Shown: positions 1 through 21,942 of the stretch, one piece after another
How positions within the stretch are numbered: the stretch's first letter is position 1
Layout: every line of letters starts with the position of its first letter
NCBI RefSeq assembly: GCF_900111235.1
Contig: NZ_FOJI01000028.1
Span: forward strand, 1 to 21,942
Length of the DNA stretch: 21,942 bases
From: [Clostridium] fimetarium
Lineage (GTDB): Bacteria > Bacillota > Clostridia > Lachnospirales > Lachnospiraceae
Reading direction: 5' to 3'
Notes under the pieces: model-generated
What the model was told of the DNA's origin: nothing
The model's input: only the letters and a program-made list of their open reading frames with translations
Databases searched by the model: none
Position numbers and translations under genes: made by a program

Positions 1-166
1 TGGTAGGGAGAAATAACTAATCCACAGTATCTTAAACAGAATAGCTCATACCTAAGAAAAGGTAAAGAAAAGCTATAACTATATAATACGAGGGATATGT
101 TATGATAATATCAGTAATATGTACTATAAATACATCTGGCAAGATGTGAGCGAAGGAGAATATCTT

Positions 167-1006
167 ATGAACCTATATAAACGAACAGATGATTTCTTAA
201 TAGAGCGAGTGAAAAGAGATGCAAATTATAATTCTCAGCCATTTCATTTCCATCCTTACTACGAGATAGGTTTTTTTGTTAAAGGGACTAGAAACGTGAC
301 AGTCAATCATTCTATCTATAATCTGAAAAAAGGAAATGGTGTATTTATCTTGGCAGGTGAACTCCATAAGGGGTATCCGATAGAACATAATCCGAGTCCG
401 ATTGAGTTGATCAACATCTATTTTATGGAAGAATATATCGAACCATTTTTTGAAATATTTGGGAAAAATGAGTTTTTAGAATTTTTTAAAAATCATGTTA
501 TTGAAATTCCAGCTGGAAGGCGAGAATATTTAGAAGAAATATTGCAAAAGATGATAGATGAACATGCCGGAATTGATGAGATGTCAAAAAAAATGCGTAC
601 AAGTTATTTTACTGAATTAATGGTATTTTTGATAAGATGCCAGAAAAATACGGGTGGCGATATCTTGGAATATGATGAAAACAACAAAATTATTGCAGAT
701 GCGGCAGAATATATATATTTTAATTATGACAAGGATATTACGCTTGATGATGTTACGACAAAGTTCAATATGAGTAAATCCTATTTTTCAAAACGTTTTA
801 AAGAGGTAACGGGATTTGGATTTAAGGAATATCTAATTAGTGTTCGCTTAAAGGAAGCTTGTGATTCACTTTTAAATACAGAGGAATCAATTACGCAGAT
901 TGCTTTTGAATGTGGTTTTAATGACAGTAATTATTTCGGTGATGCATTTCGAAAGGCAAAAGGAGTATCACCTCATAAGTATCGAAAAAATAAAGGACTG
1001 ATCTAA
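167..1006 (+). CDS. AraC family transcriptional regulator (N-terminal cupin/AraC-binding domain, C-terminal HTH_AraC)
   Basis: ORF 119..1006. The preferred start is ATG 167 because GAAGGAG sits 9 nt upstream. The C-terminus (KSYFSKRFKEVTGFGFKEYLISVRLKEACDSLLNTEESITQIAFECGFNDSNYF) is typical of the AraC dual HTH. The N-terminus carries a cupin-like GxxH motif. Confidence 0.85.
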   Translation: MNLYKRTDDFLIERVKRDANYNSQPFHFHPYYEIGFFVKGTRNVTVNHSIYNLKKGNGVFILAGELHKGYPIEHNPSPIELINIYFMEEYIEPFFEIFGKNEFLEFFKNHVIEIPAGRREYLEEILQKMIDEHAGIDEMSKKMRTSYFTELMVFLIRCQKNTGGDILEYDENNKIIADAAEYIYFNYDKDITLDDVTTKFNMSKSYFSKRFKEVTGFGFKEYLISVRLKEACDSLLNTEESITQIAFECGFNDSNYFGDAFRKAKGVSPHKYRKNKGLI

Positions 1007-1112
1007 TTTCAATATGTAATTGGATATTTTCATACAAACACATACAATTGCTAATATATGGTAAATATTAACAGAATAATGCAGAAATAGAGCTGATATA
1101 GTGATAAATTTA

Positions 1113-1141
1113 TTGAATTAGTGTACAAAAAATGATACAAT
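1113..1141 (+). promoter_or_regulatory. sigma-A-type promoter TTGAAT-N17-TACAAT upstream of the MCP gene
   Basis: TTGAAT at 1113-1118, a 17-nt spacer, TACAAT at 1136-1141. It lies about 40 nt upstream of the MCP start at 1182, which has the SD AAAAAGGTGGG. Confidence 0.45.
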
Positions 1142-1181
1142 CCTACTATACTAAAACGAAAGAAAAAGGTGGGATGTGCAT

Positions 1182-2960
1182 ATGAATAATTTAAAAGTAC
1201 GTACGAAAATGATACTATTAAGTGTAATAACGGCAATCATAATAATGGTTGTATCAATACTTAGCATTGTAAGTATGAAAAGTATTGGAGAAAAAGATTT
1301 AGCAACACTAGAAGCGACTATACGTACGGATTATGATCAAAATATTAAAAGTCAGGTTACTAATGTTGTGTCATTAGTGGATACAATATATGTTCAGTAT
1401 CAGAAAGGCCAGTATACTTTGGAGGAGGCGAAGAAAGTCGCAGCTGACTTAGTTAGAAGTTTAAAATATAGTGAAAGTGGTTATTTTTGGATTGATACTT
1501 TAGATGGAACGAATGTTGTATTACTTGGTAATGCAACAGAAGGAACAAACCGTTTGGCCGCTAAAGATGCTAACGGCTATGAGATGATTAAAGAGATTAT
1601 AAGAGTATCACAACAACCAGAAGGTGGCTTTACAAATTATGTATTTCCTAAAGCAGGAGAAACAGTAGCTTCTCCAAAACGGTCTTATAGTTTGATTTCC
1701 AAAGGATTTGGATGGGTAGTTGGTACAGGGAATTATACAGATTACATAGATAAAACAGTTGCGACAGAATCTGCTAAAGTAACAGCGGCCACCAATGAAA
1801 AAGTAAGTGTAATATTATATTTTGGGGCAGCATTCTTAATCCTTTCTGTTGTTATATCGTTGGTGATTGCAACTGGAATTTTCAATGCACTGAAAACTAT
1901 AAATATATATATTAAAAAACTAGCAACAGGTGATTTCACAGCGAAAATACCAGAGAAATTTAAAAACCGAAAAGATGATTTTGGAATGTTAGTTTCAGAG
2001 TTAGAAGATATGAAAAAACAAGTTGGTAACTTAATTAGTAAAGTTAAGGTTGAAGCCGCTACAATTAGTGATGTTGTTTTGCAAGTTAAAAACAATGTAT
2101 ATGAATTAAATGCGGATATAGAAAGTGTATCTGCAACAACGCAGGAGCTTGCTGCCTCTATGGAAGAGACCGCAGCAGCATCAGAAGAAATCAGTGCTAT
2201 GTCTCATGAAATAGAAGCTGCATCAAAAAATATTGCTTTGAAAGCAGAAGAAGGTTCAGAGCAAGCGATTGATATCTTTAAAAGAGCGGAACAGGTGAAA
2301 TCAGATACCAAATCTCAGAGGCAAAAAATAAGGACGATCCATGATGAGATAAAATTTAGTCTAGAAAAAGCATTGGATGAAGTAAAAGTAGTAGAACAGA
2401 TAGAGGTACTTTCACAATCAATTATGAATATAACTGCGCAAACGAACCTTCTTGCACTCAATGCTGCAATAGAGGCAGCAAGGGCTGGCGAAGCTGGGAA
2501 AGGTTTCGCAGTTGTTGCAGATGAAATTCGTAGTTTAGCAGAACAGTCAAAAGATGCAGTTGTAAGAATACAAAGTGTAACTTCAGCAGTAACAAATTCG
2601 GTTTCTAACTTGGCAAATGATTCGGGGAGGTTGCTTGATTTCGTCTCAAAAGATGTAGAGAATAGTTTCGAAATGTTTGATAATGTAGCCAATAATTATA
2701 GCGAAGACGCTGGTTATGTCGATTCTCTTGTTACAGATTTTAGCGCTACATCAGAACAATTACTAGCATCAATTGATGGTGTACTGAAGGCAATTGAAGA
2801 AATCAGTAGAGCCTCACAAGAAGGTGCTGAAGGTACAACGGATATCGCACAGCGCTCTAGCGAAATAACTACTAAATCAGATACTGTAATAAAGGAAGTT
2901 GAAAAGTCAAGTCAGGTTGTAGATAATTTGACAAGTGAGATTGGTAAATTCATATTATAA
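1182..2960 (+). CDS. methyl-accepting chemotaxis protein with extracytoplasmic single Cache (sCache_2-like) sensor, HAMP and MCP signalling domain
   Basis: Two TM segments flank a ~175-aa ligand-binding region carrying the sCache_2-like motifs GYFWIDT and GWVVGTGNY. This is followed by HAMP and the methyl-accepting signalling domain ([34 protein letters not shown]). Start ATG 1182 with an SD 8 nt upstream; the ORF track's 1176 is a GTG. Confidence 0.9.
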
Positions 2961-3011
2961 GAAAACTATAAATTAAATAGTAAAGACATTATAGAAAAAG
3001 AGTTTATAATA

Positions 3012-3064
3012 AAAGAAACAGATGTAGTATTATAATAAGATACTACATCCGTTTCTTTTATAAT
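3012..3064 (+). terminator. Rho-independent terminator after the MCP gene
   Basis: 19-bp stem with one mismatch: aaagaaacagatgtagtat / atactacatccgtttcttt. 9-nt loop, followed by ttttataattt. Confidence 0.6.
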
Positions 3065-3124
3065 TTGATAGAAGATAGAAGATTGATTATTAGTGATAAA
3101 TTTAATGAAAGCAAAAGGTGTCAC

Positions 3125-4258
3125 ATGGAAATAGAAGATAATGTGGAAGCTAGCGTTAAAGACAAGGAAGAAAAACGTATTTTGAAAAGTTTAGCAGAGC
3201 CTCTTTTGGCCTGGTATGATGCGAATGCTAGAATTTTGCCATGGAGAGAAAATGCTGCGCCCTACCGTGTTTGGATGTCAGAAGTGATGTTGCAACAAAC
3301 TAGGGTAGAGGCTGTAAAGTCATATTTTGAAAGATTTATGAAGGCATTGCCAACAATTCAAGCATTGGCAGAAATAGATGATGACGCTCTTCTAAAACTG
3401 TGGGAAGGTCTGGGCTATTATAGTAGGGCTAGAAATGTAAAAAAGACGGCAAAGATAGTAGTTGAGCAATATGGTGGAGAATTTCCATCCAATTATGATG
3501 ATCTAATGGAACTTCCTGGGATCGGTAGTTATACAGCAGGGGCTATTTCTTCTATCGCATTTGCAAATCCAGTGCCGGCAGTAGATGGCAATGTATTAAG
3601 AGTGATTTCCAGAGTTTTGGCTAGTAAAGAAGATATTACAAGTCAATCCGTAAAAAAGAAAGTTGAAGATGAATTACGTGCAACTATGCCACAACTCAAA
3701 CCAGGAGCGTTTAATCAAGCACTAATGGAGATAGGGGCAACGGTATGCGTACCGAATGGAATGGCAAAATGTGAGATTTGTCCCTTGAATCAATTGTGTA
3801 AAGCGAATATACTAGGTATTGTAATGGACTTGCCGAAAAAGACACCAAAGAAACCTAGAACGATTGAGGAGAAAACAATATTAGTAATCAAGTCAGGAGA
3901 TAAGGTCGCAATTAGGAAAAGGTGTAGCAAAGGAATTTTAGCTGGATTATATGAATTTCCAAATATGGAAGGCTATCTATCAGAAAAAGAAGTATTATAT
4001 TTGGTTAAACAAATGTCACTATCCGCAATTAGGATTCTGAAATTAGAGGATTCTAAGCATATCTTTACGCATAAAGAATGGCACATGATTGGATATGTGG
4101 TTAAGGTGGAGGAGTTAGAACAAAACAATAGTATATTAAAAGATTGTTTTTTTGTAGAACCAGCAGAAATAGAAGAAAGATACCCGATTCCTACGGCATT
4201 TCAACGTTATACAAAGTACATCAATATAATACTAGGAAATGATAAGTTTAAGGATTAA
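3125..4258 (+). CDS. mutY: A/G-specific adenine DNA glycosylase MutY (HhH-GPD + 4Fe-4S cluster loop + NUDIX-like C-terminal domain)
   Basis: LLAWYDANARILPWRENAAPYRVWMSEVMLQQTRVEAV..LWEGLGYYSRARN is the classic MutY N-terminus. The Fe-S cysteines are CVPNGMAKCEICPLNQLC. Start ATG 3125 with SD AAAAGGTG; the ORF track's 3065 is upstream and in frame. Confidence 0.9.
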   Translation: MEIEDNVEASVKDKEEKRILKSLAEPLLAWYDANARILPWRENAAPYRVWMSEVMLQQTRVEAVKSYFERFMKALPTIQALAEIDDDALLKLWEGLGYYSRARNVKKTAKIVVEQYGGEFPSNYDDLMELPGIGSYTAGAISSIAFANPVPAVDGNVLRVISRVLASKEDITSQSVKKKVEDELRATMPQLKPGAFNQALMEIGATVCVPNGMAKCEICPLNQLCKANILGIVMDLPKKTPKKPRTIEEKTILVIKSGDKVAIRKRCSKGILAGLYEFPNMEGYLSEKEVLYLVKQMSLSAIRILKLEDSKHIFTHKEWHMIGYVVKVEELEQNNSILKDCFFVEPAEIEERYPIPTAFQRYTKYINIILGNDKFKD

Positions 4259-4410
4259 GATAGTTTAAGGATTAAGATAGTTTAAGGATTAGGATAGTTT
4301 AAGGATTAGGATAGTTTAAGGATTAGGATAGTTTAAGGATTAGGATAGTTTAAGGATTAGGAAAATTTAGAGATTAGGAAATTTTAGGATTAGGAAAATT
4401 AGGATTGGGA
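4241..4410. repeat. tandem repeat array, ~10 copies of a 17-bp unit GATAGTTTAAGGATTA(A/G), degenerating at the 3' end
   Basis: Directly visible. The first unit overlaps the last codons and stop of mutY. The last units decay to GAAAATTTAGAGATTAG / GAAAATTAGGATT. Units are contiguous, so this is not a CRISPR array. Confidence 0.9.
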
Positions 4411-4464
4411 AACACAAAGAATTTTAAAAATAAAAAATTAAGATAAATAAAGGAGAAAAAAATT

Positions 4465-5427
4465 ATGATTAGATGGGGCATTTTAGCAACAGGAGTCATT
4501 GCACATAAATTTGCAAAAACAATTAATAGCATGGGTAATGAGACACAGCTGGTAGCATGTGGTTCAAGAAATATAGAACATGCAAAAGCATTTGCACAGG
4601 AATTTTCTATTCCAAAATACTATGATTCATATGAGGAGCTTGTTCAGGATGACGACGTAGATGCAATCTACATTGCAACACCCAATAGCATGCATTTTGA
4701 AAATATGAAAATGTGTATCGAAGCAGGAAAACATATACTTTGTGAGAAACCGATGACAACGAATGCAGAGGATGCAAAAAAAATATTTGAATTAGCGAAA
4801 GAAAAAGGCATCTTTTTGATGGAAGCTTTTTGGATTTCGATGTTACCAATGCATTTAAAAATCGCACAGATTATATCGGATGGAGTAATCGGAGAAGTAA
4901 AACATATCAGAGCTGATTTTGGATTTACAGTACAAGGTGAAAGAAGAAATAGAAAATTTGATGCATCACTTGGTGGTGGGGCTCTACTTGATATAGGAAT
5001 ATATAATATTGGATTTGTTGCAATGACGCTTGGTTATCATCCAATCAAAATCCAGTCAAAGGTTCATATGAGTGAGTTTGGTACAGACGATTTTGAGACT
5101 ATGATATTCGAATATGAAAATGGAGCAACAGCATCGATGACTGTATCAATCGGTATGAAAATAGAAAAAGAAGGCTTGATCTATGGTACCAAAGGTAGTA
5201 TTCGTCTTCCAGATTTTCAGCAGGCGGAAAAAATGTATGTAGATTTTTATAATGGCACGACCGAAGAAATCAATATGCCAGTGGACATAAATGGTTTCGA
5301 GTATCAAATAAGAGAAGCAATCAAGTGCATCGAGAGCGGTAAAGTTTCAAGTAGCATTCAGACGCCTCAAAATTCAATATCTGTTATGGAAATAATGGAT
5401 TCAATTCGTGAGCAGTGGGGAAAGTAA
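4465..5427 (+). CDS. Gfo/Idh/MocA family NAD(P)-dependent oxidoreductase
   Basis: N-terminal Rossmann motif MIRWGILATGVIAHKF. EKP motif in HILCEKPMT. SD AAAGGAG lies 9 nt upstream. Confidence 0.9.
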   Translation: MIRWGILATGVIAHKFAKTINSMGNETQLVACGSRNIEHAKAFAQEFSIPKYYDSYEELVQDDDVDAIYIATPNSMHFENMKMCIEAGKHILCEKPMTTNAEDAKKIFELAKEKGIFLMEAFWISMLPMHLKIAQIISDGVIGEVKHIRADFGFTVQGERRNRKFDASLGGGALLDIGIYNIGFVAMTLGYHPIKIQSKVHMSEFGTDDFETMIFEYENGATASMTVSIGMKIEKEGLIYGTKGSIRLPDFQQAEKMYVDFYNGTTEEINMPVDINGFEYQIREAIKCIESGKVSSSIQTPQNSISVMEIMDSIREQWGK

Positions 5428-5500
5428 TATTTGTAAAATCTTTAATATTCGTGTTTTTTATTTCATATTATAGATTAAGTGAAATAAAATTGGTGGGCTA

Positions 5501-7207
5501 GTGGATAATAATTGTAAGGAAGCTATTCTAAGCGAGGATTATGCGGATTTTATAATAAATTCTGGGAATGCGCTTGATGAAATTACTAAAATCGACGGCA
5601 CATGCTCATTTAATTTGCGTGAGAATAGATTTAATGTTTATGTACCAATTAGCAATTTACCTAAAAATTTTTTTCAGATGTTTGGTTATAGCGCTATTCC
5701 CAATGTATATGGATTATTAGATATAGGTAGTTTAGAAGCTTCTGGGGTTTTGCGAGTGCAAAATATTCCTATCTTGCAATTACGTGGAAGTGGAGTATTA
5801 ATTGGAATAATCGATACAGGAATTGATTATCGACAGGAAGCTTTTATAAATAGTGATAAAACATCTAAAGTTTATTCTATTTGGGATCAGACAATTGATA
5901 GCGAAAATTCACAACCGGAAGGGTTTTATTTTGGAACTGAGTATACGCAGAGTCAGATTAATACTGCGTTGGCAAGTCAAGATCCATTATCAGTAGTTCC
6001 AAGTAATGATGACAATGGTCATGGTACTTTTTTAGCTGGAATTGCTGCCGGTAATAGAAATGAAAAAGAGAAATTTTCAGGAGTAGTTCCAGATGCAGAA
6101 ATCGTGATGGTAAAATTGAAGCCTGCTAAAAAGTTTTTGCGTGATTTTTGGCGTATTCCTGATGGCGTTTTAACATATCAAAAAAATGACTTTATTTTGG
6201 CAATAAGATATCTTGAAGAAGTTGCAAAAAATGCAGATAGGCCAATGTCTATCATAATGGGTATTGGAACTTCACAAGGTGGTCATGATGAAAAGGGATC
6301 ACTGAGCAGCTATATTTCTGAATTGGCTGCGCAGGAAGGATTTTCGATTTCTATTGCAGCAGGTAATGAAGGAAGTTCAGGACACCATTATCTAGGCTTT
6401 ATTCAGAATGAAAATTTTGTGGATAATGTGGAATTGAAGGTTGGAGAAAATGTCAGTGGATTTTCTATGGAATTCTGGGGGCAGACACCCAGTAGTTTTT
6501 CGATTTCCATTAAAACGCCGAAAGGGGAGTTTATCCCGCCGATTCCACAAACAATTAAAGAGACAAAAGAAATACGATTTACGTTTGAAAGTACGACGAT
6601 AAGTGTAGATTATCAATTGGTGGAGGCTCAATCTGGCGAGCAACTAATTCTTGTTCGATTTACAAATCCAACTCCTGGTGTTTGGACTTTTCAGGTTAAT
6701 TTAAAAAGCAATATATCTTTGCGCTACCATATTTGGCTTCCTATTGTGGATTTTTTAAGTATAGACAGCTTTTTCGTGCAATCAAATCCTGAATACACAT
6801 TAACATCTCCAGCAAATACCTTTATTCCACTGGTTGCTACAGCATATGATTATAAAACGAAAGTACTATATATCAATGCAAGCAGAGGATTCATGCGTAA
6901 TGAAAATATTTCTCCAACACTAGCAGCACCAGGAGTGGACTTGATTGGACCGTCGGTTCCTCAAGGTTACAAGGTAAGTTCAGGAACCAGCTTGGCGGCA
7001 GCACATACAGGAGGAGTGGCGGCTATGCTTTTAGAATGGGGGATTGTAAGGAAAAATTATCCGCAAATGAGTACCGTGCAAATAAGAAATTTACTGATAC
7101 GGGGTGCTAGCAGGGAAAATTCAATTATTTATCCAAGTAGGCAGTGGGGATATGGAATTTTAGATTTATATAATGCGTATAATACGTTCAGAAATACGAT
7201 AACTTAG
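5501..7207 (+). CDS. S8 family subtilisin-like serine peptidase with no signal peptide (possibly Csp-like, intracellular)
   Basis: Catalytic triad motifs are VLIGIIDTGID (Asp), HGTFLAGIAAG (His) and GTSLAAAHTGG (Ser). No N-terminal hydrophobic signal is present. The start is uncertain: GTG 5501 has a GGTGGG SD only 3-4 nt away. Confidence 0.8.
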   Translation: MDNNCKEAILSEDYADFIINSGNALDEITKIDGTCSFNLRENRFNVYVPISNLPKNFFQMFGYSAIPNVYGLLDIGSLEASGVLRVQNIPILQLRGSGVLIGIIDTGIDYRQEAFINSDKTSKVYSIWDQTIDSENSQPEGFYFGTEYTQSQINTALASQDPLSVVPSNDDNGHGTFLAGIAAGNRNEKEKFSGVVPDAEIVMVKLKPAKKFLRDFWRIPDGVLTYQKNDFILAIRYLEEVAKNADRPMSIIMGIGTSQGGHDEKGSLSSYISELAAQEGFSISIAAGNEGSSGHHYLGFIQNENFVDNVELKVGENVSGFSMEFWGQTPSSFSISIKTPKGEFIPPIPQTIKETKEIRFTFESTTISVDYQLVEAQSGEQLILVRFTNPTPGVWTFQVNLKSNISLRYHIWLPIVDFLSIDSFFVQSNPEYTLTSPANTFIPLVATAYDYKTKVLYINASRGFMRNENISPTLAAPGVDLIGPSVPQGYKVSSGTSLAAAHTGGVAAMLLEWGIVRKNYPQMSTVQIRNLLIRGASRENSIIYPSRQWGYGILDLYNAYNTFRNTIT

Positions 7208-7238
7208 CAATTAAAATCATAGTAAAAAAATGATTATT

Positions 7239-7305
7239 AAAATATAGCTTATGTAAAGTTTGAAGGTGAATTTCAAAAACAACTTTACATAAGCTATATT
7301 TTATC
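7239..7305 (+). terminator. long AT-rich hairpin (22-bp perfect stem, 20-nt loop) followed by a T-tract; likely terminator of the S8 gene
   Basis: aaaatatagcttatgtaaagtt at 7239-7260 is the perfect reverse complement of aactttacataagctatatttt at 7281-7302. It is followed by ttatctt. Confidence 0.55.
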
Positions 7306-7334
7306 TTGACAACTTAACGAATGTTAAGTAAAAT
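7306..7334 (+). promoter_or_regulatory. sigma-A-type promoter TTGACA-N17-TAAAAT for the TetR gene, with a small palindrome TTAACgaatGTTAA in the spacer (candidate autoregulatory operator)
   Basis: TTGACA at 7306-7311, TAAAAT at 7329-7334, spacer exactly 17 nt. The inverted repeat TTAAC/GTTAA lies inside the spacer. Confidence 0.5.
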
Positions 7335-7422
7335 AATAACAAGCGTTAAATAAATCTCTAAGACCTATATATGAGCATAAATGTATATTTCAATATTAGG
7401 AAGCAAGAAAGGATCACTCAAT

Positions 7423-8049
7423 ATGTTAAAAGAAAAAAAAGATACAAAGCAGATCATTTTAGATACTGCGCTTGAATTATTCTCAAAGCGAGGTTACAGT
7501 GGTGTATCCATTCGAGATATATCTGGGAAAATTGGTATCAAGGAAAGCGCAATATACTATCATTTCAAAAATAAGCAGGATATTTTCGATGTTTTATGTC
7601 AGTCATTTAATAATGTAATGTATGCAATACCCTCGCAATTTAGCGCTAAGATGGCAAACGTTAAGAACGTTGAAATAGAAGCATTTTCGATGGTATGCCA
7701 TGGATATTTTACAAATTATTTAATGGAAGATACGGTTAATAGATTCCTTAGAATGCTGATTTTAGAGCAGGGAATTAGTGAAGTTGCAGAGATGATGTAT
7801 CACAATATTATGTTTGATGAAGCGATTGGCAATCAGATACTTATATTTAGTTGGTTGATACAAGTGGGATTTTTAAAAACCAATAATGTGGAACGAATGG
7901 TAATGGATTATCACACAATGGTAGTTTATCTTTTTCATAGATATTTGATATGCGGGGAAATAACAGAACAAGTTAAGCAGATTATAAATGAGGAATTATC
8001 GAAACATATCGAGCATTTTTTACAAAAATATGGAGCAGACCAGAAGTAA
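7423..8049 (+). CDS. TetR/AcrR family transcriptional regulator
   Basis: The N-terminal HTH (ILDTALELFSKRGYSGVSIRDISGKIGIKESAIYYHFKNKQDIF) is the canonical TetR_N domain. Start ATG 7423 with SD AAAGGA; the ORF track's 7381 is upstream and in frame. Confidence 0.85.
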   Translation: MLKEKKDTKQIILDTALELFSKRGYSGVSIRDISGKIGIKESAIYYHFKNKQDIFDVLCQSFNNVMYAIPSQFSAKMANVKNVEIEAFSMVCHGYFTNYLMEDTVNRFLRMLILEQGISEVAEMMYHNIMFDEAIGNQILIFSWLIQVGFLKTNNVERMVMDYHTMVVYLFHRYLICGEITEQVKQIINEELSKHIEHFLQKYGADQK

Positions 8050-8054
8050 AAATA

Positions 8055-8232
8055 AGAAATGAATCAAGAATAATCAAGAATAAGTCAGGGATGAGCAAGA
8101 ATAGCGAAGAATAGAACAAGAATAGCGAAGAATAGAACAAGAATAGCGAAGAATAGAGCAAGAATAGAGCAAGAATACAGAAGGATAGAGTAAGAATAGA
8201 GCAGGAGTAAATGAGGAGTAAATGAGGAGGAA
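8055..8232. repeat. AG-rich intergenic tandem repeat, ~10-11-bp unit AAGAATAG(C/A)G, partly organised as a 21-bp unit
   Basis: caagaatagcgaagaatagaa occurs three times and then degenerates (caagaatagag, taagaatagag). It ends with gagtaaatgag twice, directly before the ABC ATPase SD. Confidence 0.85.
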
Positions 8233-8238
8233 ATAAAG

Positions 8239-9282
8239 ATGGAGAATATAATTAGTACGGTGGGTTTAACAAAAACATATAAGGGAACAACAGTTGTAAA
8301 AGATGTTAATATAAACGTAAAAAAAGGTGAGATTTACGGATTTATAGGAAAGAATGGAGCAGGAAAGACTACGACAATTAGAATGCTACTGAACTTAATT
8401 AAACCGTCTAGCGGAAGCGTGGAATTGTTTGGAGAAACAGTAACGGATAGCAATATTCACGATAATCTAAGAAAAATAGGCGCGATTATTGAGACCCCTG
8501 GATTCTATATGAATCTTTCGGCAAGGCAAAACCTAGACATTCACCGACTTATGATGAATGTCTCAGACAAAACGAGTATAGACAGAGTGCTTGATATCGT
8601 TGGATTATCAGAGGAAGGCAGCAAAAAGGTTCGCAACTATTCACTTGGAATGAGACAAAGACTTGGGATTGCAAGAGCTCTTTTGCATACACCAGAAATA
8701 TTGCTGTTAGATGAACCCACGAATGGCCTTGATCCACAGGGAGTAGTAGAAATACGTGAATTGTTATTAAACATAGCAAAAAGCGGAACTACGATTCTTG
8801 TATCCTCACATATTTTAGCGGAAGTTGAAAAAATAGTAAGCACAATCGGTATTCTTAATAATGGGATATTGCTGGAACAAATAAGCAAGGAAGATTTCCA
8901 AAATAAATGTAAACATACAACGATCTACAAGGTAAATGATGTCGCTAAGGCGGAAACACTTATTAAGCAGTACATAGAAAATATAGGTATCAATCATAGT
9001 AACAGCAACAATCATAGTAACAGCAACAATCAGCGTGACAGTAACAATAATAGTAATAATGGAATTAATCGTAACGATAGTTATGGCATAACGATATCAC
9101 AAGATACAATATCACTTGTCGGTCAATTATCGAGTCAGTCACTCAATGGAAAATTAAACAAAATATTGGTCGAAAATGGGATTGAGGTTCTCGAAAGTAA
9201 AATTGTATGTTCTTCGTTAGAGGATTATTTTATAGAGCTTACAGGGACCGCAAAAATAAATGAATGCGGGGGAACTCGCTGA
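8239..9282 (+). CDS. ABC transporter ATP-binding protein, lantibiotic-protection (MutF/SpaF/BcrA-like) subfamily, with N/S-rich low-complexity insert and DUF4162-like C-terminal domain
   Basis: Walker A GKNGAGKTTT, signature LSLGMRQRLGIARAL, Walker B ILLLDEPTNGLD. SD GAGGAGG. C-terminal NHSNSNNHSNSNNQRDSNNNSNN is encoded by an 18-bp tandem repeat. Confidence 0.9.
   Translation: MENIISTVGLTKTYKGTTVVKDVNINVKKGEIYGFIGKNGAGKTTTIRMLLNLIKPSSGSVELFGETVTDSNIHDNLRKIGAIIETPGFYMNLSARQNLDIHRLMMNVSDKTSIDRVLDIVGLSEEGSKKVRNYSLGMRQRLGIARALLHTPEILLLDEPTNGLDPQGVVEIRELLLNIAKSGTTILVSSHILAEVEKIVSTIGILNNGILLEQISKEDFQNKCKHTTIYKVNDVAKAETLIKQYIENIGINHSNSNNHSNSNNQRDSNNNSNNGINRNDSYGITISQDTISLVGQLSSQSLNGKLNKILVENGIEVLESKIVCSSLEDYFIELTGTAKINECGGTR
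8991..9062 (+). repeat. in-frame 18-bp tandem repeat (4 units) inside the ABC ATPase gene, encoding (NHSNSN)n
   Basis: caatcatagtaacagcaa twice, then caatcagcgtgacagtaa and caataatagtaataatgg. Confidence 0.8.
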
Positions 9283-9995
9283 TGAGAAATTTAATCGGTT
9301 TAGAATTAAAAAAGATAAAGAATACATTTGTAAATGGATTGGTCTTGATATCAATTCTAGCGCCAATATTAATGATAGTGCTGGTATATGCAGTCAGTAG
9401 TGACAAGACATTTTTAGAAGTGGTAATAAGCAATAGCGTGTATATTCAAATGATACCTTTTGCAGTGACAGTAATTTATGGGTGCTTCATAGTTACAAGA
9501 GAGTATAAAGAAAATATGATCGTATATCTGGAAATAACGCCGCAATCCCAGACCAAGATAATGCTATCAAAATTAATCGTGACGGTGCTTGAATTATGTT
9601 TGACGCAGGTAATTACATTTGTTTTACTATTTATAATAAATGCAGTGATTGACGGCTTTGATTTTGCGCTATTGATGAAATACGTAAAGGTAAGTTTGAT
9701 CAGCGCGGGCGCTCTTAGTGCGCTTGTACCATTGATTGTATTTATAAGTTTGGTGCGACGAAGCTTTTCGAGTGCATCAATTATTTTTTTGATGATATTT
9801 ATGTTTACATTTCCCTTTATATTTTCGGAAAATGGATATGTGTTTCCACACTTGCTACCTATGATTTTAGTGGCAAAGTTCTTCGGGAATTTAAGATATG
9901 ATAAGATAAGCTTTTTGTGTGGGGCGTTGGTGTTGACCTTGGTCGCAATGTTATTTTTATATTTGTCCATTCGAAAGACAAATAAGAAATATTAA
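9282..9995 (+). CDS. ABC-2 type permease (lantibiotic-immunity MutE/EpiE/MutG-like), 6 predicted TM
   Basis: Its ATG overlaps the ATPase TGA (TGATG), indicating translational coupling, with GGGGGA upstream. The ORF track's 9264 start lies inside the ATPase gene. The protein is hydrophobic and multi-TM with an N-terminus MRNLIGLELKKIKN typical of the family. Confidence 0.8.
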   Translation: MRNLIGLELKKIKNTFVNGLVLISILAPILMIVLVYAVSSDKTFLEVVISNSVYIQMIPFAVTVIYGCFIVTREYKENMIVYLEITPQSQTKIMLSKLIVTVLELCLTQVITFVLLFIINAVIDGFDFALLMKYVKVSLISAGALSALVPLIVFISLVRRSFSSASIIFLMIFMFTFPFIFSENGYVFPHLLPMILVAKFFGNLRYDKISFLCGALVLTLVAMLFLYLSIRKTNKKY

Positions 9996-10027
9996 TGATA
10001 TCTTTAGAAGAACTGGAGTGGTATAAT

Positions 10028-10747
10028 ATGGAAAGATATTTAAAAGCGGAAATTATAAAATTACACTCTTTAAGCATTTGGTGGCTAATCATAGCTGGGG
10101 CAATATTGCCAGGAACGATAGCTTACCTGACACTTTTTAATCAAGATAATGTATCGTGGCTTTCGTTTACTCATATGTGTTTGCTTACATTTAATATACA
10201 GTCACTACTTACTTTTTCAGCATTTGCATCCTATATATGGGCGAGAGAATATGAAGAAAACACAATGGAAGTGGTTTTGTGCTATCCATATCCAAGGTTT
10301 GTTATGATCTTTATGAAATTAGTGATACTGTTTTTTGTCATTCTAATTACGGGAGTGATGTTTTTTGTGGCAACTTTGATTGCTGGAAGAATGCTATTTG
10401 ATTCAATGATTCCAATGGAAATAATTGGAAAATTAGTGGTTGCTTTATTAAATACTGGGATGATGCATTTTTTATTGGTACCAATGTATTTGTGTATTGC
10501 TGTAATAACTAAAACATCTATATCGGGGCTTGTTTTTGGAATCGTAAATATGTGTATATGCATGGCGCTAGGTACCACAGGTTTTGTTCAATATATTCCG
10601 CAGTGTATTCCGTATGTGATGGGGGATAATCTTTTGGGCGTAAAGTCAATGACGGTTGATAATGATTTGGCTGTGTATTATACTTTGTTAATAGGCATAT
10701 TTATATTATTTACATTAATATCAAAAAAATTAGAACGCAAATTTTAG
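10028..10747 (+). CDS. second ABC-2 type permease of the same FEG-type transporter
   Basis: Preferred start is ATG 10028 (MERYLKAEIIKL...) with SD GGAG 9 nt upstream. Alternative ATG 9995 overlaps the preceding stop (TAATG). Multi-TM hydrophobic protein. Confidence 0.8.
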   Translation: MERYLKAEIIKLHSLSIWWLIIAGAILPGTIAYLTLFNQDNVSWLSFTHMCLLTFNIQSLLTFSAFASYIWAREYEENTMEVVLCYPYPRFVMIFMKLVILFFVILITGVMFFVATLIAGRMLFDSMIPMEIIGKLVVALLNTGMMHFLLVPMYLCIAVITKTSISGLVFGIVNMCICMALGTTGFVQYIPQCIPYVMGDNLLGVKSMTVDNDLAVYYTLLIGIFILFTLISKKLERKF

Positions 10748-10795
10748 GTTGAAGCATATATATAATACAGTAGGAAAAAATTAAGTGAGGGTAAT

Positions 10796-11902
10796 ATGGC
10801 AGAAAATTTCAATTTGGAAAGTTATTTGAGTAATGGAGTGGAAAATATAGTGAAAGGTGCCATAAAGGCTTCATTATCCAATCCGAAAGAGAGTATATTT
10901 ATTGCTAAGTATGCGATGTCAAGTAAGAATTCAAGAAAGCTACGCGTGGAAGCAGAAAACAGAGGTGAACATATACCTCCATTTTTAATTGCAAGTATAA
11001 CAAGTCAGTGTAATCTTCATTGCAAAGGCTGTTATGCACGAGGCAATAAAGCCTGTGTTGATAGGGAAGCCCAGAATCAGTTAACAGATCAAGAATGGCT
11101 AAGAATATTTGAAGAGGCTAAGGAGATTGGTATTGGATTCATACTTCTAGCGGGTGGAGAGCCATTTATGAGGCCGGACATTATTCGGGAAGCTGGTAAG
11201 ATACCTGAAATAATATTCCCGATCTTTACGAATGGAACAATGATTGATGATGGTTACATAAAATTATTTATAAAGCATAGAAATCTGATACCTATTTTGA
11301 GTATTGAAGGTAATGAGGAATATACAGATGCACGACGTGGTAATGGAGTTTATCAGAAGTTGATTGATGCAATGGATATAATGAAAAAGAATAAAATACT
11401 ATATGGTACCTCCGTTACAGTAACGAAGCAAAATCTAGATGAAGTAACGACTGTTGAATTTCTTGATGAGTTGTATAGCAGAGGATGTAAGGTGGTATTT
11501 TTAATTGAGTATGTCCCAATCAGTATGGATACACAGTATATGGCATTTGAAAATGAAGAGAGAGAAATATTAAAAGAAAAACTTGTGGGGTTAAGAGATA
11601 CATATGAAGATATGATCTTCATATCGTTTCCGGGAGACGAAAAGACATCGGGTGGATGCCTTGCAGCAGGGCGCGGATTCTTCCATATCAATTCCCATGG
11701 TGGCGCAGAACCATGTCCATTCTCGCCTTATTCTGATACAAACTTGAAAAATGTCTCATTGAAGGAGGCAATCAATTCTCCACTATTTAAGAATTTACGC
11801 GATAATAATTTGTTGATGGAAGAGCATGCAGGGGGCTGTGTTCTATTTGAGAGACAAGAACAAGTAAAGCAATTAATAGTGGAGACAAGGTCTGAAGTCT
11901 AA
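10796..11902 (+). CDS. radical SAM enzyme with partial SPASM / twitch-like C-terminal auxiliary-cluster motif
   Basis: CNLHCKGCYA places the CX3CX2C cysteines at residues 72/76/79. GGEPF is the SAM-binding glycine-rich motif. The C-terminal GGCLAAGRGFFHINSHGGAEPC matches the first half of SPASM (C-X9-15-G-X4-C), but the CX2CX5CX3C block is absent; a single further Cys lies in GGCVLFE. SD GTGAGGG. Confidence 0.85.
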   Translation: MAENFNLESYLSNGVENIVKGAIKASLSNPKESIFIAKYAMSSKNSRKLRVEAENRGEHIPPFLIASITSQCNLHCKGCYARGNKACVDREAQNQLTDQEWLRIFEEAKEIGIGFILLAGGEPFMRPDIIREAGKIPEIIFPIFTNGTMIDDGYIKLFIKHRNLIPILSIEGNEEYTDARRGNGVYQKLIDAMDIMKKNKILYGTSVTVTKQNLDEVTTVEFLDELYSRGCKVVFLIEYVPISMDTQYMAFENEEREILKEKLVGLRDTYEDMIFISFPGDEKTSGGCLAAGRGFFHINSHGGAEPCPFSPYSDTNLKNVSLKEAINSPLFKNLRDNNLLMEEHAGGCVLFERQEQVKQLIVETRSEV

Positions 11903-11974
11903 CAGTAATTATTATTTGTGCCTGTGGTACAAATTTTGATATGCACAGAAAAATAGGCGGTAACGGGGGGAATT

Positions 11975-12691
11975 ATGATAAAAATCGGGTTATGCGATGA
12001 TGAGACAAAATTTAGAGAAAGAGAAATAGAAATTCTTACAAAAGTACTCAACGATGGTTTCGAGTATTTAACATATGAGTTATGCGAATTTGAAACAGGA
12101 GAACAGCTTCTGTCTTATTATACGAAGGATGATATCGATATTATTTTGCTCGATATAGAAATGGGAAATGAACATGGGTTTGATGTGGCTTCAAAGCTTA
12201 TGAATATTAGAAAAGATACTAGAATTATATTTGTAACAAGTCATGAAAATCTGGTGTTTGATTCATTTGTATGTAGGCCACTTGGTTTTGTAAGAAAACG
12301 AATATTCGAACAAGAAATCCAGCTGGTTATGAGCCGTATTATAAAAAGCCTTATTGATGATAAAAAAATGATTGTGTTAGGGGAAGGAAAGGATAATATT
12401 CAACTTCTATTTAATGAGATACGAATGATAGACTCATTTAAGCATAATATAATTGTAAGCATTGAAAATAATGATATTACTTTGAGAGATAGATTATCAA
12501 GATTTGAAGATCGTCTGATTGAGGAGAATTTCGTCAAAGTTAACAAAGGCTGTTTAGTTAATATGAAATACATAAAAAAAATTGAAAACTTTGTTTTAGT
12601 CCTTATAAATGGACGACATGTGGTTATAAGCAGAAGTAAAGGAAAAGAAGTAAATAGTATTTATAAAAATTACATATGCAAAAGGGGATAA
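11975..12691 (+). CDS. LytTR/AlgR family response regulator (REC + LytTR DNA-binding domain)
   Basis: REC domain with the phospho-acceptor Asp in IILLDIEM. C-terminal LytTR domain FVKVNKGCLVNMKYIKKIEN...VVISRSKGKEV. SD GGGGGGAA. Confidence 0.9.
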   Translation: MIKIGLCDDETKFREREIEILTKVLNDGFEYLTYELCEFETGEQLLSYYTKDDIDIILLDIEMGNEHGFDVASKLMNIRKDTRIIFVTSHENLVFDSFVCRPLGFVRKRIFEQEIQLVMSRIIKSLIDDKKMIVLGEGKDNIQLLFNEIRMIDSFKHNIIVSIENNDITLRDRLSRFEDRLIEENFVKVNKGCLVNMKYIKKIENFVLVLINGRHVVISRSKGKEVNSIYKNYICKRG

Positions 12692-12697
12692 TGTGTA

Positions 12698-13975
12698 ATG
12701 ACAATCTTAAATATGTCAGTATTCATTTTTATGAACAACATACTGCAGGGGATATTTTGGATGTTGTGTGTTAATTCAATACTACAGGAAAAACATCATA
12801 TCTTAGCGAGAAATATATCTAAAGTGGTGTTAATTAGTATCGGAATAATAGGCTTCAATATTATAAATAACAAGCAGCATTTAATTGAAATTTCGGATAT
12901 TACTTTGATTATGTTTCTGACATTTTTAGTTTGTCTAATTCTTTATTATAATCAATTTCTTCTAAAGAGAATGCTGTATTGTATGGGAGCATTATCCTTA
13001 GTAGCAGCGCTGTTAACCGTCTATATGAAAAGTGAAATGATATTAGCTAGTTCGTTAGTGCTTTCGGTGTGGATTTTAACGAGCATTTATGCGCTAGGCC
13101 TGTTTGCTCAGAATATGAAGGCGCGGTTTAGCTGGAATATAGAGTACTCAGAATTTAGCATAATAATTGTAATCGTTGTCTGTTTAATATATTCGTTGAT
13201 TAAGGCTGTTGGGCACAATCAAAATAAAATAGATGAAAAATGGAATGATATGCAACTTTGTGTATGCGCGGTACTTTTGATCAATGTTGTATTTTATTAT
13301 ATTGCCGGAAGTATATATGAATTATTTGAGAAAAAAATCGAAATTAAACTAATGGAATTATCATATGAGAATAGTGAATTCAGTGCGGATAAGATAATGC
13401 ATATGCATGAAGAAGCAAGCAAAATGCGCCATGACATGAAGAACTGTATGGCGATAGTAGATAAATATATTGAACATGGAGATTATGTGGAAGCAAGAAG
13501 ATATATTTATACGCTAATGGAAGAAAAAATAGATGTTCTTGGAATTAAGATGTATTGTTCAAATAAAGTGCTAAATTACATAATTAATAATAAATTCGCA
13601 GTTTGTGAAAAAGAAAACATAGAAACAAAATGTATTATAAGTGCTAATCTTAAGTGTATATCTGATATTGATTTAAGTATATTAATTGGGAATCTTCTTG
13701 ATAATGCAATTGAATCATCTCAAAAGACCGACTGTGGGATGATTAATATTGAGATATATGAAGAAGAAAATATTACCTTAGTGATAGAGAATACGATTAA
13801 AGAAAGTGTGATACAAAACAATCAAATATTTGCTACAACCAAGCAACATAAATCGAAACATGGATTTGGGATGATAAGTATTAAAGATATTGTGAAAAAA
13901 TATAGAGGGACCATAGAATATAGCGAAGAGGGTAATGTTATGACTTGTCTAGTAATCTTGAAAAAAACATTTTGA
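12698..13975 (+). CDS. AgrC/ComD-like (HPK10 subfamily) sensor histidine kinase, polytopic N-terminal sensor + GHKL ATPase
   Basis: About 200 aa with 6-7 TM helices. H-box SKMRHDMKN, N-box LLDNAIESS, G-box GFGM. The start is 6 nt after the response-regulator stop, with SD AAAGGGGA. Confidence 0.85.
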   Translation: MTILNMSVFIFMNNILQGIFWMLCVNSILQEKHHILARNISKVVLISIGIIGFNIINNKQHLIEISDITLIMFLTFLVCLILYYNQFLLKRMLYCMGALSLVAALLTVYMKSEMILASSLVLSVWILTSIYALGLFAQNMKARFSWNIEYSEFSIIIVIVVCLIYSLIKAVGHNQNKIDEKWNDMQLCVCAVLLINVVFYYIAGSIYELFEKKIEIKLMELSYENSEFSADKIMHMHEEASKMRHDMKNCMAIVDKYIEHGDYVEARRYIYTLMEEKIDVLGIKMYCSNKVLNYIINNKFAVCEKENIETKCIISANLKCISDIDLSILIGNLLDNAIESSQKTDCGMINIEIYEEENITLVIENTIKESVIQNNQIFATTKQHKSKHGFGMISIKDIVKKYRGTIEYSEEGNVMTCLVILKKTF

Positions 13976-14014
13976 TTCTCATTCATTCTCATTCATTTTA
14001 GCATAAGAAAATAA

Positions 14015-14081
14015 CCGTTTGTGCCAAAAACATACAGTTTGTGCCAAGTATATATTAATTCCTTCGAAAAACATTTATAAT
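14015..14081 (+). promoter_or_regulatory. LytTR-type direct repeats (2x C(C/A)GTTTGTGCCAA, 20 bp start-to-start) plus a -10 TATAAT about 28 bp downstream; candidate response-regulator-dependent promoter of the C39-like peptidase gene
   Basis: Repeat 1 at 14015-14027 and repeat 2 at 14035-14047 are identical in 12/13 positions. The ACAGTTTGTG core resembles the AgrA/ComE-type 9-bp repeats with ~12-bp spacer. TATAAT lies at 14076-14081. Confidence 0.5.
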
Positions 14082-14184
14082 TATATAAATATTCGTTTAT
14101 TATTTATTTTTCTATTTGTGTCGCAAATGTACATGCTGATTTGTTATTACTTACAGAGAGATTAATAACTTGGGGGAACAAGAT

Positions 14185-15291
14185 ATGAAAAAAGGGAAGA
14201 TTGGCACAATCGCAGTAGGGGCGGTTGTTGTATGCATTACGGTTTCTTTGCTTTTGCAAAATGAAGTAGAGGGGAACTTATATGATATTAAGGCAAAGAC
14301 TTCTACTACGAAAGTAGAAGTGAGTTATGGTGCAGAGGCAGTGTCATATAATATTATGCGGGATAAGATGCTTTACATGGTATTGGTAAATAAGGATATT
14401 AGGGATACATATGTTAAGAATGTTATTCCACAAGTAGGAATACAAGTAGATACACAAGAATTAAAAGCAATAAGTAAAATTGCTGGTATTTTAGGTAATA
14501 ATGATAAAGAAACAACCTACAAGATAGTTACGACTAAGAGTGATATAGATGGTAAGATGTACCTAGCAGAGACAGCAACTAGTATTAATAAAAGTGTTGT
14601 GTCAGCCAGACGTATTGAACTGCCAGTTTCATATCTAAGTCAATACCCTGAATTGCCAACGGGCTGCGAGATTACATCTTTGACAACTGTTTTGAATTAT
14701 TTAAAATATAAGGTGTCAAAAGAGAATATGGCAGATAAATATTTACCAAAGTGTGATTTAGAGTCACGAGATTTTTTGAATTATTTTTTAGGTGATCCAT
14801 ACACGGATGGTGCATATGGTTGTTATTCAGCGCCTATTATAAAAGCGGCTAATTCTTATCTAAAGCAGCAAGGAAATCAATATACTGCTTACGATTACAG
14901 CGGAAGCGGATTTGGTACATTTTTAAAAGAAATAGAAGCGGGAAACCCTGTAATAATATGGTCAACGATGGATTTAGAATGCGCTTACGTATCAGCTGAG
15001 TGGACAATCAATGGTAGCGATGTGGCGTGGATTTCACCGGAACACTGTGTTGTAATGATTGGATATAATCTGGATGCCAATACAGTAACATTATCAGATC
15101 CAATGCAAGGTATTGTTACAGTTGATATGGATCTAGTGAATCTACGATATACACAAATGTGCAGTCAAGCAGTGGTTATAAAAGCTTATAGTAAAGCTGA
15201 TAACAATGCAACGAAAGCTACGGAGGCAATGACAAAAGCAACGACAAAAGCAACGACGCCAACGCAGGTGCCAACGAAAAAGACGAAGTAA
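14185..15291 (+). CDS. membrane-anchored/secreted C39-like (Peptidase_C39_2, YvpB-like) cysteine peptidase with T/K/A-rich C-terminal tail
   Basis: N-terminal signal-anchor KIGTIAVGAVVVCITVSLLL. Catalytic Cys in YPELPTGCEITSLTTVLNYL and His in WISPEHCVVMIGYN. Start ATG 14185 with SD GGGGGAA; the ORF track's 14170 is a TTG. Confidence 0.8.
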   Translation: MKKGKIGTIAVGAVVVCITVSLLLQNEVEGNLYDIKAKTSTTKVEVSYGAEAVSYNIMRDKMLYMVLVNKDIRDTYVKNVIPQVGIQVDTQELKAISKIAGILGNNDKETTYKIVTTKSDIDGKMYLAETATSINKSVVSARRIELPVSYLSQYPELPTGCEITSLTTVLNYLKYKVSKENMADKYLPKCDLESRDFLNYFLGDPYTDGAYGCYSAPIIKAANSYLKQQGNQYTAYDYSGSGFGTFLKEIEAGNPVIIWSTMDLECAYVSAEWTINGSDVAWISPEHCVVMIGYNLDANTVTLSDPMQGIVTVDMDLVNLRYTQMCSQAVVIKAYSKADNNATKATEAMTKATTKATTPTQVPTKKTK

Positions 15292-15513
15292 GGGACGCGC
15301 TACGGCCCATATAAAGGGGACGCGCCACACCCCATATAAAAGGGGACGCACCACACCCCATATAAAAGGCACGTTCATCGGTTAACGGACGGTAGGCTCA
15401 AATGTTATGCTTTCTAGCTGACACGTAAAAAGATACGTGTCGCTAGCCAGCACAACATTTGAGCCTACCGTTCGTTAAACGATGTACTTAGCCTTTTATA
15501 TGGGGTGTGGCGC
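15292..15513. repeat. GC-rich palindromic repeat element: 3 tandem copies of a ~26-bp unit (GGACGCGCCACACCCCATATAAAAGG), a ~48-bp-arm imperfect hairpin, and an inverted copy of the unit at the far end (MITE-like or structured RNA)
   Basis: The element starts immediately after the peptidase stop. Tandem copies lie at 15292-15369. Inner hairpin arms at 15391-15426 and 15435-15469 extend with mismatches to 15379-15481. ccttttatatggggtgtggcgc at 15492-15513 is the exact reverse complement of gcgccacaccccatataaaagg at 15322-15343. GC content is far above the surrounding ~30%. Confidence 0.6.
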
Positions 15514-15705
15514 TGGTTGTTTAGAAGGGCGGTAAAGTGCGGAATAAGCGTAGCGACGGGAGGGCGTTAGAGGCGATATAGGGTTCGATGGAAGGGGGCG
15601 TTAGCATCGAATTAGCGTAATGTCGTTGGAATATTAATACGGAGTCCCCCTTGGTTGTTAGGTGAGAGGTGGAGGCTTGGTAGAGGGTGCTTGGCTTTTT
15701 TTATT
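15514..15705. other. GC-rich non-coding segment with dispersed direct repeats (GGGCGTTAG x2, AGCGTA..CG..GG x2, GGTTGTTTAG/GGTTGTTAGG x2), ending in GCTTGGCTTTTTTT
   Basis: Read directly from the sequence. There is no ORF with a plausible start or SD. The purine-rich, GC-rich composition is atypical for this genome. Confidence 0.4.
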
Positions 15706-16011
15706 CATATTTATTAAAGATGCGAATATAAATAATATTGACCTATAAATAGTGGTGATTTGAGTTTCGTGTCTACGTTAGCATATGGAGGGTGAAAAAT
15801 GAGCTTAAGGGAAGATTTTCATCATCTTTGAGGCTTGAAAAGACATGCTACTGCAAGGAAAGATAAGGCATATGTGTAATTGCAAATTATTATTCAATAG
15901 ATACCTTAATTTATTGTAGGATTTAGTTGAATTATAGGAGAAGATGGAGTAAAATTAATTTAATTCAAGACTTGGATAGTAGAATACTATCAAGTGAGAA
16001 AGGGGAACATA

Positions 16012-18252
16012 ATGGATTTAACTATGATTTTGATTTTAGCAGTAGTAGGTATTTTCGTAGTATACTTAGTCATCTTTCAGATTTTAGGTTTAAGGGTAAT
16101 CAATTCTAACGAAGTGGCTGTTGTAGAGAAGTGGTGGAGTGTTAGAGGTTCACTTAAAAATTCAATCATCGCCCTTGGTGGTGAGGCAGGTTATGAGCCT
16201 GAACTATTACGTGGAGGTATTCATTTTCGCTCAGTACTTATGTACAAGATATACAAATATCCATTGATTACAGTACCACAGGGTCAGATCGCTTACATTT
16301 TCTCAAGAGATGGAAATCCTCTTTCACCAACACAGACACTTGGTAAGGTCGTTCCAGAAGCGAATAATTTCCAAGACGTAAAAGGATTCTTACAAAATGG
16401 TGGACAAAAAGGACCACAAAGGGGAATTATAAGAGAAGGAACTTATGCAATTAACTTAGCACAATTTATTGTGATTACCATAAGTGACATTAAGGCTATC
16501 AATATTTCAAGACAAGATAGAAATGAACTTTTGACAATGCAGCAGACACTTGAGCAAAGAAACGGATTTACACCAGTTATCATTATGGGAAATCAAGTCG
16601 AAGACACTGATCAGATGTGTATTGTTACAGTCCATGACGGACTTCCACTTGAACAGGGCGAGATCATTGCGAATGATGTAGGACCTGAACATTCTAATTT
16701 TCAGGATCCTGAAAAGTTCCTAGAACTTGGCGGAAGACGTGGTAAGCAGATACGAGTACTTACTGATGGTACATATTTCATTAATAGACTTTTTGCAACA
16801 GTTGAATATAGACCAAAAACGGTAGTTCCTATTGGTTTTGTTGGAGTTGTAGTATCATTTTTTGGTAAAGAAGGCGTTGATACAACTGGAATCGATTATA
16901 AGCATGGCGAACTTGTTGCCAATGGCTGCAAGGGTGTTTTAGAGAAACCGCTTATGTCAGGAAAATATGCATTTAATACAGATGCAGGTAAAGTAGTTCT
17001 TGTTCCAACCACTAATATTATTTTAAAATGGAATAAGAGTGAAACAGGCGATCATAAATATGATGAAAATCTTACTGAAGTAGATATCATAACAAAAGAT
17101 GCATTTGAACCATCATTACCGCTATCAGTTGTTATGCATATCGATTACAAACAAGCACCATGGGTTATTCAAAGATTTGGCGATATTAATATGTTAGTTA
17201 ACCAGTCACTTGATCCACTTGTAAGTGCTTATTTCAAGGATGTTGCGCAGACAAAGACATTGATAGAATTGATTCAAGAGCGTAGTGAGATTCGTGAAAG
17301 AGCAGTCGAGGAAATGCACGAGAAGTTCCAAAAATATAATCTTCAATTAGAAGAAGTCCTTATCGGAACACCAAAGACGAATGCTGGGGATATTATGATT
17401 GAGAACATCCTTACACAGCTTCGTGAAAGACAAATTGCTGAAGAAAAGAAGATAACTTATCAGAAACAACAGCAAGCGGCAGAGAGTGAGAAATCACTTC
17501 GTGAAGCTGAGGCTACTGCATCACAGCAAGGATTACTTACAAAATCAAAGATTCAGATTGAAATTGAAGGAAACAGCGGTGCAGCACTTGCAAGTAAAGC
17601 TGAACAGGAAGCGAATCAAATTGTTGCACTTGCCAAAGCAAATTCAACTAAGATACGATTAGAAGGTGAAGCAGAGGCTTCTAAAGAGTCAAATGTCGGT
17701 CTTGCAAAAGCACAGGCAATTGATGCTCAAGTAAAGGCATATGGTGGAGCAGAATATCGTATTATTCAGGAAATTGCTGATAAACTTTCAGATGCAATTA
17801 AGAATGCTCATGTTGATATTGTACCTAAAACAGTCGTTAACATGGGAGGAAGTGGTGAAAATGGAGAGAACGGAAGCGGTACAATCATTGATGCATTGCT
17901 AAAGTTTATTACCTTAGACAAATTAGGTGTTCCTTTGAAAAGCCCAAATGTAGGAAAGTATGAAGCACCAACTGTAGCACCTTATGATACAAATCAAGAA
18001 GTAGCAGATGGCACCTCAGCGGAGGAAGTAGTAGATTCATCAAATGAATCCGTTGACAAAGCTTTAAAAGAATCAAAAGAAACGACTTCAACAAATGAAA
18101 AAACCGATGAAACAACAGCTTCTGCTACAAAAGAAGAAAAGGAATCGGCAGCAGATAAATCAGCTGCAAAGAAAACAATCGCTGCGAAAAAAGAATCAGA
18201 AGAACAGCCAGAAAAGATAAAACTAAGCAAGTATAGCTTTAAGACATTTTAA
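16012..18252 (+). CDS. flotillin-like SPFH/band-7 domain protein (FloT/YuaG-like) with N-terminal TM anchor, coiled-coil flotillin region and long acidic S/T/K/E-rich disordered C-terminal tail
   Basis: TM segment LTMILILAVVGIFVVYLVIFQILGL. The SPFH core is followed by E/A/K/Q-rich heptad-like repeats (AEEKKITYQKQQQAAESEKSLREAEATA...). Start ATG 16012 with SD AAAGGGGAA; the ORF track's 15994 is a GTG. Confidence 0.85.
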   Translation: MDLTMILILAVVGIFVVYLVIFQILGLRVINSNEVAVVEKWWSVRGSLKNSIIALGGEAGYEPELLRGGIHFRSVLMYKIYKYPLITVPQGQIAYIFSRDGNPLSPTQTLGKVVPEANNFQDVKGFLQNGGQKGPQRGIIREGTYAINLAQFIVITISDIKAINISRQDRNELLTMQQTLEQRNGFTPVIIMGNQVEDTDQMCIVTVHDGLPLEQGEIIANDVGPEHSNFQDPEKFLELGGRRGKQIRVLTDGTYFINRLFATVEYRPKTVVPIGFVGVVVSFFGKEGVDTTGIDYKHGELVANGCKGVLEKPLMSGKYAFNTDAGKVVLVPTTNIILKWNKSETGDHKYDENLTEVDIITKDAFEPSLPLSVVMHIDYKQAPWVIQRFGDINMLVNQSLDPLVSAYFKDVAQTKTLIELIQERSEIRERAVEEMHEKFQKYNLQLEEVLIGTPKTNAGDIMIENILTQLRERQIAEEKKITYQKQQQAAESEKSLREAEATASQQGLLTKSKIQIEIEGNSGAALASKAEQEANQIVALAKANSTKIRLEGEAEASKESNVGLAKAQAIDAQVKAYGGAEYRIIQEIADKLSDAIKNAHVDIVPKTVVNMGGSGENGENGSGTIIDALLKFITLDKLGVPLKSPNVGKYEAPTVAPYDTNQEVADGTSAEEVVDSSNESVDKALKESKETTSTNEKTDETTASATKEEKESAADKSAAKKTIAAKKESEEQPEKIKLSKYSFKTF

Positions 18253-18272
18253 ATTATTATTTAAGAACTATT

Positions 18273-18310
18273 ATGGAGGATGCGGATATTTCCGGTCCTC
18301 CATTTTGGGT
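18273..18310 (+). terminator. Rho-independent terminator after the flotillin gene
   Basis: atggaggatgcgga ... tccggtcctccat forms an imperfect GC-rich stem, followed by TTTTGGGTT. Confidence 0.5.
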
Positions 18311-18362
18311 TCTAGGTTTTAATGGGCATATTACTATAATAAATACGAAAGAAACTTAAAAA

Positions 18363-19601
18363 GTGAAAATAAGATTAATTACATTTATTCAAAAAGAAAT
18401 TGTTCTGTGTATTGCGGTTCTATGTGCGATTATATCCGCGTTTCTAATTCCACCATCGAAAGCGTATATAGATTACATAGACTTTAGAGTACTAGCACTA
18501 CTATTTTGCCTAATGCTCGTAGTTGCAGGATTTCAAACGATAGGTTTGTTTGAAAATATAATTGAGAAAATGATAAAACATATCAGCAATACAAGGCAAC
18601 TTGCATTTGCACTGGTACTGATTTGCTTTTTTACAAGTATGTTTATTACAAATGATGTTGCATTAATCACATTTGTACCATTTGCAATCATGACTTTGCA
18701 GAAGATCAAAAAAGAAAAGTTGATGATATTTGTTATCGTCATGCAGACAATTGCAGCTAATCTGGGTAGCATGTTTACACCACTTGGAAACCCGCAGAAT
18801 CTGTATTTATATTCAATTTCTCAAATGGATATTTTAGGATTTCTAAGGCTTATGTTTCCAGTCACATGTTTATCTTTCGTATTAATTGCAGTGACATTGC
18901 TATTTATGAAAAATGAAAAAATAGGGACATTAGAGAAAATAGGGACATTAGAGGAAATAGGGACATTAGAGGAAATAGGGAAATTAGAGGAAATAGGCAC
19001 ATTAGAAGAAATAGGAATAATAGAGGAAATAGGTGCAGTAGAGGAAAAAGGGACAATAGACGTCAGTAGATCGGTCAACCTTGACCGGGTGCAAATGACG
19101 GCTTTTATAGTATTGTTTGCAATTTGTCTATGTACAGTACTCCATATGATTGATTATAGAATTGCAATCGTTATTGTAGTGATTACAGTACTTATATTTA
19201 ATCGAAAATTACTTGCGAAAGCAGACTATTTACTCTTGCTGACATTTGTGGCATTCTTTATATTTGTGGGAAATATGAAGCATATGACATGTATTGCAAA
19301 TGTACTTGCTAGCGTTGTAAGTGGTAATGAAATTATAGTTTCAACAATAGCAAGCCAAGTAATTAGTAACGTTCCTGCGGCAATACTACTTTCGGGATTC
19401 ACAAAAAATTATTCTATGTTAATACTTGGAACAAATATTGGTGGACTCGGAACGTTGATAGCCTCGATGGCAAGTTTGATTTCATATAAAATTTATGGAA
19501 AAACAGAAGGTGCTCGAAAGGGTAAATATTTGGCAGTGTTTTCTGTGTTCAATCTGATATATCTTTTTATTATTTTGACGGCTTGCATTATAATTGTTTA
19601 A
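18363..19601 (+). CDS. ArsB/NhaD-superfamily (CitMHS/YbiR-like) anion/ion permease with a central (EIGTLE)n repeat loop
   Basis: Polytopic protein. It carries TNDVALITFVPFA and the TPLGNPQNLYLYS motif characteristic of the ArsB/NhaD permease superfamily. The start is uncertain: GTG 18363 has a weak SD. Confidence 0.7.
   Translation: MKIRLITFIQKEIVLCIAVLCAIISAFLIPPSKAYIDYIDFRVLALLFCLMLVVAGFQTIGLFENIIEKMIKHISNTRQLAFALVLICFFTSMFITNDVALITFVPFAIMTLQKIKKEKLMIFVIVMQTIAANLGSMFTPLGNPQNLYLYSISQMDILGFLRLMFPVTCLSFVLIAVTLLFMKNEKIGTLEKIGTLEEIGTLEEIGKLEEIGTLEEIGIIEEIGAVEEKGTIDVSRSVNLDRVQMTAFIVLFAICLCTVLHMIDYRIAIVIVVITVLIFNRKLLAKADYLLLLTFVAFFIFVGNMKHMTCIANVLASVVSGNEIIVSTIASQVISNVPAAILLSGFTKNYSMLILGTNIGGLGTLIASMASLISYKIYGKTEGARKGKYLAVFSVFNLIYLFIILTACIIIV
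18915..19060 (+). repeat. in-frame 18-bp tandem repeat (~8 units, GAAATAGGGACATTAGAG) inside the permease gene, encoding (E/K)(E/K)IGTL repeats
   Basis: Directly visible. The units diverge at the 3' end (ataggcacattagaagaa, ataggaataatagaggaa, ataggtgcagtagaggaa). Confidence 0.9.
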
Positions 19602-19602
19602 A

Positions 19603-19736
19603 ACAATCTTGATTAAATGCTTGCATAATGGGAATTAAATTCGCATGCAAGCGGATAGGAGTTAATGTGAAAATTAAAAGCATATTTTCACAATCTTGAT
19701 TAAAATGCTTGCTTAAGCAAGCGGATAGGAGTTTAA
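19603..19736 (+). repeat. duplicated ~45-60-bp leader segment (acaatcttgattaaa(a)tgcttgc...gcaagcggataggagtt), each copy holding a GCTTGC..GCAAGC hairpin directly 5' of an SD; copy 2 precedes the GNAT start, copy 1 precedes an ATG-TGA start-stop
   Basis: Copy 1 spans 19603-19663, with hairpin 19619-19652 and ATGTGA at 19665-19670. Copy 2 spans 19690-19733, with the perfect palindrome GCTTGCTTAAGCAAGC at 19707-19722, then the GNAT ATG at 19737. Confidence 0.7.
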
Positions 19737-20234
19737 ATGAAATACAATATGATACCAATCAAATCACAAAACCAGATTGAAGAATTCGCAAAAATGGCTG
19801 AGATCGTCTGGAATGAGCATTTTACTAGTATAATTGGAAAGGAACAAGTTGATTATATGTTGGAAAGATTTCAATCAGAGCAGGCCGTAACGCAGCAGAT
19901 TGATAATCAAGGATACGAGTATTATTTTATAGAAATCGAAGGGAATAAAGTAGGATATTCTGGTATTCACATGGAAGCAGAGAAGATGTTCTTAAGTAAG
20001 CTATACATATTGAAAGATTACAGAAAGAAAGGATATGCAAGTCTGGCATTTGCATTCTTATGTAATAGGTGTAAAGAAAATGGACTGAGAAGTATCTATC
20101 TTACTGTAAATAAATACAATACAGATACAATACAGGTATATGAAGCGAAAGGATTCAAAATCATAAAAGATCAAGTATCAGACATTGGAAATGGATTTGT
20201 TATGGACGATTATGTAATGGAATTAACCATCTAA
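19737..20234 (+). CDS. GNAT family N-acetyltransferase
   Basis: The acetyl-CoA binding region LYILKDYRKKGYASLAFAFL and the overall ~165 aa size fit the GNAT fold. SD GGATAGGAG. Confidence 0.85.
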   Translation: MKYNMIPIKSQNQIEEFAKMAEIVWNEHFTSIIGKEQVDYMLERFQSEQAVTQQIDNQGYEYYFIEIEGNKVGYSGIHMEAEKMFLSKLYILKDYRKKGYASLAFAFLCNRCKENGLRSIYLTVNKYNTDTIQVYEAKGFKIIKDQVSDIGNGFVMDDYVMELTI

Positions 20235-20239
20235 ATTGC

Positions 20240-20280
20240 GGCCAATATCATAGGAAAGTATGATATTGGCCTATTTTTTA
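20240..20280 (+). terminator. Rho-independent terminator after the GNAT gene
   Basis: Perfect 13-bp stem ggccaatatcata / tatgatattggcc, loop ggaaag, then tattttta. Confidence 0.8.
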
Positions 20281-20586
20281 TATTTTTGAAAATAGCCTGA
20301 TTAAAGTAAAATGTGGAAATTGATTAATATATTATATTATTATTGAGAAATTATTTCTAAACTTTAGTGAAAATCATATTGACATTATTTTAAAAAGATG
20401 ATAAATTTATATTGAAATCAATGGCGATTTACATGGGCAGTAGTCTAATGTAATTTGCCATTTTTTTATTTTAAGCGTTGAAACTAATAAAAGAATGTGG
20501 TTTTGGCTAAAATATAGATATAGTTTTAACGTTGTATCGAGAACTTAAAAACGAATTTAATTCAACTAAGGAAGGAACGTAATGTT

Positions 20587-21831
20587 ATGATAATTAATTC
20601 AGGAGATTGTGCTTTTATTTTATTTTGTTCAGCATTAGTATTTTTGATGACGCCAGGTTTGGCATTTTTCTATTCAGGTATGGTTAGTAGAAAGAATGCT
20701 CTAAATACACTTCTATCTTGCTTCTTTATTTGTGGATTAGCTTCATTAATGTGGGTGATTTTTGGATATTCACTAGCTTTTGGAACGAATCATGGAGGAA
20801 TCATAGGAGGATTTAATCATATATTCTTCAATGGGGTAGATAATATTAATCCAGATTATTCTTCTACAATTCCTGAGAGTCTTTTTGCTACATTTCAAAT
20901 GATGTTTGCAATTATTACTCCAGCGCTAATTTGTGGTTCATTAATTGGAAGAATGAAATTTTCAAAACTAGTAGCATTTGTTGCAATATGGTCAATTGTC
21001 GTATATTATCCATTGGCACATATGGTTTGGGGAACTGGTGGATTTTTAAAAGGATTAGGTGCACTTGATTTCGCAGGTGGAAATGTTGTACATATCAGTT
21101 CAGGTGTTACTGGATTGGTTGCCTGCATAATGCTTGGAAGGCGTCGTGAACATGGATTTAAATCTTACAAGCCACATAATATTCCCTTTGTAGTACTAGG
21201 AGCAGGAATACTATGGTTTGGTTGGTTTGGTTTCAATGCGGGAAGTGCATTGGCTGCAGATGGCATTGCTATTCATGCATTTATCACAACAAATACATCA
21301 GCTGCAACTGCATTGTTATCATGGATGTTAGTAGAGAGAGTATTACATGGTAAGGCAACAACGCTTGGGGCTGCAACAGGTGCAGTAGTTGGTTTGGTTG
21401 CAATTACACCAGGAGCAGGATATGTTCCAATTTGGGCATCTTTCATTATTGGTGCGCTAGTAAGTCCGATTTGTTATATATTCATGACTAAGGTAAAAGA
21501 GAAATTCAAGTATGATGATGCACTTGATGCATTTGGATGTCACGGAGTTGGTGGTATCTGGGGTGGAATCGCAACAGGAATTTTTGCAAGTAAAGATGTA
21601 AATCCGCTTGTTACATGGAATGGCTTAATCTATGGAGAAACAAGACTGTTTGGAGTACAATTGATTAGTATTGCTGTTACAATTGTGATTGCAGTCTCTG
21701 CAACAGTGGTTATTATGTCAGTGTTGAAACATTTTGGTGGAGTCCGTGTTACAGATGAGGAAGAAGCGAGAGGGTTGGATTATTCTGAGCATAGTGAGTC
21801 GGCCTATCCTGCATTTACGGGATTGGATTAA
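20587..21831 (+). CDS. amt: ammonium transporter (Amt/MEP/Rh family)
   Basis: DFAGGNVVHISSGVTGLVACIMLGRR and the GAVVGLVAITPGAGYV motif are diagnostic Amt signatures. About 11 TM helices. SD AAGGAAGGA 9 nt upstream of ATG 20587. Confidence 0.9.
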   Translation: MIINSGDCAFILFCSALVFLMTPGLAFFYSGMVSRKNALNTLLSCFFICGLASLMWVIFGYSLAFGTNHGGIIGGFNHIFFNGVDNINPDYSSTIPESLFATFQMMFAIITPALICGSLIGRMKFSKLVAFVAIWSIVVYYPLAHMVWGTGGFLKGLGALDFAGGNVVHISSGVTGLVACIMLGRRREHGFKSYKPHNIPFVVLGAGILWFGWFGFNAGSALAADGIAIHAFITTNTSAATALLSWMLVERVLHGKATTLGAATGAVVGLVAITPGAGYVPIWASFIIGALVSPICYIFMTKVKEKFKYDDALDAFGCHGVGGIWGGIATGIFASKDVNPLVTWNGLIYGETRLFGVQLISIAVTIVIAVSATVVIMSVLKHFGGVRVTDEEEARGLDYSEHSESAYPAFTGLD

Positions 21832-21942
21832 AAGTTGGTAAAGGGGAGTGAATATGAATTCATAATGATTCATTGTGCTTGCCTTTCCTTCAAGCAGCAT
21901 GTTCTTTACAAGCCTCAGAGATGATAAAAAGACTCGCTTACG

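Follow-up and report, generated by a model that had tools for sequence, protein, structure and literature searches.

The full SPASM domain is characterized by the pattern C-x9-15-G-x4-C, followed after a gap by C-x2-C-x5-C-x3-C and after another gap by a last Cys, and it carries two auxiliary clusters, as in anSME. The smaller twitch domain is found in SkfB, the maturase of the B. subtilis sporulation killing factor (PDB 6efn). This radical SAM enzyme carries a peptide-recognition region of ~100 aa at its N-terminus and acts on SkfA in a RiPP operon. In MoaA (GTP 3',8-cyclase) the auxiliary cluster has three Cys ligands and is site-differentiated, while AhbD, NirJ and AhbC are tetrapyrrole-modifying members of the radical SAM/SPASM group. 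Here we report that a radical SAM (rSAM) protein from [Clostridium] fimetarium is an ordinary member of a large, highly conserved, uncharacterised family of strict anaerobes. We propose, with a probability of about 0.6, that it is a flavodoxin-driven twitch enzyme whose substrate is not a peptide and whose role lies in the response to redox, organic-peroxide or xenobiotic stress.

Sequence features of the rSAM protein

The window, i.e. the whole stretch of 21,942 nucleotides that was analysed, encodes the rSAM protein in an ORF that starts with ATG, is preceded by a ribosome-binding site (GTGAGGG) and yields a product of 368 aa with eight cysteines (72, 76, 79, 87, 231, 288, 307 and 348). Its features are as follows:

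10796..11902, + strand: rSAM/twitch enzyme gene (ORF; Pfam Radical_SAM, 4.6e-19; homologues at 60-91% identity; AF2 model)
10796..10990, + strand: family-specific N-terminal extension, residues 1-65, predicted to form a two-helix hairpin, with no Pfam match
11009..11032, + strand: CX3CX2C motif CNLHCKGC (residues 72-79; C72, C76, C79), predicted SAM-binding [4Fe-4S] cluster site
11153..11164, + strand: GGEP motif (G120-P123), invariant among the homologues compared
11657..11716, + strand: half-SPASM/twitch motif C288-x13-G302-x4-C307, spanning a predicted beta-hairpin (partial Pfam SPASM match; conservation)
11837..11839, + strand: C348 in GGCVLFE (residues 346-352), third conserved candidate Cys of the auxiliary site

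Both the CX3CX2C motif and a match to the core profile above the gathering threshold (PF04055, residues 67-223, 69.6 bits against a threshold of 29.5) place the protein in the radical SAM superfamily; Fer4_12 is also reported by Pfam, and the GGEP motif is presumably the SAM-binding "GGE" element of the superfamily. The segment GGCLAAGRGFFHINSHGGAEPC (residues 286-307, nt 11651-11716) fits C-x9-15-G-x4-C as C-x13-G-x4-C. From the seven-Cys pattern of the full SPASM domain this first element alone is present, and a scan of the protein for CX2CX5CX3C gave no match. The Pfam SPASM profile (PF13186) is correspondingly matched in part, over residues 288-338 and profile positions 1-56 of 67, with 20.4 bits against a cut-off of 21.5. 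In sequence and predicted fold the protein thus shows what is expected of a twitch enzyme, namely two Cys around a beta-hairpin after the core, a conserved Cys downstream, and a fold like that of SkfB, BtrN and MoaA. An earlier sequence-only reading had described the same motifs (CX3CX2C, half-SPASM, GGCVLFE, no CX2CX5CX3C) and had taken the C-terminal part as half of a SPASM domain; all of the motifs are there, and the partial Pfam match bears out the latter view.

Family distribution and conservation of the auxiliary site

More than 8000 proteins scored as homologues of the rSAM protein, the best 120 of them with 62-91% identity and including sequences from Clostridium acetobutylicum, C. felsineum, Lacrimispora, Anaerocolumna and Herbinix. 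An exhaustive search returned 535 clusters (50% identity) at E<=1e-30. Identity amounts to 60-70% across Clostridia and 55-57% in Chloroflexi; loci were also found in Lachnospiraceae, Christensenellaceae, Anaerovoracaceae, Fusibacter and Vallitaleaceae, and distant members occur in Elusimicrobia, Poribacteria and the methanogen Methanoregula. A few members read as fusions or carry extensions (P0133, NUDIX-rSAM; P0226, an rSAM fragment with an M20 peptidase; P0135, an unassigned N-terminus of 138 aa); we dropped them as clues to function, because they are mutually inconsistent and may be gene-calling artefacts.

Conservation was analysed in 40 homologues with 62-90% identity and in 87 diverse full-length members with 31-58% identity. 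C72, C76, C79, C288, C307 and C348 are invariant in all 40 close homologues, in which C87 and C231 are nearly invariant; L7, Y10, V15, S33 and R50 of the N-terminal extension are likewise invariant at this distance. Of the 87 diverse members 85 have C288, 85 have C307 and 83 have C348, as compared to 48 with C231 and 11 with C87, which lies inside an insert absent from most members. Given the more than 8000 homologues, the six invariant Cys and the near-universal presence of C288, C307 and C348 in distant members, the motif pattern in the [Clostridium] fimetarium gene is, as judged from the alignments, not due to chance. Since the Cys conserved beyond those of the SAM cluster are exactly three, the pattern indicates a single auxiliary cluster site with C288, C307 and C348 as candidate ligands, i.e. 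a predicted twitch-type enzyme, in agreement both with the alignment to SkfB and with the single twitch-like site suggested in the sequence-only reading. The lack of a conserved fourth Cys suggests that the cluster is site-differentiated like that of MoaA or that it has a ligand other than Cys, for which H297 (kept in 79 of 87) and E305 (77 of 87) would be candidates; H344 is kept in 16. The overall architecture, comprising the putative SAM-cluster site, the truncated SPASM domain and the predicted two-helix N-terminal extension, is well supported, and the binding of the clusters themselves is a prediction.

Predicted structure and relation to characterised families

In the AF2 model (pLDDT 78, pTM 0.82) two N-terminal helices (residues 7-25 and 30-55), with no strands in this region, are followed by a partial TIM-barrel core and by a C-terminal module with short strands at residues ~296-305 and helices after them. 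The pLDDT falls below 50 near residues 73-84 and 285-292, as expected, because the cluster sites were modelled without metal. Fold comparison gave figures of 22.9 for SuiB, 21.9 for SkfB, 19.5 for anSME, 19.1 for PqqE, 19.0 for viperin, 17.1 for MoaA and 11.6 for BtrN, and Foldseek returned an identical set of neighbours; the model thus puts the protein in the SPASM/twitch subgroup. The family profile matches SkfB with 5e-23, in an alignment that passes through the Cys-hairpin-Cys element. Searches of the PDB by sequence, profile and fold revealed no close solved relative, the identity to solved enzymes being 15-19%.

No curated NCBIfam family reaches its cut-off with this protein, the best being ScmE with 79.7 bits against 400; the models of AhbD, NirJ, PapB, StsB, MftC, anSME, MoaA, SkfB and the tungsten-cofactor maturase remain far under theirs and mostly match the core only. 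Ten distant members of the family likewise had no NCBIfam match at 1e-25. We rejected the generic Pfam, NCBIfam and PADLOC assignments as an identity for the protein, as they are matches at the level of radical SAM proteins. In the source annotations family members are called "radical SAM protein" or carry automatic mis-transfers such as "AlbA", and a literature search covering the flavodoxin, OhrR/GPx, heme/HrtB and two-component/transporter contexts of this family found no paper on it.

That the nearest folds and profile matches are the maturases SuiB and SkfB, with PapB, StsB and WgkB among the weak NCBIfam matches, would fit a RiPP maturase (sacti- or ranthipeptide-like) that forms thioethers or cross-links and whose precursor is encoded elsewhere. 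Such a role is nevertheless very unlikely. The models of RiPP maturases score 60-70 bits against cut-offs of 340-650, and the N-terminus of ~70 aa, which the sequence-only reading had considered shorter than a typical RRE, has no match to PqqD or to any other Pfam family at E<=1 and is predicted to consist of two helices. The identity of 55-70% across phyla, together with unrelated neighbourhoods, is also atypical of RiPP enzymes; the genomic evidence on this alternative is given below.

Genomic context in the window

The rSAM gene is accompanied in the window by the following genes:

4465-5427: Gfo/Idh/MocA oxidoreductase
5501..7207, + strand: S8 subtilase, upstream flank conserved in locus L026 (87.5% identical)
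7381-8049, + strand: TetR regulator (Pfam/NCBIfam)
8239-9282, + strand: ABC ATPase (Pfam/NCBIfam), closest to the lantibiotic-protection subfamily (2.2e-69, under the family cut-off)
9264-9995 and 9995-10747, + strand: two ABC-2 permeases (Pfam/NCBIfam)
11975-12691, + strand: LytTR response regulator, absent from L026
12698-13975, + strand: GHKL histidine kinase, absent from L026
14170..15291, + strand: Peptidase_C39_2-like protein, downstream flank, 60% identical to the gene after rSAM in L026

The rSAM gene is separated from its neighbours by 49 nt upstream and 73 nt downstream; between it and the LytTR/kinase pair lies a weak terminator-like hairpin (11914-11934). Flavodoxin, OhrR and GPx genes are absent from the window.

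The syntenic locus L026 encodes an enzyme with 90% identity, its S8 gene ends 23 nt ahead of the rSAM gene, and an alignment of its DNA to the window (72-90% identity) runs in the order MocA-S8-rSAM-C39-like-SPFH. It lacks two segments of the window, 7207-10790 (TetR/ABC) and 11920-14008 (LytTR/kinase), and because of this the association with the transporter is lineage-specific: both cassettes are local context, not conserved partners. The immunity-type transporter, with which the sequence-only reading had linked the enzyme, is hence not conserved. We looked for a mobile-element signature at both indels and rejected it, as neither is flanked by direct repeats. Three other loci encode related TetR proteins near rSAM, and in L011 and L062 an ATPase with 46-48% identity to that of the window is encoded 1.5-4 kb away from the rSAM gene; the transporter context of the window is consistent with a loose, family-wide tendency toward regulators and exporters as neighbours.

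For a RiPP maturase the leader would be processed by the S8 and C39-like peptidases, while the ABC-2 transporter would serve in immunity or in export. In accord with this, the ATPase resembles those of lantibiotic protection, and both peptidase genes stand beside rSAM in the window as well as in L026. Against it, the intergenic gaps of the window are small, L026 keeps its enzyme without the transporter, and in L027, where the enzyme is 72% identical, rSAM has a flavodoxin and not a peptidase beside it. Neither a co-located precursor nor a conserved RiPP operon was found, nor was an N-terminal RRE; in particular, the 96 loci with a family member contain no conserved small ORF (20-69 aa) within 800 bp of the rSAM gene.

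Family-wide genomic neighbourhood

To describe the neighbourhood at the level of the family, ORFs were clustered from 107 sequences (106 loci and the window), 96 of which carry a family member. Counts refer to neighbours within four genes of a full-length (>300 aa) copy, present in 95 loci, and are also given after collapsing of redundancy into 40 groups at 75% identity; the sample of loci is skewed to rumen and gut Lachnospiraceae. About half of the neighbouring genes are singletons. The recurrent ones are:

Flavodoxin of ~140 aa (Flavodoxin_5/_3), usually directly upstream: 16 of 95 loci, 8 of 40 groups
MarR regulator closest to B. subtilis OhrR (1z91, 1.7e-35): 27 loci, 7 of 40 groups
Glutathione peroxidase (GSHPx, 7e-38): 18 loci, 4 of 40 groups
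Response regulator or histidine kinase: 8-9 loci, 5-6 of 40 groups
ABC ATPase: 9 loci, 6 of 40 groups

The associations with stress genes thus extend to only 4-8 of the 40 groups once relatives are collapsed. Nitroreductases of the TM1586 type occur in five loci of one cluster and in L010 and L107, the latter an Elusimicrobia locus that also has an Fe-SOD gene near rSAM. Other recurrent neighbours are a second type of flavodoxin, regulators of the TetR, AraC, ArsR and LysR families, CDF and MATE transporters, Gfo/Idh/MocA oxidoreductases and NUDIX hydrolases; in L012 an AcrB-type RND pump is encoded directly upstream of the rSAM gene. In the archaeal loci L108 and L112 a flavodoxin-like gene is followed by a ferredoxin and then by rSAM, and in archaeal L109 an HTH-Flavodoxin_4 fusion lies upstream of rSAM and a flavodoxin downstream. 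The homologue from C. acetobutylicum (AAK79302.1, 67% identical) is encoded by a solitary gene, with an AraC regulator on one side and cotF on the other. The neighbours that recur with the family are thus not the transporter pointed out in the sequence-only reading but flavodoxin, nitroreductases, OhrR with glutathione peroxidase, and a mixed set of regulators and exporters. This set of recurrent partners and the non-RiPP character of the context are well supported. The sequence-only reading had itself named two findings that, taken together, would count against it, a conserved non-RiPP context and strong full-length similarity to a characterised non-peptide enzyme: the first was found, and for the second no characterised full-length homologue turned up.

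In three loci (L006, L008 and L016) the rSAM gene is preceded by genes for an FtsX permease, an ABC ATPase and a flavodoxin, in this order; L006 and L016 continue with an OmpR-type regulator and a kinase. Along its full length the FtsX permease aligns with HrtB of C. diphtheriae (7w78_B, 1.6e-16). This arrangement raises the possibility of a tetrapyrrole enzyme related in sequence to AhbD and NirJ, which would modify, degrade or detoxify heme anaerobically in a ChuW/HutW-like role, together with HrtBA-like efflux and flavodoxin. AhbD, NirJ, NirJ2 and AhbC are indeed among the best NCBIfam matches, and flavodoxin is the electron donor of ChuW (PMC12670364). We regard this explanation as unlikely: the HrtB-like permease is confined to these three loci (2 of 40 groups), and HrtB is the sole solved small MacB-type permease of such kind, so a match to it is no proof of heme specificity. 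Moreover, the AhbD and NirJ matches cover mostly the generic core, with 58-70 bits against cut-offs of 500-650, and ChuW belongs to a different, HemN-like class.

Another set of neighbours could speak for a nucleotide or pterin enzyme of the MoaA or viperin kind, with a part in Mo/W-cofactor-related maturation or in the handling of damaged nucleotides. In L054 rSAM has an FdhA-like molybdoenzyme on one side and a Moco riboswitch-modA-modB-moeA cluster on the other, NUDIX genes adjoin rSAM in both L007 and L039, and the sequence of P0133 reads as a fusion of NUDIX and rSAM. The putative three-Cys auxiliary site resembles that of MoaA, and TIGR04317 (tungsten cofactor oxidoreductase maturase) matches over residues 66-307. 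This reading is quite improbable, given that the Mo cluster is the neighbour in one locus, that scores are 49-54 bits against cut-offs of 284-380, and that the P0133 fusion may be an artefact of gene calling. The PADLOC matches to pVip (1e-13) are restricted to the core (residues 68-237), i.e. viperin is not matched over its full length. The Moco riboswitch of L054 was the single match in a search for riboswitches and other RNA elements, none of which lies upstream of a family member; located downstream of rSAM, it was rejected as a control element for this gene, as it controls modA.

Proposed function

Each of these alternatives draws on few loci or on similarity restricted to the core; we rate them low and favour the flavodoxin-driven twitch enzyme with a non-peptide substrate. 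Its SAM cluster would be reduced by the dedicated short flavodoxin, the putative donor, and in methanogens the donor would seem to be the flavodoxin-like protein together with ferredoxin. Cleavage of SAM would yield a 5'-deoxyadenosyl radical, which would abstract hydrogen from the non-peptide substrate, held beside an auxiliary [4Fe-4S] cluster in which one iron has no Cys ligand. Either this iron would bind the substrate, as it does in MoaA, or the electron of the substrate radical would pass to the cluster, as in BtrN or in oxidation of the anSME type. As regards the substrate and the type of reaction, we proceed purely by inference; the substrate is probably polar, given how many Arg, Glu, Asp and His residues are invariant (R180, R181, E171, E238, D281, E282, R293, H297 and E305). 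At the level of the cell, the enzyme would work on its own as an effector in regulons for redox, organic-peroxide or xenobiotic stress. In the window the TetR/ABC-2 cassette and the LytTR pair flank rSAM and possibly form one transcription unit with it; this arrangement is local and no defining trait of the family.

A more specific version of this proposal, which we put forward as a speculation with the odds against it, is that the family is an unrecognised oxidative-damage response enzyme of strict anaerobes, powered by flavodoxin. In bacteria it would share its regulation with OhrR and glutathione peroxidase, in methanogens with HTH-flavodoxin regulators, and it would employ radical chemistry to repair or detoxify a product of peroxide or oxygen damage, e.g. 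an oxidised lipid, nucleotide or cofactor. In either version a peroxide-induced role is awkward, because radical SAM clusters are oxygen-labile. The pairing hints at an oxygen-labile radical enzyme in stress defence, which would be unexpected.

The gene from [Clostridium] fimetarium adds an ordinary twitch member to the radical SAM superfamily and does not define a new class of enzymes. The family to which it belongs is a sizeable blind spot, comprising hundreds of clusters in anaerobes of gut, rumen and sediment and in methanogens with no curated model or characterised member. The interest lies in the family-level pattern of flavodoxin and OhrR/GPx in strict anaerobes, which can be tested directly; the pairing with flavodoxin, organic-peroxide defence genes, nitroreductases and exporters suggests concrete conditions for such tests. 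For genome mining, the case illustrates that a SPASM-like rSAM gene beside a LanFEG-like transporter is not automatically a RiPP cluster.

Comparison with known systems

With SkfB the rSAM protein shares 17-19% identity, and on TIGR04403 it scores 48 bits against a cut-off of 300. In place of the peptide-recognition region of SkfB the family has a 65-aa hairpin, predicted to be helical, and it lacks the precursor and the RiPP operon. The match to MoaA is restricted to the core (residues 64-152; TIGR02666, 49 bits against a cut-off of 284), the spacing of the auxiliary Cys is different, and the family has no consistent Moco gene context. anSME differs by its full SPASM domain, and the rSAM protein scores 52.5 bits on TIGR03942 against a cut-off of 349, while BtrN matches the family profile in the core only (E 1.3e-4). 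AhbD, NirJ and AhbC are among the top NCBIfam matches (2.7e-19 to 6.5e-16); the CX2CX5CX3C motif typical of full SPASM is missing in the rSAM protein. A likeness to tetrapyrrole-related systems is seen in the neighbourhood of some family members, which adjoin HrtB-like exporters.

Genomic neighborhood of the radical SAM gene

Comparison of the window with L026, a locus of a close relative that encodes an enzyme 90% identical to that of the window, reveals two separate indels, corresponding to window positions 7207-10790 and 11920-14008. In the window the radical SAM gene lies between a TetR/ABC-2 cassette and a LytTR/kinase pair, both of which are absent from L026. No direct repeats bordering either indel were found in this comparison. 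The features concerned are:

5501-7207, S8 subtilase gene
7238-7303, perfect inverted repeat of 23 bp with a spacer of 20 nt
7306-7334, promoter-like site TTGACA-17-TAAAAT
7381-8049, TetR gene
8239-9282, ABC ATPase gene, followed by two ABC-2 permease genes
10796-11902, + strand, twitch-type radical SAM gene
11975-13975, LytTR response regulator and GHKL histidine kinase genes
14170-15291, gene for a Peptidase_C39_2-like protein

The two peptidase genes bracket the radical SAM gene in the window and in L026 alike; in L026 both adjoin it, with gaps of 23 nt (S8 subtilase) and approximately 260 nt (Peptidase_C39_2-like). This pairing is not seen at L027, a locus whose family member shows 72% identity.

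The inverted repeat is located directly 5' of the promoter-like site, which is the best such site in the region and precedes the TetR gene, and the segment containing the repeat is absent from L026. The repeat could serve as a TetR operator or, alternatively, as the terminator of the S8 gene.

Other features of the window

The window also contains four purine-rich tandem repeat arrays, each situated between the large ORFs listed for it, which could be regulatory or slippage-prone spacers:

4245-4395, 17 nt x 8.9
8065-8203, 11 nt x 13, CAAGAATAGAG, within the ABC ATPase gene leader
15292-15373, 25-26 nt x 3
18919-19060, 18 nt x 7.9

The C-terminal part of the ABC ATPase itself carries a low-complexity insert rich in Asn and Ser (NHSNSNNHSNSNN...), which is encoded by an in-frame 18-nt repeat within the gene (8991-9056).

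A gene for a MutY-like adenine glycosylase (HhH-GPD and NUDIX_4 domains; 3065-4258), 6.5 kb upstream of the radical SAM gene, is mentioned solely because of the oxidative-damage theme and is probably unrelated to it.

Neighbors and fusions elsewhere in the family

At one locus, L054, a Moco riboswitch (RF01055, 46 bits; 9143-9433) is found directly 3' of the family member and 5' of modA-modB-moeA, with a gene for an FdhA-like molybdoenzyme upstream; this is the single case of such a riboswitch beside a family member. The representative protein P0133 (493 aa) comprises, in one reading, an N-terminal NUDIX domain followed by the radical SAM domain of the family, which may be a true fusion or an artefact of gene calling; stand-alone NUDIX genes neighbor the radical SAM gene at two further loci, L007 and L039. 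In two methanogen loci, genes for proteins with an ArsR/MarR-type HTH fused to Flavodoxin_4 adjoin the radical SAM gene or lie close to it (L108, 1449-2369; L109, 4109-4999), and these fusion proteins may be redox-sensing regulators.

What the first reader, a model, noticed from the sequence alone, without database searches (positions are those of the whole stretch)
14015..14081. Near-identical direct repeats with LytTR (AgrA/ComE-like) geometry upstream of the C39-like peptidase gene
CCGTTTGTGCCAA (14015-14027) and CAGTTTGTGCCAA (14035-14047) are 20 bp apart. A TATAAT follows at 14076-14081, about 28 bp downstream, and a ~100-nt leader runs to the ATG at 14185. This architecture matches AgrA-dependent P2/P3 and ComE-dependent promoters: 9-bp core repeats, ~12-bp spacer, -35 replaced by the activator site. 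It implies the adjacent LytTR regulator drives the peptidase gene.
Basis: partly seen in the sequence, partly recalled or inferred. Interest (0 to 1): 0.6.

Follow-up and report, generated by a model that had tools for sequence, protein, structure and literature searches.

The report
LytTR regulator boxes before a peptidase gene
Two conserved 14-bp direct repeats just upstream of a secreted cysteine-peptidase gene in [Clostridium] fimetarium look like the docking site of the neighbouring LytTR-type response regulator, an ordinary but well-supported example of a known promoter design.

Summary
CCGTTTGTGCCAA (14015-14027) and CAGTTTGTGCCAA (14035-14047) lie 20 bp apart, with TATAAT at 14076-14081 and the ATG at 14185.

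The repeat is best described as two 14-bp boxes, AC(C/A)GTTTGTGCCAA. Their first 9 bp (ACCGTTTGT, ACAGTTTGT) both fit the published AgrA/LytTR consensus [TA][AC][CA]GTTN[AG][TG]. It is the only such pair in the window (0.04 expected by chance).

The spacer between the 9-bp cores is 11 bp, not 12. The proximal core ends 10 bp before a -35 position that has no recognisable -35 hexamer.

In four independent orthologous loci (peptidase 51-95% identical) the box block is 82% invariant, against 6% upstream and 39% in the leader. Non-syntenic peptidase paralogs lack the boxes. Distant relatives of the regulator (42% and 37% identity) carry related 20-bp-period repeats beside their own two-component genes.

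The TetR gene in the cluster has its own palindromic operator elsewhere. No RNA structure or Rfam family explains the region.

Most likely the phosphorylated LytTR regulator (11975-12691) binds both boxes and activates the C39-like peptidase gene. This parallels FsrA-gelE and VirR-ccp.

Caveats: binding is untested, one ortholog keeps the boxes without an adjacent regulator, and no signal peptide gene or autoregulatory site was found. This is a new member of a known kind, of modest interest.

The parts
14014..14027 (+). Distal box 1: ACCGTTTGTGCCAA (9-bp LytTR-consensus core ACCGTTTGT at 14014-14022); about -74 to -61 relative to the predicted start
   Evidence: Conserved as ACAATTTGTGCCAA (L002), ACAATTTATGCCAA (L010) and ACAGTTTTTGCCAA (L004).
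14034..14047 (+). Proximal box 2: ACAGTTTGTGCCAA (core ACAGTTTGT at 14034-14042); about -54 to -41
   Evidence: ACAGTT and TGCCAA are invariant in all orthologs.
14053..14058 (+). Position where a -35 hexamer would lie (TATTAA, 2 of 6 matches to TTGACA): no functional -35, as in activator-dependent promoters
   Evidence: Direct reading. The promoter scan does not pair the TATAAT at 14076 with any acceptable -35.
14076..14081 (+). -10 hexamer TATAAT; predicted transcription start near 14088
   Evidence: The -10 region (14073-14084) is 75% invariant across orthologs and lies 27-28 nt after box 2 in all of them.
14088..14184 (+). Predicted 5' leader of about 97 nt, with a conserved block at 14111-14150 of unknown role and the ribosome-binding site GGGGGAA
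   Evidence: There is no stable or covarying RNA fold and no Rfam match.
14185..15291 (+). Target gene: membrane-anchored or secreted C39-like cysteine peptidase (Peptidase_C39_2)
   Evidence: Pfam 102 bits. PDB 3ERV match at E=4e-19, with GCE(I/V)TS and EHCVV aligned. One N-terminal hydrophobic segment.
11975..12691 (+). Proposed binder: response regulator with receiver and LytTR domains (WP_092458192.1, [Clostridium] fimetarium)
   Evidence: Pfam LytTR 56.9 bits and Response_reg 50.9 bits. Identity of the record.
12698..13975 (+). Cognate AgrC-like histidine kinase (HATPase_c_5; about 7 predicted membrane segments in residues 1-206); its stop codon lies 38 nt before box 1 with no terminator between

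Best explanation
The two 14-bp direct repeats are the tandem binding site of a LytTR-type response regulator, most probably the one encoded two genes upstream (11975-12691). Proposed mechanism, inferred step by step:
1. The polytopic AgrC-like kinase (12698-13975) senses an unidentified extracellular cue, plausibly a peptide.
2. The kinase phosphorylates the regulator.
3. The regulator dimerises and places one LytTR domain on each box. The boxes are 20 bp apart, on nearly the same face of the helix, centred about -68 and -48 from a predicted start near 14088.
4. The bound dimer recruits RNA polymerase to a promoter that has a consensus -10 (TATAAT) but no -35.
5. This switches on the gene for a membrane-anchored or secreted C39-like cysteine peptidase (14185-15291).
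Shown here: the repeats, their fit to the LytTR consensus, their conservation, their position relative to a conserved -10, and the identities of the neighbouring proteins. Inferred: who binds, the direction of regulation (activation), the transcription start, and the signal.
For: (1) Both 9-bp cores fit [TA][AC][CA]GTTN[AG][TG] (consensus from PMC5600425). This is the only such pair in 21.9 kb on both strands, with 0.043 expected.
(2) Geometry matches published LytTR sites. The spacer is 11 bp; LytTR sites mostly have 12 bp, with a minority at 11 or 13, and a bias to lie 10 bp upstream of the -35 (PMC6193735). Here the proximal core ends exactly 10 bp before the -35 position. VirR boxes are longer repeats 7-8 nt apart, immediately upstream of the -35 (PMC2838878).
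(3) The -10 lacks a -35 partner.
(4) Phylogenetic footprint: in window, L002, L010 and L004 (peptidase 51-62% identical between groups) the box block is 31/38 invariant. This compares with 1/17 upstream, 12/22 between boxes and -10, 9/12 at the -10, and 12/31 in the leader.
(5) The boxes occur once per locus, always before the orthologous peptidase gene. They are absent from four non-syntenic peptidase paralog loci, one of them in the same genome.
(6) Remote relatives of the regulator have related 20-bp-period repeats in cis. L006 (42% identity) has two perfect 17-mers, ACAAAATTTGCCAAAAA, ahead of its own operon. L007/L008 (37% identity) have AACCGCTTGCGCA/AACCACTTGTGCA directly after the kinase stop. 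That site is the best 40-mer match in the locus (26/40, z=5.4).
(7) The other regulator in the cluster, TetR, has its own conserved palindromic operator inside a strong promoter at 7306-7334.
(8) No RNA-level explanation holds.
Against: There are no binding, footprint or transcript data.
L004 and L110 keep both boxes, yet the radical SAM gene directly precedes the peptidase gene and no regulator or kinase lies within about 7 kb. So adjacency is not obligatory and another LytTR protein could be the binder. The C. fimetarium genome has at least one more LytTR two-component system (L012).
The period is 20 bp rather than the canonical 21-22 bp.
The regulator's LytTR domain is divergent. It has FVKVNKG where VirR is described as having FxRxHrS (motif name from the reference list in PMC2706048; alignment), and it has no phmmer hit to solved LytTR structures.
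The L007 similarity is modest.
This genome is rich in intergenic tandem repeats, so a duplication origin is plausible, though it does not explain the conservation.
Confidence: 0.75

Rival explanations
1. The boxes are a LytTR-type (or other direct-repeat-binding) activator site, but the protein that binds them is not the adjacent regulator. It would be encoded elsewhere in the genome.
For: L004/L110-type loci retain both boxes, with a concerted G-to-T change in both copies, and have no two-component genes within 7 kb on either side. C. fimetarium carries another LytTR two-component system on a different contig (L012).
Against: In 4 of 5 distinct ortholog types the regulator and kinase genes sit immediately upstream. 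Distant relatives of this regulator family also have related 20-bp-period repeats in cis. A 69%-identical regulator cluster occurs in the same kinds of sources (ENA and JGI) as the L004-type peptidase, so those organisms may simply encode the regulator elsewhere (untested).
Confidence: 0.12
2. The repeat is a neutral tandem duplication (replication slippage) of a 20-bp unit with no function, like the many other intergenic tandem arrays in this contig.
For: The window holds several intergenic tandem arrays: 4245-4395, 8065-8203, 13975-13997 and 15292-15373. The 10-nt array right next to the boxes changes copy number between the window and L003.
Against: Both copies are kept in register in loci whose peptidases are only 51-62% identical, while the flanking sequence is unalignable (6% invariant). 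The neighbouring true tandem array is absent from L002, L004 and L010. The cores match a specific protein-binding consensus, and the site sits at a fixed distance from a conserved -10.
Confidence: 0.04
3. The regulator binds the boxes but acts as a repressor or roadblock, for instance limiting read-through from the kinase gene, rather than as an activator of a promoter of its own.
For: No terminator lies between the kinase stop (13975) and the boxes, so read-through transcription is possible. AgrA is reported to repress bsaA from a site downstream of that promoter (PMC4227749).
Against: The boxes lie upstream of a conserved -10 that lacks a -35, which is the classic activator arrangement (PMC5600425, PMC6193735, PMC2838878). 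In L004 the upstream gene is different, yet the box and -10 module is unchanged.
Confidence: 0.06
4. The repeats act at the RNA level, as part of a structured 3' end of the kinase mRNA or a long-range pairing with the inverted copy at 14201-14213 that masks the start of the peptidase ORF.
For: An inverted 12-nt copy (92% complementary) lies 14 nt into the ORF.
Against: The inverted copy is lost through a synonymous change in the 98% relative and is absent in L002, L004 and L010. RNA folds of 13970-14085 and 14086-14200 are no more stable than shuffles (z=0.95 and 0.09). There is no Rfam family and no terminator-like site.
Confidence: 0.02

Closest known systems
Enterococcus faecalis FsrA boxes at the gelE promoter (fsrABDC followed by gelE-sprE)
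   Same: A LytTR response regulator binds LytTR sites upstream of a secreted-protease gene (PMC5454873). The protease genes follow the kinase gene fsrC on the chromosome (my own recollection, not checked here). The output is an extracellular protease.
   Different: Fsr is a full Agr-type quorum-sensing system with FsrB and FsrD and an autoregulated fsrB promoter. Here no AgrB/AgrD-like genes and no second box pair were found. The protease here is a C39-like cysteine peptidase, not a metalloprotease or serine protease.
Clostridium perfringens VirR boxes (pfoA, ccp, vrr, virT, virU)
   Same: Two imperfect direct repeats longer than 9 bp lie 7-8 nt apart within a core region immediately upstream of the -35, and both are needed (PMC2838878). 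The box begins CCCAGTT (primer in PMC2706048), compared with ACAGTT here. One direct target, ccp, encodes a cysteine protease (alpha-clostripain; PMC4877802). The host is clostridial.
   Different: The 3' half of the box differs (TGCCAA here, against ..TTCAC in VirR box 1). The regulator is only distantly related and lacks the FxRxHrS motif (FVKVNKG). The VirSR signal comes from a separate agr locus.
Staphylococcus aureus AgrA sites at P2/P3 and Streptococcus pneumoniae ComE boxes
   Same: The 9-bp direct repeats fit [TA][AC][CA]GTTN[AG][TG] and lie upstream of a sub-optimal promoter (PMC5600425, PMC4227749). ComE uses two 9-bp repeats with a 12-mer linker (PMC4005675). The LytTR domains bind in tandem.
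   Different: The spacers are 12-13 bp (period 21-22), against 11 bp (period 20) here. Agr and Com promoters drive the regulator's own operon and the signal gene (positive feedback), which is not seen here.
LytTR Regulatory System (HdrRM/BrsRM-type) operon promoters
   Same: Direct repeats have 11-13 bp spacers and a strong bias to lie 10 bp upstream of the -35 (PMC6193735). Here the values are exactly 11 bp and 10 bp.
   Different: Those regulators lack a receiver domain and are controlled by a membrane inhibitor protein. Here the regulator is a classical two-component response regulator, and the site is not in front of its own operon.

Membership tests
LytTR-regulator direct-repeat promoter (AgrA/ComE/VirR/FsrA type) | Two direct repeats, each matching the 9-bp LytTR consensus [TA][AC][CA]GTTN[AG][TG] | tested here: met
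   ACCGTTTGT and ACAGTTTGT both match. This is the only such pair in the window, with 0.043 expected. Consensus taken from PMC5600425.
LytTR-regulator direct-repeat promoter (AgrA/ComE/VirR/FsrA type) | Repeats separated by about 12 bp (published range 11-13 bp for 9-bp cores; 7-8 nt for the longer VirR boxes) | tested here: met
   The spacer is 11 bp (20-bp period) in the window and in L002, L004, L010 and L006. This falls in the minority 11-bp class of PMC6193735 and is 1 bp shorter than AgrA or ComE.
LytTR-regulator direct-repeat promoter (AgrA/ComE/VirR/FsrA type) | Site lies just upstream of the -35 position of a promoter with a weak or absent -35, oriented towards the gene | tested here: met
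   The proximal core ends 10 bp before the -35 position. TATTAA matches only 2 of 6 -35 bases. TATAAT is conserved at a fixed 27-28 nt from box 2. The start site is predicted, not mapped.
LytTR-regulator direct-repeat promoter (AgrA/ComE/VirR/FsrA type) | A LytTR-domain regulator is available (usually encoded nearby) | tested here: met
   Pfam LytTR 56.9 bits (cut-off 22.6) plus a receiver domain at 11975-12691. The regulator is adjacent in window, L001, L003, L002, L010 and L114, but not in L004 or L110.
LytTR-regulator direct-repeat promoter (AgrA/ComE/VirR/FsrA type) | Evolutionary conservation of both boxes relative to their flanks | tested here: met
   31/38 invariant in the box block, against 1/17 upstream and 12/31 in the leader, across four distinct orthologs.
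LytTR-regulator direct-repeat promoter (AgrA/ComE/VirR/FsrA type) | Specific binding of the regulator to the boxes and box-dependent transcription | not testable with these tools
   This needs gel shifts or footprinting, reporter fusions and start-site mapping.
Agr/Com/Fsr-type peptide quorum-sensing circuit | Autoinducer precursor gene plus a processing or export gene (AgrB/AgrD, ComC/ComAB, FsrB/FsrD) in the locus | tested here: not met
   All large ORFs of the window were scanned against Pfam and NCBIfam. None is AgrB-like or a C39-ABC exporter, and no plausible precursor ORF lies next to the two-component genes. L004 does carry a C39-ABC exporter and an AprE/HlyD-like gene, but no two-component system.
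Agr/Com/Fsr-type peptide quorum-sensing circuit | Positive feedback: the same boxes in front of the regulator/kinase (or signal) operon | tested here: not met
   A position-weight-matrix scan of the window, L002, L004 and L010 finds one box pair per locus, only before the peptidase gene. The cluster's upstream promoter (7306-7334) carries a TetR-type palindrome instead. The remote relative L006 does have its repeats ahead of its own operon.

The most novel reading that the evidence does not exclude
The locus may be an undescribed peptide-responsive circuit of Lachnospiraceae. It comprises TetR, a lantibiotic-immunity-like ABC transporter, a radical SAM/SPASM enzyme, an AgrC-like kinase with a LytTR regulator, and the box-controlled secreted C39-like peptidase. 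In this reading the induced extracellular peptidase would be the effector that matures or destroys a (possibly radical-SAM-modified) signalling or antimicrobial peptide. The regulator subfamily, with its divergent FVKVNKG motif, would read an extended 14-bp box (ACAGTTnnTGCCAA) at a 20-bp period. A more speculative add-on: the conserved leader micro-ORF (M-x-x-LICYY, ATG at 14127) transcribed from this promoter might be a tiny peptide product.
Probability: 0.12. Interest if true: 0.6.

Novelty: new member of a known kind. Interest (0 to 1): 0.3.

Why it matters
The site gives a concrete, testable operator-promoter pair for an uncharacterised LytTR two-component system in a Lachnospiraceae-type anaerobe. 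It also assigns a regulatory input to a member of the poorly understood Peptidase_C39_2 (YvpB-like) family. The 14-bp box and 20-bp period refine the motif that should be used to search complete genomes for the regulon. Conceptually it repeats a known theme, in which LytTR regulators switch on secreted proteases (FsrA-gelE, VirR-ccp), so it extends that theme rather than changing current understanding.

Tried and rejected
1. Regulon search. I scanned 596 Gb of species-representative genomes for TGCCAA-N5-7-ACAGTT-NN-TGCCAA. It gave 92 hits in unrelated taxa, about the chance level (my estimate is roughly 50 for uniform base composition). None had a homolog of the regulator, kinase or peptidase nearby. 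Spot checks in Pseudobutyrivibrio and Dyadobacter found no LytTR gene beside the hit. The source genome itself was not returned, so the C. fimetarium regulon could not be defined. The result does show that the motif is not a dispersed repeat family.
2. Metagenome scan with a stricter pattern. Only two true loci came back, both repeating types already in hand (L110 matches L004; L114 matches the window). The rest were chance hits.
3. Third copies. The inverted copy at 14201-14213 and the weak direct copy at 14115-14133 were rejected as box members. The first is not conserved. The second is part of a separate conserved leader block at the wrong spacing.
4. Sigma-54 promoter on the minus strand. 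TTGGCAC is the reverse complement of GTGCCAA, but no TTGC follows at the required spacing (reading).
5. TetR as the binder. Rejected because TetR's own perfect palindrome lies at 7312-7329 and is conserved in L002.
6. RNA element or terminator. Rejected.
7. A half-site-like TTTGTGCC in the hairpin at 11914-11934 before the regulator gene. It has no partner 20 bp away and is absent in L002, so it is not an autoregulatory site.
8. Locating the regulator of L004-type organisms. This failed because contig look-ups were exhausted. The 69%-identity regulator cluster sits on 12-52 kb contigs that I could not fetch.
9. Primary VirR-box papers (PMC415773) are not held in the library, so the VirR geometry is cited from secondary sources.

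Full report
SOURCE AND CONTEXT
The window is a whole 21,942-bp contig of [Clostridium] fimetarium. The regulator protein is WP_092458192.1, recorded on a contig of exactly that length. A second contig from the same sequencing run carries a protein that NCBI names for that species.

The genes around the finding all lie on the + strand:
- TetR regulator, 7381-8049.
- ABC ATPase, 8239-9282. Its best NCBIfam hit is "lantibiotic protection ABC transporter" (233 bits, below the cut-off).
- Two ABC-2 permeases, 9264-10747. One is weakly MutE/EpiE-like.
- Radical SAM/SPASM enzyme, 10796-11902.
- Response regulator with receiver and LytTR domains, 11975-12691.
- GHKL kinase of the AgrC type, 12698-13975. 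It has about 7 hydrophobic segments in its first 206 residues.
- The intergenic region in question.
- Peptidase_C39_2 gene, 14185-15291.
- A 700-bp repeat-rich spacer and then an SPFH-domain gene.

The peptidase has one N-terminal hydrophobic segment. It aligns to the putative C39-like peptidase 3ERV, including the GCE(I/V)TS and EHCVV motifs. It is therefore probably an active extracytoplasmic cysteine peptidase.

THE OBSERVATION
The repeated unit is longer than 13 nt: 14014-14033 and 14034-14053 are 80% identical. The conserved part is a 14-mer, AC(C/A)GTTTGTGCCAA.

The window contains many unrelated tandem arrays, so "a close direct repeat" alone is weak evidence. However, this is the only place in the window, on either strand, where two matches to the LytTR consensus [TA][AC][CA]GTTN[AG][TG] lie 11-13 bp apart. 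Dinucleotide shuffles give 0.043 such pairs per window (consensus from PMC5600425).

GEOMETRY
With 9-bp cores (14014-14022 and 14034-14042) the spacer is 11 bp. The proximal core ends 10 bp before the position where a -35 hexamer would lie (14053-14058, TATTAA), taking a 17-bp spacer from TATAAT at 14076-14081. The consensus promoter scan finds no -35 partner for this -10.

Published LytTR sites compare as follows:
- AgrA repeats are 12-13 bp apart, upstream of the -35 (PMC5600425).
- ComE has 9-bp repeats with a 12-mer linker (PMC4005675).
- LytTR regulatory systems mostly have 12-bp spacers, with a minority at 11 or 13. They are strongly biased to lie 10 bp upstream of the -35 (PMC6193735).
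- VirR boxes are longer repeats 7-8 nt apart, immediately upstream of the -35 (PMC2838878).

The site therefore fits the family. Its 20-bp period and 14-bp unit are closest to the VirR format.

COMPARATIVE EVIDENCE
Loci were retrieved through proteins, not through the motif, so the test is unbiased.
- Boxes conserved: L003 (regulator 98% identical) has identical boxes. L002 and L010 (regulator about 83%, peptidase 51-52%) have ACAATTT(G/A)TGCCAA and ACAGTTCGTGCCAA. L004 (peptidase 62%) has ACAGTTTTTGCCAA twice. The period is 20 bp in every case, and a -10 (TATAAT or TATTAT) follows 27-28 nt after box 2.
- Footprint: across the four distinct types the box block is 31/38 invariant. This compares with 1/17 for the sequence just upstream, 12/22 between boxes and -10, 9/12 at the -10, and 12/31 in the leader.
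- Boxes absent from paralogs: four peptidase paralog loci that are not syntenic lack the boxes and have ordinary promoters (L011, L012 from the same genome, L105, L106).
- One pair per locus: a weight-matrix scan finds exactly one box pair per orthologous locus.

REMOTE RELATIVES OF THE REGULATOR
- L006 (42% identical regulator) has two perfect 17-mers, ACAAAATTTGCCAAAAA, 20 bp apart. They lie ahead of the operon that contains its own regulator and kinase.
- L007/L008 (37% identical) have AACCGCTTGCGCA and AACCACTTGTGCA, 20 bp apart, directly after the kinase stop and before an unrelated 284-aa gene. This is the best match to the window's 40-mer anywhere in that locus (26/40, z=5.4), although the margin over background maxima (22-24) is modest.

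So the repeat type travels with the regulator family while the target gene changes. That is what a regulator-operator pair predicts.

THE MAIN COUNTER-OBSERVATION
In L004 and L110 the radical SAM gene is followed directly by the boxes and the peptidase gene. No TetR, ABC or two-component genes lie within about 7 kb on either side. The boxes are intact there, with the same G-to-T change in both copies, so something still selects for them. The regulator must then be encoded elsewhere, or be a different protein. A 69%-identical regulator cluster exists in ENA and JGI samples on long contigs, but I could not fetch them.

ALTERNATIVES TESTED
- TetR as binder: the TetR gene has its own strong promoter, TTGACA-17-TAAAAT at 7306-7334. 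A perfect palindrome, ACTTAAC-GAAT-GTTAAGT, fills the spacer and is identical in L002. TetR is accounted for.
- RNA element: RNA folds of the repeat region and of the leader are no better than shuffles. There is no Rfam match and no terminator.
- Inverted copy: the copy at 14201-14213 is lost through a synonymous change in the 98% relative.
- Sigma-54: the minus-strand TTGGCAC does not form a sigma-54 promoter.
- Dispersed repeat: the motif is not a dispersed repeat family. Across 596 Gb of genomes the two-box pattern occurs at about chance frequency in unrelated contexts. A stricter pattern in metagenomes returns only the orthologous promoter.

MECHANISM
The most likely mechanism (confidence about 0.75) has five steps:
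1. The kinase senses an unknown external cue.
2. It phosphorylates the regulator.
3. The regulator's two LytTR domains bind the boxes in tandem, at about -74 to -41.
4. RNA polymerase is recruited to the -35-less promoter.
5. The secreted C39-like peptidase is produced.

Only the sequence features are shown. Binding, activation, the start site and the signal are inferred.

There is no evidence for an Agr/Com-type autoinduction loop. No AgrB/AgrD-like or ComC/ComAB-like genes are in the window, and no boxes lie upstream of the regulator's own operon. The system works like FsrA-gelE or VirR-ccp, but it should not be filed as a quorum-sensing locus.

VERDICT
This is a real, conserved cis-element and very probably a LytTR response-regulator operator. 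It is a new member of a known kind, of modest interest (0.3). The more novel possibility is an undescribed peptide-responsive circuit with the C39-like peptidase as effector. It is not excluded, but nothing found here supports it directly.

Noticed in passing
window 7306-7334 (and L002 1881-1909): Strong promoter TTGACA-17-TAAAAT ahead of the TetR gene. Its 17-bp spacer is filled by a perfect palindrome, ACTTAAC-GAAT-GTTAAGT, identical in the 83% relative. It is very probably the TetR autoregulatory operator for the TetR-ABC(-rSAM)-regulator-kinase cluster.
   Followed up: partly
window 14111-14150: A leader block (TATTTGTGTCGCAAATGTACATGCTGATTTGTTATTAC) is conserved in L003, L004 and L010 but deleted in L002. 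It shows no significant or covarying RNA fold. It contains a micro-ORF without a Shine-Dalgarno sequence: MYMLICYYLQRD in the window, MHELICYYL in L004 and MYKLICYY in L010, with three synonymous Leu codons. Its role is unknown.
   Followed up: partly
window 15292-15534: The repeat-rich spacer after the peptidase gene holds three 25-26-nt units (GGGACGCGCCACACCCCATATAAAAG) and an inverted repeat with 55-nt arms (15364-15418 / 15442-15496), plus an inverted copy of the unit at 15491-15513. It could be a MITE/REP-like element or a large terminator structure. There is no Rfam match.
   Followed up: partly
window 8065-8203, 4245-4395, 18919-19060, 13975-13997: Several tandem arrays: 11/21-nt units (about 13 copies) between the TetR and ABC genes, a 17-mer x 9, an 18-mer x 8 that lies inside the CitMHS-family ORF, and a 10-mer x 2.3 right after the kinase stop. 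The last changes copy number between the window and L003.
   Followed up: no
window 7381-13975 compared with L002, L004, L010: The locus is mosaic among relatives. L002 and L010 lack the radical SAM gene and carry a second C39_2 peptidase gene. L004 and L110 lack the TetR, ABC and two-component genes, and L004 carries a C39-ABC exporter and an AprE/HlyD-like gene upstream of the S8 (Csp-like) protease. The flanking genes (S8, SPFH, CitMHS, GNAT, Amt) are syntenic.
   Followed up: partly
L006 206-242; L007 4108-4140 (same in L008): Remote relatives of the regulator (42% and 37% identity) have their own 20-bp-period direct repeats. In L006, ACAAAATTTGCCAAAAA x 2 lies ahead of a DUF2712-containing operon that includes the regulator and kinase. 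In L007, AACCGCTTGCGCA/AACCACTTGTGCA lies after the kinase gene, ahead of unknown membrane-protein genes.
   Followed up: partly
L020 about 1215-1290 and L054 (Dyadobacter spp.): Three tandem 20-bp units, CGACAG(A/T)T(A/T)CGTGCCAATACT, share the ACAGTTnnTGCCAA half-site and the 20-bp period. They lie next to a Toprim/primase-like gene, with no LytTR gene among the three neighbouring ORFs scanned against Pfam. This may be an unrelated iteron-like site or a LytTR site in Bacteroidota.
   Followed up: partly
window 11914-11934: A hairpin, ATTTGTGCC-TGT-GGTACAAAT, followed by TTTT lies between the radical SAM gene and the regulator gene. It is terminator-like and contains a single box-like TTTGTGCC with no partner. 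It is absent in L002, which lacks the radical SAM gene.
   Followed up: partly
window 11975-12691 (alignment A3): This regulator subfamily has FVKVN(K/R)GC where VirR-type LytTR domains are described as having FxRxHrS. It gives no phmmer hit to solved LytTR structures. The family is rare, with 15 clusters at E<=1e-10 in 5.8 billion proteins.
   Followed up: partly

Follow-up and report, generated by a model that had tools for sequence, protein, structure and literature searches.

The peptidase-flotillin locus

The stretch of DNA analysed here, 21,942 nucleotides that we call the window, carries 17 genes, and all 17 of them lie on the + strand. In order, these are an AraC-type regulator, a chemoreceptor, a MutY-like glycosylase, an oxidoreductase, an S8 subtilase and a TetR gene, then an ABC transporter (three genes), a radical-SAM/SPASM enzyme, a LytTR response regulator and a GHKL histidine kinase, and finally a Peptidase_C39_2 gene, the element that is our subject, a Band_7 flotillin, a CitMHS transporter, a GNAT gene and an ammonium transporter. 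Among the genes of these 22 kb there is no transposase, RAYT, integrase, recombinase, replication or relaxase gene, and a tRNA/tmRNA search of the window returned none.

The features in and around the element are collected in Table 1. The called start of the peptidase ORF is the ATG at 14185, not a TTG, its stop codon is the TAA at 15289-15291, and the exact protein is present on Logan contig SRR4233938_70. The flotillin is 82-87% identical to Anaerocolumna and Anaerosacchariphilus flotillins. An earlier reading of this DNA (the sequence-only reading) had placed the element directly behind the peptidase stop codon and upstream of the flotillin gene, and that is where it lies, beginning at 15292. 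The window is identical to a Logan contig from SRR4233938, and the structure of the element was assembled independently in Logan SRR4233938, ENA ERZ27250295, JGI 3300028864 and JGI 3300031722. As independent assemblies arrive at the same structure, the element is not an assembly artefact.

Table 1. Features of the locus, in window positions, with the partner positions that change together between two strains.
Feature	Position	Strand	Remarks
Peptidase gene	14185..15291	+	secreted Peptidase_C39_2 (YvpB-like); Pfam E = 5e-29
Three tandem ~26-bp units of GGACGCGCCACACCCCATATAAAAGG	15292..15369	+	TRF: period 26, 3.0 copies, 90% matches
Imperfect palindrome, ~70 base pairs	15348..15513		left arm 15348-15427, loop 15428-15433, right arm 15434-15513
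Right-hand hairpin base	15492..15513		100% complementary to 15322-15343 (unit 2 core, 22 nt)
Partner positions	15350/15511		A.C to G.T, partner-position change (window vs L009)
Partner positions	15365/15496		A-T to T-A, full compensatory change (window vs L009)
Partner positions	15393/15467		T-A to C-G, full compensatory change (window vs L009)
Degenerate U-tract TGGTTGTTT	15514..15522	+	directly 3' of hairpin; 6/9 T, G-interrupted
G-rich tract, ~32/67-bp units GGGCGTTAG..CGA..TAGGGTTCG	15514..15690	+	GC ~0.5
Conserved non-element block TGCTTGGCT-T7-ATTCATATTT ... GAATATAAATAATATTGAC	15688..15742	+	right limit of variable region
Promoter-like TTGAAT-17-TAAAAT	15927..15955	+	upstream of flotillin gene; context, outside element
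Band_7/SPFH flotillin-family gene	16012..18252	+	Pfam; 3' of element

Upstream of the peptidase gene, just 3' of the LytTR regulator and histidine kinase genes, two copies of GTTTGTGCCAA at 14017-14047 (starts 14017 and 14037, 20 bp apart) make a candidate LytTR operator. In two of the related loci described below, L004 and L013, the LytTR/kinase pair is absent and the peptidase is retained. On the other side of the element, L004 and L013 have conserved the promoter-like sequence in front of the flotillin gene, and L005 nearly has; in the block 15927-16011 it is followed by a leader that holds the inverted repeat GATAGTAGAATACTATC. The two non-coding blocks at 15688-15742 and 15927-16011 are conserved across lineages and probably serve the flotillin gene as promoter, operator and leader.

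The window holds other repeats as well. Between the MutY-like and GFO/IDH oxidoreductase genes (4245-4395), there are 8.9 copies of the 17-bp unit AGTTTAAGGATTAGGAT, with 93% identity. The spacer that separates the TetR gene from the ABC-transporter operon holds a nested, purine-rich tandem array at 8065-8234, whose periods are 11, 21 and 42 bp (CAAGAATAGAG, ~13 copies); the corresponding spacer in L005 is only ~90 nt long. Inside the CitMHS gene (18363-19601), an in-frame 18-bp unit is repeated 7.9 times at 18919-19060. This repeat is absent from the L004 orthologue, which has 347 aa against 412 aa (alignment gap 18928-19092), and since the CitMHS proteins of L009 and L011 have 424 aa, the coding repeat varies in copy number.

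The low-complexity C-terminal tail of the peptidase also contains a coding repeat, of 12 bp (ATTK-like, 15226-15257), with 2.7 copies versus 3.7 in L003/L009. In L003 a premature TAA (L003 1900-1905) removes the whole tail and leaves 330 aa, so the tail seems dispensable.

Tandem units, a giant hairpin and a G-rich tract

What lies between the peptidase stop codon and the conserved block at 15688? The sequence-only reading listed three tandem copies of a 26-mer, a long imperfect hairpin with arms of ~35-48 bp and an 8-nt loop at 15427-15434, and an exact 22-bp inverted copy of the repeat at 15492-15513. The array is recovered by TRF, and on inspection consists of two good copies and one old one: unit 2 (15318-15343) matches the 26-mer exactly, unit 3 (15344-15369) has 1 mismatch to it, and unit 1 (15293-15317) is diverged, 25 nt long and ~77% identical. 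No further copy with up to 3 mismatches was found in the 21.9-kb window, where 0 are expected by chance (100 shuffles). The unit is present 3 times in the window versus 2 in L003, L009 and L011.

The hairpin is real and larger than had been claimed. It starts ~55-57 nt 3' of the TAA on the sense strand and, in the minimum free energy (MFE) fold, comprises ~70 pairs with a few bulges of 1-3 nt; its arms are 82% complementary over 55 nt and are topped by an 8-bp stem. The loop is 6 nt, the closing pair having been counted into the 8 nt given before. The 22-bp inverted copy is there, exactly as described, and it is not a separate part: it pairs with unit 3, with one A.C mismatch (15350/15511), so that unit 3 and the inverted copy are the basal helix of one hairpin.

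The hairpin has an MFE of -117 kcal/mol as + strand RNA, -125 as - strand RNA and -73 as DNA. Folding of both strands, which had been proposed as a check, gives z = -10.8 (+) and -13.7 (-) for the 436-nt region, and z = -16.7 for the hairpin as DNA, with 0 shuffles folding as well in either case. Stability is thus alike on both strands, and the G.U pairs have no strand bias.

The third component lies 3' of the hairpin. GC content over 15200-15700 is 47-55%, versus 34% in the window and 19-38% in every other intergenic spacer of the window, spacers that carry ordinary terminators. The earlier value of near 50% in low-GC surroundings stands; the GC-rich block does not stop at 15513, as had been thought, and reaches ~15690. 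This additional part is the G-rich tract, which has a GC skew of +0.3 to +0.5 (maximum +0.54) and direct repeats inside it (15562-15584 / 15596-15618), and which alone folds no better than shuffles (z = -0.09). Its 67-bp unit is present about once in the window versus 3.1 times in L009/L011, while in L003 there are 2.3 copies of a 32-bp sub-unit, and the length of the tract differs ~2-fold between strains. Both repeats are VNTRs: the head-to-tail 26-bp and 67-bp units differ in number between close strains.

One contig from JGI (L012) has its position 1 inside the G-rich repeat tract. From this it appears that the tract breaks short-read assemblies, and published copy numbers may be underestimates. 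Within the element no ORF is conserved between the window and L009, and a 78-aa minus-strand ORF at 15142-15378, which we had considered as a coding region, was dropped because it is not conserved between the two.

Orthologous loci

Orthologous loci were collected via homologues of the peptidase and the flotillin. At the orthologous position they form a graded series, in which L005/L006 lack a hairpin, L013 has a canonical terminator, L004 has a 17-bp stem, and the last member is the giant form. The giant form is carried by the window, L003, L009 (the same as L010), L011 and, in part, L012, with DNA that is 94-96% identical to the window. Lineages that have the element and lineages that lack it agree in their flanking synteny.

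At the low end of the series, L005 and L006 have a spacer of ~45 nt without a hairpin behind a peptidase that is 50% identical. In these two loci (L005 5001-7059, L006 3405-5456), two tandem C39-like peptidase paralogues, ~50% identical to each other, lie between the kinase and flotillin genes. L014 and L022 are arranged in yet other ways.

L013, whose peptidase and flotillin are 61% and 97% identical to those of the window, has a textbook terminator, GAGCCACGCC-TAATTGAAAG-GGCGTGG-T8. It is called by a terminator scanner, as GAGCCACGCCTAATTGAAAGGGCGTGGTTT + TTTTTGACAC directly 3' of the peptidase gene, and is followed by the conserved block GCTTGGTTATTTTTTATTCATATTT. The outer stem of the giant hairpin (GCGCCACACCCC / GGGGTGTGGCGC) resembles the stem of this terminator (GAGCCACGCC / GGCGTGG), and the L013 loop resembles ATATAAAAGG.

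L004, L007 and seven more contigs have, in the same place, a mini form composed of GCGCGTCTCATATAAAAG, 26 nt, CTTTTATATGAGGCGCG and ATTTTATT, which is invariant in 8/8 contigs. This mini form has a 17-bp stem and a folding energy of -34.6 kcal/mol (+ strand) or -21.0 (- strand), and its 26-nt loop contains GTTCATCGGTTAA, which is also the start of the inner left arm in the window. Peptidase and flotillin of this group are 61% and 96% identical to those of the window.

How do these forms correspond? The block at 15688-15742 is common to the window, L004 and L013, its GAATATAAAT part being found in L005/L006 as well, and the right-boundary alignment reads GCTTGG[C/T]T(A)TTTTTTATTCATATTT...GAATATAAATAAT (window 15688-15738) in the giant, L004 and L013 forms. 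Because the three forms share this right block, the element lies in the peptidase gene's terminator slot, with a base that is homologous to the ordinary terminators of sister lineages. In the terminator hairpins of L013 and L004, the homologue of the right-hand hairpin base (15492-15513) is the 3' stem. The alignment puts 15514-15522 at the position of ATTTTATT in L004 and of T8 in L013, which suggests that the degenerate U-tract is homologous to both. Other parts have no such counterpart: nothing in L004 or L013 matches the G-rich tract or the interior ~45 nt of either arm, and in place of the G-rich tract these two loci have ~10 nt.

By protein identities, the window, L004 and L013 lineages are roughly equidistant, a three-way split. 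Such equal distances fit a small terminator that has grown as well as a large element that has decayed.

Covariation between the arms

Of the 166 hairpin positions, 8 (4.8%) are not the same in the window and in L009, which equals the divergence of the surrounding genes (~5%). Six of the eight substitutions fall on three pairs of partner positions (Table 1), and the remaining two yield U.G or A.C. When eight substitutions were placed at random in 200,000 simulations, the probability of at least two Watson-Crick-restoring double changes was 6e-4, for a comparison that has two haplotypes only (window and L009), the element being missing or reduced in the sister lineages. Given such a low chance of double changes, the pairing of the hairpin appears to be maintained.

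Does maintained pairing imply a selected RNA structure? Hairpin stems can arise and be maintained by template switching, for which there is a published account and which alters both sides at once (PMC8794818). With a known mechanism of this kind, and with both strands equally stable, the maintenance of pairing alone is not proof of selection on RNA.

Searches for further copies and for RNA families

The sequence-only reading offered three possibilities for the element: a MITE/REP-like mobile repeat, a very stable bidirectional terminator, or a structured small RNA. The copy search that it proposed was run on the window, its relatives and sequence collections, and in these there was no second copy. 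In 155 kb of related loci, a sensitive blastn-short search found the element at the orthologous position only, and blastn in distant mode against phage and plasmid collections gave no match. A scan of the GTDB species representatives for exact matches to the 19-mer CCACACCCCATATAAAAGG returned one chance match only, in a Haladaptatus (haloarchaeal) MAG. Four scans of viral contigs with different parts of the element gave no match, and a JGI metagenome scan with ATAWAAGGNNNGTTCATCGGTTAA, a pattern that two lineages share, yielded a pair of orthologous loci, one chance match and no dispersed copy. Among the sequences searched, the element is found only at one locus in one Lachnospiraceae lineage; as a test for copies this is a weak one, because the collection scans demand an exact match at 19-24 specified bases and the complete genome of the host lies outside the searched set. 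There is no target-site duplication at the element either, the flanks GAAGTAA|GGGACG and GGCGC|TGGTTG having no direct repeat.

These results bear on a possible mobile origin. The element could be the relic of a mobile palindrome (MITE, REP or foldback-like) that entered the peptidase terminator, or a site beside it, in an ancestor common to the window, L004 and L013 lineages; internal deletion would then have eroded the L004 and L013 copies, and slippage would have expanded the one in the window lineage. Long palindromes are prone to deletion, and L004 retains only the left part of the interior, like a deletion derivative. A GC content of ~50% against 19-38% in all other spacers, and an interior and a G-rich tract without counterpart in relatives, point the same way; these features would also fit imported DNA. 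Moreover, most of the G-rich tract lies between two imperfect direct repeats, TGGTTGTTTAG (15513-15523) and TGGTTGTTAG (15652-15661). The perfect 22-bp terminal inverted repeat (15322-15343 / 15492-15513) is suggestive too, but at the same time it is just the basal part of a continuous hairpin. Against a mobile origin stand the lack of a second copy in the window, in the 155 kb of related loci and in the GTDB, JGI, viral, phage and plasmid collections, the lack of a target-site duplication around 15292-15513, and the lack of a transposase or RAYT gene in the window. Relatives show smaller homologous hairpins in place of a clean empty site, and an ordinary terminator, that of L013, has a stem homologous to the outer stem. 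Finally, the interior-flanking duplication ATATAAAAGG / CCTTTTATAT is inverted, not direct, which transposition does not produce. We consider a relic of this kind unlikely. The proposal of a MITE/REP-like repeat finds no support, since no second copy or target-site duplication was found and the orthologous sites are graded rather than filled or empty.

An Rfam search at gathering thresholds gave 0 matches in the whole window, L004, L009 and L013. With E-values up to 10, region 15100-16100 has only chance-level matches to eukaryotic microRNAs and snoRNAs. The Rfam scan that had been suggested therefore identifies no family, and with strands that show no asymmetry and a G-rich tail at z = -0.09, the small-RNA proposal is unsupported as well.

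A broader version would make the ~400-nt 3' UTR of the LytTR-driven peptidase mRNA a regulatory RNA acting in trans or after processing, by analogy with RNAIII (agr) or VR-RNA (VirR/VirS), or would postulate a C-rich minus-strand RNA ending at terminator-like GGGGTGTGGCGCGTCCC-CTTTATAT units. GC-rich spacers in AT-rich genomes often encode structured RNAs, the pairing of the hairpin is kept between strains, and the peptidase gene directly follows the genes for a LytTR response regulator and a GHKL kinase, with the direct repeats of GTTTGTGCCAA occurring twice upstream (14017-14047). On the minus strand there are weak terminator-like sites at 15359-15343 and 15333-15317, but no promoter-like site that faces the element. 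The G.U pairs, however, have no strand bias, Rfam has no matching family, the G-rich tract varies ~2-fold in length with a fold at shuffle level, and the element is missing or tiny in relatives that retain the same genes. A regulatory RNA is, in our judgement, very unlikely.

Alternatively, the function could reside in the DNA, the 26-bp units being iteron-like sites for protein binding and the palindrome a cruciform or recombination site (oriT, sso, attC or dif-like). Three direct repeats do adjoin a long palindrome, both strands give an equally good structure, also with DNA parameters, and GTTAAC / GTTAAAC in the arms loosely resembles the core sites of integron attC. But the 22 kb include no replication, relaxase, integrase or recombinase gene, the flanking synteny is the same in lineages with and without the element, the number of 'iterons' differs between near-identical strains, and there is a single site, not an array. 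We regard a DNA-level site as highly improbable.

Three more specific identities were considered and rejected. An integron attC site, suggested by GTTAAAC in the arm, has against it the absence of an integrase and of an array, the conserved flanking synteny and an imperfect inverse core. A group II intron remnant after the terminator, suggested by GTGCG at 15536-15540, would occupy only ~175 nt of variable tandem repeat without a fold, and there is no Rfam intron signal. And a retron msd-like hairpin would be expected to come with a reverse transcriptase gene, of which there is none.

A probable overgrown terminator

We lean towards an explanation in which the element is a locus-bound, overgrown intrinsic terminator or 3'-end hairpin of the peptidase gene, accompanied by tandem tracts that vary between strains. 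Positions 15348-15513 form a GC-rich, sense-strand stem-loop 3' of a stop codon, as intrinsic terminators do, and what favours this explanation is that the base of the hairpin, and probably the T-rich tail behind it, is homologous in position and sequence to the L013 and L004 hairpins. In E. coli, most of the inverted repeats that directly follow a stop codon are intrinsic terminators (PMC6060812).

Of the three original possibilities, a very stable terminator is thus the best supported, although the word 'bidirectional' has no basis, as all genes in the window are on the + strand. The sequence-only reading also said that an element with a single copy in the genome, no structure supported by covariation and no discrete transcript would likely be just a composite terminator, and our results come essentially to a single-copy composite terminator, with the added finding that the arms co-vary.

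How would such an element work? The peptidase gene is probably driven by the adjacent LytTR/histidine-kinase pair, and on transcription its RNA would fold into the giant hairpin. From its position and homology, the hairpin would stop or pause RNA polymerase at the degenerate U-tract (15514-15522), block 3'-to-5' exonucleases, and so may insulate the promoter region of the downstream flotillin gene from a peptidase gene that is probably induced by quorum sensing. A duplex of such length should also be a substrate of RNase III. In the window, the U-tract has decayed to UGGUUGUUU, which makes the efficiency of termination uncertain; with so poor a tract, the giant hairpin may no longer be an efficient terminator.

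How could it have become so large? We propose that replication slippage generates the tandem units, and that intra-strand template switching (quasi-palindrome correction) copies one arm onto the other. Template switching would both lengthen the stem and yield apparent compensatory changes, so strong selection for an extra function is unnecessary to account for the size. Slippage and template switching together best explain, we infer, the extreme size, the triplicated arm and the G-rich tract. Judging by the three other tandem arrays in the window, this genome is prone to tandem arrays.

Two further-reaching ideas are, taken together, distinctly unlikely. One is that the graded series captures the birth of a proto-MITE/REP from an ordinary terminator, going from no hairpin (L005/L006) to a 7-11-bp terminator (L013), a 17-bp stem (L004) and, in the window lineage, a 70-bp stem with a triplicated arm and a G-rich repeat tract, where the stem would grow by successive template-switch inverted duplications and slippage before any dispersal. 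The other is that the enlarged 3' UTR has come to regulate the quorum-sensing-induced peptidase transcript.

If the element is indeed an overgrown terminator, it is a natural example of fast change in a terminator hairpin, from a stem of 7-11 bp to a palindrome of 70 bp, across lineages with ~94-97% flotillin identity (first 620 residues), and with arms that co-evolve at a roughly neutral rate. It would then follow that compensatory changes in a long DNA palindrome are not alone proof of a selected RNA structure, and that GC-rich spacers in AT-rich genomes, which are used in searches for ncRNAs, can be overgrown terminators with variable tandem repeats. The element does not reveal a new kind of system or open a long-standing question to testing.

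Comparison with known systems

The closest known systems are intrinsic terminators and 3' stabilising hairpins ('retroregulators', such as the cry terminator of Bacillus thuringiensis). The element shares with them a GC-rich sense stem-loop after the stop codon and a T-rich tail, and it sits at the position of the canonical L013 terminator with a similar outer stem. It differs in having ~70 bp where the usual stem has 5-15 bp, and in its triplicated left arm, its degenerate U-tract UGGUUGUUU and the ~175-nt G-rich repeat tract that follows.

A second group consists of the enterobacterial REP/BIME sequences and of MITEs that double as terminators (Correia in Neisseria; RUP and BOX in Streptococcus pneumoniae; ERIC). 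These too are imperfect palindromes in intergenic regions after genes, with perfect terminal inverted repeats, a GC content above the surroundings and a likely effect on mRNA 3' ends. But a REP or MITE family has, by definition, many dispersed copies per genome, and target-site duplications are a further part of the definition of MITEs, whereas the element has one known locus, no duplication and graded orthologues.

The STAR elements of Staphylococcus aureus are GC-rich, short intergenic units of a low-GC Firmicute that vary in copy number between strains, and in these respects they resemble the element. In contrast to it, STAR units are scattered over numerous loci, and their arrangement is interspersed, not strictly tandem; the element has no sequence similarity to them and no evidence of dispersal.

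Finally, quasi-palindrome or template-switch products (PMC8794818) have in common with the element a nearly perfect palindrome, paired positions that change together, including transversion with transversion, and an inverted duplication that flanks the interior. That literature describes a mutational mechanism, mostly in short stems of RNA genes, and the 166-nt palindrome would be an extreme example, if the mechanism that we infer is right. The element fits no described family; its kind, a palindrome at a terminator position with variable tandem repeats, is known, and the present variant is unusually large and fast-evolving.
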